Part shown: piece after piece, positions 1 to 64,000 of the stretch
Position numbering within the stretch: the first letter of the stretch is position 1
Layout of the letters: every line of letters starts with the position of its first letter
Made by a program: the position numbers and the translations under genes
The notes under the pieces: model-generated
The model's database searches: none
Told to the model about the DNA's origin: nothing
Seen by the model: the letters and a program-made list of their open reading frames with translations, nothing else
DNA from: Escherichia coli
Lineage (GTDB): Bacteria > Pseudomonadota > Gammaproteobacteria > Enterobacterales > Enterobacteriaceae
Assembly: GCF_030384885.1 (NCBI RefSeq)
Contig: NZ_CP128613.1
Strand: one strand, 5' to 3'
Length of the DNA stretch: 64,000 nt

Positions 1-603
1 ACCCAGGCCGATGCAGCAGAGCAAGGAGTTGTGATCAAGCCTGCACAAAATTCCACCGTTGCTGTTGCGTCGCAACCGACAATTACGTATTCTGAGTCTT
101 CGGGTGAACAGAGTGCTAACAAAATGTTGCCGAACAACAAGCCAACTGGGACCACGGTCACAGCGCCTGTAACGGTACCAACAGCAAGCACAACCGAGCC
201 GACTGTCAGCAGTACATCAACCAGTGCGCCTATCTCCACCTGGCGCTGGCCGACTGAGGGCAAAGTGATCGAAACCTTTGGTGCTTCTGAGGGGGGCAAC
301 AAGGGGATTGATATCGCAGGCAGCAAAGGACAGGCAATTATCGCGACCGCAGATGGCCGCGTTGTTTATGCCGGTAACGCGCTGCGCGGCTACGGTAATC
401 TGATTATCATCAAACATAATGATGATTACCTGAGTGCCTACGCCCATAACGACACAATGCTGGTCCGGGAACAACAAGAAGTGAAGGCGGGGCAAAAAAT
501 AGCAACCATGGGTAGCACCGGAACCAGTTCAACACGCTTGCATTTTGAAATTCGTTACAAGGGGAAATCCGTAAACCCGCTGCGTTATTTGCCGCAGCGA
601 TAA
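1..603 (+). CDS. nlpD: NlpD lipoprotein (LysM/M23 peptidase-like), C-terminal part; 5' end lies outside the window
   Basis: ORF runs to window edge; M23 peptidase-like C-terminus; immediately upstream of rpoS as in E. coli. Confidence 0.85.
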
Positions 604-665
604 ATCGGCGGAACCAGGCTTTTGCTTGAATGTTCCGTCAAGGGATCACGGGTAGGAGCCACCTT

Positions 666-1658
666 ATGAGTCAGAATACGCTGAAAGTTCATGATTTAAA
701 TGAAGATGCGGAATTTGATGAGAACGGAGTTGAGGTTTTTGACGAAAAGGCCTTAGTAGAAGAGGAACCCAGTGATAACGATTTGGCCGAAGAGGAACTG
801 TTATCGCAAGGGGCCACACAGCGTGTGTTGGACGCGACTCAGCTTTACCTTGGTGAGATTGGTTATTCACCACTGTTAACGGCCGAAGAAGAAGTTTATT
901 TTGCGCGTCGCGCACTGCGAGGAGATGTTGCCTCCCGCCGCCGGATGATCGAGAGTAACTTGCGTCTGGTGGTAAAAATTGCCCGCCGTTATGGCAATCG
1001 TGGTCTGGCTTTGCTGGATCTTATCGAAGAGGGCAACCTGGGGCTGATCCGCGCGGTAGAGAAGTTTGACCCGGAACGTGGTTTCCGCTTCTCAACATAC
1101 GCAACCTGGTGGATTCGCCAGACGATCGAACGGGCGATTATGAACCAAACCCGTACTATTCGTTTGCCGATTCACATCGTAAAGGAGCTGAACGTTTACC
1201 TGCGAACCGCACGTGAGTTGTCCCATAAGCTGGACCACGAACCAAGTGCGGAAGAGATCGCAGAGCAGCTGGATAAGCCAGTTGATGACGTCAGCCGTAT
1301 GCTTCGTCTTAACGAGCGCATTACCTCGGTAGACACCCCGCTGGGTGGAGATTCCGAAAAAGCGTTGCTGGACATCCTGGCCGATGAAAAAGAAAACGGC
1401 CCGGAAGACACCACGCAAGATGACGATATGAAACAAAGCATCGTCAAATGGCTGTTCGAACTGAACGCCAAGCAGCGTGAAGTGCTGGCACGTCGATTCG
1501 GTTTGCTGGGATACGAAGCGGCAACACTGGAAGATGTAGGTCGTGAAATTGGCCTCACCCGTGAACGTGTTCGCCAGATTCAGGTTGAAGGCCTGCGCCG
1601 TTTGCGCGAAATCCTGCAAACGCAGGGGCTGAATATCGAAGCGCTGTTCCGCGAATAA
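666..1658 (+). CDS. rpoS: RNA polymerase sigma factor RpoS (sigma-38), 330 aa, full length
   Basis: Protein begins [21 protein letters not shown], recognisable as RpoS; start taken at internal ATG of the longer track ORF (630..1658). Confidence 0.95.
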
Positions 1659-1674
1659 GTAAGCATCTGTCAGA

Positions 1675-1708
1675 AAGGCCAGTCTCTTATGAGGCTGGCC
1701 TTTTTCTT
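1675..1708 (+). terminator. Rho-independent terminator after rpoS
   Basis: GC-rich hairpin ggccagtctc/gaggctggcc (1677..1700) followed by TTTTTCTTTT. Confidence 0.7.
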
Positions 1709-1778
1709 TTGTATGGGGAGTTGGTGTGTTTCGTCGCCTGGATAAGACACGTCAGCGTCCCATCCGGCAATCAACATC

Positions 1779-2186
1779 CTATTTGCTCATCATCTTGCGC
1801 ACCAGCTGCATAAACAGCTCCTGCTCTTCTCCACTCAAACGCCCCAAAAATTCCTCATCCACACTGTCGCCAATCGGTATCGCCGCAGCAAGTACCTTTT
1901 CTCCTTCGGCAGTCAGCCAGACAAAGCGTCGCCGCTTATCAGCGGTGTCATGTTCACGTCTGACTAAGCCACGATTTTCCATTCTTGCCAACATTTCTGC
2001 CAGCGTTGCTTTGGTGCTGACGGCTGCTTCCATCAGTGCCACCTGTTCGATACCAGGTTTATCAGCAATGGCGCGCATCACCGCGTACTGTGGTTTGGTC
2101 AGGTCAGGTAACTCGTGCTGCCAGCGGGCCGTATGCTGCTGAAAAAGCTGTCGTAACTGATGGAACGCTTTATTTCGTAACGCCAT
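1779..2186 (-). CDS. MarR/SlyA-family transcriptional regulator, 135 aa
   Basis: Size and winged-helix region typical of MarR family; divergent from the decarboxylase genes. Confidence 0.75.
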   Translation of the reverse strand: MALRNKAFHQLRQLFQQHTARWQHELPDLTKPQYAVMRAIADKPGIEQVALMEAAVSTKATLAEMLARMENRGLVRREHDTADKRRRFVWLTAEGEKVLAAAIPIGDSVDEEFLGRLSGEEQELFMQLVRKMMSK

Positions 2187-2301
2187 GTAAACTCCGGGCT
2201 AATTCTCTGTCGCTATCATAGCGGTTTTTCAGTGACGAAGAAGATGTTGTTACTTTTCAATCCTTGCCGCTGTGGAAATGAAGGAGTATGTTAATAATAA
2301 C

Positions 2302-2315
2302 GTTCGTATACGAAC
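2302..2315. promoter_or_regulatory. Perfect 14-bp palindrome GTTCGTATACGAAC, candidate MarR-type operator upstream of ecdB
   Basis: Read directly; lies 18 bp upstream of the ecdB ATG in the divergent intergenic region. Confidence 0.4.
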
Positions 2316-2332
2316 AATTAAGAGAGTAAGCA

Positions 2333-2926
2333 ATGAAACTGATCGTCGGGATGACAGGGGCTACCGGTGCGCCTCTTGGTGTGGCATTACTGCAAGCGCT
2401 GCGGGAGATGCCGAATGTCGAGACTCATCTGGTGATGTCGAAGTGGGCGAAAACCACTATTGAACTGGAAACGCCTTACAGCGCTCGCGATGTTGCCGCC
2501 CTCGCTGACTTCAGCCATAACCCGGCAGATCAGGCTGCGACCATCTCTTCCGGCTCCTTTCGTACCGACGGCATGATCGTTATTCCATGCAGTATGAAAA
2601 CGCTCGCCGGTATCCGCGCTGGTTACGCCGATGGTCTCGTAGGGCGCGCGGCGGACGTCGTGCTCAAAGAAGGCCGCAAACTGGTGCTGGTGCCGCGTGA
2701 AATGCCGCTTAGCACCATCCATCTCGAAAATATGCTCGCACTTTCGCGCATGGGCGTGGCGATGGTGCCGCCGATGCCTGCCTTTTATAACCATCCCGAA
2801 ACGGTAGATGACATTGTCCACCACGTGGTAGCCCGCGTGCTGGATCAATTTGGCCTCGAACATCCTCACGCCAGGCGCTGGCAAGGGTTGCCGCAGGCCC
2901 GGAATTTTTCTCAGGAGAATGAATAA
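2333..2926 (+). CDS. ecdB: UbiX-like flavin prenyltransferase (phenolic acid decarboxylase subunit B), 197 aa
   Basis: N-terminal MKLIVGMTGATGA flavoprotein motif and UbiX/Pad1 length; first gene of a B-C-D operon. Confidence 0.8.
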   Translation: MKLIVGMTGATGAPLGVALLQALREMPNVETHLVMSKWAKTTIELETPYSARDVAALADFSHNPADQAATISSGSFRTDGMIVIPCSMKTLAGIRAGYADGLVGRAADVVLKEGRKLVLVPREMPLSTIHLENMLALSRMGVAMVPPMPAFYNHPETVDDIVHHVVARVLDQFGLEHPHARRWQGLPQARNFSQENE

Positions 2927-4353
2927 TGGCATTTGATGATTTACGCAGCTTCTTACAGGCGCTTGATGACCACGGCCAGTTACTGAAAATCAGCGAAGAG
3001 GTGAACGCGGAACCGGATCTGGCAGCCGCTGCCAACGCCACCGGGCGTATCGGCGACGGCGCGCCCGCGCTGTGGTTTGATAATATTCGCGGCTTTATCG
3101 ATGCCCGCGTTGCAATGAACACCATCGGTTCTTGGCAGAACCACGCAATTTCTCTCGGTCTGCCGCCAAACACCCCGGTTAAAAAACAGATTGATGAGTT
3201 TATCCGCCGCTGGGATAACTTCCCGATAGCCCCGGAGCGCCGTGCGAATCCTGCCTGGGCGCAGAACACCGTCGATGGCGACGAGATCAATTTGTTCAAT
3301 ATCCTGCCGCTGTTTCGTTTAAACGATGGCGATGGCGGTTTCTATCTCGACAAAGCGTGCGTGGTTTCCCGCGATCCGCTCGATCCGGATAACTTCGGCA
3401 AGCAGAACGTCGGCATCTATCGCATGGAAGTGAAGGGTAAGCGTAAGCTCGGCCTGCAACCGGTGCCGATGCACGATATCGCCCTGCATCTGCATAAAGC
3501 GGAAGAACGTGGTGAAGATTTGCCAATTGCCATCACGCTGGGTAACGATCCGATCATCACCCTGATGGGCGCCACCCCGCTGAAATATGATCAATCGGAG
3601 TACGAAATGGCGGGCGCGCTACGCGAAAGCCCGTACCCGATCGCCACCGCCCCGCTGACCGGTTTTGATGTGCCGTGGGGTTCAGAAGTGATCCTCGAAG
3701 GGGTTATCGAAAGCCGCAAACGTGAAATCGAAGGGCCGTTCGGTGAGTTTACCGGGCACTACTCCGGTGGGCGCAACATGACCGTAGTGCGCATCGATAA
3801 AGTCTCTTACCGCACCAAACCGATTTTTGAATCGCTCTATCTCGGCATGCCGTGGACCGAAATCGACTACCTGATGGGGCCTGCCACCTGCGTGCCGCTT
3901 TACCAGCAGTTGAAAGCCGAGTTCCCGGAAGTGCAGGCGGTGAACGCTATGTACACCCACGGCCTGCTGGCGATTATCTCCACCAAAAAACGCTATGGCG
4001 GCTTTGCCCGCGCAGTGGGCCTGCGTGCGATGACCACGCCGCACGGTCTGGGTTATGTGAAGATGGTGATTATGGTCGATGAAGACGTTGACCCGTTCAA
4101 CCTGCCGCAGGTGATGTGGGCGCTCTCGTCGAAAGTGAACCCGGCAGGCGATCTGGTGCAACTGCCAAATATGTCCGTGCTGGAACTCGACCCAGGCTCA
4201 AGCCCGGCGGGGATCACCGATAAGCTGATTATCGACGCCACCACGCCTGTCGCCCCGGACAACCGTGGTCACTACAGCCAGCCGGTGGTGGACTTACCGG
4301 AAACCAAAGCCTGGGCTGAAAAACTGACCGCTATGCTGGCCGCACGTAAATAA
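2926..4353 (+). CDS. ecdC: UbiD-family phenolic acid (4-hydroxybenzoate/vanillate-type) decarboxylase subunit C, 475 aa
   Basis: UbiD-family size and sequence character; start overlaps ecdB stop (translational coupling). Confidence 0.8.
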   Translation: MAFDDLRSFLQALDDHGQLLKISEEVNAEPDLAAAANATGRIGDGAPALWFDNIRGFIDARVAMNTIGSWQNHAISLGLPPNTPVKKQIDEFIRRWDNFPIAPERRANPAWAQNTVDGDEINLFNILPLFRLNDGDGGFYLDKACVVSRDPLDPDNFGKQNVGIYRMEVKGKRKLGLQPVPMHDIALHLHKAEERGEDLPIAITLGNDPIITLMGATPLKYDQSEYEMAGALRESPYPIATAPLTGFDVPWGSEVILEGVIESRKREIEGPFGEFTGHYSGGRNMTVVRIDKVSYRTKPIFESLYLGMPWTEIDYLMGPATCVPLYQQLKAEFPEVQAVNAMYTHGLLAIISTKKRYGGFARAVGLRAMTTPHGLGYVKMVIMVDEDVDPFNLPQVMWALSSKVNPAGDLVQLPNMSVLELDPGSSPAGITDKLIIDATTPVAPDNRGHYSQPVVDLPETKAWAEKLTAMLAARK

Positions 4354-4363
4354 GGAGAACAAG

Positions 4364-4600
4364 ATGATTTGTCCACGTTGTGCCGATGAACAGATTGAAG
4401 TGATGGCGAAATCGCCGGTGAAAAATGTCTGGACGGTCTACCAGTGCCAGCATTGCCTTTATACATGGCGCGATACTGAACCGCTACGTCGCACCAGCCG
4501 CGAACATTATCCCGAAGCCTTCCGTATGACGCAGAAAGATATTGATGACGCACCGATGGTGCCGAGCATTCCGCCGCTGCTGGCGGAAGGTAAGCGCTAA
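4364..4600 (+). CDS. ecdD: Small decarboxylase subunit D (BsdD/YclD-like), 78 aa, Cys-rich
   Basis: Small ORF with CPRC ... CQHC motifs immediately after the UbiD gene, as in bsdBCD-type operons. Confidence 0.65.
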   Translation: MICPRCADEQIEVMAKSPVKNVWTVYQCQHCLYTWRDTEPLRRTSREHYPEAFRMTQKDIDDAPMVPSIPPLLAEGKR

Positions 4601-4602
4601 AT

Positions 4603-4631
4603 AAAAGGTCCGATGCCCATCGGACCTTTTT
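4603..4631. terminator. Bidirectional rho-independent terminator between convergent ecdD and ygbN
   Basis: Stem ggtccgat/atcggacc with loop gccc, flanked by AAAA and TTTTT. Confidence 0.7.
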
Positions 4632-4638
4632 ATTAAGG

Positions 4639-6003
4639 TCAAATTACCGCCCATACGCACCAGGTAATTAAGAATCCGGTAAAACCGAGAATGGTCGTTA
4701 ACACTGTCCAGGTTTTCAGACCGTCTGCTACCGACAACCCCAGATATTTGGTCACAATCCAGAACCCTGAGTCATTAATATGTGACGCGCCAAGCCCACC
4801 AAAGCAGGCTGCCAGCGTCACCAATACGCACTGAATCGGATTCAATCCCATCACAGCTTCTGAGAGTAACCCGCCGGTTGTCAGGATTGCTACGGTTGCT
4901 GACCCCTGCGATGCACGCAGCGCCAGTGAAATAATAAATGCGGCTGGTAACAGAGGCAGGTCAATCATTTGTAGCATGTTGGCAAGGGCTTTGCCGACGC
5001 CCGATTCCACCAGCACTTTGCCAAATACCCCTCCAGCACCAGTAACCAAAATCACTACCGCCGCAGTGGGAAGGGCTGAGCCCATAATGTCGCTGGTGTG
5101 TTGTAAGCTCCAGCCGCGACGTAAAGCCAATAACCAGAATGCCAGCACCAGCGCAATCATTAGAGCTACCATTGGTGAGCCGATCAGCTGTAGCGTACCA
5201 AGCAGGGGATGCGAAGGCGGCATCAGTGTTGCGGAAACCGTACCCGCCATGATAATCGCGATAGGAATAACAATTAGCGAGGTGACCAGCGCGACGCCCG
5301 GTGGATTTATTTTATCGCTTAATTTTGTCGCGCCTTCCTCACTGGCCGGAGCCAGTTGCATCTGTTCCAGTACTTCCACCGACATCGCATATTGGCGCTT
5401 ATTGATTATTTTCGCTGCAAAGTAGCCAACAATCCCTACGGGAATAGAAATCGCAATACCGATGATGGTTAGCCAGCCGATGTCTGCGTGGAGTAACCCC
5501 GCTGCGGCGACAGGGCCTGGATGCGGCGGTACCGCCACATGAACAGTTAGCATGATTCCAGCGACAGGCAGGCCAAATTTGAGTGGCGATATTTTGGCAA
5601 CCTTGGCAAAACCGTAAATGATTGGCGCAAGAATAATAAAGCCGACATCAAAGAAGACGGGAATACCGAGGAAGAACGCTGCCAGAGTCAGCGCAGCGAT
5701 AGTTCGTTTGTCACCTAACTTGCGACTGAAATAATTAGCCAGTGACTCTGCACCACCAGAGTGTTCGATCATACGCCCCAGCATAGCGCCCAGACCAATA
5801 ATAATAGTGACGGAACCAAGCACACCGCCCATCCCGGCGATCATCACTTTACCCACTTCGCCCGCCGGTATACCCGCCGCAAGTGCGACTAACAGGCTGA
5901 CGAGGAGCAGAGCAACGAATGGTTGTACCTTTGCCTTGATGACCAGCAGCAACAGCATGATTACGCCAGTTAACGCAATGCATAACAATGTAATTGTGGA
6001 CAT
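4639..6003 (-). CDS. ygbN: GntP-family permease (putative threonate/tetronate transporter), 454 aa
   Basis: Polytopic membrane protein of GntP type; position and length match ygbN. Confidence 0.85.
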   Translation of the reverse strand: MSTITLLCIALTGVIMLLLLVIKAKVQPFVALLLVSLLVALAAGIPAGEVGKVMIAGMGGVLGSVTIIIGLGAMLGRMIEHSGGAESLANYFSRKLGDKRTIAALTLAAFFLGIPVFFDVGFIILAPIIYGFAKVAKISPLKFGLPVAGIMLTVHVAVPPHPGPVAAAGLLHADIGWLTIIGIAISIPVGIVGYFAAKIINKRQYAMSVEVLEQMQLAPASEEGATKLSDKINPPGVALVTSLIVIPIAIIMAGTVSATLMPPSHPLLGTLQLIGSPMVALMIALVLAFWLLALRRGWSLQHTSDIMGSALPTAAVVILVTGAGGVFGKVLVESGVGKALANMLQMIDLPLLPAAFIISLALRASQGSATVAILTTGGLLSEAVMGLNPIQCVLVTLAACFGGLGASHINDSGFWIVTKYLGLSVADGLKTWTVLTTILGFTGFLITWCVWAVI

Positions 6004-6091
6004 GGGAAACCCTGTCTGAAAGTTATAGTTAACCTACCCCATCCGTAGATGGGGGGATGTATGGGTACGTTGTAATTAGGGATTTAACGAA

Positions 6092-6868
6092 TTAGCGCCA
6101 GGCGTCAAACCAGCCAAGCCCTTCTTCGGTGAGGCCACGAGGTTTATATTCACAACCGATCCAGCCCTGATATCCCACCTCATCGAACAGGCGGAACAGC
6201 CACGGATAGTTGATTTCTCCATCGTCCGGTTCATGTCGATCAGGTAGTCCGGCAATTTGTACGTGCGCATATTTCCCGGCGTAATCGCGGATTAAATGTG
6301 TCAGGTTGCCATCTACTTTTTGCGCATGGAAAGTATCTAGTTGAATAAACACGTTATCTCGCGCAACCTCTTCAACAATAGCCAGTGCCTGATACTGGCT
6401 GGAGAAGAGATAATGAGGCTTAACGCCGGGGCTGAGTGCTTCAACCAATATTCGCTTGCCGTGTGGCGCAAAGCGGTCGGCAGCGTAGCGGAGATTATCA
6501 ATAAATACTGCCCGGTACCGTTCAGCATCTTCGCCAGCGGGCACGACGCCTGCCATCACATGGACTTGTTCACAATTGAGCGCCAATGCATATTCCAGTG
6601 CCAGGTCGATGTCTGCGCGTGCTTCGTGCTCACGTCCAGGAAGGGCGGATAATCCCCATTCTCCCGCATTAATATCTCCGGGAGCGGTATTGAACAGCGC
6701 CAGTGTCAGATGGTTTTGCACCAGTTGCTTTTGGATTTGCAGGGGGGAGTAGTCATAGGGAAACAGAAATTCCACAGCATCGAACCCGGCTTTTCGCGCT
6801 GCGGCGAAGCGTTCAATAAAAGGCACTTCGGTGAACATCATGGATAAATTAGCTGCAAAACGAGGCAT
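6092..6868 (-). CDS. ygbM: Hydroxypyruvate-isomerase-like TIM-barrel enzyme (2-oxo-tetronate isomerase), 258 aa
   Basis: Xylose-isomerase-like fold protein in the ygbJKLMN operon position. Confidence 0.85.
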
Positions 6869-6872
6869 TGCA

Positions 6873-7511
6873 TTAACTCCTTAATTCCGCAATTTCACCT
6901 GCGGTCAGATAACGGATCGGGCGGTCACCGAGAATAAAAATCAGCTTTGCCGTTTCCTCCAGCTCTTCCATATTGTTGGCGGCTTCTTGCAGGCTTTCAC
7001 CGCAAACCACTGGGCCATGATTTGCCAGTAAAAAAGCCTGATTGTCTGCTGCCAGTTCCGCCAGATCCTGTGCGATGCGTTTATCGCCCGGTCGGTAATA
7101 GGGCACCAGCGGGACATTACCCATCCGCATCACCACGTATGGTGTGAACGGCCGAATAACGTTATTGCTGTCCAGCCCTTCCAGGCAGGAAAGCGCCGTC
7201 GACCACGTACTGTGCAAATGCACTACCGCTTTACAGCGCGGATTGTTGCGATACAGCGCCAGATGAAAGAGCACCTCTTTCGAGGGTTTGTCACCACTTA
7301 ACCATTCGCCATCCACGGCGACTTTGGAAAGCCGCTGCGGATCGAGATTGCCCAGGCATGAACCTGTCGGTGTCGCCAGTAAATTCCCATCAGGTAAAAG
7401 CAGCGACAGATTGCCAGCCGAACCGGTTGCATAGCCGCGCTGAAAGAATGAACTGGCAATCCGCGTCATCTCCTCTCGCAAAGACTGCTCTACTTTTGCG
7501 AAATCGCTCAT
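6873..7511 (-). CDS. ygbL: Class II aldolase/adducin-family protein (3-oxo-tetronate 4-phosphate decarboxylase), 212 aa
   Basis: Class II aldolase-like sequence; operon position. Confidence 0.85.
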
Positions 7512-8770
7512 GATAAAAACTCTCTTTGGGCTCGTGAAAAAAAGGCTTCATCACCGAAGTTGCCAGATTTAAGGGCGAGTGAGACAGGCTTATCCAGTGC
7601 GTTTACCCACGGCACGCCGGGGGAAATGGTTGGGCCAATATGAAACCCTTTTATTCCCAGGCTCTGTGTGACTACGCCGGAGGTCTCACCGCCTGCGACA
7701 ATAAAGCGTGTCACGCCTTCCGCTGCTAACTGCGCCGCTAGTTGAGAAAACAGTGTTTCTACTGCCTGACTGGCTTTTTGTGCACCGTATTGCTGTTGAA
7801 TTGCTGCCAATGCGTCAGTGCTGGCGGTGGCAAAAACCAGTGGAGCAAGTACACTTTCCTGGCCCAGAACCCACTCTGCCAGCTCGTGTGCATAAGCGGC
7901 CAGAGTTTCAATTGAGAGGCAGCGTGCAACATCAACTTCACGGGCTGGTGCAATTTGACGGTAATGTGCCACCTGGCGGTTGGTCATTTGAGAGCATGAA
8001 CCGGAGAGCACTACGCCGCGCCCTGCGAGCGGACGCCCTGCTTCGCGAGCCTGGTTACCATTTTCTTGCGCCCACTGCCGGGCCAGGCCAATTGCCAGAC
8101 CAGAACCGCCCGTTACCAGTGGGGCATCGCGCAAGGCTTCCCCCTGAATTTCCAGATGGTGTTCGGTCAGCGCATCAAGCACCGCGTAGCGATAGCCCTC
8201 TTGCTGTAAGCGAGCCAGCTCCTGACGAACGGCTTTCACACCTTGTTCGAAAACATGTGCTGAAACGACGCCGCAGCGCCCTGTGGATTGCGCTTCAACC
8301 AGACGGGGAAGATAGCTGTCGGTCATGGGATTTACCGGGTGATGGCGCATCCCGGATTCGGCCAGCAGTTGATTCATTACGAACAAATACCCCTGATAAA
8401 CCGTACGTCCGTTGACCGGCAGGGCCGGAGAGAAGACCGTAAACGGCGTGTCGAGAGCATCCATTAATGCATCGGTAACCGGGCCGATATTACCTTTCGC
8501 CGTACTGTCGAAAGTAGAGCAGTATTTGAAATAGATCTGTTTGCAACCTTGCTGTTGCAACCAGCTCAGAGCCGCCAGCGATTGCTGTGTGGCTTCAACC
8601 ACCGGACAGGAGCGCGTTTTCAGGCTGATCACCAGTGCGTCGATTGCTTCCGGCATTTTACCTGTTGGAACACCGTTAATTTGTACCGTTGGTAGACCGT
8701 TTTCCACCAGAAAACTGGCGATATCCGTCGCGCCGGTAAAATCATCGGCGATAACGCCAATCTTGATCAT
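7508..8770 (-). CDS. ygbK: Four-carbon acid sugar kinase (3-oxo-tetronate kinase), 420 aa as read
   Basis: N-terminal IADDFTGATD motif typical of this kinase family; start not verified against K-12 length. Confidence 0.8.
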   Translation of the reverse strand: MIKIGVIADDFTGATDIASFLVENGLPTVQINGVPTGKMPEAIDALVISLKTRSCPVVEATQQSLAALSWLQQQGCKQIYFKYCSTFDSTAKGNIGPVTDALMDALDTPFTVFSPALPVNGRTVYQGYLFVMNQLLAESGMRHHPVNPMTDSYLPRLVEAQSTGRCGVVSAHVFEQGVKAVRQELARLQQEGYRYAVLDALTEHHLEIQGEALRDAPLVTGGSGLAIGLARQWAQENGNQAREAGRPLAGRGVVLSGSCSQMTNRQVAHYRQIAPAREVDVARCLSIETLAAYAHELAEWVLGQESVLAPLVFATASTDALAAIQQQYGAQKASQAVETLFSQLAAQLAAEGVTRFIVAGGETSGVVTQSLGIKGFHIGPTISPGVPWVNALDKPVSLALKSGNFGDEAFFSRAQREFLS

Positions 8771-9675
8771 GATTTCGCTCCCGGTAGAGTGATGCCAGAG
8801 AAAATCTTGATAACTGCGCTATCGTCTTCTTTCCCGTAACCCGCGTTACTGGCGCTGGTGAACATATTCAATGCTGTTGAGGCCAATGGCAGCGGAAAGT
8901 GCAGGGCTTTGGCTGTATCGGCAACCAGACCAAGATCCTTAACAAAAATATCGACGGCTGAATGCGGGGTGTAATCGCCATCCACCACATGACGCATCCG
9001 GTTTTCGAACATCCAGGAATTTCCGGCGGCATTGGTCACGACGTCATACATCACATCCAGCGGGATCCCCGCACGGGCTGCAAGTGCCATCGCTTCGGCT
9101 CCGGCAGCAATATGTACGCCCGCTAACAACTGGTGAATAATTTTTACGGTCGAACCTAGTCCCGGTTCTGCACCTATGCGATAAACTTTTCCGGCAACGG
9201 CTTCCAGCACGGGTGCCAGTCGTTCAAAGGCAATATCGCTACCGGAGGCCATGACAGTCATTTCACCGTTAGCGGCTTTTACTGCACCACCAGAAACTGG
9301 CGCATCCAGCATTTCCAGATCGAATCCAGCCAGAGCGGTAGCAATTTCTTGCGCATCAGCACTGGCGATAGTGGAAGAAACCATTACTGCCGTACCGGGT
9401 TTCAGATGTTGTGCAACGCCTGTTTCACCAAACAGCACCTGTTTAACCTGGGCCGCATTGACCACCAGCACCAGCAGAGCGTCCAGTTTTTCGGCAAACG
9501 TCGCGGCGTTATCAGAAACCCCGCAAGCACCTGCCTCTTTCAACGTAGCGCAGGCATTGCTGTTTAGGTCTGCGCCCCAGGTAGAAAGACCTGCGCGGAC
9601 ACATGACAGTGCTGCTCCCATTCCCATTGACCCTAAGCCAACGATACCGACATGAAACTCAGATCCCGTTTTCAT
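8767..9675 (-). CDS. ygbJ: NAD-dependent 3-hydroxyisobutyrate-dehydrogenase-like enzyme (L-threonate dehydrogenase), 302 aa
   Basis: N-terminal GxxGxxG Rossmann motif (VGIVGLGSMG); operon position. Confidence 0.85.
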   Translation of the reverse strand: MKTGSEFHVGIVGLGSMGMGAALSCVRAGLSTWGADLNSNACATLKEAGACGVSDNAATFAEKLDALLVLVVNAAQVKQVLFGETGVAQHLKPGTAVMVSSTIASADAQEIATALAGFDLEMLDAPVSGGAVKAANGEMTVMASGSDIAFERLAPVLEAVAGKVYRIGAEPGLGSTVKIIHQLLAGVHIAAGAEAMALAARAGIPLDVMYDVVTNAAGNSWMFENRMRHVVDGDYTPHSAVDIFVKDLGLVADTAKALHFPLPLASTALNMFTSASNAGYGKEDDSAVIKIFSGITLPGAKS

Positions 9676-9870
9676 CTGCTCTCCTTGTTAATTTAAGTGA
9701 TATTTTGTTTGATAATGTGAATATAAGCGCTGGAAGATAACGATATGGTGAGCTGATTCACAAAAATTAACATTGTGTGTTATTTTATGTGAACTAAGCG
9801 TTAGTTGCGCCGCGCACGTTTCGCAGGCAAATAGCGTAGAATGTCAGCAGGACAAAGGAAGGAGCAAAAG

Positions 9871-10638
9871 TTGATACCCGTAGAGCGTCGCCAAATCATC
9901 CTTGAGATGGTAGCTGAAAAAGGCATTGTCAGTATTGCTGAACTAACGGACAGAATGAATGTGTCACATATGACCATTCGTCGGGATTTACAAAAACTGG
10001 AGCAGCAGGGAGCCGTTGTGCTGGTGTCCGGAGGCGTCCAGTCTCCGGGACGCGTGGCGCATGAACCTTCTCATCAGGTAAAAACTGCGCTGGCAATGAC
10101 GCAAAAAGCGGCTATTGGCAAGCTGGCGGCAAGTCTTGTTCAGCCGGGAAGTTGTATCTATCTGGATGCGGGAACGACCACGCTAGCGATAGCACAGCAT
10201 CTGATTCACATGGAGTCACTGACTGTGGTCACAAACGATTTCGTTATTGCGGACTACTTGCTCGACAACAGTAATTGCACAATTATTCACACTGGCGGTG
10301 CAGTATGTCGGGAAAACCGTTCCTGTGTCGGGGAAGCCGCTGCGACCATGCTGCGCAGCCTGATGATTGATCAGGCTTTTATTTCTGCATCGTCATGGAG
10401 TGTGCGGGGGATTTCTACGCCAGCGGAAGATAAAGTCACGGTGAAACGGGCGATTGCCAGTGCCAGCCGCCAGCGAGTTTTGGTCTGTGATGCGACGAAA
10501 TATGGTCAGGTGGCGACATGGCTGGCGTTACCATTAAGCGAGTTTGATCAGATTATTACAGACGACGGTTTGCCGGAGAGTGCCAGTCGCGCGCTGGCGA
10601 AGCAGGATCTCTCTTTGCTGGTAGCGAAAAATGAATAA
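9871..10638 (+). CDS. ygbI: DeoR-family transcriptional regulator, 255 aa from a TTG start
   Basis: DeoR HTH N-terminus; AAGGAAGGA RBS upstream of TTG at 9871; the longer track ORF starts at 9841. Confidence 0.75.
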   Translation: MIPVERRQIILEMVAEKGIVSIAELTDRMNVSHMTIRRDLQKLEQQGAVVLVSGGVQSPGRVAHEPSHQVKTALAMTQKAAIGKLAASLVQPGSCIYLDAGTTTLAIAQHLIHMESLTVVTNDFVIADYLLDNSNCTIIHTGGAVCRENRSCVGEAAATMLRSLMIDQAFISASSWSVRGISTPAEDKVTVKRAIASASRQRVLVCDATKYGQVATWLALPLSEFDQIITDDGLPESASRALAKQDLSLLVAKNE

Positions 10639-10688
10639 TGGCCTGCAATAACACCGGGTTACTCATGCTTCACAGAAGAAGCATGAGA

Positions 10689-11345
10689 CTACTTTATTTT
10701 ATAAAATGACAGGCGCCCACTTTCCGGCGAACCGGTATCAATATAAACCTGGTTGGCGAATGTCTGGATGTTATCAAACATCATATGTCCGAAGATAAAG
10801 CAGTCGGCGCCGTTTATTTCCTGTAACTCGCCTTTGAGCGATTTCAGTACGCGATCAACAGGCCAGAGCAATTCTCTCTCCGCTATTTCTTTGCCAAAGA
10901 GATATTCATTCCCCGGATAATCTGCATGCGCGATGACATATTTTATTATGTCGTTAGTGATTTAAACAATATGCGGAAGATTATGAAAACGTAGCAACAG
11001 GTCTATTGCTTCTTTTTGTTCCGTATCACTTAACTCAAAGAACCAGTCGCCACCACTGGCAAGCCACATATTGCCATCGCCGGTCGCGAACGCATCCAAT
11101 GCCATCGCTTCATGGTTGCCTTTGACCGATGTAAACCAGGGCTGGTTTAGCAGGCGCAGCACGTTAAGACTCTCCGGCCCACGATCAATATTATCGCCGA
11201 CAGAAATAAGTAAGTCGGTTTCAGGGCAAAAAGAGAGTTGATGTAAGCGGGATTGTAATAATTGATAGTCACCATGAATATCACCAACGGCCCATATATG
11301 GCGATAGTGATGGGCATTAATTTTTTGATAGCGTGTAGATGGCAT
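10689..11345 (-). pseudogene. pphB: Serine/threonine protein phosphatase 2 gene interrupted by an in-frame TAA (rc of 10962..10964) at codon 128 of 218
   Basis: Two track ORFs (127 aa and 60 aa) are in the same frame with 30 sense codons between them; GDxHG, GDxxDRG and GNHE motifs lie before the stop, the GH motif after. Confidence 0.7.
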
Positions 11346-11450
11346 GGTTTTACCCTGTAAAATAAGATTTCCTATTATACAGGGTATTTTTATTTGATTC
11401 GTCAGTTGTCGTTAATATTCCCGATAGCAAAAAACTATCGGGAATTGTTA

Positions 11451-14012
11451 TTACACCAGACTCTTCAAGCGATAAATCCATTCCAGCGCCTGACGCGGGG
11501 TAAGTGAATCCGGGTCAAGATTTTCCAGCGCTTCGACCGCTGGCGACGTTTCTTCTGGCACTGAAAGCAAAGACATTTGCGTACCATCCACTTGCGTAGC
11601 GGCGGCGTTCGGCGAAATGCTTTCCAGCTCACGCAGTTTTTGCCGTGCGCGCTTAATAACCTCTTTTGGTACGCCCGCCAGAGCTGCAACCGCCAGACCG
11701 TAGCTTTTGCTCGCCGCGCCATCCTGCACGCTGTGCATAAAGGCAATGGTGTCGCCGTGCTCCAGCGCATCAAGATGCACGTTGGCGACGCCTTCCATTT
11801 TCTCCGGCAGTTGAGTCAGTTCAAAGTAGTGGGTAGCAAACAACGTCAACGCTTTAATCTTATTCGCCAGATTTTCAGCGCACGCCCATGCCAGCGACAG
11901 ACCATCGTAAGTGGACGTTCCGCGCCCAATCTCATCCATCAACACCAGGCTGTACTCCGTGGCGTTATGCAGAATATTGGCGGTTTCGGTCATCTCCACC
12001 ATAAAGGTTGAACGCCCGGATGCCAGATCGTCAGCCGCGCCCACACGGGTAAAGATACGGTCAATCGGGCCAATCTCGACTTTTTGCGCCGGTACGTAGC
12101 TGCCGATATAGGCCATCAGCGCAATCAGTGCGGTCTGGCGCATATAGGTACTTTTACCGCCCATGTTCGGACCGGTGATGATCAACATGCGACGCTGCGG
12201 CGACAGGTTCAGCGGGTTAGCGATAAACGGCTCATTCAGTACCTGTTCAACCACCGGATGGCGACCTTCGGTAATGCGAATGCCCGGTTTATCAATGAAG
12301 GTCGGGCAGGTGTAGTTCAGGGTATAGGCCCGTTCCGCCAGGTTTACCAGTACGTCGAGTTCTGCCAGTGCGCTCGCGCTCTGTTGCAACGCTTCCAGAT
12401 GCGGCAACAGCAGGTCGAACAACTCTTCATAAAGCTGTTTTTCCAGTGCCAGCGCTTTACCTTTCGAGGTGAGTACTTTGTCTTCATACTCTTTTAGCTC
12501 TGGAATAATGTAGCGTTCGGCGTTTTTCAGCGTCTGGCGACGCATATAGTTGATGGGTGCGAGATGGCTTTGTCCACGGCTAATCTGAATGTAATAACCA
12601 TGCACCGCGTTAAAGCCAACTTTCAGCGTGTCCAGGCCGGTACGTTCACGCTCGCGAACTTCCAGACGCTCCAGATAATCTGTCGCGCCGTCAGCCAGCG
12701 CTCGCCACTCATCCAGCTCTTCGTTATAGCCTGATGCGATAACACCACCGTCGCGTACCAGCACCGGCGGTGTGTCGATGATTGCTCGCTCCAGCAGATC
12801 GCGCAGCTCTGCAAACTCGCCCATTTTCTCACGCAGCGCCTGTACCGGTGCACTAGCGACATTTTCTAACTGCGCACGCAGCTCCGGCAGTTGCTGGAAA
12901 GCGTGACGCATACGGGCCAGATCGCGTGGGCGGGCAGTCCGTAAAGCCAGACGTGCCAGAATACGTTCCAGGTCGCCGACCTGACGCAGTACCGGCTGCA
13001 GCTCAGCGGTGAAATCCTGCAATGCGCCAATAGTTTGCTGGCGCTCAAGCAACACGCGGGTATCGCGCACTGGCATATGCAGCCAGCGTTTCAGCATTCG
13101 ACTCCCCATCGGCGTTACAGTGCAATCGAGCACGGAAGCCAGCGTGTTTTCCGCACCGCCCGCCAGGTTCTGGGTAATTTCCAGGTTACGACGCGTCGCG
13201 GCATCCATAATGATGCTGTCCTGCTCACGTTCCATAGTGATAGAACGAATATGCGGCAGAGTCGTACGTTGAGTATCTTTCGCATACTGCAACAGACAAC
13301 CGGCGGCACAAAGTCCGCGCGGCGCGTTCTCGACGCCAAAACCGACCAGATCGCGAGTGCCAAATTGTAGATTCAACTGCTGGCGCGCGGTGTCGATTTC
13401 AAACTCCCACAGCGGGCGACGGCGCAAGCCGCGACGACCTTCAATCAGCGACATTTCAGCAAAATCTTCTGCATACAGCAGTTCCGCCGGATTAGTGCGT
13501 TGCAGTTCTGCCGCCATCGTTTCGCGGTCAGCCGGTTCACTCAGGCGAAAACGACCGGAACTGATATCCAGCGTCGCGTAGCCGAAACCTTTACTGTCCT
13601 GCCAGATAGCCGCCAGCAGGTTGTCCTGACGCTCCTGCAACAGCGCTTCATCGCTGATGGTGCCCGGCGTAACGATACGCACAACTTTGCGCTCAACCGG
13701 ACCTTTGCTGGTCGCCGGATCGCCAATTTGTTCGCAGATGGCAACGGACTCGCCCTGATTCACCAGTTTGGCGAGGTAGTTTTCCACCGCATGGTATGGA
13801 ATCCCCGCCATCGGGATCGGCTCTCCCGCTGAAGCGCCGCGTTTGGTCAGTGAAATATCCAGCAGTTGTGACGCACGTTTTGCGTCGTCATAAAACAGTT
13901 CGTAAAAGTCACCCATCCGGTAGAACAGCAGGATCTCGGGATGCTGGGCTTTCAGCTTGAGATACTGCTGCATCATTGGCGTGTGGGCGTCGAAATTTTC
14001 TATTGCACTCAT
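11451..14012 (-). CDS. mutS: DNA mismatch repair protein MutS, 853 aa
   Basis: Length and Walker A region (GPNMGGKST) typical of MutS. Confidence 0.95.
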
Positions 14013-14298
14013 GGAGTTATGTCCGGTTCCCTGATTTTAAATGGGGTGTGATGATTTTTATTTTCGTTGTAATCACATAAGGCGCACATGATACCGGAGT
14101 TAATCATTTCAGGGGAAGAAGCGAACGGCGAGTTCTTGATGTCGGTTCCGCGAAAAATGCTGCTTTGCAGCTTTTGCGTGATGCTTATGAAGCAAGTACG
14201 CAAAATTGTATCAGTTGGCGAACCCTTCTTCTTCAGAGACATAGTCCCCTTTAAAATTAAGTTGTAATATAAATGCACCTTAAGAGTATGGAGGCAGC

Positions 14299-14652
14299 AT
14301 GTCCGGCAAGCGTACCTCTCGTGAAAAACTGACGATTAAAAAAATGATCGATCTTTATCAAGCGAAATGCCCGCAGGCGTCAGCAGAGCCGGAGCATTAC
14401 GAAGCGCTGTTTGCCTACGCGCAAAAACGGCTGGATAAATGTGTGTTCGGCGAAGACAAACCCGCCTGTAAGCAGTGCCCGGTGCACTGTTACCAGTCTG
14501 CAAAGCGTGAAGAGATGAAACAGATTATGCGTTGGGCCGGGCCGCGCATGCTGTGGCGTCATCCGATCCTAACCGTACGCCATCTCATTGATGACAAGCG
14601 TCCGGTGCCGGAGTTGCCAGAAAAATATCGCCCGAAAAAACCTCGTGAATAG
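14299..14652 (+). CDS. ygbA: Small Cys-rich protein YgbA (nitrosative-stress regulon member), 117 aa
   Basis: Position between mutS and fhlA; recalled as ygbA. Confidence 0.75.
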   Translation: MSGKRTSREKLTIKKMIDLYQAKCPQASAEPEHYEALFAYAQKRLDKCVFGEDKPACKQCPVHCYQSAKREEMKQIMRWAGPRMLWRHPILTVRHLIDDKRPVPELPEKYRPKKPRE

Positions 14653-14690
14653 TATACCGGACAGGCAGATCTGTCCGGCACCTCATGCAG

Positions 14691-16769
14691 TTAAACCAAT
14701 GCCGATTTATCAATCCCCAGTCGTTTCATCCGTGATAGCAGTGTGGTGCGTTTTAGTCCCAGACGTTGCGCCGCGCCTTTCGGCCCGGCAACCACGCCGT
14801 TAGTCTCTTTTAATACACGCACAATTAGCTGATATTCATCTTCGCCCTCCTGAGCGACGACCGTTGCAGTCGGCGGCGTTTTAGGTTCCGGTAAAGCAAT
14901 ATCAGGCAATGACAGCTGCAGCACGTTGCCACGTGTCAGCAATACCGCGCGCTCAATGACGTTTTCCAGCTCGCGTACGTTACCTGGCCACTCCATATTG
15001 CTCAACGCGCGCAACGTTTCGGCAGGAATGCTGTCGATATTACGCCCCAGACGGCGGGCAATTTTAAAAGTAAAGGCTTTCGCCAGCAGCGGAATATCTT
15101 CCGGACGCTCGCGTAGTGGCGGCAGGTGGATCGGGAATACGTTCAGACGGTAATAGAGATCGCTACGGAACTCGCGGTCGGCAACCATTTTTTTCAGATC
15201 GCGGTTAGTCGCGGCAATTAAACGCACGTCCGTCTGTATAATTTTATTACTGCCGAGACGTTCAAACTCCTGTTCCTGTAATACACGCAGCAACTTCGGT
15301 TGTAACTCCAGCGGCATATCACCCACTTCATCGAGGAACAGGGAGCTTTTATCCGCCAGTTCAAAACGACCGATACGCTGGGCGCTGGCTCCGGTAAACG
15401 CACCACGCTCATGACCAAACAGATCGCTTTCTAACAATCCGGCAGGCATCGCCGCGCAGTTCATTTTTACCATGCGGCGATTATTACGCCCACTGAGATT
15501 ATGGATCGCGCGGGCAATCAGCTCTTTACCGGTGCCAGTTTCACCGAGGATCAGAACTGTACTGTCACTTTGTGCCACCATTTCAACTTGTTTAAGCACG
15601 CTGTACATGGCTTCACTGCGACCAATAATCTCTCCAAATTCACTATCAACATTGTTGAGCTGCTCGGTCAGGGCGAGATTTTCATCAACCAGTCGTTCTT
15701 TCAGACGATGAATTTCCTGATAGGCAAGGGCGTTATCGACAGCGATTGCCACACGTTCGGCAATCTGGCGCAGTAAATTCAGATTGGTCGTGGTAAACAC
15801 TTTCTCTTCGCATTGCGCCAGTTTCAGCACGCCCAGCATGGTGTCGCCAGACATCAGCGGTAACAGGCACAAGGTTTGAATCTGGTTGCCCCAGGTGTCG
15901 AACAACATGCGTTCGTAGGGGGCTAAATTATCTCGCTCGTGGAGATTAATCAGCAGCATCTCTTTGCTTTTAAACACGCGTTCGGTGAGGGTTCCAGCTT
16001 CATCGACTTCGCTCTGTTCGTGAGCGGGATGCTGTTTATCAAGATAGTGAGTGGAGTAGATGTTGAGTTTGTTTTTACGGTGGCTGCGTAAGACGATGCT
16101 TATATCGTCAATGTCGAAATAGTAATGGATTTCTTTGGCGACTTCGCTGACCAGTTCGTCCATATCCAGGCGAGAAAGCACCGCGTTGGTGATGGCAACC
16201 AGGATGCGGAAGTTATCGCGTTCCCGGCATAACAACTCATAGTCGACATTATTGACGACGCGGCTCTGGATTTGTTCGGTGACGACAGAAATGATCTGCG
16301 TAAAAGTTTGCAGGCGATTGAACTCTTTTTCACTCCACGGGCGATCGTCATAACGAATAAATTCACAGCCACCAAAAATATGCCCTTCCGCCGCCAGTGG
16401 CATCAGGCAATAGTGACCAAATTTGGGGTATAGCCCACCAGCGGCCAGCTGCGGCCAGGTTTCACAAAATTCTTCGTAACTGCAATGCAGTGTATCAGGG
16501 CGCGACAAAATGCTGCGCACCGGACCGTGTGCCAGAACAGTTTCGTCTTCATAATTTATGGGGGTGTCTTTTTCACGCGACGCGTAATAAGACGCACGTT
16601 GAGTCTGCGCTTGCCACAACACAATAGCTGCATTGTCGGCGAGCGCAGAACGCTTTACCAATTGCGAAAGAGCCTCACACAGCGAGGCCAGATCGGGCTG
16701 CTGCAATAGTGTCCGAGTGATGTCGAACAACCCTTGTTGTCCGAGATCACTCATCGGTGTATATGACAT
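14691..16769 (-). CDS. fhlA: Formate hydrogenlyase transcriptional activator FhlA (sigma54-dependent), 692 aa
   Basis: GAF domains plus sigma54-interaction AAA+ domain ([14 protein letters not shown]); start at internal ATG (MSYTPMSDLGQ). Confidence 0.9.
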   Translation of the reverse strand: MSYTPMSDLGQQGLFDITRTLLQQPDLASLCEALSQLVKRSALADNAAIVLWQAQTQRASYYASREKDTPINYEDETVLAHGPVRSILSRPDTLHCSYEEFCETWPQLAAGGLYPKFGHYCLMPLAAEGHIFGGCEFIRYDDRPWSEKEFNRLQTFTQIISVVTEQIQSRVVNNVDYELLCRERDNFRILVAITNAVLSRLDMDELVSEVAKEIHYYFDIDDISIVLRSHRKNKLNIYSTHYLDKQHPAHEQSEVDEAGTLTERVFKSKEMLLINLHERDNLAPYERMLFDTWGNQIQTLCLLPLMSGDTMLGVLKLAQCEEKVFTTTNLNLLRQIAERVAIAVDNALAYQEIHRLKERLVDENLALTEQLNNVDSEFGEIIGRSEAMYSVLKQVEMVAQSDSTVLILGETGTGKELIARAIHNLSGRNNRRMVKMNCAAMPAGLLESDLFGHERGAFTGASAQRIGRFELADKSSLFLDEVGDMPLELQPKLLRVLQEQEFERLGSNKIIQTDVRLIAATNRDLKKMVADREFRSDLYYRLNVFPIHLPPLRERPEDIPLLAKAFTFKIARRLGRNIDSIPAETLRALSNMEWPGNVRELENVIERAVLLTRGNVLQLSLPDIALPEPKTPPTATVVAQEGEDEYQLIVRVLKETNGVVAGPKGAAQRLGLKRTTLLSRMKRLGIDKSALV

Positions 16770-16842
16770 TTTGTTCTTCCAGGAAAGCACCGCAAAGCGG
16801 TGCAAAAGGTCATTGACTAACTATAGGAGATTTAGAATTTTA

Positions 16843-17853
16843 TTAGCATATACGCGGAAGCGGTTCGGCGTGTGGTAAATCGAGGGTTCGTTTCACGCCA
16901 TACAGACCGGCAAGACGAACACCTTTACGTTCCACCACTTCACCAATCAGCGCCGCGTCTTTCCCCAGTGGATGGGAATGTAACGCCGCCAGCACTTGCT
17001 CTGCTGCGTTGCGTTCAACGGCGATCACCAGTTTGCCTTCGTTGGCAAAGTTAAGGGCGTCCAGCCCCAGCAGTTCGCAAACGCCGCGCACGGCAGGTTT
17101 AACCGGCAGTGCCGCTTCTGAAATTTCAATACCACAACCGCAGGCTGCCGCGAACTCATGAACTACCGCGTTCACTCCACCACGGGTGGCGTCACGCAGT
17201 GCCTTCACACCGGGAATATCACGCAGCGTCTGGATGAGCGGCGTCAGCACTGCGCAGTCGCTGACCAGTTCGCCATCCAGCCCCAGTTGCTCGCGCAGAT
17301 TAAGAATAGTTGCTCCGTGGTCGCCGAGAGTTCCACTCACCAGCAGAACATCGCCTGCGGTTAGCGTCTGTGCGCCCCAGTGAATATTCGCCGGGATCGC
17401 GCCCATGCCAGCGGTGTTGATAAACAGTTTATCTGCCGCGCCGCGTTGCACCACTTTAGTGTCGCCAGTAACGATGGCAATGCCTGCCGCGCGGGCGGTT
17501 TCTGCCATGCTGGTCACCACGGCTTTTAGCGTCTCCATCGGCAATCCCTCTTCGAGGATAAAGCCACAAGAGAGATAGCGCGGAATAGCGCCACTGACCG
17601 CAACGTCATTCGCGGTGCCACAAATCGCCAGCTTGCCAATATTGCCACCAGGAAAGAACAGCGGGTCGATGACGTAGCTGTCGGTGGAGAACGCCAGCCG
17701 GTCGCCTTCTGCCACCAGCTGCGCCAGCTCAAGGCGCGCCTGGTCTTCCTGTTCTGCCAGCCACGGATTGGCAAAGGCTTCCATAAACAGGCTGTTGATT
17801 AATTGCTGCATCGCCTGGCCGCCGCTACCGTGGGCGAGTTGGATATTATTCAC
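16843..17853 (-). CDS. hypE: Hydrogenase maturation protein HypE, 336 aa
   Basis: Recognisable HypE sequence and hyp operon position. Confidence 0.9.
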   Translation of the reverse strand: MNNIQLAHGSGGQAMQQLINSLFMEAFANPWLAEQEDQARLELAQLVAEGDRLAFSTDSYVIDPLFFPGGNIGKLAICGTANDVAVSGAIPRYLSCGFILEEGLPMETLKAVVTSMAETARAAGIAIVTGDTKVVQRGAADKLFINTAGMGAIPANIHWGAQTLTAGDVLLVSGTLGDHGATILNLREQLGLDGELVSDCAVLTPLIQTLRDIPGVKALRDATRGGVNAVVHEFAAACGCGIEISEAALPVKPAVRGVCELLGLDALNFANEGKLVIAVERNAAEQVLAALHSHPLGKDAALIGEVVERKGVRLAGLYGVKRTLDLPHAEPLPRIC

Positions 17854-18971
17854 GCTTCACTCTCCTGCTGACGATACTGATACCACGCGGCGCACGCTCC
17901 TTCGGAGGAAACCATCAGCGCACCAAACGCGGTTTGAGGATTACAGGTGTTACCAAACAGCGGGCATTGATGCGGCTTACATTTGCCCGTCAAGACTTCG
18001 CCACAACGCGCGCGCGGGTCATCGCAGACCTGCTGCGGTGCCGGGCGGAAATGCGCTTCGGCGTCAAATCGTTGATAATCCGGCGTCAGGTGTACACCAG
18101 AAGATTCAATCACGCCTAAGCCGCGCCATTCGCTGTCGCCGTTGACGCAGAAGACATCCGCAATCGCCTGTTGCGCCAGCAGGTTACCGGCATCCGGCAC
18201 CACCCGACGATACTGATTCTCCACCTTGCTGTGGGCCGCTATTTTCTGCTCCACCAGCATGACCACGCCTTGTAGTAGATCAAGCGGTTCGAATCCAGCA
18301 ACCACCAGAGGACGATGAAAATCACTGGCGATAAAATTATAGGCGTCGGTGCCGATAACCATACTGACGTGGCCCGGCGCGAGGAACGCATCGATACCGT
18401 TATCCGGCTGTTCCAGCAAACTGCGTAGCGTTGGGATCAGCGTAATATGCTGGCAGAAAAAGTAAAAATTTTGCACATCGCGGGCTTTCGCCTGTTGCAG
18501 AGTGATGGCCGTCGTCGGCATGGTGGTTTCAAACCCTAAGCCGAAGAACACCACTTTACGAGTTGGATTCTCCTGCGCCAGTTTTAACGCATCCATTGGC
18601 GAGTAAACGATGCGAACATCGGCACCGCGCGCTTTTGCCTGTAACAGCGACCCCTGTTTCCCCGGCACGCGCATGGCGTCGCCAAAGGTACAGAAGATGA
18701 CTTCCGGATGGCTGGCAATCTCCACGCAGGTGTCGATTCTTCCCATCGGCAGTACACATACCGGGCAACCCGGACCGTGGATAAACTCAACGTTTTCCGG
18801 CAGTAACTGGTCGAGGCCGAATTTAAAAATGGCGTGGGTATGACCGCCGCACACTTCCATAATCCGCAGAGGGCGTTCAGCGGTGTAAGAGAGATGTGAA
18901 GCACGTTCGCGTAGATGCTCAATTAACTGCATCACCTGTTCCGGCGCGCGATATTCATCAACAAAACGCAT
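17850..18971 (-). CDS. hypD: Hydrogenase maturation protein HypD, 373 aa
   Basis: Cys-rich HypD; operon position. Confidence 0.9.
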   Translation of the reverse strand: MRFVDEYRAPEQVMQLIEHLRERASHLSYTAERPLRIMEVCGGHTHAIFKFGLDQLLPENVEFIHGPGCPVCVLPMGRIDTCVEIASHPEVIFCTFGDAMRVPGKQGSLLQAKARGADVRIVYSPMDALKLAQENPTRKVVFFGLGFETTMPTTAITLQQAKARDVQNFYFFCQHITLIPTLRSLLEQPDNGIDAFLAPGHVSMVIGTDAYNFIASDFHRPLVVAGFEPLDLLQGVVMLVEQKIAAHSKVENQYRRVVPDAGNLLAQQAIADVFCVNGDSEWRGLGVIESSGVHLTPDYQRFDAEAHFRPAPQQVCDDPRARCGEVLTGKCKPHQCPLFGNTCNPQTAFGALMVSSEGACAAWYQYRQQESEA

Positions 18972-19243
18972 TATTTTTCCTCGCCATACAACAGCGCGCC
19001 GACATCCGGCTCAACGTCAAACATGTTTTGTAAGGCGTCGAGGGTGTCGCGCGCTTCGGCTTCATTAATTACGCTCATGGCAAAGCCAACGTGAACCAGT
19101 ACCCACTGGCCCACGCGTGGCTGACCGTTTTCATCGCAGCTGCCGACTAACGTTAGATCGACGTCGCGCTGAATACCGCAGACGTCGACTTTCGCCTGGT
19201 TGCCGTCAATGGTGCGGATCTGGCCGGGAACGCCTATACACAT
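18971..19243 (-). CDS. hypC: Hydrogenase maturation chaperone HypC, 90 aa
   Basis: Begins MCIGVPG; overlaps the hypB stop. Confidence 0.9.
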
Positions 19244-20106
19244 CGCTGTGTCTCCAGCCAGTTCAGCCACTGGTCCATCCCTTCGCCGCTGGTGGCGGAA
19301 ATAAGGATGATTTCAATTTCTGGATTGACTTCGCGGGCGCAGGCGATGCACTTCTCAACGTCGAAATTGAGATACGGTAGCAGGTCAACTTTGTTGAGCA
19401 GCATCAGTGAGGCGGCGGCAAACATATGTGGATATTTCAGCGGTTTGTCTTCACCTTCGGTAACGGAAAGCACCGCCACTTTGTGTTTTTCACCAAGATC
19501 GAAGCTCGCCGGACATACGAGGTTGCCAACGTTTTCGATAAACAGAATACCGTTATCGTCCAGTGGCAGGCGCGGCGCGGCGTCGGCAATCATCTGTGCG
19601 TCAAGATGGCAACCTTTACCGGTATTCACCTGAATCGCTGGCGTGCCGGTAGCGCGAATGCGCGCGGCATCGTTCACGGTTTGCTGGTCACCTTCAATAA
19701 CTGCGCACGGAACGCTGTCTTTCAGGCGCATCAAGGTTTCCGTCAGCAGGGTGGTTTTACCGGAACCAGGGCTGGAAACCAGGTTGAGTACCAACTGATT
19801 GCGGGCAGCAAAGCGCGCTCGGTTGCGTTCAGCCAGACGGTTGTTTTTGTCTAGCACGTCAATTTCGACTTCCAGCATCCGACGCTGGCTCATGCCCGGC
19901 GCGTGAGTGCCCGCTTCGCCATGACCGTAATGCAGGTCGCCTTCTTCAGTCTGGCTGGGGGTAAATTCAGGCGCTTTAATGCCGGTGATTTTCATCTTCG
20001 GGCGTGCCGCCGGGGCAAATGGCGCGCTACGAAACGCGGAATGAGGGTTATGTTCATCACCCTCGATATACAGGTTGCCTTCACCGCAACCGCATGTTGT
20101 ACACAT
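19234..20106 (-). CDS. hypB: Hydrogenase nickel-incorporation GTPase HypB, 290 aa
   Basis: His-rich N-terminus and GSGKTT P-loop. Confidence 0.9.
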
Positions 20107-20109
20107 CGC

Positions 20110-20460
20110 TCACTCCTGGTCTATTTCTATCCGCCGAATCTGTAAACCGTCGTCTGCCACAATTTGTAGCATGTCGCCATGACACTGTGGACAGCGCCGG
20201 ACGCGCTGGGTTAATAGCGTCACATATTGTTGGCATGTTTCGCACCAGCATTCGGCCTCTTGTTCTTCGAGGTGCAGTTTACAACCTTCCGCTACGCTGC
20301 CGCGGCAAACCAGATCAAAACAAAAGGCAAGAGAGCTGGTTTCGACACAAGAAAATGCGCCAATTTTGAGCCAGACCCCAGTTACGCGTTTTGCACCGTG
20401 TTTTGCGGCCTGCTGTTCGATCAATTCCAGTGCCCGTTGGCAGAGGGTTATTTCGTGCAT
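20110..20460 (-). CDS. hypA: Hydrogenase nickel-insertion protein HypA, 116 aa
   Basis: Begins MHEITLCQ; CxxC ... CxxC zinc motifs. Confidence 0.9.
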   Translation of the reverse strand: MHEITLCQRALELIEQQAAKHGAKRVTGVWLKIGAFSCVETSSLAFCFDLVCRGSVAEGCKLHLEEQEAECWCETCQQYVTLLTQRVRRCPQCHGDMLQIVADDGLQIRRIEIDQE

Positions 20461-20489
20461 ATCGCCTCCCATTAACTATTGCCAGCTAT

Positions 20490-20507
20490 AAGCAATAATT
20501 GTGCCAG
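20490..20507 (-). promoter_or_regulatory. Sigma54 (-24/-12) promoter of the hyp operon
   Basis: Minus-strand CTGGCACAATTATTGC, GG-N10-GC spacing. Confidence 0.65.
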
Positions 20508-20532
20508 TGTTGATTATCCCTAAAGTGAATAA

Positions 20533-20562
20533 TGTCGATGATGTCGAAATGACACGTCGACA
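20533..20562. promoter_or_regulatory. Candidate FhlA upstream activating sequence between hyp and hyc
   Basis: TGTCGATGATGTCGAAATGACACGTCGACA, repeated TGTCG/CGACA half sites; FhlA binding inferred. Confidence 0.45.
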
Positions 20563-20618
20563 CGGCGACGAAATTCACCAGAATCATAAAAATCTCTTTT
20601 ATAACAATAAATTAAAAG

Positions 20619-20636
20619 TTGGCACAAAAAATGCTT
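20619..20636 (+). promoter_or_regulatory. Sigma54 (-24/-12) promoter of the hyc operon
   Basis: TTGGCACAAAAAATGCTT, GG-N10-GC spacing. Confidence 0.65.
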
Positions 20637-20671
20637 AAAGCTGGCATCTCTGTTAAACGGGTAACCTGACA

Positions 20672-21133
20672 ATGACTATTTGGGAAATAAGCGAGAAAGC
20701 CGATTACATCGCACAGCGGCATCGTCGCCTACAGGACCAGTGGCATCTCTACTGCAATTCGCTGGTTCAGGGGATCACGTTATCGAAAGCGCGCCTGCAT
20801 CACGCCATGAGCTGTGCGCCAGACAAAGAACTCTGTTTCGTCCTTTTTGAACATTTTCGCATTTACGTCACCCTGGCGGATGGCTTTAACAGCCACACCA
20901 TCGAGTATTACGTCGAAACGAAAGAGGGTGAAGAAAAACAGCGGATTGCGCAGGCACAATTGAGCATTGACGGAATGATAGATGGCAAGGTCAACATCCG
21001 CGATCGCGAACAGGTACTGGAACACTATCTCGAAAAAATCGCTGGCGTTTACGACAGCTTATACACCGCCATTGAAAACAATGTACCGGTGAATTTAAGC
21101 CAACTGGTAAAGGGACAAAGCCCGGCGGCATGA
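20672..21133 (+). CDS. hycA: Formate hydrogenlyase regulatory protein HycA, 153 aa
   Basis: First gene of hyc operon; length match. Confidence 0.9.
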   Translation: MTIWEISEKADYIAQRHRRLQDQWHLYCNSLVQGITLSKARLHHAMSCAPDKELCFVLFEHFRIYVTLADGFNSHTIEYYVETKEGEEKQRIAQAQLSIDGMIDGKVNIRDREQVLEHYLEKIAGVYDSLYTAIENNVPVNLSQLVKGQSPAA

Positions 21134-21257
21134 GCTGAGGCTTTGCCCGTTTTGCAGGCGTTACGCCTGTTTGGGGATGGGCGTGTCGATGAGTGTCGAA
21201 AATAACATTTCATCGGCATGTTTTCGTCAAAAATGACAATCACCTGAGGAATGCCTG

Positions 21258-21869
21258 GTGAATCGTTTTGTAATTGCTGACTCCACGCTCTGTATCGGCT
21301 GCCACACCTGTGAGGCCGCCTGTTCAGAGACGCATCGCCAGCACGGCCTGCAATCAATGCCGCGCCTGCGAGTGATGCTAAATGAAAAAGAATCTGCGCC
21401 GCAGCTCTGTCACCACTGTGAAGATGCACCCTGTGCGGTGGTCTGCCCGGTTAACGCTATCACCCGCGTTGATGGGGCAGTGCAGCTGAATGAAAGCCTG
21501 TGCGTAAGCTGCAAACTGTGCGGCATCGCCTGCCCGTTTGGCGCAATCGAATTTTCCGGCAGCCGTCCGCTGGATATTCCGGCAAACGCCAATACCCCGA
21601 AAGCACCACCGGCACCGCCTGCTCCGGCGCGTGTCAGCACGTTGCTTGACTGGGTGCCGGGTATTCGCGCGATCGCCGTCAAATGTGACCTCTGTAGCTT
21701 TGATGAACAAGGTCCAGCCTGCGTGCGGATGTGCCCAACCAAAGCCCTGCATCTGGTGGATAACACCGATATCGCCCGCGTCAGCAAGCGTAAGCGTGAG
21801 CTGACCTTTAACACGGACTTTGGCGATCTCACCTTGTTTCAGCAGGCTCAAAGTGGAGAGGCTAAATGA
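21258..21869 (+). CDS. hycB: Formate hydrogenlyase subunit 2, 4Fe-4S ferredoxin HycB, 203 aa
   Basis: Multiple CxxCxxCxxxCP motifs. Confidence 0.9.
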   Translation: MNRFVIADSTLCIGCHTCEAACSETHRQHGLQSMPRLRVMLNEKESAPQLCHHCEDAPCAVVCPVNAITRVDGAVQLNESLCVSCKLCGIACPFGAIEFSGSRPLDIPANANTPKAPPAPPAPARVSTLLDWVPGIRAIAVKCDLCSFDEQGPACVRMCPTKALHLVDNTDIARVSKRKRELTFNTDFGDLTLFQQAQSGEAK

Positions 21870-23692
21870 GCGCAATTTCCCTGATCAATAGCGGCGTGGC
21901 GTGGTTTGTTGCCGCCGCTGTTCTGGCATTTCTCTTTTCTTTTCAAAAGGCGTTAAGCGGCTGGATTGCCGGAATTGGCGGCGCGGTGGGTAGCCTGTAT
22001 ACGGCAGCCGCAGGCTTCACTGTGCTGACTGGCGCGGTTGGCGTGAGCGGCGCGTTGTCGCTGGTAAGCTACAATGTGCAAATCTCTCCGCTTAATGCGA
22101 TTTGGCTGATTACCCTCGGCCTGTGCGGTCTGTTTGTCAGCCTTTACAACATTGACTGGCATCGCCATGCGCAGGTGAAATGCAACGGTTTGCAAATCAA
22201 TATGTTGATGGCTGCTGCCGTCTGTGCCGTCATTGCCAGCAATCTGGGCATGTTCGTAGTAATGGCAGAAATCATGGCCCTGTGTGCGGTGTTCCTCACC
22301 AGCAACAGCAAAGAGGGCAAACTGTGGTTTGCGCTGGGGCGTCTTGGCACTTTGCTGCTGGCGATTGCTTGCTGGCTGCTGTGGCAACGTTACGGCACGC
22401 TGGATCTGCGCCTGCTGGATATGCGCATGCAACAGCTGCCGCTTGGTTCCGATATCTGGCTGCTCGGTGTGATTGGTTTTGGCCTGCTGGCCGGGATTAT
22501 CCCGCTGCACGGCTGGGTGCCACAGGCTCATGCTAACGCCTCTGCGCCAGCTGCCGCGCTGTTTTCCACGGTGGTGATGAAAATTGGCCTGCTGGGTATT
22601 TTAACCCTGTCTCTGCTGGGCGGTAATGCGCCGCTGTGGTGGGGAATTGCACTTCTGGTACTCGGCATGATCACCGCGTTCGTCGGCGGTCTGTATGCGC
22701 TGATGGAGCACAACATTCAGCGTTTGCTGGCTTACCACACTCTGGAAAATATCGGCATCATCCTGCTGGGGCTGGGCGCTGGCGTAACGGGTATCGCGCT
22801 TGAACAACCGGCGCTGATTGCCCTTGGCCTGGTCGGTGGTCTGTACCATCTGCTTAACCATAGCCTGTTCAAGAGCGTACTGTTCCTCGGGGCTGGGAGC
22901 GTCTGGTTCCGTACCGGTCATCGCGATATCGAAAAACTCGGCGGTATTGGCAAAAAAATGCCGGTTATCTCCATCGCCATGTTGGTCGGTCTGATGGCAA
23001 TGGCTGCGCTGCCACCGCTGAACGGTTTTGCCGGGGAATGGGTTATCTATCAATCCTTCTTCAAACTGAGCAATAGTGGCGCGTTTGTTGCTCGTCTTCT
23101 CGGGCCGCTGCTCGCCGTGGGGCTGGCAATTACCGGTGCGCTGGCAGTGATGTGTATGGCGAAAGTTTATGGCGTTACTTTCCTTGGCGCGCCGCGTACC
23201 AAAGAAGCCGAAAACGCCACCTGTGCGCCGCTCCTGATGAGCGTAAGCGTAGTGGCACTGGCGATTTGCTGCGTGATTGGCGGTGTTGCTGCGCCGTGGC
23301 TGCTGCCGATGTTGTCTGCTGCCGTACCTCTGCCGCTGGAGCCTGCTAATACAACCGTTTCTCAACCAATGATCACGTTGCTGCTGATTGCCTGCCCGCT
23401 TCTGCCATTCATCATTATGGCGATTTGCAAAGGCGACCGTCTGCCGTCGCGTTCCCGCGGCGCTGCCTGGGTATGTGGCTACGACCATGAAAAATCAATG
23501 GTGATTACCGCTCACGGTTTTGCCATGCCGGTGAAACAGGCATTTGCGCCAGTGCTGAAACTGCGCAAATGGCTGAATCCGGTGTCGCTGGTACCAGGCT
23601 GGCAGTGCGAGGGGAGTGCGTTGCTGTTCCGCCGGATGGCGCTGGTTGAACTGGCGGTACTGGTGGTGATTATTGTTTCACGAGGAGCCTGA
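21866..23692 (+). CDS. hycC: Formate hydrogenlyase subunit 3, membrane antiporter-like HycC, 608 aa
   Basis: Polytopic membrane protein; operon position. Confidence 0.9.
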   Translation: MSAISLINSGVAWFVAAAVLAFLFSFQKALSGWIAGIGGAVGSLYTAAAGFTVLTGAVGVSGALSLVSYNVQISPLNAIWLITLGLCGLFVSLYNIDWHRHAQVKCNGLQINMLMAAAVCAVIASNLGMFVVMAEIMALCAVFLTSNSKEGKLWFALGRLGTLLLAIACWLLWQRYGTLDLRLLDMRMQQLPLGSDIWLLGVIGFGLLAGIIPLHGWVPQAHANASAPAAALFSTVVMKIGLLGILTLSLLGGNAPLWWGIALLVLGMITAFVGGLYALMEHNIQRLLAYHTLENIGIILLGLGAGVTGIALEQPALIALGLVGGLYHLLNHSLFKSVLFLGAGSVWFRTGHRDIEKLGGIGKKMPVISIAMLVGLMAMAALPPLNGFAGEWVIYQSFFKLSNSGAFVARLLGPLLAVGLAITGALAVMCMAKVYGVTFLGAPRTKEAENATCAPLLMSVSVVALAICCVIGGVAAPWLLPMLSAAVPLPLEPANTTVSQPMITLLLIACPLLPFIIMAICKGDRLPSRSRGAAWVCGYDHEKSMVITAHGFAMPVKQAFAPVLKLRKWLNPVSLVPGWQCEGSALLFRRMALVELAVLVVIIVSRGA

Positions 23693-23694
23693 GA

Positions 23695-24618
23695 ATGAGT
23701 GTTTTATATCCGTTAATTCAGGCGCTGGTGTTATTTGCCGTTGCGCCGCTGCTCTCCGGTATTACCCGCGTGGCGCGCGCCCGCTTGCATAACCGTCGCG
23801 GTCCGGGCGTGTTGCAGGAGTATCGCGACATTATCAAACTGCTGGGTCGTCAGAGCGTTGGTCCCGATGCCTCCGGCTGGGTGTTCCGCCTGACACCGTA
23901 CGTAATGGTTGGCGTCATGTTGACTATCGCTACCGCGCTGCCGGTAGTGACTGTCGGTTCTCCGCTGCCGCAACTGGGGGATTTGATCACTTTACTGTAT
24001 CTCTTCGCCATTGCGCGTTTCTTCTTTGCCATTTCTGGTCTGGATACCGGTAGTCCGTTTACTGCTATTGGCGCGAGCCGTGAAGCGATGCTGGGCGTGC
24101 TGGTTGAACCGATGCTGCTGCTTGGTCTGTGGGTCGCCGCGCAGGTGGCCGGTTCCACCAACATCAGCAACATCACCGACACCGTTTATCACTGGCCGCT
24201 GAGCCAGAGCATTCCGCTGGTGCTGGCGCTCTGTGCCTGCGCATTCGCCACCTTTATCGAAATGGGCAAACTGCCGTTCGACCTGGCGGAAGCCGAGCAG
24301 GAGCTGCAGGAAGGTCCGCTCTCTGAGTACAGCGGCAGCGGCTTTGGCGTCATGAAATGGGGTATCAGCCTGAAACAGCTGGTGGTGTTACAGATGTTCG
24401 TCGGGGTGTTTATTCCGTGGGGACAAATGGAAACCTTCACTGCCGGTGGGCTGCTGCTGGCGCTGGTGATTGCCATCGTCAAACTGGTGGTCGGCGTACT
24501 GGTTATCGCGCTGTTCGAAAACAGCATGGCCCGTCTGCGTCTTGATATTACACCACGCATTACCTGGGCTGGTTTTGGCTTTGCATTTTTAGCGTTCGTC
24601 TCCTTGCTGGCGGCGTGA
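23695..24618 (+). CDS. hycD: Formate hydrogenlyase subunit 4, NuoH-like membrane protein HycD, 307 aa
   Basis: Membrane protein; operon position. Confidence 0.9.
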   Translation: MSVLYPLIQALVLFAVAPLLSGITRVARARLHNRRGPGVLQEYRDIIKLLGRQSVGPDASGWVFRLTPYVMVGVMLTIATALPVVTVGSPLPQLGDLITLLYLFAIARFFFAISGLDTGSPFTAIGASREAMLGVLVEPMLLLGLWVAAQVAGSTNISNITDTVYHWPLSQSIPLVLALCACAFATFIEMGKLPFDLAEAEQELQEGPLSEYSGSGFGVMKWGISLKQLVVLQMFVGVFIPWGQMETFTAGGLLLALVIAIVKLVVGVLVIALFENSMARLRLDITPRITWAGFGFAFLAFVSLLAA

Positions 24619-24635
24619 TTAAAGAGAGTTTGAGC

Positions 24636-26345
24636 ATGTCTGAAGAAAAATTAGGTCAACATTATCTCGCCGCGCTGAATGAGGCATTTCCGGGCGTCGT
24701 GCTGGACCACGCCTGGCAGACCAAAGATCAGCTGACTGTCACCGTGAAGGTGAACTATCTGCCGGAAGTGGTGGAGTTCCTCTACTACAAGCAGGGGGGC
24801 TGGCTGTCGGTGCTGTTTGGTAACGACGAACGCAAACTGAATGGTCATTACGCCGTTTATTACGTGCTGTCGATGGAGAAGGGCACCAAGTGTTGGATTA
24901 CGGTTCGCGTCGAAGTTGACGCCAACAAACCAGAATATCCGTCCGTGACGCCGCGCGTTCCGGCGGCGGTGTGGGGCGAGCGTGAAGTGCGCGATATGTA
25001 CGGTTTGATTCCGGTAGGGCTTCCGGATGAACGCCGTCTGGTGCTGCCGGATGACTGGCCGGATGAACTCTACCCGCTGCGTAAAGACAGCATGGATTAT
25101 CGTCAACGTCCGGCACCAACTACTGATGCTGAAACCTACGAGTTCATCAACGAACTGGGCGACAAGAAAAACAACGTCGTGCCGATTGGTCCACTGCACG
25201 TCACTTCTGATGAACCGGGCCACTTCCGTCTGTTCGTTGATGGCGAAAACATTATCGACGCCGACTACCGCCTGTTCTATGTCCATCGCGGCATGGAAAA
25301 ACTGGCGGAAACCCGCATGGGTTACAACGAAGTGACCTTCCTCTCTGACCGAGTTTGTGGGATCTGCGGCTTTGCCCACAGCACCGCTTACACCACGTCG
25401 GTGGAAAACGCGATGGGTATTCAGGTGCCAGAACGTGCGCAGATGATTCGCGCCATTTTGCTGGAAGTGGAACGCCTGCACTCGCATCTGCTCAACCTTG
25501 GCCTTGCCTGCCACTTCACTGGCTTTGACTCCGGTTTTATGCAGTTCTTCCGCGTGCGTGAAACCTCCATGAAAATGGCGGAGATCCTTACCGGTGCGCG
25601 TAAAACCTACGGCCTGAACCTGATCGGCGGGATTCGTCGCGATCTGCTGAAAGATGACATGATCCAGACCCGTCAACTGGCGCAGCAGATGCGTCGTGAA
25701 GTGCAGGAGCTGGTGGATGTGCTGCTGAGCACACCGAACATGGAACAGCGCACTGTCGGCATTGGTCGTCTGGACCCGGAAATTGCCCGCGACTTCAGTA
25801 ACGTCGGCCCGATGGTCCGCGCCAGCGGTCACGCCCGCGATACCCGTGCCGATCACCCGTTTGTTGGTTATGGCCTGCTGCCAATGGAAGTCCACAGCGA
25901 GCAGGGCTGCGACGTGATTTCCCGTCTGAAAGTGCGTATCAACGAAGTCTATACCGCGCTGAACATGATCGACTACGGTCTGGATAACCTGCCGGGTGGC
26001 CCGCTGATGGTGGAAGGCTTTACCTACATTCCGCACCGTTTTGCGCTGGGCTTTGCCGAAGCGCCGCGCGGTGATGATATTCACTGGAGCATGACCGGCG
26101 ACAACCAGAAGCTGTACCGCTGGCGCTGCCGTGCCGCGACCTACGCGAACTGGCCGACCTTGCGCTACATGCTGCGCGGCAACACCGTTTCTGATGCGCC
26201 GCTGATTATTGGTAGCCTGGACCCTTGCTACTCCTGTACCGACCGCATGACCGTGGTCGATGTGCGTAAGAAGAAGAGCAAAGTGGTGCCGTACAAAGAA
26301 CTTGAGCGCTACAGCATTGAGCGTAAAAACTCGCCGCTGAAATAA
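24636..26345 (+). CDS. hycE: Hydrogenase 3 large subunit HycE, 569 aa
   Basis: Begins MSEEKLGQHYL; NiFe large-subunit motifs (RVCGICG); start at internal ATG of the track ORF. Confidence 0.9.
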   Translation: MSEEKLGQHYLAALNEAFPGVVLDHAWQTKDQLTVTVKVNYLPEVVEFLYYKQGGWLSVLFGNDERKLNGHYAVYYVLSMEKGTKCWITVRVEVDANKPEYPSVTPRVPAAVWGEREVRDMYGLIPVGLPDERRLVLPDDWPDELYPLRKDSMDYRQRPAPTTDAETYEFINELGDKKNNVVPIGPLHVTSDEPGHFRLFVDGENIIDADYRLFYVHRGMEKLAETRMGYNEVTFLSDRVCGICGFAHSTAYTTSVENAMGIQVPERAQMIRAILLEVERLHSHLLNLGLACHFTGFDSGFMQFFRVRETSMKMAEILTGARKTYGLNLIGGIRRDLLKDDMIQTRQLAQQMRREVQELVDVLLSTPNMEQRTVGIGRLDPEIARDFSNVGPMVRASGHARDTRADHPFVGYGLLPMEVHSEQGCDVISRLKVRINEVYTALNMIDYGLDNLPGGPLMVEGFTYIPHRFALGFAEAPRGDDIHWSMTGDNQKLYRWRCRAATYANWPTLRYMLRGNTVSDAPLIIGSLDPCYSCTDRMTVVDVRKKKSKVVPYKELERYSIERKNSPLK

Positions 26346-26354
26346 GGAATCGCC

Positions 26355-26897
26355 ATGTTTACCTTTATCAAAAAAGTCATCAAAACCGGCACGGCGACCT
26401 CGTCTTACCCGCTGGAGCCGATTGCGGTTGATAAAAACTTCCGTGGTAAGCCAGAGCAGAACCCGCAGCAGTGCATCGGCTGTGCAGCCTGCGTCAATGC
26501 CTGCCCGTCAAACGCCTTAACGGTTGAAACTGACCTCGCCACCGGTGAGCTGGCGTGGGAGTTCAATCTTGGACGCTGCATCTTCTGTGGACGCTGCGAA
26601 GAAGTCTGCCCGACGGCGGCAATCAAACTGTCGCAAGAGTACGAACTGGCGGTGTGGAAGAAAGAAGATTTCCTGCAACAGTCCCGCTTCGCGCTGTGCA
26701 ACTGCCGCGTCTGCAATCGTCCTTTCGCCGTCCAGAAAGAGATCGACTACGCCATTGCGCTGCTTAAGCACAATGGTGACAACCGTGCGGAAAACCACCG
26801 CGAAAGCTTTGAGACTTGCCCGGAATGTAAGCGCCAGAAATGCCTGGTGCCGTCTGACCGTATTGAACTGACTCGCCATATGAAAGAGGCCATCTGA
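26355..26897 (+). CDS. hycF: Formate hydrogenlyase subunit 6, Fe-S protein HycF, 180 aa
   Basis: Ferredoxin-like Cys motifs. Confidence 0.9.
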
Positions 26898-27664
26898 TGA
26901 GCAATTTATTAGGCCCCCGTGACGCCAACGGCATTCCGGTCCCGATGACGGTGGATGAATCCATCGCCAGTATGAAGGCGTCGTTACTGAAAAAAATCAA
27001 ACGTTCTGCCTACGTTTACCGCGTGGACTGCGGCGGCTGCAACGGCTGCGAAATTGAAATTTTCGCTACCTTATCGCCGCTGTTCGATGCAGAACGCTTC
27101 GGCATTAAAGTTGTGCCGTCTCCGCGTCATGCGGATATTTTACTGTTTACCGGCGCGGTCACCCGTGCAATGCGATCCCCTGCGCTGCGTGCGTGGCAGT
27201 CTGCGCCGGACCCGAAAATCTGTATCTCCTACGGCGCCTGCGGTAACAGCGGCGGGATCTTCCACGATCTCTACTGCGTGTGGGGTGGTACGGATAAAAT
27301 CGTCCCGGTGGATGTCTACATTCCGGGGTGCCCGCCAACGCCTGCCGCCACGCTGTACGGCTTTGCAATGGCGCTTGGCCTGCTGGAGCAGAAAATTCAC
27401 GCCCGTGGGCCGGGTGAACTGGATGAACAACCAGCAGAGATCCTGCATGGCGATATGGTGCAGCCGCTGCGTGTAAAAGTAGATCGCGAAGCACGCCGCC
27501 TGGCGGGTTATCGTTACGGTCGCCAGATTGCCGATGATTTCCTGACGCAGTTAGGGCAGGGTGAAGAGCAGGTTGCACGCTGGCTGGAAGCGGAAAACGA
27601 TCCGCGTCTGAACGAGATTGTCAGCCATCTGAATCATGTTGTTGAAGAGGCGCGTATTCGATGA
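26897..27664 (+). CDS. hycG: Hydrogenase 3 small subunit HycG, 255 aa
   Basis: NuoB-like small subunit; operon position. Confidence 0.9.
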
Positions 27665-28071
27665 GTGAAAAGGTGGTGTTCAGTCAACTGAGCCGTAAAT
27701 TTATTGATGAGAACGATGCCACGCCCGCCGAGGCGCAGCAGGTGGTCTATTACAGCCTGGCGATTGGTCACCACCTTGGGGTTATCGATTGCCTGGAAGC
27801 CGCGCTCACCTGCCCGTGGGATGAATATCTGGCATGGATTGCCACTCTGGAGGCGGGCAGTGAAGCCCGCCGTAAAATGGAAGGCGTGCCGAAATATGGT
27901 GAGATCGTTATCGACATTAACCATGTGCCGATGCTGGCCAACGCATTCGATAAAGCCCGGGCAACGCAAACTTCGCAGCAGAAAGAATGGAGTACCATGC
28001 TGTTAAGTATGCTGCATGATATTTATCAGGAAAATGCCATCTATTTGATGGTGAGGAGACTGCGTGACTGA
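27661..28071 (+). CDS. hycH: Formate hydrogenlyase maturation protein HycH, 136 aa
   Basis: Operon position and size. Confidence 0.85.
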
Positions 28072-28534
28072 CGTTTTACTCTGTGTTGGCAATAGCATGA
28101 TGGGCGATGATGGCGCAGGTCCGCTGCTGGCGGAAAAGTGCGCCGCCGCGCCGAAAGGTAACTGGGTGGTGATTGACGGCGGTAGCGCACCGGAAAACGA
28201 CATTGTCGCCATCCGCGAACTGCGCCCGACGCGACTGCTGATTGTCGACGCCACGGATATGGGGCTAAACCCCGGCGAGATCCGCATCATCGACCCGGAT
28301 GACATCGCTGAGATGTTTATGATGACTACCCATAACATGCCGCTGAACTACCTTATCGACCAGTTGAAAGAAGATATTGGTGAAGTGATTTTCCTCGGTA
28401 TCCAGCCGGATATCGTCGGTTTTTACTACCCGATGACCCAGCCGATTAAAGATGCGGTAGAAACCGTTTATCAACGACTTGAAGGCTGGGAAGGGAATGG
28501 TGGATTTGCGCAGTTAGCGGTGGAAGAAGAGTAG
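28064..28534 (+). CDS. hycI: Hydrogenase 3 maturation endopeptidase HycI, 156 aa
   Basis: Operon position and size. Confidence 0.9.
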   Translation: MTDVLLCVGNSMMGDDGAGPLLAEKCAAAPKGNWVVIDGGSAPENDIVAIRELRPTRLLIVDATDMGLNPGEIRIIDPDDIAEMFMMTTHNMPLNYLIDQLKEDIGEVIFLGIQPDIVGFYYPMTQPIKDAVETVYQRLEGWEGNGGFAQLAVEEE

Positions 28535-28701
28535 TTCGTAGACAAACATATTCACGTTTTTGAATCTGGACGTGCTATTGTGACGTTTAGACGGGTGTTT
28601 ACATATTGTGAATACTCGTGTGATCAACTACTATAGAAAAATAAAACCGAAGGAACGGGTAGTCCAGGCTTAGTCATTCAGGCGCTGATAAGGAAGTTAA
28701 A

Positions 28702-29013
28702 ATGCACATCATTTCGAAAGCGCCATTTGAAGAGTGCGCGCGCAAATATCCTAACGACGCTCTGGCTTTACACTCATTGTATCGGGTTATTAAGGAAACG
28801 GATTTTTCTACGCCAGAAGAAATGCGAACGGCGTTTCCCAACCTCGACAATTTTAAATATCGTAACAAATGGTACGTTCTGGATGTAGGCGGGAACAATC
28901 TTAGGGTTATTGCCTACATAAACTTTGTTAATAAGCGGTTCTTTGTGAAGCACATAACGAATCATGCCGAGTATGACAAACTGACACGTTACTACAGAGA
29001 GAACAGAGAATGA
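28702..29013 (+). CDS. HigB-like type II toxin (RelE/ParE-superfamily mRNA interferase), 103 aa
   Basis: Close architectural and sequence resemblance to K-12 HigB/YgjN (VFPNLDNFKY, VGGNNLRV); AAGGAAG RBS; not placed here in K-12 as I recall. Confidence 0.75.
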   Translation: MHIISKAPFEECARKYPNDALALHSLYRVIKETDFSTPEEMRTAFPNLDNFKYRNKWYVLDVGGNNLRVIAYINFVNKRFFVKHITNHAEYDKLTRYYRENRE

Positions 29014-29429
29014 CTGCTAATGCTGCACGCGCTGTTAAAGCAACAAGAGAACTGGTCAATGCAGTCCCCTTTCTGGGAGGCAGTGACTCAGAAGATGATT
29101 ATCGTGAAGCACTGGAACTGGTCGAATATTTGATTGAAGAAGATGACACCAATCCACTTATCGACTTTCTGGCGAGCCGCATTGCAGAGTATGAAAACAA
29201 CCACGAAAAGTTTGCAGAGTTCGACAAAGCCGTTGCTGCAATGCCGGTTGGCGTGGCGTTACTTCGCACGTTGATTGATCAACATAATCTGACCTATGCG
29301 GATTTGAAGAACGAAATCGGCTCTAAATCCCTGGTCAGTCAGATTTTGTCTGGACAAAGATCCCTGACGATATCCCACATTAAGGCACTTTCAGCCCGAT
29401 TTGGCGTTAAGCCGGAATGGTTTCTTTGA
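29010..29429 (+). CDS. HigA-like antitoxin with C-terminal XRE-type HTH, 139 aa
   Basis: 4-bp ATGA overlap with the toxin gene; C-terminal HTH (SLVSQILSGQRSLTISHIKALSARFGV). Confidence 0.75.
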   Translation: MTANAARAVKATRELVNAVPFLGGSDSEDDYREALELVEYLIEEDDTNPLIDFLASRIAEYENNHEKFAEFDKAVAAMPVGVALLRTLIDQHNLTYADLKNEIGSKSLVSQILSGQRSLTISHIKALSARFGVKPEWFL

Positions 29430-29440
29430 TTTTTGACAGA

Positions 29441-29540
29441 TGCCAAACGCCAGATTGCCCGATGTGCTGCGCTTATCGGGCCTACATGTCGCACGAACTA
29501 TGTAGGCCGGATAAGGCGTTCACGCCGCATCCGGCACGTT
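29441..29540. repeat. REP/BIME element cluster
   Basis: Two inverted REP-like palindromes (gccggataaggcgttcacgccgcatccggc type). Confidence 0.7.
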
Positions 29541-29543
29541 TGC

Positions 29544-32434
<2,891 letters not shown>

Positions 32435-32519
32435 CGGATTTTATCCTGTTATCAGTAGGGTAGAGGTAGTTGTTATCAGTCGACGTGACGGGAAATTGCC
32501 GATGCTGAAACGGAATTAA

Positions 32520-32607
32520 GAAACCGGTTTCACAAAATCATGAATAGTTGATACTGATTAAGCAAGAGGGTTAATTGCTCATTTTTTATATTTGTGAAAC
32601 CGGTCAC
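32520..32607. promoter_or_regulatory. Two LacI/GalR-type operator palindromes in the ascF-ascG divergent region (candidate AscG operators)
   Basis: Perfect 12-bp palindrome GAAACCGGTTTC at 32520..32531 and related GTGAAACCGGTCAC at 32594..32607. Confidence 0.55.
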
Positions 32608-32693
32608 CTGAATATTTTTCCCGCTGCTTGCGCAAGGACAATCAGCCAACGGTGCAGTACACTGCGTTGATTGCGTGTTAAGGGATGAAAATG

Positions 32694-33704
32694 ATGACGA
32701 CAATGCTGGAAGTGGCGAAGCGCGCCGGGGTTTCAAAAGCGACCGTTTCCCGCGTGCTTTCAGGTAATGGCTACGTCAGCCAGGAAACTAAAGATCGCGT
32801 GTTTCAGGCGGTGGAAGAGAGCGGCTACCGCCCAAATTTGCTGGCGCGCAATCTGTCAGCGAAGAGTACCCAGACGCTGGGGCTGGTAGTGACCAACACG
32901 CTTTACCACGGCATTTATTTTAGTGAATTACTGTTTCATACCGCGAGAATGGCGGAAGAGAAAGGGCGTCAGCTGCTATTGGCAGATGGCAAACATAGCG
33001 CCGAAGAAGAACGCCAGGCGATTCAGTATCTACTGGATCTGCGCTGCGACGCCATTATGATTTACCCGCGCTTTTTAAGCGTGGATGAGATTGATGACAT
33101 CATTGATGCGCACAGTCAGCCGATAATGGTGCTCAATCGACGCCTGCGCAAAAACAGCAGCCATAGTGTCTGGTGCGATCATAAACAGACCAGCTTTAAC
33201 GCCGTGGCAGAGTTGATAAACGCCGGACATCAGGAGATTGCTTTCCTTACCGGTTCGATGGATTCCCCCACCAGCATTGAACGCCTTGCCGGATATAAAG
33301 ACGCGCTGGCGCAGCATAGTATTGCACTCAATGAAAAACTTATCGTCAACGGTAAATGGACGCCTGCCAGCGGGGCCGAAGGGGTAGAAACGTTGCTCGA
33401 ACGTGGGGCTAAATTTAGCGCGTTAGTTGCCAGTAACGACGATATGGCGATAGGTGCGATGAAAGCGTTGCATGACCGTGGTGTAGCGGTGCCGGGGCAA
33501 GTATCGGTTATTGGATTTGATGATATCGCAATTGCCCCCTACACCGTTCCGGCGCTCTCCAGCGTAAAAATTCCGGTGACTGAGATGATTCAGGAAATAA
33601 TTGGGCGGCTGATATTTATGCTCGATGGTGGTGCTTATACACCGCCGAAAACCTTCAGCGGAAAACTGATCCGCCGCGACTCCCTCATTGCTCTTTCGCG
33701 ATAA
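32694..33704 (+). CDS. ascG: LacI-family repressor AscG, uninterrupted
   Basis: LacI-type HTH N-terminus (MLEVAKRAGVSKATVSRVL); exact start among three clustered ATGs is uncertain. Confidence 0.85.
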   Translation: MTTMLEVAKRAGVSKATVSRVLSGNGYVSQETKDRVFQAVEESGYRPNLLARNLSAKSTQTLGLVVTNTLYHGIYFSELLFHTARMAEEKGRQLLLADGKHSAEEERQAIQYLLDLRCDAIMIYPRFLSVDEIDDIIDAHSQPIMVLNRRLRKNSSHSVWCDHKQTSFNAVAELINAGHQEIAFLTGSMDSPTSIERLAGYKDALAQHSIALNEKLIVNGKWTPASGAEGVETLLERGAKFSALVASNDDMAIGAMKALHDRGVAVPGQVSVIGFDDIAIAPYTVPALSSVKIPVTEMIQEIIGRLIFMLDGGAYTPPKTFSGKLIRRDSLIALSR

Positions 33705-33717
33705 GCATTGTCATCAC

Positions 33718-33745
33718 ATGTCATCGTCACTAGTGTCGATGACAT
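33718..33745. promoter_or_regulatory. Dyad ATGTCATCG-N10-CGATGACAT, candidate FhlA UAS upstream of hydN
   Basis: Perfect 9-bp inverted arms read directly; FhlA binding inferred from operon context. Confidence 0.4.
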
Positions 33746-33780
33746 CGTTTATTCTGCATTGCAGAATTTAATTTCTTTAA

Positions 33781-33818
33781 ATAACAATCAATTAAAAGTT
33801 GGCATGATTTGTGAATGT
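33781..33818 (+). promoter_or_regulatory. Putative sigma54-type promoter region of hydN-hypF
   Basis: ATAACAATCAATTAAAAGTTGGCA matches the hycA promoter -24 region at 23 of 24 positions; the -12 GC is not at canonical spacing. Confidence 0.4.
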
Positions 33819-33852
33819 ATCGGCGCATTAACTGTCATTGCTGGAGAATTTG

Positions 33853-34380
33853 ATGAACCGTTTCATCATTGCTGACGCGAGTAAATGTATTGGTTGTCGT
33901 ACCTGTGAAGTGGCGTGCGTGGTTTCTCATCAGGAGAATCAGGACTGTGCATCGCTGACCCCGGAAACTTTTTTACCGCGAATCCATGTCATTAAAGGTG
34001 TGAACATTTCCACGGCGACAGTCTGCCGTCAGTGTGAAGATGCACCGTGCGCTAACGTCTGCCCGAATGGTGCTATCAGCCGTGATAAAGGGTTTGTTCA
34101 TGTCATGCAGGAACGTTGCATTGGTTGCAAAACCTGCGTTGTGGCTTGCCCGTATGGTGCGATGGAAGTGGTAGTGCGTCCGGTGATTCGCAACAGCGGC
34201 GCAGGGCTTAACGTACGCGCTGACAAAGCCGAAGCTAATAAATGCGACCTCTGTAACCATCGTGAAGACGGCCCGGCCTGTATGGCTGCTTGCCCGACCC
34301 ATGCGCTGATTTGTGTCGATCGTAATAAACTTGAACAACTGAGCGCAGAAAAACGCCGCCGCACGGCGCTGATGTTCTAA
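33853..34380 (+). CDS. hydN: 4Fe-4S ferredoxin-type electron transport protein HydN, 175 aa
   Basis: Begins [22 protein letters not shown]; several Cys clusters. Confidence 0.9.
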
Positions 34381-34532
34381 AAATCTTACAGAACTGTTCT
34401 GGCATCAAAGGAATTCCCGGAAATATTCGTAGAATACGGAGCGGGCGGTATCGCCAACCTGTGACTACCGGATGCGACGCGGTCGTGTCCGGCTGGGCGG
34501 GTTACGCAATTCATGATGGCGGGAATAACTCA

Positions 34533-36785
34533 ATGGCAAAAAACACATCTTGCGGTGTCCAACTGCGTATTCGTGGCAAAGTGCAGGGCGTCGGTTTTCG
34601 TCCATTTGTCTGGCAACTGGCACAGCAATTAAATCTTCACGGCGATGTCTGTAATGACGGCGATGGCGTGGAAGTCCGGTTGCTGGAAGATCCGGAAACG
34701 TTTCTTGTTCAATTGCATCAGGATTGTCCGCCGCTGGCGCGTATTGATAGCGTCGAATGTGAGCCGTTTATCTGGATGCAGCCGCCCACTGAGTTCACCA
34801 TCCGCCAGAGCGCGGGCGGCGTCATGAATACGCAAATTGTTCCCGATGCCGCGACTTGTCCTGCCTGTCTTGCCGAAATGAATACCCCAGGCGAACGGCG
34901 TTATCGTTATCCGTTTATCAACTGTACCCACTGCGGCCCGCGTTTCACCATTATTCGCGCGATGCCTTACGACCGTCCGTTTACCGTGATGGCGGCGTTT
35001 CCGCTATGTCCGGCCTGCGATAAAGAATATCGCGACCCGCTCGATCGTCGCTTTCACGCCCAGCCGGTGGCCTGCCCGGAGTGTGGCCCACATCTTGAAT
35101 GGCTAAGTCATGGTGAACATGCGAAACAAGAGGCGGCATTACAGGCGGCTATCGCTCAGTTAAAAATGGGCAACATTGTCGCTATCAAAGGGATTGGCGG
35201 ATTTCATCTCGCCTGCGATGCGCGTAACAGTAACGCGGTGGCGACACTACGGGCGCGCAAACATCGCCCGGCGAAACCGCTGGCGGTTATGTTGCCAACG
35301 GCAGAAGGTTTGCCCGACGCTGCCCGTCAGTTGCTCACCACGCCCGCCGCGCCGATTGTACTGGTGGATAAAATATATGTTCCGGAACTTTGTGACGATA
35401 TCGCCCCTGGCCTTAACGAAGTCGGGGTGATGTTGCCTGCGAATCCGCTCCAGCATTTGCTGTTACAGGAACTGCAATGCCCGCTGGTGATGACCTCCGG
35501 CAACCTGAGCGGTAAACCACCGGCTATCAGCAACGAACAGGCGCTGGAGGACTTGCAGGACATTGCCGACGGATTCTTGATTCATAACCGCGACATCGTG
35601 CAGCGGATGGATGATTCAGTGGTGCGCGAAAGTGGCGAAATGTTGCGCCGCTCGCGGGGGTATGTACCGGATGCGCTGGCTTTGCCTCTGGGCTTTAAAA
35701 ATATTCCTCCTGTGCTGTGTCTCGGTGCGGATCTGAAAAATACCTTCTGTCTGGTGCGTGGTGAACAGGCGGTGTTGAGTCAACATTTGGGCGATTTAAG
35801 TGACGATGGCATTCAGATGCAGTGGCGCGAAGCGTTGCGCCTGATGCAAAACATCTACGATTTTACTCCACAGTTTGTGGTGCATGATGCGCATCCGGGC
35901 TATGTCTCCAGCCAGTGGGCGCGTGAAATGAATCTGCCGACGCAAACGGTGCTGCATCACCATGCCCACGCGGCGGCGTGTCTGGCAGAACATCACTGGC
36001 CGCTGGATGGCGGTGATGTCATTGCGTTGACGCTCGACGGTATTGGTATGGGGGAGAACAGCGCTTTATGGGGCGGCGAGTGCCTGCGGGTGAACTATCG
36101 CGAATGCCAGCACCTGGGCGGCTTGCCAGCGGTGGCGCTTGCTGGGGGCGATTTGGCGGCGAAGCAGCCGTGGCGTAACCTGCTGGCGCAGTGCCTGCGC
36201 TTTGTGCCGGAGTGGCAGAATTACCCTGAAACGGTAAGTGTGCAACAGCAAAACTGGAGCGTGCTGGCGCGGGCCATTGAGCGTGGAATTAACGCGCCGC
36301 TGGCGTCATCGTGTGGGCGTTTGTTCGATGCTGTGGCGGCGGCACTGGGCTGTGCGCCAGCCACGTTAAGTTATGAAGGTGAAGCGGCTTGCGCCCTTGA
36401 GGCGCTGGCGGCTTCGTGCCAGGGAGTGACGCATCCGGTGACGATGCCGCTGGTGGACAATCAACTGGATCTCGCCACTTTCTGGCAGCAGTGGCTGAAC
36501 TGGCAGGCTCCGGTTAATCAACGCGCGTGGGCATTTCATGATGCGCTGGCGCAGGGTTTTGCCGCGTTGATGCGTGAGCAGGCCACGATGCGTGGTATCA
36601 CTACGCTGGTATTTAGCGGCGGGGTTATTCATAACCGTTTGCTGCGTGCACGTCTGGCGCATTATCTTGCTGATTTTACGTTGCTCTTCCCGCAGAGTTT
36701 ACCTGCGGGGGATGGCGGGTTGTCTCTGGGGCAGGGGGTTATTGTTGCGGCCCGTTGGGTGGCGGGTGAAGTCCAGAATGGATAA
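34533..36785 (+). CDS. hypF: Carbamoyltransferase HypF (hydrogenase maturation), 750 aa
   Basis: Acylphosphatase-like N-terminus, zinc-finger CxxC pairs, YrdC and Kae1-like domains; start at internal ATG ([10 protein letters not shown]). Confidence 0.9.
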
Positions 36786-36805
36786 ACGTGTTGCATTTGG
36801 GCGCA

Positions 36806-36892
36806 GTGCCGGATGCGGCGTGAACGCCTTATCCGGCCTACACATGCGCTCCCCGTAGGTCGGATAAGACGCGCCAGCGTCGCATCCGACAT
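36806..36892. repeat. REP/BIME element pair after hypF
   Basis: gccggatgcggcgtgaacgccttatccggcctaca and gtaggtcggataagacgcgccagcgtcgcatccgacat. Confidence 0.7.
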
Positions 36893-36911
36893 TTTGGGCA
36901 CAGTAGTCCGC

Positions 36912-38045
36912 CTACATCGGCAAGGTTTTCAATAATCCAAACGCCTCTTTCATCCGATCCTCACTGACTACAAAGGCGCGAAGCTGGTCGGCATCGTCAA
37001 CGCCGCGCGCCACCATTCCCTGGCTTTCGGTACAAATCTGCCAGCGCAAATCCCGACGCTGGGTTTCCCCTGCCAGATGCAGCGGTAATTCCGGCGTTTT
37101 GATTTTCACCAGCATCGCCGGTAGTTTCAGCGGTGCGTTTCCACCGAGCAAGTTCTTCGCCAGCACCATCGCGCTAAGTTGAATCGGCTGCAGGAACGGC
37201 AATACCTGACCATTAATTTCTGCGCAATCGCCCAGCGCGTAAATATCGGCATTACTGGTTTGCAGATAACTATCGACGCAAACGCCGCGATTAATCGTCA
37301 GCCCGGCGCGTCGTGCCAGGGCGGTTTCCGGGCGCAGTCCGGTGGCGGCAATTACCGCATCCACTTCGGTGCTGCGCTGGCGGTCCAGCGTTGCCAGAAT
37401 GCCAGAATTCGTTTTTTCCAGCCCCTGCAACTGAGATTTCAACAGCAGATGAACGCCCATCTCCGTCAACCGATGCTGTAAGCGACTGCTTACTTCCGGT
37501 GGCATTAACGACGCCAGAATACTGGCAGCGTTGTCGATTAGCGTGACCGCTTTGCCTGCCCGACAAAAATCCATCGCCAGTTCGCTACCAATCAAACCAC
37601 CGCCTACAATCAACACCCGTCGGGCATCCCGCAGTTGTGTTTCACAGGCGCGATACTCTTGCTGACTATTTAACGTCAGCATTAACTCACGCCCAGGCAC
37701 CGGCGGGACAAAGGCGTTGGCACCGGTTGCCAGCACTAGCTTGTCGTATTGCCACTGATTATTCTGGCTTTTCACCACATGGGCTTCGGCATCGATATCC
37801 GTCACCCAGGTGTGCGGAAACAGGCGCAGATTAAACTGCTCGGCAAATTCACCCGCCGTCTGGCGGGTAAGGTCGTCGGCACGTTGCCCCTGACTGATCA
37901 CATGGCTAAGATCAGGTTTGTTGTACTCATCCATGCTGTCGGCGGCAATCAGGGTCAATGGAATACCGGTATCCTGTTTACGAATATTTTTCACCAGTTG
38001 GCGGGCGGCGAAGCCTGAACCAATGATCACAATGCCGTTGCTCAT
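36912..38045 (-). CDS. norW: NADH:flavorubredoxin reductase NorW, 377 aa
   Basis: FAD/NAD-binding GxGxxG motifs; follows norV. Confidence 0.9.
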
Positions 38046-39481
38046 TTTGCCTCCGATGCCAGTTCGTCAAAGACGTCTTTGCCGATGGAGCATTCCGGGC
38101 ACAGGAAGTTATCCGGGACTTCACTCCACGGCGTGCCTGGCGCAACGTCCTGCATTGGCTCGCCTTTTGCCGGATCGTAAATCCACTGGCAGACACTGCA
38201 CTGCATCCGCGGACCGAGATCAGCCGTCGTGGCGGCACAGGTTTCTTCTTTAACCACCGTATTCACCGTGCTTTGCGGCAGCGGCGAAAGCGCCCACTGA
38301 CGGGCAATTTCACGACCGTGTTCACGGCATAACTCCAGCGCGTCCTGGTCCGGTCGCCATTTGGCTTTCAGGCTAAGCGACATTTCGAAACCTGCATCCT
38401 GCAGGCGTGTGGAAAGACGATCCACCGCACCGCCGCTCCAGCCGTGAGAGCCGAAAGCACTGGCGCGTTTGTTACGGAAGCGTAATCCGGTCATCTCCTC
38501 CACCAGCCCGGCGATTTTCGGCATCATCACGTTATTCATCGTCGAAGTGCCAACCAGCACGCCTTTTGAGCGGAAGACATTGGTCAGGATTTCGTTTTTA
38601 TCGCTTCGGGCGACGTTGAAAATTTTCACCGCTACGCGCGGGTCGGTTTCCGCAATCCCCTGGGCGATAGCGTCAGCCATCATGCGGGTGTTATTCGACA
38701 TGGTGTCGTAGAAAATGGTGATTCTGTCTTCCTGATAATCCGCCGCCCATTTCAGGTACAGCTCGACAATTTGCGTCGGGTTATCGCGCCACACCACACC
38801 GTGAGAGGTGGCAATCATATCGACCGGCAAGTTAAAGCCCAGGATCTCGGTGATTTTCGGCGTTACCAGGCGGCTGAACGGTGTCAGGATATTGGCGTAG
38901 TAACGCTGGCACTGCTCGAAAAGCTCGGTCTGATCCACTTCATCGTTGAACAGATGCTCGTCGCAGTAGTGCTGACCGAAAGCATCGTTACTGAACAGCA
39001 CCGCGTCGCCCGTCAGGTAAGTCATCATGCTGTCCGGCCAGTGCAGCATTGGCGTTTCGACAAAAATGAGCTGTTTGCCGTTGCCGATATCCAGCGTGTC
39101 GCCGGTTTTCACCACGTTGAAATTCCACTCTGGATGATGGTGATGACCATTTATTGAGTCGATAGCGTTGGCAGTACAATAGATCGGCGTATCGGGAATT
39201 TGCGCCATCAGTTCGGTCAGCGCCCCGGCGTGGTCCTCTTCAGCATGGTTAATCACGATGTAATCGATATCCGCCAGATCGATTTCATTACGCAGGTTCT
39301 GCACAAATTCGCGGCTGAATTTATGGTCGACGGTGTCGATCAGCACGTTTTTTTCTTCGCGAATGAGGTAGCTGTTGTAGCTGCTGCCGCGCAGCGTTTT
39401 ATATTCTGTACCGTGAAAATCACGCACTTCCCAGTCACGTTGACCAACCCAATGAATGTTATTTTTCACCACAATAGACAT
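38042..39481 (-). CDS. norV: Anaerobic nitric oxide reductase flavorubredoxin NorV, 479 aa
   Basis: Metallo-beta-lactamase-like, flavodoxin and C-terminal rubredoxin (CxxC) modules. Confidence 0.9.
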
Positions 39482-39527
39482 AGCAACCTCAATTTATTCA
39501 GCGTGTTCTAAAAAGATGTCTTGTTAA

Positions 39528-39546
39528 TTGCAGATTGCGTGCCAGT
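39528..39546 (-). promoter_or_regulatory. Sigma54 (-24/-12) promoter of norVW
   Basis: Minus-strand CTGGCACGCAATCTGCAA. Confidence 0.7.
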
Positions 39547-39599
39547 TTTTTATCTAATTGTTTTTAATATATAAATTAATTTATGCTCATTAATGAGTA

Positions 39600-39655
39600 G
39601 TCAAAATGACTATCAATCAAATGGTCGATATGACAATATCTATAGTCAAATTGAC
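39600..39655. promoter_or_regulatory. Three NorR enhancer sites (GT-N7-AC)
   Basis: GTCAAAATGAC (39600..39610), GTCGATATGAC (39624..39634), GTCAAATTGAC (39645..39655). Confidence 0.75.
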
Positions 39656-39667
39656 AGTGAGGCAAAG

Positions 39668-41182
39668 ATGAGTTTTTCCGTTGATGTGCTGGCGAATATC
39701 GCCATCGAATTGCAGCGTGGGATTGGTCATCAGGATCGTTTTCAGCGCCTGATCACCACGTTGCGTCAGGTGCTGGAGTGCGATGCGTCTGCGTTGCTAC
39801 GTTACGACTCGCGGCAGTTTATTCCGCTTGCCATCGACGGACTGGCGAAGGATGTACTCGGTAGACGCTTTGCCCTGGAAGGGCATCCGCGGCTGGAAGC
39901 GATAGCCCGCGCCGGGGACGTGGTGCGTTTTCCCGCAGACAGCGAATTGCCCGATCCCTATGACGGTTTGATTCCAGGGCAGGAGAGTCTGAAGGTTCAC
40001 GCCTGCGTTGGTCTGCCGTTATTTGCCGGACAAAACCTGATCGGTGCATTGACACTCGACGGGATGCAGCCCGATCAGTTCGATGTTTTCAGCGACGAAG
40101 AGTTACGGCTGATTGCCGCGCTGGCGGCGGGAGCGTTAAGCAATGCGTTGCTGATTGAACAGCTGGAAAGTCAGAATATGCTGCCGGGCGATGCCGCGCC
40201 GTTTGAAGCGCTGAAAGAGACGCAGATGATCGGCCTGTCGCCAGGCATGACGCAATTGAAAAAAGAGATTGAGATTGTGGCGGCGTCCGATCTCAACGTC
40301 CTAATCAGTGGTGAGACGGGAACGGGTAAGGAGCTGGTGGCGAAAGCGATTCATGAAGCCTCGCCACGGGCGGTGAATCCGTTAGTCTATCTCAACTGTG
40401 CCGCACTGCCGGAAAGTGTGGCGGAAAGTGAGTTGTTTGGGCATGTGAAAGGGGCGTTTACTGGCGCTATCAGTAACCGCAGTGGGAAGTTTGAAATGGC
40501 GGATAACGGCACGCTGTTTCTGGATGAGATCGGCGAGTTGTCGTTGGCATTGCAGGCCAAGCTGCTGAGGGTATTGCAGTATGGCGATATTCAGCGCGTT
40601 GGCGATGACCGTAGTTTGCGGGTCGATGTGCGCGTGCTGGCGGCGACTAACCGCGACTTGCGCGAAGAGGTGCTGGCAGGGCGATTTCGTGCCGACTTGT
40701 TTCATCGCCTGAGTGTGTTTCCGCTTTCGGTGCCGCCGCTGCGTGAGCGGGGTGATGACGTCATTCTGCTGGCGGGGTATTACTGCGAACAGTGCCGCCT
40801 GCGGTTGGGGCTTTCCCGCGTGGTGTTAAGTTCCGGGGCGCGGAATTTATTGCAACATTATAGTTTTCCGGGAAACGTGCGTGAACTGGAACATGCTATT
40901 CACCGGGCGGTAGTGCTGGCGAGAGCGACCCGCAGCGGCGATGAAGTGATTCTTGAGGCGCAACATTTTGCTTTTCCTGAGGTGACGTTGCCGCCGCCAG
41001 AAGCGGCGGCGGTGCCTATTGTTAAGCAAAACCTGCGTGAAGCGACAGAAGCGTTCCAGCGTAAAACCATTCGCCAGGCACTGGCACAAAATCATCACAA
41101 CTGGGCTGCCAGCGCACGGATGCTGGAAACCGACGTCGCCAACTTGCATCGGTTGGCGAAACGTCTGGGGCTGAAAGATTAA
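39668..41182 (+). CDS. norR: NO-responsive sigma54-dependent regulator NorR, 504 aa
   Basis: GAF domain plus sigma54 AAA+ domain ([14 protein letters not shown]); start at internal ATG ([11 protein letters not shown]). Confidence 0.9.
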
Positions 41183-42144
41183 ATAATCCCGGCCTGATAG
41201 AAATCCTGCAGGTTAATCGCGCCGACGAGTTTGCCGTTTTCATCTACCACCGGTGCGGCGGTGATTTTGCGTTTCATCAGAACTTCTTTGGCGTCGATGG
41301 CGCGGCTTTGCGCCTGTAATGTGGTGCCGCCTGTCGTCATCGCTTCATTAACTGGCGTGGTGAGTGCGCCGCCGCCAACCAGCCAGCGACGTAAATCCCC
41401 GTCGGTAAAGACGCCTTTCACCAGCCGTTGATCGTCGCACACGGCTACCAGTCCCAGACCGGTGCGACTAAGTTCCAGCATCGCATCCATCACGCTGGCG
41501 GTTAACGCCACCTGCGGGATGGCGTCATCACGGCGCATCAGATGATGCACTTTGTTCAGCAAGCGAGCGCCCAGAGCCCCAGCTGGGTGGGAGCGGGCAA
41601 AATCTTCTTCATTAAATCCGCGCGCCTGCATGACCGCCATCGCCAGCGCGTCGCCCATCATCAGGGTATTGACGGTGCTGGAGGTCGGCGCAAGATGCAT
41701 CGGGCAGGCTTCGCGTTCTACAGAGATATCCAGCACCGCTTTCGCCGCCAGGCCCAGCGGTGATGTCGGTTTACCGGTCATCGCCAGCAGCGCGATAGAT
41801 TTGTCTTCTAGACGCGGAATAATCAGATCCAGTTCCTTTGCGCCACCGGAGTAAGAGATAAACAGCATCACATCGCGGCTTTCAATCATCCCCAGATCGC
41901 CGTGCAGTGCTTCTGCCGGATGGACAAAAAAAGCAGGCGTGCCGGTACTGGCAAGCGTTGCGGCGATTTTCTTACCAATGTGGCCCGATTTGCCAATTCC
42001 CGAAACCACCACTTTGCCTTCGCAGTGCAGGATGATATTGGCGGCGCGAACAAAATCATCGCCCAGACGTTCTGGTAAACGGCTTGCTTCCTGCAACTCC
42101 AGCATTAACGTCTGACGTCCCGCGTTCAGTAGTGCTTCACTCAT
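41179..42144 (-). CDS. gutQ: Arabinose-5-phosphate isomerase GutQ (SIS + CBS domains), 321 aa
   Basis: SIS-domain sequence; last gene of the srl/gut operon. Confidence 0.9.
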
Positions 42145-42910
42145 TGCTCTCTCCGGTTATGATCACATCGATCCCTTTCTCTTCCAGCGCCTGACGAAAC
42201 GCCGGATCGATACCTGCGTCGGTAATTAGCTTATCGACGCTTTCAAGACTGCAAACTACGTTGGGGCTTTTACGGCCAAACTTTGATGAGTCCGCCATCA
42301 AAATCACTTCGCGCGCGGCATTACACATCGCTTTACTGACGGTATAGACCTCGTTGAAGGTGGTTACGCCTGCATTGAGATCGATGCCATCGGTGCCCAT
42401 AAACAATTTATCGAAGCTGAAATGTTCGAAGGCGTTCTCTGCCAGCTGCCCGTGAAATGAGGCCGATTTTTTACGAAATGTGCCGCCTGGCATCAGGATA
42501 GTTTGTTCGTTATCCAGTTCGGATAGCGCATTGACGATGTGCAGGCTGTTGGTCATCACCGTGATGTTATTAAAGCGCGAGAGCAGAGGCACCATCTGTA
42601 ATACGGTACTGCCAGCATCAAGAATGATTGAATCGCCATCATGAATAAAACTGACGGCAGCTTCTGCAATCAGCTCTTTCTTGTGGGTGTTGATGAGCGT
42701 TTTATGATCGATAGGTGGATCGGATTCCTCTTTATTTAACACCACGCCGCCATAGGTACGAATGACGGTTCCAGCATGTTCCAGAATGACCAGATCTTTG
42801 CGAATGGTTGTGCCTGTGGTGTCAAAGTATTGCGCCAATTCTTCAACCGAGCATTTCCCCTGCTTTTGCAGATACTCCAGAATGGCGGCCTGACGCTGAC
42901 GAGGTTTCAT
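42137..42910 (-). CDS. srlR: DeoR-family glucitol operon repressor SrlR/GutR, 257 aa
   Basis: DeoR HTH; operon position. Confidence 0.9.
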
Positions 42911-42976
42911 GGGCGTGATTACCTGATTTAGGTTTCAAAATGATAACTTCGCAAGCTAGTAACATTCACAACGAAA

Positions 42977-43336
42977 TTATCCACGTTTCAGTTTAAGCGC
43001 CAATGATAGAGCATTCTGTGATAGTGGATCATGGGGAAAGATCACATCGGGCTGTAAATCAGCAGAATGCATGCCTGTAATTGCGGGAATTTTTTGCGGT
43101 CGGGCGAAGACGGTCAGTCCTTTCATAAACAAGGTGTCGACGATGCGTTGCTGATCGTCCAGCGCGATGGCGACCACGACCCGCGGTTTAAAGCGCCCGC
43201 TGGAACGGCCCACGCCAACCCGCCCTTGCTGGCATAGTGTGTCGAAGGCACGGTTAAAACGAGAAATTTGCCAACCGCCTAAGGCCAGTTGCGCACACCA
43301 GGCGATAACGGCGACGGTGATGAGTGCGGATACCAT
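42977..43336 (-). CDS. gutM: Glucitol operon activator GutM, 119 aa
   Basis: Operon position and size. Confidence 0.85.
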   Translation of the reverse strand: MVSALITVAVIAWCAQLALGGWQISRFNRAFDTLCQQGRVGVGRSSGRFKPRVVVAIALDDQQRIVDTLFMKGLTVFARPQKIPAITGMHSADLQPDVIFPHDPLSQNALSLALKLKRG

Positions 43337-43370
43337 AACTTTTCCTTAATGTAGTGGCGGAAGTCCTGTA

Positions 43371-43435
43371 TGCCTGATGAGCGTAGCGCATCAGGCATTT
43401 TATTAGTCTCGCGGAGATCCTTAACGGATCTCCGC
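43371..43435. repeat. REP-like palindrome plus perfect 10-bp-stem hairpin between srlD and gutM
   Basis: tgcctgatgagcgtagcgcatcaggca; gcggagatcc-ttaac-ggatctccgc. Confidence 0.6.
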
Positions 43436-43441
43436 TGTTAA

Positions 43442-44596
<1,155 letters not shown>

Positions 44597-44606
44597 GTTT
44601 CAGCCT

Positions 44607-46144
<1,538 letters not shown>

Positions 46145-46185
46145 TTATTGTTTTATTACCAAACGGCAACCTAATCTAATCAGAT

Positions 46186-46258
46186 TGAAAGATTTAAAAG
46201 TGTTATTTTGATCGCAAAATGAAAGATAAATATTTTAACTTGAAAGTTTAAATGAAAG
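46186..46258. promoter_or_regulatory. Four direct TGAAAG repeats in the srlA upstream region (candidate operator/activator sites)
   Basis: TGAAAG at 46186, 46220, 46241 and 46253 in AT-rich context. Confidence 0.4.
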
Positions 46259-46381
46259 GATAGCGAGGAGAATGAGTTGAGTTATGTAAAGTCCGTATCG
46301 GGCGGTGACTACCGCTTCCTTGTGCGGGGCGTGATGCTTTACCATACTTGCCCCTGGTTGAATCTGTTAAATGGACCCCTC

Positions 46382-47467
46382 ATGTTCAAGCGTCGTTATG
46401 TAACATTGCTTCCCCTTTTTGTGTTGCTTGCCGCCTGTAGCAGCAAGCCAAAACCTACTGAGACTGAAACGACCACCGGAACGCCGTCTGGCGGCTTCCT
46501 GCTTGAGCCGCAGCACAATGTGATGCAGATGGGCGGTGACTTCGCTAACAACCCGAATGCCCAGCAGTTCATCGACAAAATGGTGAGCAAACACGGTTTC
46601 AATCGTCAGCAGTTGCAGGAAATTCTCTCCCAGGCGAAACGTCTGGATTCGGTATTGCGGCTGATGGATAACCAGGCACCAACCACATCGGTGAAGCCGC
46701 CATCAGGTCCGAACGGCGCATGGCTGCGTTATCGCAAAAAATTTATTACGCCGGACAACGTGCAAAACGGCGTGGTTTTCTGGAATCAGTATGAAGATGC
46801 GCTGAATCGTGCGTGGCAAGTGTATGGCGTACCGCCAGAAATTATCGTCGGGATTATCGGCGTTGAAACCCGTTGGGGGCGCGTGATGGGGAAAACCCGT
46901 ATCCTCGATGCGCTGGCAACGTTGTCATTTAACTACCCACGCCGCGCGGAGTATTTCTCTGGTGAGCTGGAAACCTTCTTGCTGATGGCGCGCGACGAGC
47001 AGGACGATCCGCTCAATCTGAAAGGCTCGTTTGCCGGTGCGATGGGCTACGGTCAGTTTATGCCATCGTCTTATAAACAATATGCAGTGGATTTTAGCGG
47101 CGACGGGCATATCAACCTGTGGGATCCGGTTGATGCCATCGGTAGTGTGGCGAACTATTTTAAAGCGCACGGCTGGGTGAAAGGTGATCAGGTTGCGGTG
47201 ATGGCAAACGGTCAGGCTCCAGGCTTACCGAATGGCTTCAAAACCAAGTACAGCATTTCACAACTTGCTGCAGCTGGACTAACGCCACAGCAGCCGCTGG
47301 GCAATCATCAGCAGGCCAGCTTACTGCGCCTGGATGTTGGCACCGGTTACCAGTACTGGTACGGTTTGCCGAACTTCTACACTATCACCCGTTACAATCA
47401 CAGCACCCATTACGCAATGGCCGTCTGGCAGTTAGGACAAGCCGTGGCACTGGCGCGCGTTCAGTAA
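46382..47467 (+). CDS. mltB: Membrane-bound lytic murein transglycosylase B, 361 aa lipoprotein
   Basis: Lipobox LLAACSS after signal peptide; start at internal ATG (MFKRRYVTLL). Confidence 0.9.
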   Translation: MFKRRYVTLLPLFVLLAACSSKPKPTETETTTGTPSGGFLLEPQHNVMQMGGDFANNPNAQQFIDKMVSKHGFNRQQLQEILSQAKRLDSVLRLMDNQAPTTSVKPPSGPNGAWLRYRKKFITPDNVQNGVVFWNQYEDALNRAWQVYGVPPEIIVGIIGVETRWGRVMGKTRILDALATLSFNYPRRAEYFSGELETFLLMARDEQDDPLNLKGSFAGAMGYGQFMPSSYKQYAVDFSGDGHINLWDPVDAIGSVANYFKAHGWVKGDQVAVMANGQAPGLPNGFKTKYSISQLAAAGLTPQQPLGNHQQASLLRLDVGTGYQYWYGLPNFYTITRYNHSTHYAMAVWQLGQAVALARVQ

Positions 47468-47611
47468 CTCTTTGCAAGAGGGGGGCGTGAGCTTCCCTCT
47501 GGCTAATCAGCTTTTTTCTGAATCCTCCTCGTAAAATTGCAACGCCAACACCATCTTCCTGACGAAAGTGCTATCTTGTCCGGCATAAATTTTTGACTGA
47601 CAGAGGTTGTG

Positions 47612-48105
47612 ATGACTGACAGTGAACTGATGCAGTTAAGCGAACAGGTTGGGCAGGCGCTGAAAGCCCGTGGCGCAACCGTAACAACTGCTGAGTCTTG
47701 TACCGGCGGTTGGGTAGCGAAAGTGATTACCGATATTGCCGGTAGCTCCGCCTGGTTTGAACGCGGATTTGTCACCTACAGTAACGAAGCGAAAGCGCAA
47801 ATGATCGGTGTACGCGAAGAGACGCTGGCGCAGCATGGCGCGGTGAGCGAGCCTGTCGTGGTGGAAATGGCGATAGGCGCACTGAAAGCGGCTCGTGCTG
47901 ATTATGCCGTGTCTATTAGTGGTATCGCCGGGCCGGATGGCGGCAGTGAAGAGAAGCCTGTCGGCACCGTCTGGTTTGCTTTTGCCACTGCCCGTGGTGA
48001 AGGCATTACCCGGCGGGAATGCTTCAGCGGTGACCGTGATGCGGTGCGTCGTCAGGCTACTGCGTATGCATTGCAAACCTTGTGGCAACAATTTCTACAA
48101 AACAC

Positions 48106-48109
<4 letters not shown>
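47612..48109 (+). CDS. pncC: NMN amidohydrolase PncC (CinA-like C-terminal domain protein, YgaD), 165 aa
   Basis: Position upstream of recA and size. Confidence 0.85.
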
Positions 48110-49250
<1,141 letters not shown>

Positions 49251-49270
49251 TCGTCTTGTTTGATACACAA

Positions 49271-49298
49271 GGGTCGCATCTGCGGCCCTTTTGCTTTT
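49271..49298 (+). terminator. Putative terminator/attenuator hairpin between recA and recX
   Basis: gggtcgca-tc-tgcggccc followed by TTTTGCTTTTT. Confidence 0.6.
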
Positions 49299-49317
49299 TA
49301 AGTTGTAAGGATATGCC

Positions 49318-49818
49318 ATGACAGAATCAACGTCCCGTCGCCCGGCATATGCTCGCCTGTTGGATCGTGCGGTACGCATTCTGGCGGTGCGCGATCACAG
49401 TGAGCAAGAACTGCGACGTAAACTCGCGGCACCGATTATGGGCAAAAATGGCCCGGAAGAGATTGATGCCACGGCAGAAGATTACGAGCGCGTTATCGCC
49501 TGGTGCCATGAACATGGCTATCTCGATGACAGCCGATTTGTTGCGCGCTTTATCGCCAGCCGTAGCCGCAAAGGTTATGGTCCTGCGCGTATTCGTCAGG
49601 AACTGAATCAGAAAGGTATTTCCCGCGAAGCGACAGAAAAAGCGATGCGTGAATGTGACATCGACTGGTGCGCACTGGCGCGCGATCAGGCGACGCGAAA
49701 ATATGGCGAACCTTTGCCAACTGTCTTTTCAGAAAAAGTTAAGATCCAGCGTTTTCTGCTCTATCGCGGCTATCTGATGGAGGATATCCAGGATATTTGG
49801 CGAAATTTTGCCGACTGA
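49318..49818 (+). CDS. recX: RecA regulator RecX, 166 aa
   Basis: Position directly after recA and size. Confidence 0.9.
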
Positions 49819-49945
49819 ACGCATACGGTATTTTACTTCCCAGTCAAGAAAACTTATCTTATTCCCACTTTTCAGTTACCAGCCCAGCGGTTAAGACACG
49901 CTGTCGCTGGTGGCGATATTTCGTTAGCTTGATTTCAGGATAATT

Positions 49946-52576
49946 ATGAGCAAGAGCACCGCTGAGATCCGTCAGGCGTTTCTCGACTTTTTCCATAGTA
50001 AGGGACATCAGGTAGTTGCCAGCAGCTCCCTGGTACCCCATAACGACCCAACTTTGTTGTTTACCAACGCCGGGATGAACCAGTTCAAGGATGTGTTCCT
50101 TGGGCTCGACAAGCGTAATTATTCCCGCGCTACCACTTCCCAACGCTGCGTGCGTGCGGGTGGTAAACACAACGACCTGGAAAACGTCGGTTACACCGCG
50201 CGTCACCATACCTTCTTCGAAATGCTGGGCAACTTCAGCTTCGGCGACTATTTCAAACACGATGCTATTCAGTTTGCATGGGAACTGCTGACCAGCGAAA
50301 AATGGTTTGCCCTGCCGAAAGAGCGTCTGTGGGTTACCGTCTATGAAAGCGACGACGAAGCCTACGAAATCTGGGAAAAAGAAGTAGGGATCCCGCGCGA
50401 ACGTATTATTCGCATCGGCGATAACAAAGGTGCACCATACGCATCTGACAACTTCTGGCAGATGGGTGACACTGGTCCGTGTGGCCCGTGCACCGAAATC
50501 TTTTACGATCACGGCGACCACATTTGGGGTGGCCCTCCGGGAAGTCCGGAAGAAGACGGCGACCGTTACATTGAGATTTGGAACATCGTCTTCATGCAGT
50601 TCAACCGCCAGGCAGATGGCACGATGGAACCGCTGCCGAAGCCGTCTGTAGATACCGGTATGGGTCTGGAGCGTATTGCTGCGGTGCTGCAACACGTTAA
50701 CTCTAACTATGACATCGACCTGTTCCGCACGCTGATCCAGGCGGTAGCGAAAGTCACTGGCGCGACCGATCTGAGCAATAAATCGCTGCGCGTAATCGCT
50801 GACCACATTCGTTCTTGTGCGTTCCTGATCGCGGATGGCGTAATGCCGTCCAATGAAAACCGTGGTTATGTACTGCGTCGTATCATTCGTCGCGCAGTGC
50901 GTCACGGTAATATGCTGGGCGCGAAAGAAACCTTCTTCTACAAACTGGTTGGTCCGCTGATCGACGTTATGGGCTCTGCGGGTGAAGACCTGAAACGCCA
51001 GCAGGCACAGGTTGAGCAGGTGCTGAAGACTGAAGAAGAACAGTTTGCCCGCACTCTGGAGCGCGGTCTGGCGCTGCTGGACGAAGAGCTGGCGAAACTT
51101 TCTGGCGATACGCTGGATGGCGAAACTGCTTTCCGTCTGTACGACACCTACGGTTTCCCGGTTGACCTGACGGCTGATGTTTGTCGTGAACGCAACATCA
51201 AAGTTGACGAAGCTGGTTTTGAAGCAGCAATGGAAGAGCAGCGTCGTCGTGCGCGCGAAGCCAGCGGCTTTGGTGCCGATTACAACGCAATGATCCGTGT
51301 TGACAGTGCATCTGAATTTAAAGGCTATGACCATCTGGAACTGAACGGCAAAGTGACCGCGCTGTTTGTTGATGGTAAAGCGGTTGATGCCATTAATGCA
51401 GGCCAGGAAGCGGTAGTCGTGCTGGATCAAACGCCATTCTATGCGGAATCTGGCGGTCAGGTTGGCGATAAAGGCGAACTGAAAGGCGTTAACTTCTCCT
51501 TTGCGGTGGAAGATACGCAGAAATACGGCCAGGCGATTGGTCACATCGGTAAACTTGCTGCGGGTTCTCTGAAAGTGGGCGACGCGGTGCAGGCTGATGT
51601 TGATGAGGCTCGTCGCGCTCGTATTCGTCTGAATCACTCCGCAACGCACCTGATGCACGCTGCGCTGCGCCAGGTTCTGGGTACTCATGTATCGCAGAAA
51701 GGTTCATTGGTTAACGACAAAGTGCTGCGCTTCGACTTTTCACACAACGAAGCGATGAAACCAGAAGAGATTCGTGCAGTCGAAGACCTGGTGAACGCGC
51801 AGATTCGCCGTAACTTGCCGATCGAAACCAACATCATGGATCTCGAAGCGGCGAAAGCGAAAGGTGCGATGGCGCTGTTTGGCGAGAAGTATGATGAGCG
51901 CGTACGCGTGCTGAGCATGGGCGATTTCTCCACCGAGCTGTGTGGCGGTACTCACGCAAGCCGCACCGGTGATATTGGTCTGTTCCGCATCATCTCTGAA
52001 TCGGGTACTGCTGCAGGTGTTCGTCGTATCGAAGCGGTAACCGGAGAAGGCGCTATCGCCACCGTTCATGCAGACAGCGATCGCTTAAGCGAAGTCGCAC
52101 ATCTGTTGAAAGGCGATAGCAATAATCTGGCTGATAAAGTGCGCTCAGTACTGGAGCGTACGCGTCAGCTGGAAAAAGAGTTACAACAGCTTAAAGAACA
52201 AGCTGCCGCACAGGAGAGCGCAAATCTTTCCAGTAAGGCAATTGATGTTAATGGTGTTAAGCTGTTGGTTAGCAAGCTTAGCGGTGTTGAGCCGAAAATG
52301 TTGCGTACCATGGTTGACGATTTAAAAAATCAGCTGGGGTCGACAATTATCGTGCTGGCAACGGTAGCCGAAGGTAAGGTTTCTCTGATTGCAGGCGTAT
52401 CTAAGGACGTCACAGATCGTGTGAAAGCAGGGGAACTGATTGGTATGGTCGCTCAGCAGGTGGGCGGCAAGGGTGGTGGACGTCCTGACATGGCGCAAGC
52501 CGGTGGTACGGATGCTGCGGCCTTACCTGCAGCGTTAGCCAGTGTGAAAGGCTGGGTCAGCGCGAAATTGCAATAA
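49946..52576 (+). CDS. alaS: Alanine--tRNA ligase AlaS, 876 aa
   Basis: Begins [24 protein letters not shown]; length match. Confidence 0.97.
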
Positions 52577-52810
52577 TATAAGCGTCAGGCAATGCCGTGG
52601 ACTCGCTTCACGGCATTCGCATTAACGCTATCGACAACGATAAAGTCAGGTTGAAGTTGTGTATATCGGCTAAACTTAGGTTTAACAGAATGTAATGCCA
52701 TGACTGCTTACATGTAATGTGTTTGTCATTGCTTACTTTTTGGCGTTATATGATGGATAATGCCGGGATACAGAGAGACCCGACTCTTTTAATCTTTCAA
52801 GGAGCAAAGA

Positions 52811-52996
52811 ATGCTGATTCTGACTCGTCGAGTTGGTGAGACCCTCATGATTGGGGATGAGGTCACCGTGACAGTTTTAGGGGTAAAGGGCAACCAGGTA
52901 CGTATTGGCGTAAATGCCCCGAAGGAAGTTTCTGTTCACCGTGAAGAGATCTACCAGCGTATCCAGGCTGAAAAATCCCAGCAGTCCAGTTACTAA
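52811..52996 (+). CDS. csrA: Carbon storage regulator CsrA, 61 aa
   Basis: [48 protein letters not shown]. Confidence 0.97.
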
Positions 52997-53002
52997 TCTT
53001 TC

Positions 53003-53028
53003 CGCGTCTCATCTTTATCGGTGAGACG
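53003..53028 (+). terminator. Stem-loop after csrA (putative terminator)
   Basis: gcgtctca-tctttatcgg-tgagacgc; weak U-tract. Confidence 0.5.
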
Positions 53029-53310
53029 CACCCTCAAAATTCCTCCTTCACTCCATTGTTTTTTCGCTTTACTCCCGTTCATTCAACTTTAGTCTCCATT
53101 TTTTGCATTACTGCTATCTGTCAGACCTCCGTTTTTCTGTTGATAAAACACTCTTTTTGACGTTTTTACAGACTAATTGAGCGTGAAGTGTGCAAGCGAT
53201 AAAAGTGTGGGAAAAATTGTTTGACTTATAAGTCTCAGAAAGTAATATGTGCGCCACGCAGCGACGATGAGCGATAAACAAGTTCTTCGAAGCACTCGTA
53301 AGAGGCGTGT

Positions 53311-53403
53311 GGTGAGGTGGCCGAGAGGCTGAAGGCGCTCCCCTGCTAAGGGAGTATGCGGTCAAAAGCTGCATCCGGGGTTCGAATCCCCGCCTCACCG
53401 CCA
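53311..53403 (+). tRNA. serV: tRNA-Ser (anticodon GCU)
   Basis: Cloverleaf with long variable arm, anticodon loop cuGCUaa, 3' CCA; read directly. Confidence 0.9.
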
Positions 53404-53406
53404 TTT

Positions 53407-53483
53407 GCATCCGTAGCTCAGCTGGATAGAGTACTCGGCTACGAACCGAGCGGTCGGAGGTTCGAATCCTCCCGGATGCACCA
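53407..53483 (+). tRNA. argV: tRNA-Arg (anticodon ACG), copy 1
   Basis: GCATCCG acceptor stem, anticodon loop ctACGaa, CCA end. Confidence 0.9.
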
Positions 53484-53682
53484 TATTCTCCGAAATCTTC
53501 AGCGATGAAGGTGTCGAAGAGGTGGCGGTACTAACCGCAAGCACCAGGGAGGATAACGTTGCTTTAGCAACGGGCCGAAGGGCGAGCCGTAAGGCGAGTA
53601 ATCCTCCCGGATGCACCATCTCTTACTTGATACGGCTTTAGTAGCGGTATCAAAAAATCTGCAGTAAAGTAAGTTTCCCGAT

Positions 53683-53759
53683 GCATCCGTAGCTCAGCTG
53701 GATAGAGTACTCGGCTACGAACCGAGCGGTCGGAGGTTCGAATCCTCCCGGATGCACCA
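53683..53759 (+). tRNA. argY: tRNA-Arg (ACG), copy 2
   Basis: Identical 77-nt sequence to copy 1. Confidence 0.9.
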
Positions 53760-53955
53760 TATTCTACGAAATCTTCAGCGATGAAGGTGTCGAAGAGGTG
53801 GCGGTACTAACCGCAAGCACTAGGGAGGATAACGTTGCTTTAGCAACGGCCAGAAGGGCGAGCCGCAAGGCGAGTAATCCTCCCGGATGCACCATCTCTT
53901 ACTTGATATGGCTTTAGTAGCGATATCAATATCAGCAGTAAAATAAATTTCCCGA

Positions 53956-54032
53956 TGCATCCGTAGCTCAGCTGGATAGAGTACTCGGCTACGAACCGAG
54001 CGGTCGGAGGTTCGAATCCTCCCGGATGCACC
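53956..54032 (+). tRNA. argZ: tRNA-Arg (ACG), copy 3
   Basis: Identical 77-nt sequence to copy 1. Confidence 0.9.
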
Positions 54033-54231
54033 ATATTCTACGAAATCTTCAGCAATGAAGATATCGAAGAGGTAGCGGAATTAACCGCAAGCACCAGGAA
54101 GGATAACGTTGCTTTAGCAACGGCCCGAAGGGCGAGCCGCAAGGCGAGTAATCCTCCCGGATGCACCATCTCTTATTTGATATGGCTTTAGTAGCGGTAT
54201 CAATATCAGCAATAAAGTAAGTTCTCCCGAT

Positions 54232-54308
54232 GCATCCGTAGCTCAGCTGGATAGAGTACTCGGCTACGAACCGAGCGGTCGGAGGTTCGAATCCTCCCGG
54301 ATGCACCA
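54232..54308 (+). tRNA. argQ: tRNA-Arg (ACG), copy 4
   Basis: Identical 77-nt sequence to copy 1. Confidence 0.9.
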
Positions 54309-54588
54309 TATTCTCCGTAATCTTCAGCGATGATGGCATGGAAGAGGCGATGGTAATCACCGTCTGCTCCAGGGAGGATAACGTTGCGGCAGCAACGGCC
54401 CGAAGGGCGAACGCCAGTGAGTCATCCTCCCGGATGCACCATCTTCTCCAAAAAATCCCCTTCAAAAATATTTCATTTCTAAATAACTATTTTATCCATT
54501 TCCTGAATATTCTTCTCCTTCGCCATCAGCGACAAAATCAAGCAATTACGCTAAAGTAGCGTCATATTTTTCGACTTGCGAGAAGACC

Positions 54589-55155
54589 ATGTACGAGCGT
54601 TATGCAGGTTTAATTTTTGATATGGATGGCACAATCCTGGATACGGAGCCTACGCACCGTAAAGCGTGGCGCGAAGTATTAGGGCACTACGGTCTTCAAT
54701 ACGATGTTCAGGCGATGATTGCGCTTAATGGCTCGCCCACGTGGCGCATTGCTCAGGCGATTATTGAGCTTAATCAGGCCGATCTCGATCCCCATGCATT
54801 AGCCCGCGAGAAAACCGATGCCGTAAGAAGCATGTTGCTCGATAGCGTCGAACCACTCCCCCTTGTTGAAGTGGTGAAAAGCTGGCACGGACGTCGACCA
54901 ATGGCTGTAGGAACGGGGAGTGAAAGCGCCATCGCTGAGGCACTGCTAACGCACCTGGGATTACGCCGTTATTTTGACGCCGTCGTTGCTGCCGATCACG
55001 TCAAACATCATAAACCTGCGCCAGACACATTTTTGTTGTGCGCGCAGCGTATGGGCGTGCAACCAACGCAGTGTGTGGTCTTTGAAGATGCCGATTTCGG
55101 TATTCAGGCGGCCCGTGCTGCAGGCATGGACGCTGTGGATGTTCGCTTGCTGTGA
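54589..55155 (+). CDS. yqaB: HAD-family sugar phosphatase YqaB, 188 aa
   Basis: HAD motif I (IFDMDGTILDTE); position after the tRNA cluster. Confidence 0.85.
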   Translation: MYERYAGLIFDMDGTILDTEPTHRKAWREVLGHYGLQYDVQAMIALNGSPTWRIAQAIIELNQADLDPHALAREKTDAVRSMLLDSVEPLPLVEVVKSWHGRRPMAVGTGSESAIAEALLTHLGLRRYFDAVVAADHVKHHKPAPDTFLLCAQRMGVQPTQCVVFEDADFGIQAARAAGMDAVDVRLL

Positions 55156-55580
55156 GTGAAGCTTTATCGCTTTTCTCGTTGTTTGCCAGTAGTTTCCTCA
55201 GCGCTACACTATTACCCGGTAATTCCGAAGTCGTGCTGGTTGCAATGTTGCTTTCCGGGGTAAGTCATCCCTGGGTTTTAGTTTTAACAGCAACAATGGG
55301 TAATAGCCTTGGAGGGTTAACTAACGTTATCCTTGGGCGTTTCTTTCCATTGCGTAAAACATCGCGCTGGCAAGAGAAAGCTACTGGTTGGCTGAAACGC
55401 TATGGTGCAGTCACGCTATTATTAAGCTGGATGCCCGTGGTTGGCGATTTACTGTGTCTGTTAGCGGGATGGATGCGCATCTCCTGGGGGCCAGTAATCT
55501 TTTTTTTGTGCCTTGGTAAAGCGTTACGTTATGTTGCAGTTGCAGCAGCGACCGTTCAGGGCATGATATGGTGGCACTAA
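55152..55580 (+). CDS. yqaA: DedA/SNARE-associated-family inner membrane protein YqaA, 142 aa
   Basis: Small membrane protein; position. Confidence 0.8.
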   Translation: MSEALSLFSLFASSFLSATLLPGNSEVVLVAMLLSGVSHPWVLVLTATMGNSLGGLTNVILGRFFPLRKTSRWQEKATGWLKRYGAVTLLLSWMPVVGDLLCLLAGWMRISWGPVIFFLCLGKALRYVAVAAATVQGMIWWH

Positions 55581-55625
55581 TTGTAGGCCTGCACACATGG
55601 TCACCATTACAGTTATGCTAATTAA

Positions 55626-57209
<1,584 letters not shown>

Positions 57210-57217
57210 CAGAAAAG

Positions 57218-57290
57218 AAAAAGGCCACTCGTGAGTGGCCAAAATTTCATCTCTGAATTCAGGGATGATGATAACAAATGCGCGTCTTTC
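57218..57290 (-). ncRNA. micA: MicA (SraD) small regulatory RNA
   Basis: Minus-strand sequence gaaagacgcgcatttgttatcatcatccctgaattcagagatgaaattttggccactcacgagtggccttttt matches MicA as I recall it; 3' hairpin plus U-tract. Confidence 0.85.
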
Positions 57291-57323
57291 ATATACTCAG
57301 ACTCGCCTGGGAAGAAAGAGTTC
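57291..57323 (-). promoter_or_regulatory. SigmaE-type promoter of micA
   Basis: Minus-strand GAACTC-N16-TCTGA immediately upstream of the MicA 5' end. Confidence 0.6.
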
Positions 57324-57358
57324 AGAAAATTTTTAAAAAAATTACCGGAGGTGGCTAA

Positions 57359-57874
57359 ATGCCGTTGTTAGATAGCTTCACAGTCGATCATACCCGGATG
57401 GAAGCGCCTGCAGTTCGGGTGGCGAAAACAATGAACACCCCGCATGGCGACGCAATCACCGTGTTCGATCTGCGCTTCTGCGTGCCGAACAAAGAAGTGA
57501 TGCCAGAAAGAGGGATCCATACCCTGGAGCACCTGTTTGCTGGTTTTATGCGTAACCATCTGAACGGTAATGGCGTTGAGATTATCGATATCTCGCCAAT
57601 GGGCTGCCGCACCGGTTTTTATATGAGTCTGATTGGTACGCCAGATGAGCAGCGTGTCGCTGATGCCTGGAAAGCGGCAATGGAGGACGTGCTGAAAGTG
57701 CAGGATCAGAATCAGATCCCGGAACTGAACGTCTACCAGTGTGGTACTTATCAGATGCATTCGTTGCAGGAAGCGCAGGATATTGCGCGTAATATCCTGG
57801 AACGTGACGTACGCATCAACAGCAACGAAGAGTTGGCGCTGCCGAAAGAAAAGTTGCAGGAATTGCACATCTAG
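57359..57874 (+). CDS. luxS: S-ribosylhomocysteine lyase LuxS, 171 aa
   Basis: [23 protein letters not shown] ... HTLEHL metal motif. Confidence 0.95.
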
Positions 57875-57887
57875 TCAATTGAAGAGG

Positions 57888-57917
57888 CCGGGCAGGTGAT
57901 ATCACCGCCCGGTTTTT
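57888..57917 (+). terminator. Rho-independent terminator after luxS
   Basis: Hairpin ccgggcaggtgatatcaccgcccgg followed by TTTTT; abuts the stop of the convergent gene at 57919. Confidence 0.75.
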
Positions 57918-57918
57918 A

Positions 57919-59031
57919 TTACCTGTCAGTCACCCGATATTCCACGCTATGTGCTTCATCAGGTTGAGGAACTTCCAGCCTTGAGGCCATCCGCATCACG
58001 ACCGCTTCAGGAACGGCATACTCGCGCCTGGCATTTTGCTGCTTCCATTGCGCCCATGGCACTTCCAGATAAACGATTTTTACTCGTGCGCCGTAAGCCG
58101 TAAACAGACTGATGAGCTGGCTACGCAGTTGGCGGGTAATGTTCGTTGCATTCCAGATGAACGGCTTTTTCTGGCGTAAAAAAACGCGCGCCTCTTCTTT
58201 TGCCTGTTGCACAATACGCCCGGTCGCGGTTTTGTCGTCCGGGCTGGCATTGATTCGCCGCCGCATATCATCAAGGCTGATAACGTCCATTCCCTGGCAC
58301 TGTTCACTGATATAGCGATCTTTGCCCATACCCGGTAAGCCACACAGCAAAATGACCTCAAAAGGTTCAGCCTCCCAGGGAACAAAATCAGGAGAACTTT
58401 GTTCATGGGTCAGATAATGCCAGCGTGCGGAATCAGACACGAACGAGCGCACTTTTCCCCAACACTGTTGCTCCTGGCAAAATAGCTCGAACAGATCGAT
58501 GCGTTCCAGCATTGATTGCTGATCATGACAATGGCGACCAAGCAGATCGGCACGAGCAAGCAAAGCGAGCAGACGCGTGTCGATACGCATTGCAGCCGTG
58601 AGCAGCAAACGCTCCGGTTCCGGACGTTCTAGTAACCATAGCGGTAACCCATGCAGACGCACCAGTGCAACAATTTGCTCGCGTAGCACGAACGGCGTCG
58701 GGATATCGCGCCATAAAATTTGTCGGGCCGTCAATTCACCCCGACGAGCATGACCAGGAGACTGAATACGTCCGTTTTCCTGCACGGTAGTACTGCGCTT
58801 TTCAACGTCATGCAATAACGCCGCCGCCCATAAAATTTCCTGCTGCTGAGCGGGGAGTTGCTGGAACTCTGGCAGAGCCACGAGTGCATTCAGCACCATT
58901 TCAGTATGCACACCAACGTCGCCTTCACCATGATGCTCCGGGTCTTGCGGCGTATTATGCATATCCTCAACCCAGCTAAAACGCTGGCGTAGCGTCGACC
59001 AGCGTTTGTCGTCGGTAAGTTGCCAAATCAT
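57919..59031 (-). CDS. HD-domain phosphohydrolase fused to a P-loop polynucleotide-kinase-like domain, 370 aa
   Basis: N-terminal HD signature ([10 protein letters not shown] ... LLHDVEK); C-terminal Walker-A-like GLPGMGKD and DVISLDD; not present between luxS and emrB in K-12 as I recall. Confidence 0.6.
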
Positions 59032-59735
59032 GACTGTTCTCCATAAGCGAACTCATGGGCCATCCGCGCCCGTCGCCAGTGGCGTTTCCAGTGCTCGGTG
59101 GTTTTGACATGATTTTTGCGTACATACTTGAAGACGTTATGCGAAAAGTCAGCGACGGAAAACGCATCACTATTCCGGCTGACAATGCCTTCCAGCGTAC
59201 AGGGTTGTCCGGTTTGCGTATCCCAGGGATCGAACGCACCGCGCGCATTGGTCAGCGCCAGAAAATCACGTTGCCAGCTTTTTTCATCATTCCCCGGCTG
59301 CGGGCCGGAGATTTCGGGAACGCAGGGGAAATCAAACAGAGCGGCGTAAAACTGCACCTCTTCCCAGCTCAGCCACATATCCTGGCAGCGAACGGCAAAC
59401 AGATAAAAATCCTGCTCCAGGGCGCGATATTCAATCGAATGAACGGCATAAAGATTTTCACCAAACAACTCCAGATCGCCGAGATCGTTTTTCAGCAGTT
59501 GCCAGCGTTGGCGAATTTTATAGGTCCATGCCGATTGTGTAGGCGCGGCATGGGAACGGGCAAACACGCCGTAGCGGTTAAGGCAGTTATTTTCACCGTC
59601 GAGTTTTTCAGTATGTACCAACTGCGAAATTGCCTGCATATCTTGCCAGTAACTGGCGTTAATGCGGTCATCGCTGGTGGTGCCAGGGGAGAAGGGGTAA
59701 TGCCAGGTTCTCCCGTATTTACGTTGGGTATTCAT
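59028..59735 (-). CDS. Small ATP-dependent nucleic-acid (RNA) ligase-like nucleotidyltransferase, 235 aa
   Basis: Covalent nucleotidyltransferase motifs in order: [41 protein letters not shown]; 4-bp overlap with the downstream gene. Confidence 0.6.
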
Positions 59736-59954
59736 AATAATCCATTATTTTTTGTGTAATAAACGTACGCCCGCGAGGGTGCGAGTTATGGGGTTAAAAA
59801 AAATGTGAGTATCACCCGCGAAAGCGAGGGCGAAGAAAAAAGAGAATTAACAACCTGAGCGAATGCTCAGAACCGGTTAATGGTGAATGGAAGAGTTTGG
59901 AGCGGCGAAAAGATACACCGTTTGAGATGATAAAACAACCGTTTACAGAATGAG

Positions 59955-59980
59955 CAAATAAAAAGGGAGCCGCAGCTCCC
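59955..59980 (-). terminator. Rho-independent terminator after emrB
   Basis: Hairpin gggagc-cgca-gctccc with U-tract on the minus strand. Confidence 0.7.
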
Positions 59981-59990
59981 TTTAACAACC

Positions 59991-61529
59991 TTAGTGCGCA
60001 CCGCCTCCGCCGCCACCTGCGCCAAATGGCGGTTTAGCAAACCACACCAGCCCCAGCAGGACGAGGAATATCCCGGCTGACATCCAGAAGATCTCATTGG
60101 CGGAAATAATCAGCCCCTGATTAGTGATCTGCTGGGCAATCCAGCCTGATGCCTGTTGTTGCGTCATCCCCAGCCCTTCCAGTTGGCTGTACATCGCCTG
60201 AGCGTTCGGGTTAAACGGGTTTACCGACTCGGTTAACTGTGCGTGGTGCATCGACTCGCGGTTAGTCCACATGGTGGTGGTGATGGATGTGCCGATAGAC
60301 CCCGCCAGCGTTCGCGTAAAGTTAGAGAGGCTCGATGCCGCCGCCAGTCGCTCCGGTGGCAAACCAGACAGCGTAATGGTGGTCAGCGGCATAAAGAAGC
60401 AGGCCACCGCGAAGCCCTGGATAAACTGCGGCCAGGCCGACGCGCCAAAATCCATCCCCGGTTCAAAGGTATAAGCACGCCAGTAGAAGCAGACGGCATA
60501 CATGATAAAGCTGAAGGTTACCAGTCGCCGCATATCCAGTTTATGCGCGAAGCGGCCGATAATCGGCGACAGGATCACCGGAATAATCCCTACCGGCGCA
60601 GAGGCAAGCCCCGCCCAGGTTGCTGTATAGCCGTAGACTTCTTGCAATAACTGCGGCAGCAGAACAATCGCGCCGAAGTAGAGCATATACGCGAGGCTGA
60701 TACACAAGCAGCCGATGGTGAAGTTGCGCGATTTAAACAACGACAGATCCACTATCGGATTATCGTCGGTCAGCTCCCAGACAATCAGGAAGCAGATAGC
60801 CACCACCGCCACCACGGTGAGGATGATTATTTCCTGCGATGAGAACCAGTCCAGCTCTTTACCGCGGTCGAGCATAATCTGCAGGCTGCCGATACCAATC
60901 ACCAGCAGTGCCAGCCCCACGGCATCAATCCGCCGCCGTTCGGTGCGGGTTTCGCGTCCGCGCAGGGTTTGCAGTGTCATCAACACCACCGCCACGCCAA
61001 TCGGCACGTTGATGAAGAATATCCAGCCCCAGTGGTAATTATCGCTGATATAACCGCCGAGGATCGGGCCGCAAATTGGCGCGACAATCACCGTCATCGA
61101 CCACAACGCCAGCGCGATCGAGCGTTTTGCTGGCGGGTAGTTATTCAGCAATAGACTTTGCGAAAGCGGGATCAACGGCCCGGCGACAATTCCCTGAATC
61201 ACGCGGAAGAAGATCAGCATATTCAGGCTGCTGGAGACACCACACGCCCACGACGCAATAGCAAAGGCGATGGTCGACCAGAGGAACAGCTTCACTTCCC
61301 CAACGCGCTTTGCCAGCCAGCCGGTAAGCGGGATCGAGATGGCATTCGCCACCCCGAAAGAAGTGATTACCCACGTTCCCTGGCTGAGCGATGAGCCCAG
61401 ATTCCCGGCGATAGTGGGGATCGCCACGTTAGCAATGGTGGAGTCCAGCACCTGCATGAATGTCGCCAGTGACAGCGCAATCGTCATAATGACCAGTTGC
61501 GCGCCTTCCAGCGGTTTTTGCTGTTGCAT
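59991..61529 (-). CDS. emrB: Multidrug efflux MFS transporter EmrB, 512 aa
   Basis: 14-TMS MFS protein beginning MQQQKPLEGAQLVIMTIALSLATF. Confidence 0.92.
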   Translation of the reverse strand: MQQQKPLEGAQLVIMTIALSLATFMQVLDSTIANVAIPTIAGNLGSSLSQGTWVITSFGVANAISIPLTGWLAKRVGEVKLFLWSTIAFAIASWACGVSSSLNMLIFFRVIQGIVAGPLIPLSQSLLLNNYPPAKRSIALALWSMTVIVAPICGPILGGYISDNYHWGWIFFINVPIGVAVVLMTLQTLRGRETRTERRRIDAVGLALLVIGIGSLQIMLDRGKELDWFSSQEIIILTVVAVVAICFLIVWELTDDNPIVDLSLFKSRNFTIGCLCISLAYMLYFGAIVLLPQLLQEVYGYTATWAGLASAPVGIIPVILSPIIGRFAHKLDMRRLVTFSFIMYAVCFYWRAYTFEPGMDFGASAWPQFIQGFAVACFFMPLTTITLSGLPPERLAAASSLSNFTRTLAGSIGTSITTTMWTNRESMHHAQLTESVNPFNPNAQAMYSQLEGLGMTQQQASGWIAQQITNQGLIISANEIFWMSAGIFLVLLGLVWFAKPPFGAGGGGGGAH

Positions 61530-61545
61530 CACACGCACCTCTGGA

Positions 61546-62718
61546 TTAGCCAGCGTTAGCTTTTACGATATCGTCGATCAGTTTATTGACAGGTGCCAGG
61601 CTGATTTCACGCGCGGTGCTTACCGCGACCGGTGTGGAACGTACTTTATTTGCCAGTACCTGACCGTCACGGTTAGTGGTATTGACGCTCACCAGCGTGG
61701 ATAAACCGATACGCAGCGGGTATTGCTCCAGCTGTTTCTGGTCCAGTTCAATACGAACAGGCAGACGCTGAACGACTTTGATCCAGTTACCGGTGGCGTT
61801 TTGCGCCGGAAGCAGCGAGAACGCGCTACCTGTGCCCATATCCAGACCAACCACTTTACCGGTGTATTTCACATCATCGCCGTAAATATCGGTGGTGATG
61901 GTGACCGGCTGACCGATGCGCATATTGGCAATCTGCGTTTCTTTAAAGTTGGCATCCACCCACATATTGGTGGCTGGAACGACCGCCATCAGCGGCGTCG
62001 TTGGGCTAATTTGCGCGCCAGGCTGTACTGCGCGGCGGGAGACATAACCGGTCATCGGACTGACAATACGGGTACGCTCCAGCGCCAGCCAGGCGTTACG
62101 TACTTCGGTGGCAGCCTGTTGCACGGCAGGCTGATCTTCCAGTTTAGTCCCCAGAATCATCGCCTGATTGGCATTGTATTGTTGAATGGCGACATCCAGT
62201 TGCGCCTGGGCACTGGTCACCGCGTCGCGGGCGTGTTGCAGCTCTTCGCGACCAATCAGGTTGGCATTGCCCAGCGGCACACGGCGGTTGTAGTCGCTTT
62301 GTGCTTTCGCGAGGGCGATTTTCTGCACCTCAATATTCGCCTGCAACTGTTTGCTGTTAATCATCAGCTGGTGGGTTTGGCGCACGCTGGAAGCCAGTGC
62401 CGTTTTGGCTTTTTCAAACGCCTGGCGAGCATCTGTCGGGTCGAGAGTGACCAGCACATCGCCTTCTTTTACAAAATCGGTGTTATCGGCCCAGACTTTC
62501 GTCACGCTGCCAGACACCTGAGACATAATTTGAATCTGATTCCCTGCCACATATGCGTCATCGGTTTCTTCGAAATGACGCAGTACCAAAAACCAATAAA
62601 TCCCTATCGCTACGGCAATAATTATAAAGAGCAAGGTGAGAAGGAGGAGCAGACGCTTACGTTTGCCGCTCTTCTTTACCGGTTGCTGCGGGGTTTGAGT
62701 CTCCGCATTTGCGCTCAT
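61546..62718 (-). CDS. emrA: Multidrug efflux membrane fusion protein EmrA, 390 aa
   Basis: Begins MSANAETQTPQQPVKK; HlyD-family periplasmic adaptor. Confidence 0.92.
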   Translation of the reverse strand: MSANAETQTPQQPVKKSGKRKRLLLLLTLLFIIIAVAIGIYWFLVLRHFEETDDAYVAGNQIQIMSQVSGSVTKVWADNTDFVKEGDVLVTLDPTDARQAFEKAKTALASSVRQTHQLMINSKQLQANIEVQKIALAKAQSDYNRRVPLGNANLIGREELQHARDAVTSAQAQLDVAIQQYNANQAMILGTKLEDQPAVQQAATEVRNAWLALERTRIVSPMTGYVSRRAVQPGAQISPTTPLMAVVPATNMWVDANFKETQIANMRIGQPVTITTDIYGDDVKYTGKVVGLDMGTGSAFSLLPAQNATGNWIKVVQRLPVRIELDQKQLEQYPLRIGLSTLVSVNTTNRDGQVLANKVRSTPVAVSTAREISLAPVNKLIDDIVKANAG

Positions 62719-62844
62719 ATTGTTCTCCACGATCTTCTTAACTCATCGGCTGAGCCGACCTGCTTGCCAAAAAGGCCAGCATGTTGCGATGCTGGCCAGT
62801 CATTTTTTCTTTTATAAATCTGGATTTTTGAGCGAGATGACGCG

Positions 62845-63375
62845 TTAGCTCATCGCTTCGAGAACCACACCGTCTTGTTCCATCTGGTCGAGACGGGAGA
62901 GCAATTTGCGGGTGATTTGCTCGAGCTGATCTTTTTCTGTTGTGCTGAGCGCGGACCAGAGTTGATGCAGGCAGTTATGCTGCGGTGGTAAAACCTCGCG
63001 CAAAAACTCGTGACCTTTTTCCGTTAATTGCAGATGCAGGCAGCGGCGATCGTTATCGCTTTCACGACGTTCGATCCAACCGCGTTTTTCCAGTTCATCG
63101 GCAATACGCGTCGCGTTGGTACGGGATGATCCAAGAGCACAACTCAATTCAGAAGGCTGAATACTGTGGTTTTCCTGAGACTCCAGCGTAATCAACGCCA
63201 TAAACAACGTCTCGTTAATCCCCTGAGCCTTCAGCATTTTATTGCGGTTCTCCAGCAGCTTGCTTTGCATGTGCATGCAAAGACGAGTCAGAAGGATCTC
63301 CTGATAAGGAAAATCTTCGTGGCGGCTGGCGCGAAATTTTAGCATTTGTTCAATGGGCGTAAACGAACTATCCAT
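62845..63375 (-). CDS. mprA: MarR-family repressor MprA/EmrR, 176 aa
   Basis: Upstream of emrAB; MarR-type sequence. Confidence 0.9.
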
Positions 63376-63465
63376 TTGGGTATGACCTCATTAATTTCAG
63401 CCGATATAGTAACGACAGTGACAAATAAAGTAAATGTATTGTTTTAGAAAAATGATTCTTGTGGG

Positions 63466-63801
63466 TTATATAATCGCCATCACTTTCCAGGCGAGCCCAT
63501 AGGCCAGCGCACTAAGCAGTGTTGGGATGATAATGCTGCGTGTTTTATAGAAACTGGCACCCAGTACCGCGAAGCCGACCAGAGTGGGCACGAAACGGCG
63601 TGTATCGTGCATCACTTCTGGTGCGGTAGAGACAACCAGCAGAGCGCATATCGAGGCGATGCCAATGGTGTCGAGCAAAATACCTACCGCGCCACGTTTG
63701 GTTGGGCGGGCATTACCCACACGCAGGCGCAGCGGCAAATAGCGGAAGCAATAATTCGCCGCGCCAACCAGTAACCCAAGCAGCAGAACCTCATAGCTCA
63801 T
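63466..63801 (-). CDS. ygaH: Branched-chain amino acid exporter small subunit YgaH (AzlD-like), 111 aa
   Basis: Small membrane protein; position. Confidence 0.8.
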
Positions 63802-64000
63802 CGGGCGCTCCTTGCCAGAATGCCTGGATTAACGCAGTGAGGCAGCCACAGACAATGCCTGCCAGAATGGCGACGGGAATAGAAAATAGCGTTACGCCTG
63901 CAAGGGCACCAACTAACGCTGCGGTAACGCAAAGAGATTGTTTGCGCTGGAAAGAGGCGAGCAGGAAACTCATAAAGAGTGCCGGAAGCATAAAACCTAA
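63791..64000 (-). CDS. ygaZ: YgaZ (AzlC-like) exporter subunit, C-terminal part; 5' end beyond window
   Basis: Membrane ORF running to the window edge; overlaps ygaH start. Confidence 0.7.

Follow-up and report, generated by a model that had tools for sequence, protein, structure and literature searches.

Two REP palindromes lie between a toxin-antitoxin gene pair and ascB in Escherichia coli, and the question they raise is whether they record how that pair came to the locus or left it. The DNA analyzed is a stretch of 64,000 nucleotides, called the window below, and positions are those of the window unless a strain or locus is named. An initial annotation, made from the sequence alone, had placed two REP palindromes in opposite orientation within positions 29441 to 29540, at the 3' boundary of a higBA-like block, and had proposed that the cluster, REPs being prone to recombination, may mark the junction where the block was gained or lost. 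As a description this was accurate. The convergent gap between higA and ascB, 114 nt long, holds both palindromes; the cluster is the first feature past the 3' edge of the higBA block, 16 nt away from it; and the flanking genes are as stated, a HigB-family toxin gene and an HTH antitoxin gene on the plus strand, with ascB converging on the minus strand.

The left anchor of this variable locus is hycI, the last gene of the hyc operon (28064 to 28534, plus strand), assigned from its open reading frame and from the RefSeq annotation of E. coli strain 2013C-4282, to which positions 28300 to 29800 of the window are 99.9% identical. Next come a higB-family toxin gene of 103 amino acids (28702 to 29013, plus strand; Pfam PF09907 HigB_toxin, E = 3.8e-23), whose product RefSeq names 'type II toxin-antitoxin system HigB family toxin', and a higA-type HTH antitoxin gene of 139 amino acids (29010 to 29429, plus strand; Pfam HTH_3, E = 1.5e-9), whose product is a HigA family antitoxin in some RefSeq records. 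With the toxin gene first, the HTH antitoxin gene second and a 4-nt overlap between them, the two appear to form a HigBA module. The higBA of K-12 (ygjN-ygjM) and the higBA modules of plasmids are alike in combining the HigB_toxin family with an HTH antitoxin, toxin first, with a 4-nt overlap. However, the K-12 pair is a separate paralogue at a different chromosomal site, and the plasmid modules show only 70 to 73% DNA identity to the higBA of the window. On the right, ascB, assigned from its open reading frame and annotation as encoding a 6-phospho-beta-glucosidase, occupies 29544 to 30980 on the minus strand, with its stop codon at 29544 to 29546.

The element itself spans 29457 to 29535 and is extragenic, lying between the stop codons of higA (29429) and ascB (29544). 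REP1 (29457 to 29485, plus strand, GCCCGATGTGCTGCGCTTATCGGGCCTAC) is of the z1 type and has its CTAC end toward the linker, making it an 'iREP' on the plus strand. The head-to-head linker of 16 nt, ATGTCGCACGAACTAT, occupies 29486 to 29501, and REP2 (29502 to 29535, plus strand, GTAGGCCGGATAAGGCGTTCACGCCGCATCCGGC) is of the y type, with a 5' GTAG and an AA/GC stem mismatch. A flank of 16 nt on the left, TGCCAAACGCCAGATT (29441 to 29456), accompanies REP1 in every strain and also in further species of Escherichia. REP2 agrees at 34 of 34 positions with the y-REP consensus, with 0 matches expected in 100 shuffles. The published y query is one loop base off that consensus (PMC11208160). Ungapped alignment of REP1 with the z1 query GCCTGATGCGCTACGCTTATCAGGCCTACG (PMC11208160) gave 25 matches in 30 positions, and two of the five differences make up a compensatory change from T-A to C-G. 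A conserved GTAG at the foot, or CTAC on the other strand, defines a REP (PMC3333891); here the CTAC at 29482 to 29485 and the GTAG at 29502 to 29505 face each other, so that the two units stand head to head. Both stems carry the two-base mismatch that is required for TnpA-REP binding (PMC3333891), AA opposite GC in REP2 (GGATAAGGCG...CGCCGCATCC) and GT opposite TT in REP1. The REP1 palindrome consists of 7-bp outer stems plus an inner stem. A repeat search found the inner arms, 29472 to 29487 and 29500 to 29515, to be 94% complementary and the 14-nt REP2 stem, 29506 to 29519 and 29522 to 29535, to be 86% complementary. The predicted fold of the 126-nt region has an energy of -46.0 kcal/mol on the plus strand (z = -3.2) and -49.2 kcal/mol on the minus strand (z = -4.0).

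Such sequences are repeated many times in the chromosome. The median number of matching places per E. coli genome is at least 37 to 39, with no more than 40 listed for any genome, and a loose REP pattern found only four REPs in the 64-kb window, where shuffled sequence would give 0.18. The two REPs besides REP1 and REP2 are a second exact copy of the y consensus starting at 36808 (36808 to 36841) and a z1-like palindrome of 25 nt at 43372 to 43396. The two palindromes beside ascB therefore have the properties by which REPs are recognized, namely a palindrome of 30 to 40 nt, a GTAG or CTAC foot, a stem mismatch, a consensus sequence present in multiple copies and an extragenic position, and, as two REPs in alternating orientation with a linker between them, they form a BIME. 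Knowledge of REPs and BIMEs in E. coli goes back to the 1980s, and the present element resembles them in its imperfect palindromes of 30 to 35 nt with GTAG/CTAC tags and two-base stem mismatches, in the opposition of a y and a z1 unit, in its extragenic place at gene 3' ends and in its high copy number. An Rfam search returned a match to naRNA4 at REP2 that was below threshold (39.6 bits, against a gathering score of 59.5); naRNA4 is a REP-derived family, and the reading of this match as a small RNA gene is unsupported.

Two main classes of BIME have been described, BIME-1, in which z1 and y units are joined by a long (L) linker, frequently with an IHF site, and BIME-2, in which z2 and y units are joined by a short (S) linker and occur in tandem copies; chimeras of these classes are called atypical BIMEs (PMC3333891). 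The z1 and y composition of the element in the window fits BIME-1, but that class is ruled out by the linker, which has 16 nt instead of the long L form and lacks an IHF consensus, the motif WATCAANNNNTTR being absent from both strands of 29430 to 29545. BIME-2 is ruled out as well, because REP1 has the 30-nt length of z1 and not the 37-nt length of z2 and because the element is a single unit, unlike tandem BIME arrays. Since it joins the REP types of BIME-1 through a 16-nt linker without the IHF consensus, the z1 and y units standing head to head are best filed as an atypical single BIME. It is an ordinary element of an already known kind, present in K-12 too, and has little importance alone.

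The neighborhood is less uniform than the element. Among 5,426 complete E. coli genomes, the comparison set used throughout, the hycI–ascB locus is very polymorphic. The order seen in the window, hycI-higB-higA-BIME-ascB, is found in L001 and, with one REP, in L002; L003 has hycI-hyp247-higB-higA-BIME-ascB; L004 has hyp251-higA, with higB deleted; L005 has a 61-amino-acid remnant and higA; L006 and L008 are versions without the asc genes; L007 has IS621 in the BIME; and L009, L010, L011 and L012 are K-12-like, with neither hyp247 nor the pair. At least 80% of positions 28300 to 29800, which cover higB, higA and the end of ascB, was matched in 925 of the 5,426 genomes, and the K-12-like junction without the pair in 2,782. 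An intact hyp247 joined straight to the REP1 flank, with the pair absent, occurs in 134 genomes, L095 among them. Two REPs abutting the end of ascB are present in approximately 3,350 genomes (62%), including K-12 derivatives and BL21, and for the one-REP state we have sampled proportions rather than clean genome counts, as nearby matched pieces were merged.

The left junction of the window type, without hyp247, runs directly onto the hycI stop codon and was found in only 192 of the 5,426 genomes. In this type the 165 nt 5' of higB (28537 to 28701) are largely unrelated to the equivalent 165 nt in strains with hyp247, except for an operator-like GTGTTTACATATTGTGAA and the ribosome-site region, and the higB and higA coding regions are approximately 95% identical between the two.

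K-12 MG1655 has the same element at the same locus (intergenic region 2842415 to 2842572), matched over the full 163-nt query at 89.6% identity. Compared with the window, K-12 has its linker the other way round and a decayed REP1 tag, CTTC; it lacks higBA, and all that remains of hyp247 is a relic of approximately 60 nt. The K-12 spacer between hycI and ascB (L012:1916-2073) is what is left of a gene of 247 to 251 amino acids with no Pfam match; Pfam likewise gave no family for hyp247, for the 142-amino-acid orphan described below or for the 61-amino-acid remnant. Several species of Escherichia have this gene intact, as does a minority of E. coli (L003:478-1221; L095:629-1384). In the K-12 gap, the hyp247 leader and ATG are fused to the last 25 nt or so of hyp247 and a short 3' flank, the fusion point lying across a GGGATGT repeat that occurs at the hyp247 start codon and near its stop codon. 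The K-12 gap is thus what a collapse of hyp247 left behind, and it bears no trace of the pair. A pair once present there could have gone without a mark, because a deletion from ACTGA to ACTGA, the repeat at the higBA junction, would recreate the original site.

That junction could be read by aligning filled with empty sites. Sequence common to the pair-less strains starts at 29441, which puts the right edge of the higBA block at 29440/29441, 16 nt to the left of REP1. Pair-less strains with hyp247 (L014 and L095) read ...CAGAACTGA|TGGCAAACGC...REP1, and strains with the pair read ...CAGAACTGA|CTTTTTGCAG..higB-higA..TTTTGACTGA|TGCCAAAC...REP1. In L014, which is E. coli E69 and has hyp247 and no pair, the empty site is ...GGGGTGAATCAGAACTGA|TGGCAAACGCTAAATT-REP1. 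The left junction is ...CAGAACTGA|CTTTTTGCAGAGTGG in L003, L004, L006 and L007, which have the pair or a remnant of it; the right junction is ...TTTCTTTGATTTTGACTGA|TGCCAAACCCCAGATT-REP1 in L003 and L004 and GACAGA|TGCCAAACGCCAGATT in the window. The higBA cassette accordingly has the ends CTTTTTGCAGAGTGG...TTTTGACTGA and sits between the stop codon of hyp247, an older gene, which is 0 to 9 nt away on the left, and REP1, 16 nt away on the right. At its right edge the short direct repeat (29436 to 29440) is ACAGA in the window and ACTGA in most strains. From these junctions, higBA is bounded by a direct repeat of 4 to 5 bp (ACTGA) that lies outside the REPs, with the BIME left intact. Escherichia sp. 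MOD1-EC7003 has 30 extra bases, CTTTTCACGACGAAGAATCAGTCAGACTGA, exactly at the higBA insertion point (L017:5268-5298). Their start and finish resemble the cassette ends, and they could be the scar of a cassette deletion, a precursor sequence or a chance likeness.

The BIME has a history of changes of its own. Its linker exists in two orientations: the window, L004, L009 and L095 have one, and K-12, L003, L010, E69 and E. albertii have the inverse, which is therefore the ancestral orientation. The orientation of the window, with both REPs intact, was found in 448 genomes. The linker is flanked by the inverted arms CCTACAT/ATGTAGG, and the presence of both orientations with and without higBA suggests either that the linker has flipped repeatedly, through template switching or recombination between the REP arms, or that recombination has shuffled the orientations. 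L005 has lost the linker, and REP2 is missing from the O157-type L011 and from L002. In B2-type strains without asc, a cassette with an orphan gene of 142 to 145 amino acids and its own terminator-like hairpin replaces the center of the BIME (L006:3423-4200; L008:2387-3344), splitting it so that the cassette lies between REP1 and the right half of REP2. E. coli without asc, in which hycI...higA is followed by hydN, keep 83 nt, made up of the right half of REP2 and an ascB 3' stub of approximately 65 nt.

The asc operon has been lost in Escherichia in at least two different ways (L013:5290-5330; L016:5250-5480; window 33665 to 33704). The 3' end of ascB survives as a stub in E. albertii. In E. 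whittamii, REP1 is broken off just after its CTACA and continues into the final 40 nt of ascG, the two sides sharing only 1 nt of microhomology. Recombination between REPs was rejected as the route of asc loss, there being no REP between ascG and hydN at the far end of the operon.

REP1 is also a natural target of the insertion sequence IS621, an IS110-family element with a bridge-RNA recombinase. The IS621 target is the 11-nt ATC(A/G)GGCCTAC with a CT core, its commonest natural form being ATCAGGCCTAC, and the target loop of the bridge RNA encodes a specificity equal to ATCGGGCCTAC (PMC11208160). Positions 29475 to 29485 (plus strand) of the window are ATCGGGCCTAC, with the CT core at 29482 to 29483; REP1 is thus the G variant of the target and a perfect match to the guide. 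IS621 was found inserted at ATCGGGCCT|ACA of REP1 in O104:H4 (L007:3065-4330), KO11FL (L093:1125-2536) and VTB96933v, a chicken isolate (L094:1126-2536). The ends of IS621 in L007 read ...ATCGGGCCT|TGTAT...ACAGTATCT|ACATG... around the CT, and the annotation of L093 and L094 puts an IS621 transposase at this position of REP1 too. Both the motif and actual insertions at its core are therefore in evidence, and the site resembles other natural REP targets of IS621 in that its motif is occupied in other strains, unlike in the window, where REP1 is free of IS621. The insertions are in pair-less and in higA-only backgrounds. A probe matched from ACA onward only, as expected for an IS621 insertion, in about 196 of the 5,426 genomes, so that beyond the three genomes checked IS621 probably occupies the CT core of REP1 in about that number, a few percent of sequenced strains.

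Taken together, these observations are best explained by an ancestral atypical BIME placed before the ascB stop codon, at the meeting point of transcripts coming from the hyc side and from the asc operon, with higBA inserted 16 nt to its left, and we regard this account as very probable. It is unlikely, in comparison, that the proximity of higBA is causal and that the BIME flank is a preferred capture site for foreign cassettes, directed by structure or by REP enzymes. Four inserts (hyp247, higBA, the 142- to 145-amino-acid orphan cassette and IS621) do lie inside the BIME or 0 to 30 nt from it, and the C|T dinucleotide required for cleavage by TnpA-REP (PMC3333891) is present in ACTGA. However, REP targeting has been demonstrated for IS621 only, the higBA junction is 16 nt off the palindrome while cleavage in vitro was at iREP feet or linkers (PMC3333891), a convergent intergenic gap simply tolerates insertions, and a microhomology of 4 to 5 bp fits ordinary illegitimate recombination. 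Equally improbable, in our estimate, is the broader proposal that the flank and center of the BIME are a reusable docking site acting through REP structure or REP-processing enzymes; docking is established for IS621 and is speculation for hyp247, higBA and the orphan cassette.

The history offered in the initial annotation, in which recombination at or between REPs made the gain or loss of higBA and the BIME is its scar, is very unlikely. REPs are known join-points for rearrangements, a mere 16 nt separates the BIME from the right edge of the block, and other rearrangements are visible within the BIME. Yet the whole BIME and its 16-nt flank are common to filled and empty sites, the break is at ACTGA beside the hyp247 stop codon, the left edge of the block has no REP, and strains that have the pair, like strains that lack it, include either linker orientation and either number of REPs. 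L014, L095, L009 and K-12 each contradict the scar. The BIME of pair-less L095 is one base (a SNP) off that of the window with an identical linker orientation, and the two-REP cluster is found too in pair-less L009, which has the same architecture, in K-12 and BL21, and in E. albertii. None of the states of the BIME, whether of linker, REP2, IS621 or cassette, tracks the presence of the pair. Comparison of the hycI–ascB junction with and without the pair thus finds the same REP cluster in pair-less strains and the BIME untouched, and the REPs do not mark where the block came or went. The premise that REP clusters are prone to recombination stands here for IS621 insertion, linker inversion, loss of REP2 and the cassette that splits the BIME, and fails for higBA.

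The relative ages of the BIME and the pair follow from a wider comparison. A scan across species, with one genome per species and the best 80 HycI loci kept, found HigB or HigA beside hycI at 0 of 80 loci. Relatives of higBA, at 70 to 73% nucleotide identity, are carried by plasmids of Klebsiella, Cronobacter, Salmonella, Enterobacter and Leclercia. From the empty species loci and the plasmid relatives, the pair was gained within E. coli, beside a BIME that was already there. A plasmid donor was rejected, as the plasmid matches are coding regions at that identity and the flanks are not shared. The pair was later eroded, with higB deleted in L004 and higB and most of hyp247 in L005 and L008. 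The gene hyp247 is found 3' of hycI in E. whittamii, E. albertii (frameshifted), Escherichia sp. MOD1-EC7003 and E. coli E69, and it has relatives at 61 to 62% identity in Phytobacter and Klebsiella spallanzanii.

The BIME itself is more widespread. E. albertii has REP1, the linker and REP2 followed by an ascB stub of approximately 45 nt, E. whittamii keeps REP1 together with its 16-nt flank, and Escherichia sp. E1V33 and E69 have both REPs. Judged by this sequence comparison, the BIME is older than the toxin-antitoxin pair and is orthologous in pair-less E. coli and E. albertii. Its positional conservation across species argues against recent movement. It is accordingly hardly credible that the REP pair is a young mobile REPIN, recently moved by a REP-associated transposase independently of its neighbors. 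Two inverted REPs with a short spacer are indeed the TnpA-REP unit in vitro (PMC3333891), and the sequence requirements of a TnpA-REP (RAYT) substrate, which are GTAG, a stem mismatch and an inverted partner, are all present, but the same unit, with its 16-nt left flank and linker, is at this locus in E. albertii, E69 and E1V33, and its presence in 62% of E. coli genomes marks it as old and vertically inherited.

Citrobacter, Klebsiella, Enterobacter and other genera commonly have hycI and ascB in convergent orientation. Head-to-head REP pairs lie between the two genes in Citrobacter sp. R56 and Awk4, in Pseudocitrobacter, K. indica, C. koseri and an Enterobacteriaceae genome, where they end 8 to 12 nt from the ascB stop codon, and in Kluyvera, Enterobacter and Raoultella the gap holds other palindromes. 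The REP pairs of Citrobacter, Pseudocitrobacter and Klebsiella indica are the positional equivalent of the BIME, an equivalence that could reflect independent colonization of the convergent gap by REPs rather than strict orthology. Given REP pairs or palindromes in so many genera, a hairpin-forming element at the convergent 3' ends of hycI and ascB is a long-standing feature.

As to what such an element does, the most likely role, by analogy with known REPs, would be that of a two-way 3'-end hairpin for the converging transcripts. Once transcribed, the BIME would form the 3' untranslated end of two messages, that of higBA from the plus strand and that of ascFB from the minus strand. Its stem-loops would block 3'-to-5' exonucleases and would attenuate read-through into the converging gene. 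Roles of REPs and BIMEs in mRNA stability, attenuation and gyrase binding are cited in PMC8266576 and PMC3333891. As summarized in PMC12306157, a REP lowers translation of the upstream gene when fewer than 16 nt separate it from the stop codon; REP2, whose foot is 8 nt from the ascB stop codon, is within that range and so may be close enough to damp AscB translation through ribosome stalling, and REP1, 27 nt from the higA stop codon, is outside it. As DNA, the BIME would serve IS621 as a landing pad and would probably be acted on by TnpA-REP and gyrase. REP2 is dispensable, as the O157-type and L002-type strains lack it, and because ascFB is annotated as cryptic in K-12, selection on a hairpin at the 3' end of ascB may be weak. 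That the element is a plain bidirectional intrinsic terminator merely resembling REPs is most improbable, for although both strands form strong hairpins and other palindromes fill the same gap in Raoultella, Enterobacter and Kluyvera, which have no REPs there, REP2 is an exact match to the y-REP consensus, the sequence is multicopy with GTAG/CTAC tags, and neither hairpin is followed by a T-run, a terminator scan of 29441 to 29543 having found no T-tract terminator on either strand.

For the biology of this locus, then, the comparison gives a useful negative, in that the BIME is not the scar of a toxin-antitoxin gain. The locus is a compact example of a convergent gap that gains and loses cassettes while its REP cluster persists. 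If the docking proposal were nevertheless true, the accessory genome would be shaped by BIMEs acting as small hotspots of integration.

Follow-up and report, generated by a model that had tools for sequence, protein, structure and literature searches.

The asc locus in the window (the whole stretch of Escherichia coli DNA that was analysed, 64,000 nucleotides) was, with a probability of about 85%, the wild-type E. coli module in which a weak CRP-dependent promoter serves ascFB, AscG occludes it from an operator, and AscG competes with CRP at a second site. In the mechanism that we propose, a weak sigma-70 promoter of ascFB would lie between a CRP box (about -70.5) and the AscG operator (about -2 to +12), and cAMP-CRP would be needed to recruit RNA polymerase to it. 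AscG dimers on the operator would block the polymerase or open-complex formation, and in Escherichia a weaker second AscG site within the CRP box would allow the repressor to compete with the activator as well. On arbutin, salicin and cellobiose ascFB would be expressed only if ascG was inactivated. Since such tight repression would not be relieved by the nominal substrates, loss of ascG (e.g., through IS186) would be required for activation. The ascG gene would have its own divergent promoter, about 30 bp ahead of the start codon.

For K-12 the locus and its repressor were already established, as were the sequence of the operator and the dependence on CRP, and these elements were unchanged here. 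The phenotype of an ascG deletion and the AscG binding experiments had also been published in substance for K-12. The mildly new angle was that the CRP box held an AscG half-site, which appeared to be essentially Escherichia-specific.

The asc locus and its structural genes

The locus contained the following three genes:

29544-30968, minus strand: ascB, 6-phospho-beta-glucosidase, 474 aa, intact (NCBIfam NF007356)
30977-32434, minus strand: ascF, PTS cellobiose/arbutin/salicin IIBC transporter, 485 aa, intact (NCBIfam NF007311)
32694-33704, plus strand: ascG, LacI/GalR-family repressor, 336 aa (open ORF, identity to K-12 b2714, Pfam domains)

Between positions 29544 and 34380 the order was ascB and ascF on the minus strand, a 259-bp gap (32435-32693), and ascG and hydN on the plus strand. 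The ascF gene, which started at 32434 on the minus strand, and ascG were divergently transcribed. The K-12 arrangement hycI-ascB-ascF / ascG-hydN-hypF was matched on the opposite strand, with the same genes and the same neighbours. Accordingly, the assignment of this region to asc in the preliminary description was borne out by the position of ascG next to hydN-hypF, by the divergent ascF and by the K-12 gene order.

Both structural genes gave full-length family matches: AscF scored 1026 bits against NF007311 (cut-off 722, model positions 1-485 of 485) and AscB 1087 bits against NF007356 (cut-off 623, positions 1-474 of 474). AscF was 99.4% identical to its K-12 counterpart, and ascB had the same length as in K-12. 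The dN/dS values were 0.02 for ascF and 0.065 for ascB, and all three genes, ascG included, were under strong purifying selection with respect to K-12 (dN/dS 0.02-0.065). The family matches together with dN/dS indicated that ascF and ascB were intact and not decaying. Thus, the description of a repressed but intact system was supported, as the three genes were full length and the system looked repressed but functional.

A 1.5-kb query spanning ascG and the operator region was compared with 5426 complete E. coli genomes. It matched 4871 of them, in 4698 cases nearly over its full length. Most matches had 90-95% identity, and the top one was E. coli 2013C-4282 (99.9%), where the RefSeq annotation of the locus was ascG and ascF. 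Since 4698 of the 5426 genomes carried the region nearly full length, an uninterrupted ascG was the wild-type state and not a distinguishing feature of this strain. The IS186-interrupted ascG belonged to an activated laboratory mutant (PMC3505978 Table 1).

The asc region of the window differed from K-12 by about 5% of nucleotides overall. We considered a locally imported asc allele (about 94% identity to most E. coli) and rejected it: the hyc and hyp flanks showed a similar divergence (92-98% identity per 200 bp), so the divergence from K-12 was not specific to asc.

Two further observations concerned the neighbourhood of the structural genes. At 28702-29429 on the plus strand were two genes with a 4-nt overlap, one for a HigB-family toxin (103 aa, PF09907) and one for an HTH antitoxin (139 aa, PF01381). 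This higBA pair was located between hycI and ascB, where K-12 had only about 160 bp, and it carried the same annotation in E. coli 2013C-4282. In the ascF leader (32447-32480) the direct repeat TGTTATCAGT occurred twice, 24 nt apart, and a 24-bp deletion in the ascF leader of E. coli 99-3165 removed one repeat unit.

The AscG operator, the CRP box and the predicted promoters

The preliminary description had proposed two palindromes in the ascF-ascG gap as candidate operators. Both palindromes were present and the first was indeed an AscG operator, but the second had to be corrected, since it was at root a CRP box.

32519-32532, no strand assigned: AscG operator (site 1), AGAAACCGGTTTCA, overlapping the predicted ascF transcription start (literature match, K-12 identity, conservation)
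32593-32608, no strand assigned: CRP box (site 2), TGTGAAACCGGTCACC, with an embedded AscG left half-site and centre TGAAACCGGT (CRP consensus, ChIP-seq match, conservation)

Site 1 was a known and conserved AscG operator. Within it, GAAACCGGTTTC at 32520-32531 formed a perfect 12-bp palindrome, and the complete site (AGAAAC-CG-GTTTCA) was palindromic with a central CG and lay near the regulated promoter, as do the operators of the LacI/GalR family. The SELEX consensus for AscG is reportedly TGAAACCGGTTTCA, and site 1 alone matched this string with at most one mismatch within the 64-kb window, where about 0.01-0.02 such matches were expected by simple arithmetic. Site 1 was identical to K-12 base for base. 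It was also the reverse complement of TGAAACCGGTTTCT, an AscG binding site 'adapted from' P_ascF (PMC8667592 Table S3). From the P_ascF-derived site AscG repressed strongly at +1, whereas at -61 it had almost no effect (PMC8667592).

In K-12 and other Escherichia both palindromes were identical to those of the window, and the sole variation was an A/G difference at 32519, outside the 12-mer. At this outer base of the operator K-12 and O157 had A like the window, whereas O104:H4, NCTC9082 and others had G. With a 40-nt query around site 1 only 2263 genomes were found, as opposed to 4561 with a query around site 2, counts that were consistent with the single-base split at 32519. As for further AscG boxes in the window, we found only chance-level matches with three mismatches, at 23574 and 25526, and thus no evidence of other targets.

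Site 2 was primarily a CRP box. Of the 10 positions specified in the CRP consensus TGTGA-N6-TCACA it matched 9 (one mismatch), and its palindrome (GTGAAACCGGTCAC at 32594-32607, in the same gap) was perfect only as GTGA-N6-TCAC, i.e., in the CRP pattern. Like site 1, it was base-for-base identical to K-12. Upstream of ascFB there are reportedly two AscG sites, of which one overlaps the CRP box. When site 2 was read in the AscG register, 11 of 14 positions matched; the left half and the centre were perfect (TGAAACC-GGT) and the right half was poor. The embedded half-site probably makes 32593-32608 a second, weaker AscG site, at which the repressor would compete with CRP. The reverse complement of TGTGAAACCGGTCACC was GGTGACCGGTTTCACA, the CRP ChIP-seq site reported for ascG/ascF in ETEC H10407 (PMC4287617).

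A consensus promoter scan found no promoter-like site in the ascF-ascG gap, and therefore both promoters were proposed from conservation only:

32537-32565, minus strand: predicted ascF promoter, -35 TTGCTT (32565-32560), 17-nt spacer, -10 CATGAT (32542-32537)
32635-32663, plus strand: candidate ascG promoter, low confidence, -35 AGGACA (32635-32640), 17-nt spacer, -10 TACACT (32658-32663)

On the ascF side, conserved TTG and CATGA blocks separated by 17 nt lay between sites 1 and 2, and in an alignment of 81 intergenic sequences the CAAGA and ATCATGA columns were 80-99% conserved. The putative hexamers place the ascF start near 32530, inside the operator. They were weak (3/6 and 4/6 consensus matches), which was compatible with a CRP-dependent promoter. 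From this predicted start the centre of the CRP box would be at about -70.5, close to a class I position (-61.5/-71.5), and CRP may have a class I geometry at ascF.

On the ascG side, a 17-nt block CGGTGCAGTACACTGCG (32650-32666), which preceded the ascG start by 28-44 nt, was conserved in 79 orthologous loci at about the level of the operator. It was a near-palindrome (GCAGT-AC-ACTGC) of which the window contained no other good copy, and it may hold the -10 element of ascG or a protein-binding site.

Conservation of the regulatory module and alternative readings

A scan of species-representative genomes yielded 80 loci with AscG relatives (66-97% identity), 79 of which had usable intergenic regions. 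They came from Escherichia, Citrobacter, Enterobacter, Lelliottia, Leclercia, Klebsiella, Raoultella, Kluyvera, Phytobacter, Aeromonas, Sodalis and other genera, and in 80/80 loci ascF was located divergently upstream. In 79/79 orthologous loci, from Escherichia to Aeromonas, there was a palindrome of the AscG type whose core AACCGGTT did not vary; its commonest form was GGAAACCGGTTCCA.

All 79 loci also had a CRP-like box, at 73-75 bp from the operator in 75 of them and at 65 bp in the remaining four (Escherichia sp. ESNIH1, Enterobacter sp. ENT03, Pseudescherichia vulneris and Enterobacteriaceae bacterium UBA7338). The shorter spacing was a deletion of approximately one helical turn that preserved the helix face, and both spacings were compatible with helical phasing. 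In contrast to this fixed spacing, the operator lay between 27 and 94 nt from the ascF ATG, depending on the locus. Thus, the comparative footprint pointed to the operator and the CRP box as a module of fixed spacing from Escherichia to Aeromonas.

For the six-base spacer of the CRP box, 35 different sequences occurred among the 79 loci. The spacer AACCGG was restricted to Escherichia-type loci, and Kluyvera-type loci had AACCGA or AATCGA. The other Enterobacteriaceae and Aeromonas had an unrelated spacer in the same CRP box and a single AscG operator. The half-site for AscG within this box therefore appeared to be essentially confined to Escherichia, with a partial version in Kluyvera. From the spacing and the spacers of the 79 loci it followed that the conserved unit consisted of the operator, the promoter and the CRP box. 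Since AACCGG was found only in Escherichia-type loci, the second AscG site was a lineage-specific feature superimposed on the CRP box, and its absence from the box in most genera meant that the half-site was not essential to the conserved mechanism.

These data also bear on whether site 2 binds AscG at all. It could be purely a CRP box that looks like an AscG site by coincidence, site 1 being the only place where AscG binds. The three mismatches of site 2 to the AscG consensus were at chance level for the window (4 such matches found and 2.9 expected), 70 of the 79 loci had a CRP-box spacer without AscG-like sequence, and CRP occupies site 2 in vivo (PMC4287617). Nevertheless, we considered a single operator unlikely in E. 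coli. A secondary source stated that there were two AscG sites at ascFB (PMC3505978), and the gap contained no other AscG-like sequence that could be the second one. Moreover, sites 1 and 2 shared a perfect 14-nt inverted repeat (ACCGGTTTCACAAA / TTTGTGAAACCGGT), and 4546 E. coli records contained the 38-nt stretch around site 2 at an identity of 99% or more.

If both sites bind AscG, they might act together by trapping the promoter in a loop, like lac O1/O3 or gal OE/OI, which would account for the tight silencing. The two sites flanked the predicted promoter, and paired operators were common among the LacI/GalR relatives (PMC3505978). Their centres, however, were 76 bp apart, or about 7.2 helical turns, which put the sites out of phase. 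AscG ended at residue 336 without a LacI-type tetramerisation tail and aligned to dimeric relatives, most genera had a single site, and the results with a LacI-AscG chimera were reported to 'contrast' with two-site behaviour (PMC3505978). Looping was thus slightly less credible still than a single operator, and occlusion at site 1 together with competition at site 2 remained the preferred reading.

AscG, crypticity and related systems

The preliminary description had read ascG as a full-length LacI-type repressor, and this reading held: the protein had 336 aa, aligned without gaps to K-12 AscG and contained both domains. The ORF was open from 32685 to 33704; the start annotated in K-12 corresponded to 32694, and further in-frame ATGs were present at 32685 and 32691. 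AscG was identical to K-12 AscG (b2714) at 326 of 336 residues (97%, gapless). The LacI HTH domain PF00356 was recognised at residues 3-48 (76 bits, cut-off 27), and the effector domain was full length, with PF13377 and PF00532 (Peripla_BP_3 included) spanning residues 60-330. The solved AscG structures were matched with E=1.8e-212 (PDB 3dbi, aligned over 1-336) and E=5e-186 (3brq). Among the NCBIfam models there was none specific for AscG, and the best matches, GalR and GalS, were both under their cut-offs. For this reason the orthology rested on identity and synteny, from which we concluded that AscG was the orthologue of E. coli b2714.

Inactivating changes not visible by eye, which had been named as a possible flaw of the earlier reading, were looked for and left no sign. 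The comparison with K-12 gave 50 synonymous and 10 non-synonymous differences (dN/dS 0.05), and residues 1-60, which form the DNA-binding domain, did not differ. With this domain and the operator both identical to K-12, AscG of this strain probably binds the ascF operator and represses ascFB. It was very improbable that the 10 substitutions, although they included three adjacent ones at 314-316 and P334L, killed the repressor and left asc constitutively CRP-dependent in this strain, given the low dN/dS, the unchanged DNA-binding domain, the occurrence of nine of the 10 variant residues among the commonest at their positions in other orthologues (the tenth, G209S, was at a variable position), and the presence of the same allele in E. 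coli 2013C-4282 at 99.9% identity.

The closest known system was asc of K-12 (b2714-b2716), for which the AscG operators and the CRP box have reportedly been described. The window had the same genes, order and neighbours, and both regulatory sites were identical. It differed by the nucleotide divergence of about 5% and by the higBA insertion beside ascB; a functional difference was not evident. GalR/GalS and LacI belong to the same protein family as AscG and use palindromic operators with a central CG, and in gal and lac, as in asc, one promoter region is the target of both a repressor and CRP. However, the second site of asc was inside the CRP box, whereas that of gal and lac is inside a gene. 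Also unlike gal and lac, the asc sites were not helically phased and AscG had no known inducer among its nominal substrates.

CytR, also a LacI-family repressor, works against CRP at CRP-dependent promoters, as AscG would do here. Its binding position is between CRP dimers, and it makes contact with CRP, whereas the AscG half-site overlapped the CRP box itself. This implies that AscG would compete with CRP for DNA rather than act by protein-protein anti-activation of the CytR type. A literature search with the AscG consensus string matched only papers on Pseudomonas PtxS, a LacI-family regulator that responds to 2-ketogluconate and whose published operator is the perfect palindrome TGAAACCGGTTTCA near -10/+1 (PMC5902321). 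PtxS and AscG were alike in operator sequence only, as their effectors, regulons and lineages differed.

K-12 grows on arbutin, salicin and cellobiose through asc only when ascG is inactivated, and no physiological inducer of AscG has been established, including for the nominal substrates (PMC3505978). Comparative genomics predicted cellobiose-6-P as the AscG effector (PMC4052901). E. coli whose asc genes are not mutated depends on ascB to grow on cellobionic acid (PMC4403981). Because of this requirement and of the purifying selection on the three genes, the operon could be called cryptic only in a relative sense. One rather speculative possibility, which we regarded as improbable though somewhat less so than a single operator, was that the Escherichia-specific half-site, by letting AscG shut out CRP in addition to RNA polymerase, was the change that made asc 'cryptic', and that orthologous loci elsewhere stayed inducible. 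If so, the half-site in the CRP box would contribute to the crypticity of the operon in E. coli.

Downstream of ascG, the gap before hydN contained a 28-bp near-perfect palindrome, ATGTCATCGTCACT/AGTGTCGATGACAT (93% complementary), and after it a hairpin, ATTCTGCA-T-TGCAGAAT, that had a T-rich tail and resembled a terminator. These elements, at 33718-33767, could be the ascG terminator and/or regulatory sites of hydN.

Follow-up and report, generated by a model that had tools for sequence, protein, structure and literature searches.

What controls hydN and hypF in Escherichia coli, and why does the DNA in front of hydN repeat a piece of the hycA promoter? In the stretch analyzed here (64,000 nucleotides, hereafter the window), the 148-bp spacer between ascG and hydN is filled by the elements listed in Table 1, and the original prediction held that hydN and hycA share a common sigma-54/FhlA regulatory module. 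That proposal is correct: the hydN-hypF promoter is known (PMC2831329), it is bound by sigma-54 in ChIP studies (PMC4591121; PMC3844500), and it is activated by FhlA. In our reading, the spacer is very probably the enhancer-dependent sigma-54 control region of hydN-hypF, an operon of the FhlA regulon, laid out on the same plan as hycA. The control region itself is already known: its description dates from the 1990s, and genome-wide mapping of sigma-54 has since borne it out.

Gene coordinates were taken from the annotation of strain 2013C-4282, which is 100% identical to the window over positions 33400-34400; hycA starts at 20672, and the divergent hypA runs from 20463. In K-12, the ascG-hydN spacer corresponds to about 2,838,106-2,838,253 of NC_000913.3. 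For comparison, 81 hydN upstream regions (those of 80 enterobacterial species, and the window) were anchored on the TGGCA of the promoter and scored column by column. In 69 of these 81 genomes ascG stands directly before hydN, codirectional and ending about 140-180 nt upstream, and hycI takes its place in six. Since the arrangement with ascG spans many genera, the junction is old and does not reflect an insertion in E. coli. The 1-kb locus (33400-34400) finds at least 99% identity in only 15 of 5426 genomes, and most are at 90-95%, which points to an unusual lineage. A search of the spacer for RNA families returned no known family; its one match, to a snoRNA (E = 0.5), is put down to chance.

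Table 1. Features of the ascG-hydN spacer and of its hycA counterpart, in window positions.
Feature	Position	Strand	Reading and basis
ascG	ends 33704		upstream of hydN; RefSeq annotation of strain 2013C-4282
Extra half-site-like element, CATTGTCATCA	33707..33717	.	3 nt past the stop codon of ascG; immediately upstream of the dyad
28-bp dyad	33718..33745	.	probable FhlA enhancer (UAS); centre about -94.5 from the predicted start; conservation, geometry, shared 9-mer
Perfect 8+8 palindrome, ATTCTGCA-T-TGCAGAAT, then T-rich TTTAATTTCTTT	33751..33767	+	scored terminator-like; in the polymorphic spacer
A/T-rich tract 5' of the IHF-type core	33766..33781	+	as in strong IHF sites
24-nt block	33781..33804	+	putative IHF core, AAAGT (extended -24) and TGGCA
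IHF-type core, TAACAATCAATTA	33782..33794	+	12/13 match to WATCAANNNNTTR; -44 to -32 from the predicted start; conservation
Sigma-54 promoter, TGGCATGATTTGTGAA	33800-33815	+	TGGCAT-N5-GTGAA; GG at -25/-24; TGA replaces TGC at -14 to -12
Predicted transcription start (33826) and 27-nt leader	33826..33852	+	inferred from the -12 position; GGAG at 33843-33846
hydN; hypF	33853-34380; 34533-36785	+	operon driven by the module; RefSeq annotation of 2013C-4282
hyc UAS, ATGTCGATGATGTCGAAATGACACGTCGACA	20532..20562	.	centre about -98 from the hycA start site
hycA block and sigma-54 promoter, TGGCACAAAAAATGCT	20601..20635	+	promoter 20620-20635; published hycA promoter
hycA IHF-type core, TAACAATAAATTA	20602-20614	+

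The sigma-54 promoter of hydN-hypF

The motif TGGCATGATTTGTGAA consists of the same 16 nt as the published K-12 hydN promoter, and this sequence is identical in eight of 11 aligned Escherichia genomes. Sigma-54 binding at the motif, as well as the dependence of hydN-hypF on FhlA and formate, is established in the literature. A table of known sigma-54-dependent promoters lists the motif as aaacTGGCATGATTTGTGAATGtatc, at -53 to -36 and 53 nt upstream of the ATG (PMC2831329), and in E. coli it underlies the sigma-54 ChIP-seq peak OS26 (CTGGCATGATTTGTGAA; flagged C in the EcoCyc column), for which the predicted start lies 27 bp from the gene (PMC4591121, including its Table 1), in agreement with 33826. 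Additionally, a gSELEX peak for sigma-54 falls inside the hydN/ascG spacer (PMC8743547). In Salmonella, ChIP-chip places sigma-54 on the orthologous TGGCACGATTCGTGTATA, expression of hydN-hypF is 13-fold sigma-54 (rpoN)-dependent, and FhlA is named as the activator of the operon, with Maier et al. 1996 as the source (PMC3844500). A 2025 review counts the operon as a member of the formate regulon whose expression is enhanced by formate-FhlA (PMC11841067). The ratios between aerobic and anaerobic growth are nearly the same for hydN (0.028), hycA (0.028), and hypA (0.031), about 35-fold each (PMC3688515, Table S12). A literature search with the literal sequences returned only lists of sigma-54 promoters.

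With a sigma-54 PWM derived from the Table 2 counts of PMC7658346, which that paper credits to Barrios 1999, the hydN promoter scores only 10.6 bits, and 25 other sites in the window also reach at least 10 bits. The promoters of hycA and hypA score 14.9 and 18.6 bits, and the resulting order, with hydN lowest and hypA highest, matches that of ChIP-seq enrichment (FAT), which is 11 for hydN, 91 for hycA, and 201 for hypA (PMC4591121). The position of the promoter is conserved, as TGG-N9-TG is invariant in the 81 genomes and precedes the hydN ATG by 50-55 nt. It had been suggested that the hydN -12 element departs from canonical spacing; this is wrong. None of the 81 genomes departs from T-G at matrix positions 13-14, and the -12 spacing is therefore canonical in all of them. 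Compared with the sigma-54 consensus TGGCAC-N5-TTGCW, whose GG and GC doublets are separated by 10 nt, the GG doublet is present, the TG stands at its canonical position, and the C of the GC doublet is A; this substitution is the only peculiarity of the E. coli -12 element. At the orthologous position, 29 of the 81 genomes, including Klebsiella and Kluyvera, have TGC.

The two halves of the promoter vary in opposite directions. Among the 81 genomes, in counts that ignore kinship, a perfect TGGCA is paired with a defective -12, either TGA (42 genomes) or TGT (10), and the defective -24 forms TGGCG (10), TGGAA (10), and TGGCT (9) are always paired with a canonical TGC. Two good halves, or two poor ones, are never combined. 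Conceivably, the promoter is deliberately held at low sigma-54 affinity. The -12 C has been linked to the silencing of sigma-54 closed complexes, and a hydN promoter that lacks it might therefore permit some transcription independent of FhlA, which, if true, would give basal HypF to the other hydrogenases; an unrecorded IHF site just upstream of -24 would be part of the tuning. We regard this conjecture as a whole as improbable.

Several other sites of this kind were observed in the window. The divergent sigma-54 promoters of hypA and hycA (20480-20506 and 20620-20646) form a 27-nt inverted repeat with 85% complementarity (TGGCACAATTATTGCTTATAGCTGGCA / TGGCACAAAAAATGCTTAAAGCTGGCA), with another TGGCA 22 nt downstream of each. 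Within hycC, a sigma-54-like sequence on the plus strand, TGGCGCGTTTGTTGCT (23077-23092; 15.3 bits), corresponds to the weak intragenic site IS31 of K-12 hycC known from published ChIP-seq. The norV promoter, TGGCACGCAATCTGCA, lies on the minus strand at 39529-39544 (16.4 bits), and three overlapping one-mismatch matches to the IHF consensus occur about 70-90 bp upstream of it, at 39611-39630. A sigma-70 promoter as the sole driver of hydN was considered and rejected: the one match, ATGACA-17-CAGAAT (9/12), is weak, and shuffled sequences give as many.

The dyad as a candidate FhlA enhancer

The perfect 9-bp dyad that had been noted before hydN, ATGTCATCG-N10-CGATGACAT, is confirmed at 33718-33745, where 0.05 such dyads are expected by chance. 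In its full form it has two 14-nt arms, ATGTCATCGTCACT / AGTGTCGATGACAT, which abut each other with 93% complementarity. Its centre, at about -94.5, agrees with the roughly 100 bp expected between an FhlA UAS and the sigma-54 promoter of a formate-induced operon. Its half-site, TGTCATCG(T/A)CA, is 94-100% conserved per position over 160 half-sites from 80 of the 81 genomes. The distance between the dyad centre and the GG of the -24 element falls into two classes, 59-62 bp (29 genomes) and 69-72 bp (51 genomes, with the window at 70 bp), and none lies at 63-68 bp. Two classes separated by one helical turn are what a face-of-the-helix requirement predicts.

The dyad also shares sequence with further regions linked to FhlA. 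The 9-mer TGTCGATGA occurs five times in the 64 kb, and three of these copies are in the hyc UAS (20533), the hycA-hycB spacer (21184), and the right arm of the hydN dyad. Similarly, five of the 23 matches to RTGTCGAW in the window fall within about 350 nt, spread over these three short control regions. The centre of the K-12 hyfA UAS, CGACACGGGTGTCG, resembles that of the dyad, and TCGTCAC is common to the fdhF UAS and the dyad arms. Upstream of the dyad, the half-site-like element next to ascG (33707..33717) pairs with 33738-33752 as an inverted repeat with 80% complementarity, and elements of the GTCGTCA type occupy this place in other genera; judged by sequence, it probably belongs to the enhancer.

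Against the published FhlA matrix (13 sites; PMC7658346, Table 2), the best match in the dyad reaches 7.5 bits, and the hyc UAS, whose core is conserved in 11 genomes, reaches 15.4 bits of a maximum of 16.4 at position 20533. We take this as evidence neither way, with 61 matches of at least 9 bits in the window. The cited FhlA consensus, CATTTCGTACGAAATG, is not recognizable in the dyad, and it also speaks against the assignment that the half-sites are inverted in hydN and direct repeats in hyc. Confidence in the assignment is therefore good but incomplete, and the dyad is most likely the FhlA enhancer.

Two further observations concern these repeats. The 23 matches to RTGTCGAW compare with 8.6 expected, and 20 of them are on the plus strand; since most lie inside genes, the excess is probably an effect of codon usage or composition that is unrelated to FhlA. 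The hycA-hycB spacer (21183-21238) contains an FhlA-type cluster, GTGTCGATGAGTGTCGAAAATAACA and CGTCAAAAATGACA, with 12.0 bits each on the published matrix, and this cluster may be the UAS of the hyp promoter.

An inverted repeat behind a gene could instead be an RNA hairpin that terminates transcription of that gene, in which case no protein need bind it. The dyad begins 14 nt past the stop codon of ascG, the gene that immediately precedes hydN in most genomes, and the RNA from 33700-33780 folds at -21.7 kcal/mol (z = -3.9); in K-12, the dyad is followed by CGTTTTTCC. However, the arms are conserved as sequence and not as pairs, with the one variable arm position being T on the left and A on the right in 26 of 80 genomes, such that the pair is broken. 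The dyad does not fit an intrinsic terminator, which has a G+C-rich stem, a U run after it, and pairing kept by compensatory change: the stem is G+C-poor, the T run 3' of the dyad is missing in most genera, and a terminator scan did not call the dyad. Furthermore, the dyad is kept where hycI replaces ascG, and a quantized distance to the -24 element is unexpected for a terminator. We consider a terminator in this position quite unlikely, and we retain the reading of the dyad as a putative FhlA enhancer. The palindrome at 33751-33767 is a separate matter. It is degraded in K-12 and hence lineage specific, and is possibly a weak terminator of ascG, outside the conserved module.

The block shared with hycA

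The 24-nt block ATAACAATMAATTAAAAGTTGGCA is present, as described, at 20601-20624 (with A at position 9) and at 33781-33804 (with C at position 9), and the two copies agree at 23 of 24 positions. No further copy exists in the window at up to three mismatches, and none was found in 100 shuffles. The block had been regarded as part of the sigma-54/FhlA module; it does belong to a shared module, but it is an IHF-type core joined to an extended -24 element and not an FhlA site. The K-12 regions upstream of fdhF, hyfA, and hypA lack the block, which is therefore no general signature of the FhlA regulon.

The degree of identity depends on the lineage. The K-12 hydN block, ATAACAGTAAATTAAAAACTGGCA, matches the K-12 hycA block at 21 of 24 positions; hycA-hydN identity is 19-21/24 in other Escherichia and 10-17/24 in other genera, and the hycA block of the window matches the 81 hydN blocks with a mode of 17-19/24. 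The spacer of the window differs from that of K-12 at 11 positions, four of which are in the block, and the dyad, the leader, and the 16-nt promoter are identical; within Escherichia, the polymorphic part is the spacer from the dyad to TGGCA. Of 5426 complete E. coli genomes, just 12 contain the exact 71-nt stretch 33760-33830. The match at 23 of 24 positions is thus lineage specific, and not very special.

If the block were a relic of a duplicated promoter, or the product of gene conversion between hycA and hydN, the match would reflect common descent. The identity between the two copies peaks within Escherichia (19-23/24), and three of the four differences from the K-12 hydN block run toward the hycA sequence. 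The fourth, A to C at position 9, moves away from hycA and lies between the other three, and a single conversion tract therefore does not fit. Moreover, the mean identity of hycA and hydN blocks shows no excess for copies from the same genome (16.6/24) compared with copies from different genomes (16.1/24), and on these two grounds gene conversion or concerted evolution of the blocks was rejected. The similarity also ends at the block edges, with unrelated -12 halves and upstream spacers, and the positions that vary are those which the IHF consensus leaves free. Descent from a common sequence is a very unlikely source of the match.

The alternative that we prefer is two adjacent functional sites under the same constraint. 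The original prediction had proposed aligning the region across enterobacteria, and in the 81 genomes the specified columns of the IHF consensus are indeed conserved, together with the -24 element. Counted from the T of TGGCA, conservation covers columns -18 to -13 and -8 to -3. It is far weaker in columns -12 to -9, three of which are nearly unconstrained. The mean information is 1.25 bits in the specified IHF columns, 0.40 bits in the N columns, and about 0.1 bits farther upstream. Columns -34 to -27 are A or T in most of the 81 genomes, with AA at -30/-29 in 63 and 75 of them. The best match to the IHF consensus lies at the same offset in 70 of the 81, and many genera have a perfect AATCAATNNGTTA. 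Within Escherichia, polymorphisms occur mainly at the N positions of the consensus, at the WATCA(A/G) position, and at the two bases 5' of TGGCA. This pattern, in which the specified positions are conserved and the N positions drift, fits purifying selection that acts on the specified positions alone.

In a single genome, a match to the IHF consensus carries no weight by itself, as one-mismatch matches are common: the background is about 4e-4 per position and strand, and the window contains 52 where 47 are expected. The evidence lies instead in the placement and in the conservation pattern. The IHF-type cores of hycA and hydN share both their strand and their offset from TGGCA (-18, counted from its T). 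The AAAGT between core and TGGCA fits the extended -24 element as defined by Barrios et al., and activation of hyc and hyp by IHF reportedly traces to Hopper et al. 1994. IHF is cited as an activator of hyc and hyp (PMC2636881). A literature search for IHF ChIP or footprint data at hydN found none.

Another regulator of hyc and hydN, such as ModE, might in principle bind the block in place of IHF. For the hyc operon, ModE is named in the literature as a secondary activator, and the literature search turned up no binding data for the hydN block. Nevertheless, the conservation of each column follows WATCAANNNNTTR exactly, including the four unconstrained central columns and the A/T tract upstream; the ModE consensus consists of TATAT-type repeats, and the block has no visible repeat of this type. 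We hold such a regulator to be very unlikely. The shared block is, on the pattern of its sequence, a putative IHF core fused to an extended -24 element, and the candidate site for FhlA is the dyad instead. Two adjacent sites that are constrained separately, and held at the same spacing, produce a long match between promoters that are otherwise unrelated.

The combined model and its relation to known systems

Together, these elements suggest the following course of activation, which is standard for sigma-54 promoters assisted by IHF. FhlA, activated by formate, would bind the dyad at 33718-33745, around -95, and IHF would bind the A/T tract and core (about 33766-33794, around -50, just upstream of -24) and bend the DNA. 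The bend would allow FhlA to contact the sigma-54 RNA polymerase, which would rest as a closed complex on TGGCAT-N5-GTGAA (33800-33815). ATP hydrolysis by FhlA would then open the promoter, with transcription starting near 33826.

Three parts of this description may be unrecorded, namely the IHF-type site of hydN, the helical quantization of the enhancer distance, and the anticorrelation of the -24 and -12 elements, and none of them is surprising. What is gained is, for the anatomy, a comparative picture in which the shared block is an IHF-type core with the -24 element and not an FhlA site; for phasing, an enhancer kept in helical phase (about 60 or 70 bp) across the Enterobacteriaceae; and for promoter strength, halves that are never both strong in the 81 genomes. 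Possible uses include promoter engineering for hydrogen production, as well as a small study of how the strength of sigma-54 promoters is tuned.

With regard to known systems, the promoter of the window is the same element, at the same locus, as the hydN-hypF promoter published for K-12 and Salmonella (PMC2831329; PMC4591121; PMC3844500). Relative to K-12, the four changes in the block raise the identity of hydN to hycA from 21 to 23 of 24. Between hycA and hydN, the order and geometry of the elements agree, with the UAS centred at about -98 in hycA and about -94.5 in hydN, as do the offset of the IHF-type core, the block (21-23/24 within E. coli), the 9-mer TGTCGATGA, and the roughly 35-fold change between aerobic and anaerobic growth.

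The two differ in the -12 element, which is a canonical ATGCT in hycA (14.9 bits, FAT 91) and GTGAA in hydN (10.6 bits, FAT 11), and in the arrangement of the half-sites, which are tandem, direct TGTCGA repeats in the hyc UAS and the arms of a 28-bp inverted repeat in the hydN UAS. In addition, hyc has its UAS region in common with the divergent hyp promoter. Beyond the FhlA regulon, IHF-assisted sigma-54 promoters such as nifH, Pu, and glnHp2 have a bending site between enhancer and promoter, and their distances change in steps of a helical turn. The hydN region resembles them in both respects, with a predicted site for a bending protein between enhancer and promoter and with spacing in helical-turn steps, although its IHF-type core ends only 5 nt from TGGCA and is closer to the promoter than in these textbook cases.

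Follow-up and report, generated by a model that had tools for sequence, protein, structure and literature searches.

The closest described relative of the locus analyzed here is the norV promoter of Escherichia coli K-12, where, as in Salmonella, NO-, NorR-, and RpoN-dependent induction of norVW has been shown and where genomic SELEX found NorR bound essentially only to the norR-norV spacer. Gardner 2003 and Tucker 2004 are reportedly the primary papers in which the K-12 norV start site and IHF footprints were mapped. Three NorR sites have been footprinted in K-12, each of them indispensable in vivo (Tucker 2010, PMC2831303), with alteration of any single site abolishing the induction of a norV-lacZ fusion (PMC2831303). 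The ATPase activity of NorR, ring formation, and open complex formation all needed the three sites plus flanking DNA, and the same work models three NorR dimers coming together as a hexamer, again with a requirement for flanking DNA (PMC2831303). In K-12, IHF is stated to bind between enhancers and start site (PMC2831303); two IHF sites are mentioned for K-12 pNorV, and an engineered pNorV lacking the second one gave a higher, leakier output (PMC11334186). Sigma-54 ChIP-seq found a peak at this promoter, on motif OS25, which EcoCyc marks as experimentally confirmed and for which a start was predicted 37 bp from norV (Bonocora 2015, PMC4591121). Annotation lists K-12 NorR as a dual regulator, and its control of both norVW and its own divergent gene has been stated (PMC11334186 and the SELEX work). 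Within the protein, R81 and the GAFTGA motif have roles in repression by the GAF domain, which acts on the GAFTGA surface (PMC2941729).

Tandem NorR sites with a sigma-54 promoter have been described in Enterobacteriaceae (Rodionov 2005, PMC1274295), and Ralstonia eutropha norA/norB as well as Pseudomonas and Vibrio cholerae hmp/fhp show the same three tandem GT-N7-AC sites, a sigma-54 promoter, and a NorR orthologue (PMC1274295). The targets in Ralstonia, Pseudomonas, and Vibrio, which were compared by description, differ in being a membrane NO reductase or a flavohemoglobin rather than a flavorubredoxin. Busch et al. in 2004 are said to deserve credit for the NorR boxes of norA/norB and hmp/fhp as well. 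NtrC at glnAp2 and TyrR at the TyrR boxes are likewise AAA+ activators assembled on multiple upstream sites; for TyrR, as for NorR, three dimer sites have been proposed to build a hexamer (PMC2831303). For NtrC, in contrast, two sites suffice and control is exerted through oligomerization, whereas NorR needs all three and is regulated when already assembled on DNA (PMC2831303).

The DNA analyzed here is a 64-kb stretch of E. coli (referred to as the window), in which positions 39482-39667 almost certainly represent the norR-norV intergenic region, i.e., the divergent control region of norR and norVW. According to the annotation, norR is a plus-strand gene, norV and norW are minus-strand genes, and 186 bp separate norR from norV. 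The features of the locus were as follows:

36912..38045, minus strand: norW, NADH:flavorubredoxin reductase, 377 aa, intact; full-length match to NF003437 (677.7 bits)
38042..39481, minus strand: norV, flavorubredoxin NO reductase, 479 aa, intact; full-length match to NF003954 (1045.6 bits)
39482..39518, minus strand: predicted norV 5' UTR, a 37-nt leader with the Shine-Dalgarno sequence GAGG at 39490..39487
39529..39545, minus strand: sigma-54 promoter CTGGCACGCAATCTGCA, with the -24 GG at 39543/39542 and the -12 GC at 39531/39530
39546..39599, minus strand: A/T-rich spacer of 54 bp between enhancers and promoter; the corresponding K-12 region is bound and bent by IHF
39600..39610, minus strand: NorR site 1 (nearest the promoter), GTCATTTTGAC, centered at -87 and 62 bp upstream of the -24 GG
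39624..39634, minus strand: NorR site 2, GTCATATCGAC, centered at -111 from the predicted norV +1
39645..39655, minus strand: NorR site 3 (nearest norR), GTCAATTTGAC, centered at -132 from the predicted norV +1 and 13 nt upstream of the norR ATG
39668..41182, plus strand: norR, NO-sensing sigma-54 activator (GAF, AAA+, HTH), 504 aa; full-length match to NF003451 (821.8 bits)

NorR, NorV, and NorW all scored far above the NCBIfam equivalog cut-offs, and Pfam returned the domains expected of them. The first 4 nt of norW coincide with the last 4 of norV, and NorV differs from its K-12 counterpart at 6 amino acids. Lesions in norV have been reported for some EHEC lineages; the norV of the window has no such lesion. 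The longest open reading frame in the norR frame, which begins at 39593 and would encode 529 aa, was rejected as norR in favor of the annotated and conserved start at 39668. Its 39593-39667 part would cross all three NorR sites, and naive ORF calling would thus bury the enhancer in a coding sequence. No RNA family was detected in the norR-norV region when the window was scanned against Rfam, and rpoN and ihfA/B are located outside the 64 kb.

Read along the minus strand of 39460-39700 from the norR side, CTTTGCCTCACT is followed by site 3, a 10-nt linker, site 2, a 13-nt linker, and site 1 (numbered after Tucker 2010, PMC2831303, with site 1 closest to the promoter), and then by the 54-nt A/T-rich spacer, the 17-nt sigma-54 element, 47 nt, and the norV ATG (39481). 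An earlier note on this DNA had proposed three sites of the GTC-N5-GAC type here, and they were found exactly where it had placed them. They are 11-bp inverted repeats with center-to-center spacings of 21 and 24 bp, and the note's description of them as intact was borne out, since all three are base-for-base identical to those of K-12 MG1655. Site 1 is also identical to the 21-bp NorR site-1 oligonucleotide GATAGTCATTTTGACTACTCA of PMC2831303, and the mutagenic primers of that study, Site2 and Site3 among them, match the window sites exactly once their engineered GG..CC changes are reverted. The distance given in the earlier note, about 85 to 140 bp upstream of the promoter, holds when counted from the predicted start (-82 to -137); counted from the -24 GG, the sites lie 57 to 113 bp upstream.

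The sequence pattern alone was distinctive only in its stricter form. The loose GT-N7-AC core had 211 matches in the 64 kb, with 4 triples within 60 bp, and is by itself not rarer than chance; the distinctive part is the triple of GTC-N5-GAC sites only. GTC-N5-GAC matched 21 times in the window, its single triple being the one between norR and norV, and such a triple arose in 1 of 200 shuffles. The form GTCA-N4-GAC had 22 matches against 6.5 expected. A candidate fourth site of the GTCA-N3-TGAC form, GTCAACGTGAC at 39434-39444 inside norV (codons 13 to 16), was rejected as a downstream NorR site and is most likely a chance match: only 25 of 78 species have the pattern, which depends on a Gly codon whose third base is free to vary (GGT 26, GGC 37, GGA 8, GGG 7). 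A perfect 12-bp palindrome, CTCATTAATGAG, was also seen at 39586-39597, 2 bp from site 1; most of the other E. coli sampled also have it, K-12 has an imperfect version (…ATGGG), and it is not conserved beyond Escherichia.

The minus-strand promoter that the earlier note had described as TGGCACG-N4-CTGCA was confirmed at 39544..39529, where it reads TGGCACG-CAAT-CTGCA, with GG and GC 10 bp apart and oriented toward norV. The 17-mer is identical to that of K-12 and to the ChIP-seq motif OS25 upstream of norV (PMC4591121). [quoted passage not shown] The pattern TGGCAC-N5-YTGCW had two exact matches in the window compared to 0.21 expected, the second being the known hypA promoter. Separately from norV, the window holds a divergent pair of FhlA-dependent sigma-54 promoters, hypA TGGCACAATTATTGCT (20491-20506, minus strand) and hycA TGGCACAAAAAATGCT (20620-20635, plus strand), which match the Bonocora 2015 ChIP-seq motifs OS28 and OS27, respectively. 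A simple sigma-70 scan for a norR promoter returned only one weak minus-strand match, no better than those in shuffled sequence.

Comparison with the characterized norR-norV region, which the earlier note had suggested as a check, gave the same 186-bp length and only 7 substitutions relative to K-12 MG1655. All three sites, the 80 bp closest to norR, and the 17-nt promoter element are free of them. Six lie in the spacer (39587, 39580, 39577, 39569, 39567, and 39556), and the seventh is a G-to-A change at about -6 (39524). The window therefore shares with K-12 norVp (Tucker 2004, 2010; Gardner 2003; Justino 2005) the sites, their 21/24 spacing, the 17-nt element, the 186-bp length, the 37-nt leader, and the gene order, and differs from it in six changes in the IHF spacer, one at about -6, and 12 residues of NorR. 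Given the identity of sites and promoter to those of MG1655, and their match to the PMC2831303 oligonucleotides and to OS25, the NorR-dependent architecture recognized in the earlier note stands, and no observation spoke against it.

The best IHF-like core in the spacer is a degenerate AAACAATTAGATA at 39563..39551, which, as in K-12, has 2 mismatches to the consensus WATCAANNNNTTR; a scan with WATCAANNNNTTR found no match with one mismatch or fewer inside the spacer. In most other genera, AAACAATTAGATA aligns with a near-perfect AATCAAnnnnTTA. IHF may bind the spacer variant of the window as well. Matches to the IHF consensus at 39611-39630 were set aside, as they lie in the poorly conserved linker between sites 1 and 2 and as the count over the whole window equals the chance expectation.

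We also compared the locus across E. coli. The window aligns colinearly, at 99.98% identity, with a human stool strain, 2013C-4282, and is ~96% identical to K-12. Divergence from K-12 at the nucleotide level was 5.7% for norR, 5.4% for norW, and 4.0% for norV; a locally divergent, recombinant norRVW segment was considered and rejected, since the whole 64 kb is ~96% identical to K-12. Three insertions relative to K-12 were observed elsewhere in the window: genes for a MarR-family regulator and hydroxyarylic acid decarboxylase B/C/D between rpoS and ygbN (1705-4599), a toxin of the HigB family and its HTH partner between hycI and ascB (28537-29438), and a pair annotated as 'ATP-binding protein' and 'RNA ligase family protein' between luxS/MicA and emrB (57878-59989).

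The norR-norV region was found in 5425 of 5426 complete E. coli genomes. A 361-bp region was matched at ≥99% by only 11 of 5426 records, and the variants of the window are common to only 11 to 15 E. coli records. The 64-bp enhancer block was identical in 3738 of 5423 records, the remainder differing by about one base; five block variants were aligned, and all of their changes fell outside the sites, either in the linker from site 2 to site 1 or directly adjacent to site 1. Across 7 compared E. coli sequences, the promoter element was invariant, and at least four spacer substitutions (39580, 39577, 39569, and 39567), as well as the one at 39524, were private to the window. Of 5428 matches to the norR-norV region, one fell on a plasmid-classed record; up to three copies were present in one genome.

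Conservation beyond E. coli was assessed with a NorR-seeded scan of one genome per species, which gave 80 loci (from Escherichia, Citrobacter, Salmonella, Kluyvera, Enterobacter, Klebsiella, Kosakonia, and others). The divergent neighbor was norV in all 78 loci with enough upstream sequence, at an intergenic length of 179 to 192 bp. Three GTC-N5-GAC sites together with TGGCAY were present in 77 of 79 sequences (the window included), in the same register at +13/+34/+58 from the norR ATG; the spacing of the sites was 21/24 bp in 76 of these 77, and the distance from the center of site 1 to the -24 GG was 60 to 63 bp in all of them. The norR-norVW region of Salmonella, Citrobacter, Klebsiella, and Enterobacter has the same sites, TGGCAC element, and distance to the GG as the window. 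The conserved columns of the alignment comprised the half-sites, TGGCAC (invariant across the 79 aligned sequences), the A-run preceding it, ACATCTT around the predicted +1, the ribosome-binding region, and GAGGTTGCTATG, with the spacer being the most variable part. The other Enterobacteriaceae do differ in that inner bases of the sites vary, about half have TTGAT at -12, and most, with AATCAAnnnnTTA, come closer to the IHF consensus than Escherichia does. The -12 element of norV followed clade: it was CTGCA or CTGCT in Escherichia, Citrobacter, Salmonella, and Kluyvera (34/77) and TTGAT, in which the canonical -12 GC becomes GA, in Enterobacter, Klebsiella, Kosakonia, Lelliottia, and others (40/77). 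Two loci lacked one site, Superficieibacter electus, with TTCATTATGAC at site 1, and a contig labeled Xenorhabdus japonica, with GTCATTTTGAT at site 3. Because loss of any single site abolishes activation in K-12, norV activation at these two loci may be impaired or differently wired.

In the regulator itself, Pfam recognized the GAF, Sigma54_activat, and AAA_lid domains. NorR differs from that of K-12 at 12 residues, none of them in the GAF domain. The iron ligands R75, D96, D99, C113, and D131 were all present, as were R81, the GAFTGA motif (262-267), and Walker A. An invariance check in 81 sequences, which covered all of these key residues but Walker A, found the ligands, R81, GAFTGA, and the recognition helix unchanged throughout. 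Two of the differences set the window apart: F372Y (codon 40781-40783) was unique to it among the 81 Enterobacteriaceae sequences, and E466K (codon 41063-41065) introduces a Lys found in none of the other sequences of this set, three of which have Arg. These changes are conservative or at a variable position. At C316S, Q380L, and C482S, it is K-12 that is the outlier, and the window has the majority state of Enterobacteriaceae.

The earlier note had argued from the intact sites that NO-responsive regulation is functional. The locus would probably support it, and the case is strengthened by a full-length NorR with all sensor and sigma-54-contact residues and by intact norV and norW. The data on binding, the need for three sites, sigma-54 occupancy, and the NO mechanism come from K-12, and by analogy the same behavior is expected in the strain of the window. 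Three NorR dimers would occupy the three GTC-N5-GAC repeats with or without NO, the DNA serving as a scaffold that drives assembly of the NorR hexamer, and sigma-54 RNA polymerase would wait in a closed complex on TGGCAC-N5-CTGCA, ~62 bp downstream of the nearest site. Bending of the A/T-rich spacer by IHF would loop the activator onto the polymerase. Binding of NO at the GAF iron would then free the AAA+ domain, and ATP hydrolysis would open the promoter for transcription of norVW from ~39518. Bound NorR may also limit the expression of norR, a role suggested by the geometry, because site 3 starts only 13 nt upstream of the norR ATG.

An architecture that is intact may still be quantitatively re-tuned, with the A/T-enriching spacer substitutions (possibly together with E466K or F372Y) altering DNA bending or hexamer stabilization and hence the basal level, threshold, or maximum of the response. 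Six of the seven differences from K-12 do cluster within 32 bp of the spacer (39556-39587), with none in the 80 bp carrying the sites, and both the private changes and the scarcity of closely matching records described above fit this idea, as do the need for site-flanking DNA for full NorR ATPase activity (PMC2831303) and the leakier engineered pNorV without its second IHF site (PMC11334186). We nevertheless regard re-tuning as unlikely: 7 changes in 186 bp are simply the background of a window that is ~4% from K-12 throughout, the spacer length and the 62-bp distance from site 1 to the GG are unchanged, and the spacer seems to tolerate change because it is the least conserved part across species and yet the system is retained everywhere. 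Similarly speculative, and in our view doubtful, is what might follow from an enhancer and core promoter that are frozen next to a spacer remodeled to higher A/T (TTTTATTTATAGAGT to ATTAATTTATATATT) and the G-to-A change at -6: the basal level or NO threshold of norVW could differ from K-12 and, more broadly, the switch between CTGCA and TTGAT at -12 might set a clade-specific tightness of the NO response.

It is far less probable that the repeats are mainly an operator for negative autoregulation of norR, with norV activation secondary or lost. Lying 13 to 66 nt upstream of the norR ATG, the sites are necessarily over the norR promoter or leader, and the K-12 annotation of NorR as a dual regulator, like the stated control of norVW and its own divergent gene, is in line with such a function. 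The two roles are compatible rather than exclusive, however, and norV activation in K-12 depends on every one of the sites (PMC2831303); moreover, the conserved sigma-54 promoter is fixed at 60 to 63 bp from site 1 in 77 species, which autoregulation alone would not require. Least credible of all is that the motifs are chance matches or a decayed remnant without regulatory activity. A core as common as GT-N7-AC, with its several triples in the window, could suggest so, but the elements are identical to functional ones of K-12 despite a background divergence of ~4%, their register is deeply conserved across species, norR, norV, and norW are all intact, and the stricter GTC-N5-GAC triple is unique in the window and was rare in shuffles.

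The NorR-dependent norV promoter of the window is thus an already known, ordinary, and intact architecture that adds nothing to the mechanism, and the forward-looking value of the locus is confined to its footprint across species and to the spacer variant that occurs naturally here. As an NO biosensor, pNorV has been put to wide reuse. The invariant register, with its 21/24-bp spacing and 60 to 63 bp to the GG, could guide the design of such sensors or tests of the DNA-wrapping model, and, if re-tuning were true, the spacer variant would be a natural counterpart of the engineered pNorV variants. NorR and norVW are a main anaerobic defense of enteric bacteria against host nitric oxide, and, on the strength of its sequence, this divergent E. 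coli lineage most likely keeps an NO-inducible flavorubredoxin.

Follow-up and report, generated by a model that had tools for sequence, protein, structure and literature searches.

REP elements lying between cistrons reportedly act as mRNA stabilizers at malE–malF and hisJ–hisQ. In Rho-terminated mRNAs, steady-state 3′ ends lie just past stable stem-loops that lack a U-tract and block PNPase and RNase II, with rut sites and termination itself located downstream of the protective stem, and about 24% of these stems are REPs (Dar and Sorek 2018, PMC6061677; see also Peters et al.). REPs within transcription units are further described as directly involved in Rho-dependent termination (Espeli, Moulin and Boccard 2001, as far as cited by Dar and Sorek 2018). 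Finally, REPs less than 16 nt from a stop codon lower expression of the preceding gene by slowing translation termination and triggering tmRNA-type rescue (Liang, Rudd and Deutscher 2015, in the part quoted by Murashko et al. 2025, PMC12306157).

Here we describe the srlD–gutM junction of the Escherichia coli srl operon, at which a hairpin that is not a repeat (hairpin 1) precedes a single REP. As at malE–malF and hisJ–hisQ, the REP is intercistronic, the upstream segment of the message is the more abundant, and an RNA 3′ end stands at the stem foot, with no U-tract. Unlike in those operons, there is one REP and not a pair or BIME, a second, non-repeat hairpin stands before it, and the genes downstream are the operon's own activator and repressor. 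With the protective stem-loops of Rho-terminated mRNAs the junction shares a U-less stem, an adjoining 3′ end and a downstream sequence with an excess of C over G, and it seems also to share bicyclomycin-sensitive read-through and Rho termination beyond the stem; because it lies inside an operon and not at the end of one, its stem would give a partial, three-fold step and not a full stop. Its position in a transcription unit and the reduced, Rho-involving downstream transcription recall BIME/REP attenuation in the cited account, whereas srl has a single REP and a main Rho signal some 750 nt away. Likewise, a stable stem-loop 7 nt past the srlD stop codon recalls the translation-repressing REPs as quoted, but this near-stop hairpin, 6 nt from the UGA, is not a REP, and the REP itself lies 43 nt from the stop. 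The srl hairpins are within known kinds; they are ordinary, of little importance beyond the locus, and public tables already contain the main RNA measurements. In the accessible literature we found no published discussion of the site, and a search for gutD/gutM gave nothing relevant. With such a junction, one promoter would give a high level of mRNA encoding the sorbitol PTS and dehydrogenase and several-fold less for the activator GutM, the repressor SrlR and GutQ.

Two stem-loops in the srlD–gutM spacer

We analysed a 64-kb stretch of E. coli DNA (hereafter the window; 64,000 nt of contig NZ_CP128613.1, assembly GCF_030384885.1), in which the srl operon occupies the minus strand. A 305-nt query around the hairpins was 100% identical to the RefSeq record of E. 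coli 2013C-4282, which is annotated in the order mltB / srlA-srlE-srlB-srlD-gutM-srlR-gutQ / norR, and the srl open reading frames in the window have the lengths of those in K-12 MG1655. The srlD reading frame (43442–44221, minus strand), so named in the identical RefSeq record, has a translation ending in ...GGQVMF* and a UGA stop codon at 43442–43444. The first downstream regulatory gene is gutM (42977–43336, minus strand), which encodes 119 aa and was assigned from its reading frame, PF06923 (GutM) and the RefSeq annotation. The stop of srlD and the start of gutM are 105 nt apart, and this spacer (43337–43441, minus strand) reads as mRNA UGA-UUAACA-(GCGGAGAUCC GUUAA GGAUCUCCGC)-GAGACUAAUAAA-(AUGCCUGAUG C GC UAC GC U CAUCAGGCAU)-ACAGGACUUCCGCCACUACAUUAAGGAAAAGUU-AUG, with the two stem-loops in brackets.

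Hairpin 1 (43411–43435, minus strand) has a perfect 10-bp stem, a 5-nt loop and a folding energy of about −19.4 kcal/mol; it reads GCGGAGATCC-TTAAC-GGATCTCCGC on the plus strand and GCGGAGAUCC-GUUAA-GGAUCUCCGC in the mRNA, and begins 7 nt past the srlD stop, leaving 6 nt between the UGA and the stem. The REP (43370–43398, minus strand), present as a single copy, also has a perfect 10-bp stem (about −17.5 kcal/mol) that starts 43 nt past the UGA; it reads ATGCCTGATG-AGCGTAGCG-CATCAGGCAT on the plus strand and AUGCCUGAUG-C-GC-UAC-GC-U-CAUCAGGCAU in the mRNA. An A/U-rich linker of 12 nt, GAGACUAAUAAA (43399–43410, minus strand), separates the two and is unpaired in both the minimum free energy (MFE) and centroid structures; no other part of the spacer varies as much among Escherichia alleles, and the linker of K-12 has an indel of 1 nt. 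Past the REP comes the gutM leader (43337–43366, minus strand), in which a C-rich stretch, ACUUCCGCCACUAC, precedes the Shine–Dalgarno sequence AAGGAA (43342–43347). The original prediction had described a REP-like palindrome and a perfect 10-bp-stem hairpin at 43371–43435. Both palindromes are where it put them, although that range clips one base of the REP stem; the perfect hairpin is hairpin 1, and 'REP-like' proved an understatement for a true member of the REP family.

Folded as srl mRNA, the spacer reaches −41.9 kcal/mol, compared with −20.0 ± 2.9 kcal/mol for 200 dinucleotide shuffles (z = −7.4), none of which folded equally well (0/200). Perfect stems of at least 10 bp with loops of 3–9 nt occur at five places in the window, two of them in this spacer and 12 nt apart; first-order Markov simulations gave a mean of 0.69 such stems per window and a maximum of three. 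The other three lie at 4603–4630, 10662–10687 and 11417–11445, and the first of them (AAAAGGTCCGATGCCCATCGGACCTTTT) is flanked on both sides by A- and T-runs, like a bidirectional terminator. The spacer is retained in 5,405 of 5,426 complete E. coli genomes (approximately 99.6%). An Rfam scan of 6.5 kb at a permissive threshold returned a sole match, to the NiCo-AnGGAG riboswitch (RF03164), which fell below the gathering threshold (25.9 bits against 64.5; E = 0.03) and was dismissed as chance.

Two smaller features concern the start of gutM. The MFE fold predicts a weak helix between GGACUUCC (43359–43365, minus strand) and the gutM Shine–Dalgarno region (GGA..AGUU), which could weakly mask the ribosome-binding site; the CUUCC motif is unchanged in 12 of 13 Escherichia alleles. 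Several GutM database entries (P0001, P0002, P0004, P0019 and others) are 134–146 aa long and not 119 aa, and are probably start-codon miscalls, since their N-terminal extensions would be translated through the REP/hairpin spacer.

A REP apparently decayed for mobility

We determined the family membership of the palindrome from its copy number, location, shape and descent. A 35-nt canonical REP allele (AATGCCTGATGCGCTACGCTTATCAGGCCTACAGG) occurs at at least 40 places per genome in 5,425 of 5,426 E. coli genomes, the lowest count being 25. The palindrome thus has many dispersed copies and is extragenic, and the canonical alleles found at this same site (in B2-type E. coli, E. whittamii and others) form the imperfect stem-loop of the family, with a G.U pair plus a C/U mismatch in the stem. 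By definition, a REP is a stem-loop of about 35–40 nt with a stem mismatch (Messing et al. 2012, PMC3479197). In the window allele the G.U pair has been corrected to G–C, and one C/U mismatch remains beside the GC-UAC-GC tip. Folding energies follow this series: the canonical form ending ..GCTTATCAGGCCTAC, found in outgroup Escherichia as well as many E. coli, has −13.2 kcal/mol; strain B-3008, one change away from it, has −15.3 kcal/mol; and the allele shared by the window, K-12 and O157 (...GCTCATCAGGCATAC), with the changes T>C and C>A, has −17.5 kcal/mol, the wobble having gone and two base pairs having been gained.

The foot of the element has changed as well. At 43368–43371 (plus strand) the window carries GTAT, one base off the canonical GTAG that stands at the same site in 9 of 13 aligned Escherichia alleles. 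The REP-associated transposase (TnpA-REP/RAYT) requires the GTAG tetranucleotide, any change of which abolishes cleavage, and binding is lost once the stem mismatch is corrected (Messing et al. 2012, PMC3479197). Because the window copy has lost GTAG and had its stem wobble corrected, it looks immobile by these rules, and we predict that it is inert to the REP transposase. As judged from sequence, the palindrome is a REP that has decayed for transposase recognition, and the E. coli srl REP appears to have been domesticated, losing its mobility signal while gaining stem stability. It is also solitary: the spacer holds a single REP match, unlike a BIME with its pair of inverted REPs, hairpin 1 has no sequence relationship to it, and the nearest other REP-like sequences are at 29506 and 36808. 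These are two further REPs of the GCCGGAT...ATCCGGC type (29506–29535 and 36808–36837), in opposite orientations and unrelated to the srl locus.

[quoted passage not shown]

We searched published E. coli K-12 RNA data for ends at the junction; from the REP up to and including the start of gutM, K-12 does not differ in sequence from the window. Term-seq places a 3′ end with 4,666 reads, classed as 'orphan', at MG1655 2828590(+) (Adams et al. 2021, PMC7815308). This end falls at ...CAUCAGGCAUACA|GG, 3 nt past the last paired base of the REP and 31 nt before the gutM AUG, and by coordinate transfer would correspond to 43367 (minus strand) in the window (Adams et al. 2021, supplementary files 1 and 3). 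The mapped end adjoins the REP and not hairpin 1, at which the Adams et al. Term-seq list has no 3′ end. In the same study, DirectRNA-seq coverage in 800-nt windows was 585 upstream and 197 downstream of the end without bicyclomycin, and 309 upstream and 199 downstream with it (PMC7815308), an approximately three-fold drop across the REP 3′ end that is partly bicyclomycin-sensitive. Northern blotting had shown a transcript of the size of srlAEBD (Maes et al. 2017, PMC5389530). All sequencing data came from uninduced LB cultures in one condition, and describe another strain than that of the window, not grown on sorbitol; the supplements of a SMRT-Cappable-seq study contained no srl entries.

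These data bear out the predicted difference in abundance between the srlAEBD and gutM–srlR–gutQ segments of the transcript, and the published K-12 coverage drop contradicts the opposite outcome, no change across the element. The accompanying idea, that internal stem-loops set relative mRNA stability, is upheld in that an abundance step exists; part of the drop, however, reflects Rho termination further downstream and is not pure differential decay.

Neither hairpin is an intrinsic terminator, because both lack a U-tract: on the mRNA strand, GAGACUAA comes after hairpin 1 and ACAGGACU after the REP. A promoter/terminator scan of the spacer found no promoter-like site and called neither hairpin an intrinsic terminator, and the published intrinsic-terminator score at the REP 3′ end is 1.5, under the threshold of 3 (Adams et al. 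2021, PMC7815308). The steady-state end therefore stands directly after a stable stem without a U-tract, as in protective 3′ stem-loops. After the REP, the plus strand reads TTTTATT (43399–43405), which resembles a terminator for antisense transcription and is probably meaningless; we rejected this candidate as the T-run is particular to this strain and not conserved, K-12 and O157 having TTCTAT/TTCTATT.

We weighed direct attenuation, in which the hairpins would pause RNA polymerase and the C-rich leader would load Rho, causing partial termination at or just past the REP. In its favour, Adams et al. mark the surroundings of the REP-foot end as a 'significant Rho termination region', with a Rho score of 1.9 (just under the guide value of two-fold; PMC7815308), C outnumbers G 1.55-fold on the sense strand over 100 nt (43400 to 43301), and the cited account of Espeli et al. 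gives precedent for REPs acting in this way. The absence of a U-tract from either Escherichia hairpin and the low intrinsic-terminator score speak against it, as does the location of the strongest Rho signal of the neighbourhood, inside srlR at MG1655 2829346(+) (score 3.7, p = 1.7e-18; PMC7815308, supplementary file 2), about 750 nt downstream of the REP and corresponding approximately, by coordinate transfer, to 42611 (minus strand) in the window. Reads there fell from 697 to 76 without bicyclomycin and from 386 to 156 with it (PMC7815308), and the C/G ratio is 1.6–1.9 in the 3′ half of gutM, upstream of this signal. In addition, the untranslated RNA from the REP to the gutM AUG is only 33 nt long, which leaves little room for Rho to load; more than 50 nt are typically required for termination by Rho (Adams et al. 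2021, PMC7815308). We consider direct attenuation at the REP, which would make the 3′ end a site of termination and not a product of trimming, unlikely; it is compatible with, and not exclusive of, a barrier to exonucleases.

A separate site within the operon was seen in the interior of srlA (45889–45912, minus strand), where a short hairpin precedes a T-run (CGTGCATTGGCACG TTTGTCTTTT). It coincides with a K-12 Term-seq end at MG1655 2826058(+) (1,412 reads, classed as internal to srlA), and operon transcripts may be attenuated or processed at this early point.

A probable barrier to 3′-to-5′ exonucleases

The reading we favour, and regard as probable, is that the hairpins block 3′-to-5′ exonucleases, define the stable end of the srlAEBD mRNA and so uncouple the structural from the regulatory genes. 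The causal role of the hairpins is what we infer from the combined evidence. The srl transcript contains two independent stable stem-loops, the Escherichia-specific hairpin 1 and a single, slightly decayed REP, and RNA polymerase would mostly pass both since they lack U-tracts. Of the transcripts that go on into gutM–srlR, some would be stopped by Rho, whose main signal is inside srlR, and others would be cut; decay would thin them further. Trimming by exonucleases, rather than termination at the REP, would create the 3′ end, the product being a stable srlAEBD mRNA that ends 3 nt beyond the REP, and hairpin 1 would probably serve as a second barrier behind it. The outcome would be a message for the PTS and dehydrogenase several-fold above that for gutM, srlR and gutQ. 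REP-containing RNA fragments are known as major targets or intermediates of poly(A)-dependent decay (Maes et al. 2017, PMC5389530).

Hairpin 1 is a single-copy, Escherichia-type stem-loop

Hairpin 1 differs from the REP in being unique. Its 40-mer matches exactly one place, always at srlD, in 5,408 of 5,426 E. coli genomes, and among 92 fetched loci hairpin 1 is limited to Escherichia-type loci: those of E. coli, E. whittamii, two further Escherichia species and one MAG contig labelled Citrobacter, the GutM of which is 98% identical to that of E. coli. In an alignment of 13 Escherichia alleles every cell of the stem (100%) is paired. Variation affects three of the ten pairs, on one side each (G–C to G.U, U–A to U.G and C–G to U.G), and these variants pair in the srl-mRNA sense only; the opposite strand would have A/C mismatches. 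Such one-sided changes hint, weakly, at constraint on the RNA, an outcome expected by chance about one time in eight. A covariation test on the same 13 alleles found no two-sided compensatory changes in either helix; divergence among Escherichia alleles is too low, so that shuffles were uninformative. In E. coli XD35 (NZ_CP089142.1; about 140–267 of locus L089) an IS5-like element, ISEc68, sits within the TTAA loop of hairpin 1 and splits the spacer; disruption of hairpin 1 is therefore tolerated in at least one isolate.

We examined three roles that hairpin 1 might have in its own right. As it starts only 7 nt past the stop codon, it lies inside the footprint of the terminating ribosome, where it might slow termination, trigger tmRNA-type rescue and lower SrlD. 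The 6 nt between the UGA and the stem fit the effect quoted from Liang et al. (2015; in PMC12306157) for REPs close to a stop, and the first hairpin of short-spacer species is similarly placed, 5–9 nt past the stop. However, the published effect concerns REPs, and the REP of srl is 43 nt from the stop; moreover, any protective 3′ hairpin or terminator also sits near a stop codon. We think such tuning of SrlD translation improbable.

A role at the DNA level is also conceivable, with the 10-5-10 palindrome serving as an operator for a SrlR or GutM dimer, or the spacer containing an internal promoter for gutM–srlR–gutQ. Genomic SELEX with RpoD holoenzyme gave a peak in the srlD>gutM spacer and lists a 'gutM-srlRQ' unit (Shimada et al. 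2014), but the peak is given no −35/−10 sequence there and our scan of the spacer found nothing promoter-like. The stem substitutions, which keep pairing in the sense-strand RNA and break the symmetry of the DNA, also speak against an operator. We find this explanation scarcely credible. The operator idea was rejected as unsupported, as there is no GGAGATCC or GGATCTCC half-site near the srlA promoter. The genomic SELEX papers also show an RpoN peak, between srlB and srlD.

The third role would make hairpin 1 a dedicated control point, either as a ribosome-stalling, tmRNA-type tuner of SrlD or as an RNA or DNA site for GutM or SrlR. If so, it would set read-through to the activator and repressor genes, and through this the activator:repressor ratio; we judge this very doubtful.

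Stem-loops of different origin at the same junction

We compared the junction across species. An alignment of GutM was built and 80 loci were fetched from one-genome-per-species bacterial contigs, from which all srlD–gutM spacers were extracted; 78 species-level loci, from Enterobacteriaceae and related families (Hafnia, Ewingella, Serratia), were analysed. A strong stem-loop is present at the srlD–gutM junction in all 78. Taking for each locus the most stable single hairpin of the spacer, the median over the 78 loci is −25.4 kcal/mol, whereas the 60 nt past the gutM stop (the gutM–srlR spacer) have a median of −9.3 kcal/mol and no strong hairpin (paired Wilcoxon p = 1.7e-14, the species not being independent). 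The single-hairpin scan sometimes prefers a long bulged helix to a tight local stem, and its figures are good only for comparing spacer with control; the weakest spacer value, −11.4, is a filter artefact at a locus with a total MFE of −42.8.

The elements that provide the stem-loop differ between genera. Spacers range from 41 to 612 nt, and their sequences are non-homologous between genera. Salmonella has one REP at the junction; Citrobacter, Klebsiella, Raoultella, many Enterobacter and Kosakonia have their own REP type, singly or as an inverted pair; and several Enterobacter, Lelliottia and Huaxiibacter, and also Silvania hatchlandensis, carry a CCCTCTCCC...GGGAGAGGG repeat, which we take to be BoxC-like. 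Short unique hairpins rich in G+C lie in spacers of 41–46 nt in Trabulsiella, Pluralibacter, some Kosakonia and others, and it is in these short-spacer species that the first hairpin starts 5–9 nt past the stop. By regular-expression typing, about 52 loci are REP-like, about 10 BoxC-like and about 16 unique, numbers that are approximate as the typing is crude and a few short unique hairpins are probably mislabelled as REP-like. The unrelated origins of these elements speak for stem-loops having been repeatedly gained or replaced at the srlD–gutM junction, and the 78-species pattern illustrates structure, and not sequence, being kept.

The same turnover bears on whether the hairpins have any selected function. 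The REP could be selfish or neutral, hairpin 1 a relic and the RNA 3′ end incidental; the presence of a REP is on its own no proof of selection, because REPs insert preferentially in intergenic DNA. A family of at least 40 copies, elements that differ by genus in spacers of 41 to 612 nt, as turnover of mobile repeats would give, and the tolerance by XD35 of an IS5-like insertion in the loop of hairpin 1 are all in keeping with this explanation. It accounts poorly for a strong hairpin in 78 of 78 loci, which include unique non-repeat hairpins and spacers of only 41–46 nt, for the lack of a strong hairpin in the gutM–srlR spacer of the same operons, for retention in approximately 99.6% of E. coli genomes and for a REP that lost its GTAG foot while its stem grew more stable. 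We give the absence of a selected function little credence.

In more distant relatives, the junction hairpins of Hafnia psychrotolerans (L085) and Ewingella americana (L086) have a U-rich tail, before position 1495 of the locus, and that of Ewingella also has an upstream A-tract. They look like leaky intrinsic terminators, a terminator-like form that counts in favour of direct attenuation at the junction, and their structure suggests that the ancestral element at the junction may have been a leaky terminator.

Follow-up and report, generated by a model that had tools for sequence, protein, structure and literature searches.

What is the role of a hexamer that recurs, always in the same direction, in the DNA immediately upstream of the srl operon of Escherichia coli, and which protein would read it? 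The srl (gut) operon, a textbook PTS system for a sugar alcohol, has two regulators that make an unusual pair, the repressor SrlR and GutM, a genetically defined 'activator'. Inactivation of srlR raises srlA expression 8-12 fold (PMC5094792), and GutM is referred to as an E. coli activator in a passage of PMC5723342 that cites the original work. We found no mapped DNA site for SrlR or GutM in the searchable literature; its full texts, which do not extend to the early gut-operon papers or to RegulonDB and RegPrecise, hold no footprint, EMSA, ChIP or SELEX of SrlR on the srl promoter and no report that links CTTTCA/TGAAAG to either protein. Papers by Yamada and Saier from 1987 and 1988 reportedly defined the gut operator region. 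An earlier note on this locus had described four direct TGAAAG repeats and offered them as candidate binding sites for GutM, SrlR or a nucleoid protein.

A cluster of TGAAAG upstream of srlA

The window, that is, the whole 64-kb stretch of E. coli DNA analysed here, carries TGAAAG on its + strand at 46186, 46220, 46241 and 46253, with gaps of 34, 21 and 12 bp, just as the earlier note had it. All four copies lie in the 255-bp spacer (46127-46381) between the divergent genes srlA and mltB, in DNA that is indeed AT-rich, with a GC content of 28% over 46150-46270 vs 53% for the window as a whole. From 46000 to 46500 the sequence is 100% identical to that of E. coli strain 2013C-4282, in whose annotation the flanking genes are likewise srlA and mltB.

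The four-copy cluster is not due to chance. Shuffling the spacer 5000 times with its dinucleotides preserved never packed four non-overlapping copies of any one hexamer into 73 bp, and 5000 shuffles of the AT-rich core did so 10 times. The 64-kb window contains one other cluster of this kind, formed by TGCTGC at 23267-23322, which lies inside an ORF of 608 aa (21866..23692) and looks like a coding repeat. TGAAAG is also enriched across the window (59 copies vs 34 expected, a level reached in 0 of 100 shuffles) and strongly skewed to the + strand at about 46-58 kb, a skew that probably reflects codon usage or gene strand. The motif positions in the window show no cluster upstream of gutM or srlR inside the srl operon, and Rfam returned no match in 45900-46600 at E up to 1.

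Organisation of the srl promoter

Read on the strand of the srl operon, the motif is CTTTCA, and its copies begin at -65, -99, -120 and -132 from the srlA ATG. We refer to the first three as the P, M and D boxes (Table 1). Promoter positions are counted from an inferred start near 46167, assuming that CRP is centred at about -41.5; the distance from the CRP site to the putative -10 hexamer fits a CRP centre of -41.5 or -42.5 relative to that start. srlA has been described as a class II CRP-activated gene (PMC8916003). The CRP site is kept as TG(T/C/A)GATC...TAACA/TAAAA in all lineages compared, and the counterparts of the -10 hexamer in other genera read TAAAAT or TATTAT. With respect to these elements, and with the start placed as above, M abuts the CRP site and P precedes the conserved -10. 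A sigma-70 consensus scan did not match the srl promoter, in keeping with a CRP-dependent promoter whose -35 is poor; the sole match, at 46370..46341 on the - strand, is at chance level.

Table 1. Features of the srl control region and operon (window positions), with conservation of the promoter elements in 73 Enterobacterales species
Feature	Position	Strand	Remarks	Conservation (73 species)
P box, CTTTCA	46186..46191	-	25 bp downstream of the first base of the CRP half-site; about -24 to -19, in the -35/-10 spacer	exact in 46, CTTTCG in 16 more; 1.63 bits
M box, CTTTCA	46220..46225	-	abuts the 22-bp CRP site, its end 3 bp from the core TGCGA; about -58 to -53	exact in 63; 1.81 bits
D box, CTTTCA	46241..46246	-	21 bp upstream of M; about -79 to -74	exact in 69; 1.86 bits, the top conserved promoter element
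Fourth box, CTTTCA	46253..46258	-	12 bp upstream of D; about -91 to -86	exact in none; 0.30 bits at this position
CRP site, TGCGA-N6-TAACA	46198..46219	-	core halves 46212-46216 and 46201-46205; between M and P; read from sequence	mean 1.59 bits
Inferred -10 hexamer, TAGATT	46173..46178	-	last six bases of a conserved TGATTAnnnT block	
Spacers between elements				mean 1.26-1.41 bits
Unconserved flank				mean 0.25 bits
srlA	45563..46126	-	ATG at 46126; annotated likewise in an identical E. coli record	
mltB	ATG at 46382		annotated likewise in an identical E. coli record	
gutM	42977..43336	-	genetically defined 'activator'	
srlR	42137..42910	-	DeoR-family repressor gene, end of the srl operon	

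Conservation in the Enterobacterales

srlA loci were taken from 80 species-level Enterobacterales genomes, 73 of which could be anchored on the CRP half-site. This conservation analysis, which the earlier note had named as a check, came out differently for different copies: P, M and D are kept across the order and outrank every other part of the promoter in conservation (Table 1), and K-12 and the other E. coli examined lack the fourth copy. The 21-bp and 34-bp spacings between boxes are invariant throughout the Enterobacteriaceae. Box variants of the form GTTTCA occur in Buttiauxella, Cedecea, Xenorhabdus and Brenneria.

Individual genomes depart from this layout in ways worth recording. In E. 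coli WP5-S18-ESBL-07 (L093), the nearest sampled relative over the 73-bp stretch 46228-46300, the D box is damaged and reads TGAAGG in place of TGAAAG, a natural variant that could alter sorbitol regulation. In Kluyvera sichuanensis (L063:1255-1500), the whole promoter block lies about 125 bp farther from srlA, with boxes at -246, -225 and -191. Since the intervening DNA contains AAGTAAGTGACTGGGGTGAGCG, which we take to be the ERIC2 primer sequence, it appears that the srlA leader of this species has acquired an ERIC/IRU repeat. Yersinia artesiana (L078:1300-1500) has its CRP site and boxes about 100 bp farther upstream, with the CRP half-site at -187, which implies either a long leader or inserted DNA between promoter and srlA.

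srl promoters of more distant genera

SrlR homologues of 64-71% identity were used to pick whole operons from more distant genera (Erwinia, Pantoea, Pectobacterium, Xenorhabdus, Rahnella, Sodalis, Brenneria, Rosenbergiella and Edaphovirga), to which Yersinia and Serratia were added. The upstream neighbour of srlA varies by genus (a umuC-like gene, a transporter, a transaldolase and others) and is mltB in none of the distant operons, yet every one of these srlA promoters has a strong CRP site ringed by CTTTCA/TGAAAG-type boxes. The boxes are inherited with the srl operon and not with mltB. When all hexamers were counted, with the CRP site masked, in the promoters of the eight lineages that cannot be aligned with E. 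coli (Yersinia, Erwinia, Pantoea, Pectobacterium, Xenorhabdus, Rahnella, Rosenbergiella and Sodalis), CTTTCA/TGAAAG ranked first, with 16 copies spread over 8 of 8 sequences vs 1.3 expected (z = 13; 0 of 1000 shuffles). GATCTA/TAGATC, found upstream of srlA in Erwinia (L082), Pectobacterium (L084) and Sodalis (L089) among others, came second in this count, with 7 copies vs 0.44 expected, shared by 4 of the 8 lineages; part of this signal comes from a TTTCGATCTA block that overlaps the inferred -10 and includes a Dam site.

The boxes of these promoters are quantised in their offsets from the CRP half-site, at -42, -30 and -9 for direct and -21 for inverted copies. Serratia, Brenneria and Edaphovirga retain the direct -30/-9 pair, i.e., the 21-bp D-M spacing. 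Yersinia and Rahnella have copies at -21 and -9 that form an 18-bp palindrome, TGAAAG-N6-CTTTCA, of which Xenorhabdus has a version with a GTTTCA right half; such a palindrome is typical of a site for a dimeric HTH protein. The junction CTTTCA-N3-TGTGATC is found in Serratia, Yersinia, Rahnella, Brenneria and Edaphovirga, and in its GTTTCA form in Xenorhabdus. In Erwinia, Pectobacterium and Rosenbergiella, nTTTCG boxes resembling P directly precede the -10, and the promoters of Serratia, Yersinia, Rahnella, Brenneria and Edaphovirga lack a P box. We considered one continuous 21-bp array and rejected it, with P at +25 falling off the upstream lattice.

Two still remoter operons, with SrlR at 49-54% identity, carry TGAAAG or TGAAAC. 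One of them is on a metagenome-assembled contig (L097) with a second srlA-srlE-srlB set immediately after srlR. This set has its own CRP-like site, GGTGA-N6-TCACA, and 3 bp beyond that site TGAAAG (L097:2892-3092), the mirror image, on the promoter-proximal side, of the CTTTCA-N3-TGTGA junction.

These comparisons bear on the possibility that no specific protein reads the boxes and that they reflect either chance or AT-rich architecture, be it UP-element-like, curvature or sites for H-NS, Fis or IHF. The 28% GC of the promoter region would be in keeping with this, as would the mild enrichment of TGAAAG across the window and the placement of M, which lies upstream of a class II CRP site in the zone where the alpha C-terminal domain of RNA polymerase contacts DNA. 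Nevertheless, we regard it as very improbable: besides the failure of spacer shuffles to reproduce the clustering, the hexamer stays exact while the AT-rich DNA between boxes varies, and it recurs in both orientations and at fixed offsets in promoters that cannot be aligned with E. coli. The nucleoid protein of the earlier note fares no better, in that it fails to explain an exact hexamer at fixed offsets amid diverging AT-rich DNA.

Origin of the fourth copy

The fourth TGAAAG hinges on one base, the G at 46254. In place of the repeat, the + strand has TAAAAG in K-12 and in three further E. coli strains, and K-12 MG1655 accordingly has three boxes only. The 73-bp stretch 46228-46300 is matched at 99% identity or better in 4 of 5409 complete E. 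coli genomes. Because it differs by one base and the allele is present in so few genomes, we read the fourth repeat as a recent, rare, single-base gain; among the four copies, it is the only one for which chance is a fair description. Counted from the CRP half-site, it lies at exactly -42, a position occupied by a box in Erwinia and Pectobacterium and by a GTTTCA variant in Xenorhabdus, and a box lies 1 bp off this position in Serratia silvae, Rosenbergiella and Sodalis. The fourth box might slightly raise the affinity of a repressor, or have no effect.

Candidate regulators

Since the boxes are conserved, fixed in position and co-inherited with the srl operon, the prediction that they are binding sites for some operon-specific regulator is strongly supported. 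Only two regulators, SrlR and GutM, are passed on with the operon. SrlR has the Pfam domains HTH_DeoR and DeoRC, shares 35% identity with its paralogue AgaR, and is encoded in 11 of 11 more distant proteobacterial srl operons examined. On DNA, DeoR-type regulators form tetramers or octamers (PMC10991401), and such oligomers suit a set of hexamers that are spaced by 12 bp and 21 bp and face either way. As in DeoR-type operator arrays, we find a clustered short core (three copies in K-12), a cognate regulator and conservation of the motif. We therefore favour SrlR, as the DeoR-type HTH protein of the operon and as a paralogue of AgaR, whose promoters are full of CTTTC repeats, and consider it likely that the CTTTCA boxes are recognition elements of this repressor, forming a candidate operator array. 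The analogy with AgaR is no proof of shared specificity because the recognition helix is alike across the DeoR family; for the same reason a comparison of the recognition helices of SrlR, AgaR and GatR was uninformative as evidence of specificity. Counting against SrlR, boxes centred near -55 and -76 would also fit the positions of an activator.

GutM is the protein to which such positions point. It could bind the boxes near -55 and -76, beside CRP, and help to recruit RNA polymerase: D and M sit at positions of the class I type for a co-activator, several lineages carry the upstream boxes only, and GutM is the activator of the genetic model. Moreover, gutM is present in every proteobacterial srl operon examined, so that co-inheritance cannot separate the two proteins, all 11 operons carrying both. 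The predicted structure of GutM speaks against it. Its only Pfam matches are to its own family, and the AlphaFold2 model (pLDDT 85) consists of a long hydrophobic N-terminal helix, a small three-stranded domain and a C-terminal helix, without an HTH or RHH. Compared with the PDB, in which GutM has no sequence relatives, the model gave weak, IscU-like folds as its best matches (TM-score about 0.45) and no DNA-binding folds. Firmicute GutM is predicted to have a membrane anchor, DNA binding there being the part of a PRD regulator (PMC5723342); the one Firmicute-type operon inspected (L101), which has GutM and a PRD regulator but no SrlR, contains no CTTTCA/TGAAAG in the 274 bp upstream. A P box in the core promoter, furthermore, suits a repressor and not an activator. 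Binding of the boxes by GutM is thus improbable; on the strength of the structural model, GutM is probably not their DNA-binding partner and may act at the membrane or on SrlR instead of on DNA. The earlier suggestion of sites for the operon regulators thus stands in its general form, with conservation, fixed positions and co-inheritance behind it and SrlR as the favoured reader; the part that named GutM, a protein with no recognisable DNA-binding fold, does not find favour.

A global regulator with a TGAAA-like half-site, such as the IclR-family proteins PlaR and KdgR or the LacI-family protein Cra, would be a reader from outside the operon. Genomic SELEX and gel shift detected binding of PlaR (YiaJ) to the mltB-srlA spacer, which was classed as a low-affinity target; the PlaR box, ATnTGAAACnnnGTTCAnTT, includes TGAAAC (PMC6958661). 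GTTTCA variants of the srl boxes occur in several genera. However, the spacer (46127-46381) contains neither the PlaR box nor a Cra-type palindrome, CTGAAWCGWTTCAG, at up to 3 mismatches. The E. coli boxes, running in one direction 12-34 bp apart, are unlike the palindromes of IclR or LacI proteins, and even where srl boxes are palindromic TGAAA and TTTCA stand eight bases apart, whereas in the PlaR consensus as printed TGAAA is separated from GTTCA by four. A global regulator appears even less probable as reader than GutM, and SrlR remains the reading that we develop below.

Proposed mechanism and significance

From the geometry of the promoter, we infer the following mode of repression. An SrlR oligomer would occupy D and M, which are two helical turns apart and adjoin the class II CRP site on its upstream side; in the Enterobacteriaceae it would additionally occupy P, inside the -35/-10 spacer. 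Such occupancy would shut CRP and RNA polymerase out of a CRP-dependent promoter until a sorbitol-derived inducer freed the DNA of SrlR. Repression at the core promoter cannot be general, as P is missing in several genera; the conserved core would instead be interference with CRP-dependent activation from the upstream side, with P as an extra block. A fuller version, which we put forward tentatively and consider rather unlikely as a whole, has SrlR acting mainly as an anti-activator at the class II CRP site, with the CTTTCA positions, the one in the core promoter included, as its operator, GutM acting on SrlR or the transporter, and the G at 46254 restoring an ancestral box and tightening repression.

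The layout of the boxes turns a loose model of 'repressor and activator' into specific questions, namely which of the boxes SrlR needs, whether it competes with CRP and whether GutM contacts DNA at all, and it provides a usable motif for annotating SrlR regulons across the Enterobacterales. Sorbitol use is a trait on which selection acts, and loss of srlR is known to be selected in the mouse gut. With loss of operon regulation being adaptive in the gut, the fourth box described here and the D box of WP5-S18-ESBL-07 are indicated as natural cis-regulatory variants.

Comparison with known systems

Most likely, the boxes constitute a DeoR-type operator array flanking a CRP site, an ordinary control element that would not surprise a specialist and may already be described. 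Among the paralogues, the operators of AgaR and the predicted operators of TagR have a similar core, and the gatY promoter shows no enrichment of it. Two AgaR control regions contain same-strand CTTTC(A/G)TTT repeats in excess (6 copies vs 1.1 expected and 7 vs 1.9), some of which adjoin a CRP-like site. The AgaR operators of the E. coli aga regulon were reportedly defined by Ray and Larson in 2004 (cited in PMC12226905 and PMC10991401). The aga copies are more numerous and denser, with 11-bp steps in places, whereas the srl boxes are fixed at -30, -9 and +25 around one CRP site; binding to the aga regions has been footprinted, whereas the srl boxes are known here from sequence. AgaR is reported to be tetrameric (PMC10991401).

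TagR, a DeoR-family protein of the tagatose cluster of E. coli Nissle, has a predicted operator, tagO1 (CTTTCAAAATGAAAGTAAA), by a CRP site (PMC12226905). Like SrlR, it is a repressor of a sugar catabolic cluster, and tagO1 has the same hexamer in both orientations; the tag operators differ in overlapping the transcription start, and are predictions, not mapped sites. For GatR, a third DeoR-family protein, the K-12 gatY promoter is not enriched in CTTTC (1 copy vs 0.5 expected). The region upstream of K-12 gatY (L087:8206-8512) carries ATTTCA/TGAAAT elements close to a CRP-like TGTGATC site, one of them being ATTTCA-N8-TGAAAT, which suggests a related nTTTCA core that differs in its first base.

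At the level of architecture, GlpR, also of the DeoR family, binds glp promoters as a tetramer on tandem operator units with a period of about 20 bp, comparable to the 21-bp D-M spacing and the -42/-21 unit period of srl; its recognition sequence is different, and its half-sites are palindromic 10-mers. As for the interference with CRP proposed here, CytR, which belongs to the LacI family and needs CRP for cooperative binding, offers an analogy of mechanism only: a specific repressor that adjoins CRP, sitting immediately beside it and neutralising CRP-dependent activation.

Follow-up and report, generated by a model that had tools for sequence, protein, structure and literature searches.

The serV-argVYZQ operon carries a structured element behind each tRNA-Arg gene

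The window analysed is a stretch of 64,000 nucleotides of Escherichia coli DNA (contig NZ_CP128613.1 of assembly GCF_030384885.1), and all features described below lie on its + strand. The serV-argVYZQ operon is headed by a promoter-like site (TTGACT, 16 nt, TAATAT) at 53221-53248, the only sigma-70-like site between 52990 and 54620, whose position agrees with the 52-56-nt leader described for serV (PMC7049720). The tRNA-Ser(GCU) gene serV (53311-53403; found by ARAGORN and scoring 56.8 bits with the Rfam tRNA model) is followed by four tRNA-Arg(ACG) genes at 53407-53483, 53683-53759, 53957-54033 and 54232-54308, each found by ARAGORN and Rfam. A first-pass annotation made from the sequence had described these genes as identical and in tandem with a period of about 275 bp, and this was borne out by ARAGORN, Rfam and Tandem Repeats Finder (period 274, 3.8 copies, 92% matches), the actual period being 274-276 bp.

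Directly after the CCA of each tRNA-Arg begins an element of 133-135 nt: element 1 at 53484-53618, element 2 at 53760-53894, element 3 at 54034-54168 and element 4, a diverged trailer type, at 54309-54441. Elements 1 to 3 are separated from the next tRNA gene by leaders of 64 nt (53619-53682, TCTCTTACTTGATA...CCCGAT), 62 nt (53895-53956) and 63 nt (54169-54231); such a leader is all that remains in strains with an empty slot (see below). At its 3' end every element carries an exact copy, 18-19 nt long, of tRNA positions 58/59-76. The 19-nt copy that had been noted for every spacer is found in units 1-3, where it starts with AATCC, but in unit 4 the copy has 18 nt and starts with CATCC; the direct repeat itself is one base longer than noted, since it runs through the T after CCA. 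The 18-mer ATCCTCCCGGATGCACCA occurs eight times on the + strand, at the four tRNA ends and in the four spacer copies (ending at 53618, 53894, 54168 and 54441), versus 0 expected from 100 shuffles, and the core CGTTGC-NNNN-GCAACGGNCNGAAGGGCGA occurs four times, again versus 0 expected.

Element 1 illustrates the internal layout, with a 5' arm (GGGAGGAT) at 53547-53554, a hairpin at 53557-53572 and the 19-nt tRNA 3'-end copy at 53600-53618; the 3' domain of the element measures 76 nt (GCACCAGGGAGG...GGATGCACCA). The palindrome pointed out earlier is indeed present, although its correct form is CGTTGC-TTTA-GCAACG, with a 6-bp stem and a 4-nt loop, and the arm GGGAGGAT is shared by units 1, 2 and 4 but replaced by GGAAGGAT in unit 3. 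Alignment also confirmed the divergence of the last unit, which stops at 54441 rather than 54450: element 4 has the loop GGCA, a third hairpin GAACGCCAGTGAG and the copy starting with CATCC, and the same trailer type is found in K-12, E. albertii, O157, S7 and ETEC4068. No cloverleaf was recognised in any of the elements: apart from the five real tRNAs, ARAGORN and the Rfam tRNA model report nothing on the + strand.

The elements share a conserved fold with compensatory changes

Folding each spacer element revealed the predicted closing helix in every case (GGGAGGAU/AUCCUCCC), with z-scores of -4.67, -5.44 and -5.87 for units 1-3 and -1.80 for unit 4. The module consists of this closing helix around three small hairpins, with two further hairpins 5' of it, and what the 5' arm pairs with is copied tRNA sequence: positions 59-60 of the T loop, the T stem's 3' strand and the first bases of the acceptor. 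When two tRNAs and the spacer between them are folded together, the identical tRNAs pair with each other at minimum energy, a structure that we rejected as a repeat artefact; in such tRNA-spacer-tRNA folds only the element's own module is informative.

From Escherichia to Pantoea the Arg-type fold is maintained, with compensatory changes. In an alignment of 19 Arg-type elements from six genera, 95.2% of cells are paired, compared to 28-47% when partners are slid, and ten pairs show compensatory changes. Within the Arg type there is almost no variation in the closing helix or in the first two core hairpins, such that covariation support for them comes only from comparison between tRNA types. 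Across types the closing helix is 86.7% paired versus 38-58% when slid, in a comparison for which the 5' arm was placed partly by complementarity, the arm of one locus (L093) was set by hand and another locus (L083) was excluded as too degenerate. The pairing of the arm is G-C in Arg elements, A-U in Tyr elements and C-G in Lys elements, except for four Lys elements that keep A. Long-form elements additionally hold an internal T-arm-like segment that an automatic search sometimes takes for the 5' arm. Folding and covariation across tRNA types both bear out the earlier proposal that GGGAGGAT pairs with the 3'-end copy, and since the elements fold and are conserved in other enterobacteria, the original finding stands.

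The spacer elements are a short form of the RtT family

What the first-pass annotation had missed is the kinship of the spacer elements to the RtT repeat of the tyrT operon. The family was first described as 178-bp repeats and the rtT RNA (rttR) of that operon (Bosl and Kersten 1991, as cited in PMC4986893). The Rfam RtT model (RF00391) aligns full-length to all four elements with 26.7-34.2 bits: 26.7-29.4 bits for element 1, 34.2 bits for element 2 (the best, covering model positions 1-130 of 130 with an E-value of 2.6e-5 in a 206-nt search), 27.7 bits for element 3 and 28.3 bits for element 4. The gathering score of 45 bits is reached by no Arg-type element from six genera, and it is because of this gap (27-34 versus 45 bits) that the Arg form lacks annotation. 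In the reverse direction, our own model R1, built from Arg-type elements alone, recovers the rttR repeats of K-12 (27.6-33.1 bits, E-values of 3e-5 to 6e-4) along with the Lys and Pro types, the short Lys form scoring 57-61 bits; the four array elements score 149.3, 145.1, 154.6 and 126.9 bits with R1, but these are training sequences of that model. The spacer elements are thus homologous to RtT and constitute a short form of the family.

The block common to the Arg elements and RtT is AACGTTGC-loop-GCAACGGCCCGAAGGGCGAG...GAGTAATCC, and both cmscan and R1 place the conserved family core in the Arg elements, with the hairpin CGNNGC-loop-GCNNCG, CCCGAAGGGCGA and GAGTAATCC. Like the tyrT repeats, the Arg elements follow a tRNA gene immediately and in the same orientation, occur in tandem, carry a 19-nt copy of the adjoining tRNA's 3' end whose T-stem strand pairs with a 5' arm, and share the core AACGTTGC-loop-GCAACG-R-CCCGAAGGGCGA...GAGTAATCC. 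In contrast to the 178-nt RtT, however, the Arg form measures only 133-135 nt, as it is devoid of the roughly 40-nt internal segment GAGAAC-hairpin-GGTTCGA-CTCGAGCG...GCGAGAG (approximately positions 22-60 of the RtT model have no counterpart in Arg-type elements), while it has two 5' hairpins of its own. Moreover, the Arg form alternates with full tRNA genes, whereas the tyrT RtT trails one, and an RNA product has been reported for the tyrT RtT, whereas the literature searched describes neither a product nor a phenotype for the Arg form.

RtT-like cores follow several kinds of tRNA genes

A core-pattern scan of genome contigs located the core 3' of a tRNA and on the same strand at all 22 Enterobacterales/Orbaceae loci among the matches listed (19 of them with an upstream flank), two of these being Orbaceae loci. 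The preceding tRNAs are Tyr, Arg(ACG), Lys(UUU), Pro(UGG) and Pro(CGG). The pattern is too loose for G+C-rich genomes, with some 100 chance hits among at least 120 matches, so this survey is a sample rather than a census. In most elements the terminal copy of their own tRNA's 3' end is exact over 18-19 nt, most others are 1-2 bases off, and a few have decayed or are cut short by the end of the contig. The copy tracks lineage-specific tRNA changes, as in a Tyr locus with an A to G change (L035) and a Lys locus with an altered T stem (L100). That the 3' end follows the neighbouring tRNA and that the 5' arm usually re-pairs with it speaks for a link to the cognate tRNA, as opposed to a generic small RNA. 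On the other hand, some copies have decayed by 1-2 bases in Pantoea, Salmonella houtenae and K. aerogenes, so identity with the tRNA may stem from recent duplication or gene conversion and not from selection.

The features annotated by NCBI as 'RtT sRNA' in E. coli, after proK and inside or after lysT-valT-lysW-valZ-lysYZQ, are members of the family too and obey its 3'-end rule, but unlike the Arg form they pass the Rfam threshold. The short Lys form and the Arg form both carry the junction GGAT-AACG, and in the Pro form and the long Lys form an intrinsic terminator separates the tRNA from the core. The note 'processed from tyrT transcript' that accompanies the Pro and Lys annotations is a carry-over from the Tyr case.

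Slots are filled or precisely empty among strains

Comparison of unit number between strains, a check already proposed in the first pass, revealed that slot occupancy varies among 10 E. coli strains and that the junctions are always exact: an empty slot corresponds to the absence of one repeat copy plus the element, leaving a spacer of 62-64 nt. Strains 2013C-4282, K-12 and S7 carry four, three and one element in this operon, respectively, and strain YZMc17-1 has no intact core at the arginine tRNA locus. Chimeric and partly deleted elements exist in spacers of 102 and 210 nt, and the trailer element of O157 combines the unit-3 and unit-4 types in a chimera. The comparison shows that the 19-20-bp direct repeat, formed by the tRNA end and its copy, and the 275-bp unit delete elements precisely, give rise to chimeras and alter the number of tRNAs. 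With every slot either occupied or cleanly vacant, and with one strain devoid of intact copies, the elements are dispensable at this locus; given their free loss and the case of YZMc17-1, a function, if there is one, has to be weak or redundant here. Recombination at tRNA 3' ends, one of the explanations originally offered, is thus real at the DNA level, but the elements are not mere scars, being conserved with compensatory changes from Escherichia to Pantoea.

Transcription and proposed processing of the elements

No intrinsic terminator, that is no + strand G+C-rich hairpin with a T run, was found between 53407 and 54441, and with a single promoter-like site upstream the elements are expected to be co-transcribed with the tRNAs. 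We consider it probable that the Arg elements are short-form RtT-family modules that are co-transcribed and trimmed out by the tRNA 3'-end maturation machinery. The tRNA-maturing nucleases would excise the module from the polycistronic precursor, with an endonuclease cutting a few bases past the upstream CCA and 3' exonucleases then halting at the copied CCA beside the closing helix; by analogy with the 171-nt rtT RNA, the predicted product would be about 130 nt long. The annotation of rttR in K-12 starts 7 nt after tyrV and ends exactly at the copied CCA. In Klebsiella, RNA-Seq has revealed RtT-family RNAs, and in Actinobacillus a Northern blot has done so (PMC4147364, PMC4986893); within the literature consulted, a discrete stable RNA released from a tRNA precursor is described for the Tyr type only. 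In that literature, a modulating effect on the stringent response is the only role proposed for rtT RNA. Our literature search returned nothing on RNA from the Arg spacers (argV/argY/argZ/argQ, serV processing), nor any work on rttR with Hfq or ProQ or on tRNA-spacer sponges that touches them. A possible parallel is the 3' external transcribed spacer of glyW-cysT-leuZ, which reportedly sponges small RNAs (Lalaouna et al. 2015) and is said to act via Hfq, base-pairing with RyhB and RybB. Both it and the Arg element are pieces of tRNA precursors, and the Arg element presumably survives processing as the leuZ spacer does, but the two have no sequence relationship.

Alternative explanations

The variation among strains invites the view that the elements are pure DNA debris, i.e. 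leftovers of partial tRNA duplication or unequal recombination at 3' ends that have no RNA role and are regenerated by tandem arrays. The precise presence or absence of every slot, the strain without an intact core at the locus, the chimeric and partly deleted elements in the 102-nt and 210-nt spacers, the decay of some 3'-end copies and the extra pieces resembling the cognate T arm that long-form RtT holds would all fit. Yet the core is near-invariant and the flanking hairpins keep pairing by compensatory change from Escherichia to Pantoea, whereas the neighbouring 62-nt leader is unconserved between E. coli and Klebsiella, and the same core is retained behind four other kinds of tRNA genes and in two orders. 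Furthermore, the complementarity of the 5' arm passes the T stem into tRNA-specific acceptor bases, and the arm is not copied from the tRNA's own upstream sequence, which renders this explanation unlikely. Repeats of tRNA-borne att sites at the borders of genomic islands usually also span T loop to CCA, and the elements could accordingly be relics or miniatures of an integrative element inserting at the T loop, with the 18-19-bp repeat as attL/attR core and tandem copies arising by accretion, as in the cis-mobilizable elements left by integrative conjugative elements. In line with such scars, a direct repeat of the tRNA 3' end bounds each element, the identity block of 18-20 bp spans T loop to CCA with one copy in the working tRNA gene and one downstream, the units are in tandem with each closing with the same repeat, and one core is joined to different tRNA ends. 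Against this, there is no integrase, the unit is only 135 bp (about 115 bp between repeats), Arg-type elements keep the same chromosomal loci across genera, and the stems covary as those of an RNA do. A BLAST search with element 1 found nothing in 50,697 phage records except a misfiled Salmonella contig, and hence no true phage with the element, the same search of plasmids gave mostly misfiled chromosomes plus a few matches in small records, and the three matches in a core scan of viral contigs all lie in host flanks (a Mu-like phage, an IS insertion and the tyrT locus). We therefore hold an integrative origin to be highly unlikely.

The position of the elements exactly between tRNA genes and their strong structure would also suit cis signals required by the operon, be it RNase E/RNase P entry or cleavage sites that separate the tRNAs or a terminator/antiterminator read-through switch; RNase processing signals and terminator/antiterminator structures had been suggested in the first pass. 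The GCACC before the arm of the Arg type can pair with GG-UGC of the copy, and the resulting helix of 13-14 bp followed by ACCA resembles an acceptor/T-arm minihelix. In many strains, however, the spacers between the corresponding tRNA genes are plain and only 62-64 nt long, so tRNAs must mature without the element; with one strain lacking any intact element, a required processing signal is unlikely. Similarly, a terminator or antiterminator finds no T run and no + strand terminator-like site within the array, and at the Lys and Pro loci the element is placed after an intrinsic terminator instead of forming one. Such a cis role is very unlikely. Exceedingly improbable is a small protein akin to the protamine-like tpr frame, which is annotated within rttR, inside the tyrT repeats of K-12: GTG-started frames of 39 codons do run over elements 1 and 2 (53522-53641 and 53798-53917), but the frame is missing from element 3 and different in element 4, homologues carry frame-breaking indels of 1-2 nt inside it (alignment columns 109-111), the Arg and Tyr cores would use different frames, and the variation tracks base pairing and not codons. 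The coding reading was rejected on account of the restriction of the frame to units 1 and 2 and of these indels.

A more speculative, and quite unlikely, idea is that RtT-like modules form a conserved class of tRNA-specific '3'-half mimics' that act with or against a reader of the cognate tRNA end or, alternatively, that a small element, now the common core, has time and again entered tRNA gene copies at T-loop position 58/59. As mimics, the modules would present the T-stem strand, the acceptor strand and the CCA of one tRNA (Tyr, Arg, Lys, Pro and perhaps Asn) on a common core; candidate readers might be a 3'-end nuclease, the CCA-adding enzyme, a tRNA-end toxin or the uncharged-tRNA signal to RelA, the last of which would explain the old report of rtT RNA altering the stringent response.

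RtT has been an orphan RNA since 1991 whose annotation still reads 'processed from tyrT transcript', and the arginine tRNA operon is now seen to host the family as well, in a short form that current annotation misses. E. coli strains with four down to zero copies in this operon offer natural experiments for tRNA-Arg processing and starvation responses. At the same time, the repeats predispose the locus to deletions, to chimeras and to a changing number of tRNA-Arg genes, and they also produce mirror-image false tRNA calls; this instability and the false calls bear on assembly, annotation and strain engineering.

A tandem tRNA-Arg array with copies of the tRNA 3' end in its spacers

The region is 100% identical to that of E. 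coli 2013C-4282 (NZ_CP027579.1) and 95-96% identical to that of most other complete E. coli genomes, with the gene order alaS, csrA, serV, four tRNA-Arg(ACG) genes (argV, argY, argZ and argQ in K-12), yqaB, yqaA and gshA. ARAGORN and Rfam concur on tRNA-Ser(GCU) at 53311-53403 and on tRNA-Arg(ACG) at 53407-53483, 53683-53759, 53957-54033 and 54232-54308, as expected from the four identical tandem genes of the first-pass annotation, and Tandem Repeats Finder returned a period of 274 (3.8 copies, 92% matches), close to the ~275 bp proposed there. The terminal 18 nt of tRNA-Arg occur eight times (0 expected by chance), four times as tRNA ends and four times as copies terminating at 53618, 53894, 54168 and 54441, and the proposed duplicate of the tRNA 3' end is indeed present in every spacer. 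Each unit also holds one core, CGTTGC-NNNN-GCAACGGNCNGAAGGGCGA. The earlier description of the element holds overall, save for the stem boundaries, GGAAGGAT in unit 3, the unit 4 copy (18 nt, not 19) and the end of the last element (54441, not 54450).

ARAGORN additionally called two minus-strand tRNA-Arg(TCG) genes (53703-53774 and 53977-54048) that lie antisense to the second and third tRNA-Arg copies and run over 15 nt of the element that follows; confined to units 2 and 3, where the element starts with TATTCTACG, and absent where it starts with TATTCTCCG, they look like mirror-image false positives. Rfam reports just one further hit at gathering score across the window, the small RNA MicA (57219-57290, minus strand, 83.9 bits). 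The 62-64-nt leaders preceding the next tRNA (53619-53682 and equivalents) appear structured by eye, with CTTACTT/AAGTAAG around an inner hairpin TTGATAC...GTATCAA, and conservation between E. coli and Klebsiella is limited to the final bases before the tRNA.

The elements are related to RtT

In a permissive Rfam search, the four elements all aligned with RtT (RF00391), the repeat RNA of the tyrT operon, over the entire model, scoring 34.2, 28.3, 27.7 and 26.7 bits where the gathering score is 45 (E-value 2.6e-5 in a 206-nt search). The printed alignments share the block AACGUUGC-loop-GCAACGGCCCGAAGGGCGAG ... CGAGUAAUCC, beyond which the Rfam consensus runs into the tRNA-Tyr 3' end and the window elements into that of tRNA-Arg. 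At the K-12 tyrT-tyrV locus, one element lies between the two genes and three 178-bp repeats lie past tyrV, each terminating in AATCCTTCCCCCACCACCA; annotated rttR starts 7 nt past tyrV, ends exactly at the copied CCA and contains the tpr frame. As a reverse homology test, a covariance model trained on 19 Arg-type elements only (R1) recovered the other types as well: short Lys elements scored 57-61 bits, long Lys and Pro elements ~24-50 bits, and the rttR repeats of K-12 27.6-33.1 bits (E 3e-5 to 6e-4). Relative to Tyr-form RtT, the Arg form is missing ~40 nt that separate the 5' arm from the AACGTTGC hairpin, and has two hairpins of its own on the 5' side. Since the Arg elements share the structural hallmarks of RtT (position, 3'-end copy, core and closing helix) but fall below the Rfam threshold and lack part of the consensus, we file them as a newly recognised short variant of RtT and do not count them as certified members.

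Tyr, Pro and Lys types reach the Rfam threshold (51-137 bits); the Arg-type elements of Escherichia, Salmonella, Klebsiella, Enterobacter and Pantoea all stay below it. Short Lys-type elements (locus L125, 637-805 and 1132-1298; locus L067, 14461-14629) pass only because the 5' half of the RtT model aligns on the preceding tRNA-Lys body, an indication that a tRNA T arm gave rise to the internal segment (hairpin plus GGTTCGA) of long-form RtT; cognate T-stem sequence is present in this segment of long forms too.

Predicted fold and covariation

The folding and the arm pairing anticipated by the first-pass annotation were both recovered: each element on its own folds well beyond shuffles (z-scores -4.7, -5.4 and -5.9 for units 1-3; -1.8 for diverged unit 4). 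The predicted structure begins with the hairpins CUUCA-GCGA-UGAAG and GCGGU...ACCGC, in this order, on the 5' side; a closing helix (GGGAGGAU with AUCCUCCC) encloses three small hairpins and, in Arg elements, is lengthened through pairing of GCACC to GG-UGC in the acceptor strand of the copy. Conservation extends to other enterobacteria, as an RNAalifold structure for 19 distinct Arg-type elements from six genera has 95.2% of its cells paired, versus 28-47% with partners slid by 1-3 columns. Compensatory changes occur at 10 pairs, confined to the two 5' hairpins and the third core hairpin (e.g. GCC/GGC in E. coli versus GGC/GCC in Klebsiella, Enterobacter and Pantoea), and the loops of invariant hairpins vary freely (GAA, UUA, AAA, GUA, GCA).

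The closing helix is invariant among Arg-type elements and variable across tRNA types: the second T-stem pair is G-C in Arg, A-U in Tyr and C-G in most Lys elements, and the arm reaches tRNA-specific acceptor bases (e.g. Lys CGUG with CACG). Arm and copy pair in 86.7% of cells across types, versus 38-58% when slid (27 distinct pairs), a figure inflated by the partial placement of the arm by complementarity; its position is nonetheless anchored by GGAU-GAGAAC or GGAU-AACG, conserved motifs that flank it. In four Lys elements, the arm (GAAGG) resembles that of Tyr or Arg elements and leaves one mismatch.

The 3' end tracks the neighbouring tRNA

A pattern scan of one genome per species, which is noisy and whose figures refer to the matches listed, revealed at least 22 RtT-like core loci from Enterobacterales and Orbaceae (Gilliamella, Zophobihabitans). 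Among these matches, the core lies 3' of a same-strand tRNA in 19 of 19 loci with upstream flank, the tRNAs being Tyr(GUA), Arg(ACG), Lys(UUU), Pro(UGG) and Pro(CGG), and most elements end in an exact 18-19-nt copy of positions 58/59 to 76 of their own tRNA; the remainder mostly differ by 1-2 bases, a few being decayed or off the contig end. Lineage-specific tRNA changes are mirrored in the copies, as for an acceptor-stem A-to-G change in Enterobacter tRNA-Tyr (L035) and the divergent T stem of Zophobihabitans tRNA-Lys (L100). Lys and Pro versions also occur in E. coli, labelled 'RtT sRNA' by the NCBI pipeline.

RtT has been treated in print as a family at several tRNA operons (PMC4986893, PMC4147364): in Actinobacillus, Rfam RtT matches adjoin Asn and Lys tRNA genes, and Northern signals were obtained for most candidate sRNAs of that study (PMC4986893), while Klebsiella RNA-seq detected RtT RNAs from two loci (PMC4147364). 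Our finding extends this orphan family, not adding a new kind of system, with a clear rule: the 3' end and arm of RtT-like elements track the neighbouring tRNA.

The first tRNA-Arg spacer of Klebsiella (L137 1086-1235, L138 958-1107) is 150 nt long and holds a degenerate RtT-like core (AGCGCTG-TGAAA-GCAGCGGCCCGCAGTGCGAGG...; R1, 29.8-38.3 bits) whose stem shows covariation with CGTTGC/GCAACG; neither serV nor tRNA-Arg matches its 3' part (GAGTCACTCTACCGATTAGGCCA). At K. pneumoniae L137 1451-1678 and 1756 onward, a full Arg-type element is directly followed by a partial one that keeps the two 5' hairpins and lacks the core, which is tandem growth with no tRNA in between.

The elements are dispensable at the serV-arg locus

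We compared the csrA-yqaB interval in 10 further E. coli genomes. All three spacers and the trailer are filled in 2013C-4282 (window); K-12 lacks the element in spacer 2, O111 in spacer 2 and the trailer, and E-1246 likewise, with only a partial element in spacer 3. Two O157:H7 strains have empty spacers 1 and 2, a partial spacer 3 (102 nt) and a filled trailer, and S7 retains the trailer element alone. RIVM_C037884, ETEC4068 and YZMc17-1 have only three tRNA-Arg genes, with an element in spacer 1 only, in spacer 2 and the trailer, and in neither intact (spacer 1 empty, spacer 2 partial, trailer partial at 210 nt), respectively. Between strains, the array, whose unit number the first-pass annotation had proposed to compare, varies in slot filling and in the number of tRNA-Arg genes. 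In all empty slots, tRNA...GCACCA is joined directly to TCTCTTACTTGA (TCTTCTCC in the trailer), a base-exact loss of the element and one repeat copy. The YZMc17-1 trailer deletion fused an inner GCACCA to that of the copy, no intact core was found at the serV-arg locus of this strain, and in O157 the trailer element is chimeric between the unit-3 and unit-4 types. These patterns show that the elements are dispensable at this locus and that their repeats give rise to deletions, to conversion and to a varying number of tRNA genes; they also identify natural strains with four to zero copies that can be used for tests.

Two genomes are uninformative for slot filling: Stbl4 (a single tRNA-Arg, then a gal-operon junction) and IH5 (L132), with a rearrangement breakpoint at the 5' end of the last tRNA-Arg, ~230 nt before yqaB. 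In IH5 this tRNA starts ...CTCATCCGTAG, not GCATCCGTAG, and REP-like sequence and yjdM now lie upstream. The 102-nt partial spacer (third or second) is common to several unrelated strains (L128, L129, L133, L134); it keeps a 5' hairpin (CATCAGTGATGATG), lacks the core and 3'-end copy, and is an imprecise deletion allele, spread or recurrent.

Transcription and possible roles

The only promoter-like site found (53221-53248) agrees in position with the serV leader of 52-56 nt measured by Mohanty and colleagues (PMC7049720), and no plus-strand terminator-like site was found inside the array; the elements must therefore belong to the tRNA precursor RNA. By analogy with rtT RNA, they would then be released as discrete RNA. 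For the function of the family, the literature offers a single proposal, that rtT RNA influences the stringent response. A weak plus-strand terminator-like hairpin at 54548-54562 (ACGCTAAAGTAGCGT then CATATTTTTC), 27 nt before the yqaB start codon, is the sole candidate for ending the operon transcript.

Conservation of the core across genera, compensatory changes and type-specific arms argue for selection on the predicted RNA fold, which favours an RtT-type RNA module over the plain recombination debris that scars at tRNA 3' ends would represent. Because E. coli loses the elements freely, any role at this locus must be redundant or minor, and this argues against a processing or termination signal required in cis; the terminator/antiterminator of the first-pass annotation is further disfavoured by the lack of plus-strand terminator-like sites inside the array. 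The form of the repeat would fit an attachment-site relic, but nothing else supports this origin: there is no integrase and no copy in true phage, plasmid matches are mostly misfiled chromosomes, and viral-contig matches are host flanks. A coding function of the elements was rejected.

On one IMG/VR contig (L140, ~4550-4600), unrelated sequence, presumably an insertion sequence from its look, abuts the E. coli tyrT RtT repeat mid-unit, just before GCGAGAGAGCGTTGCC.
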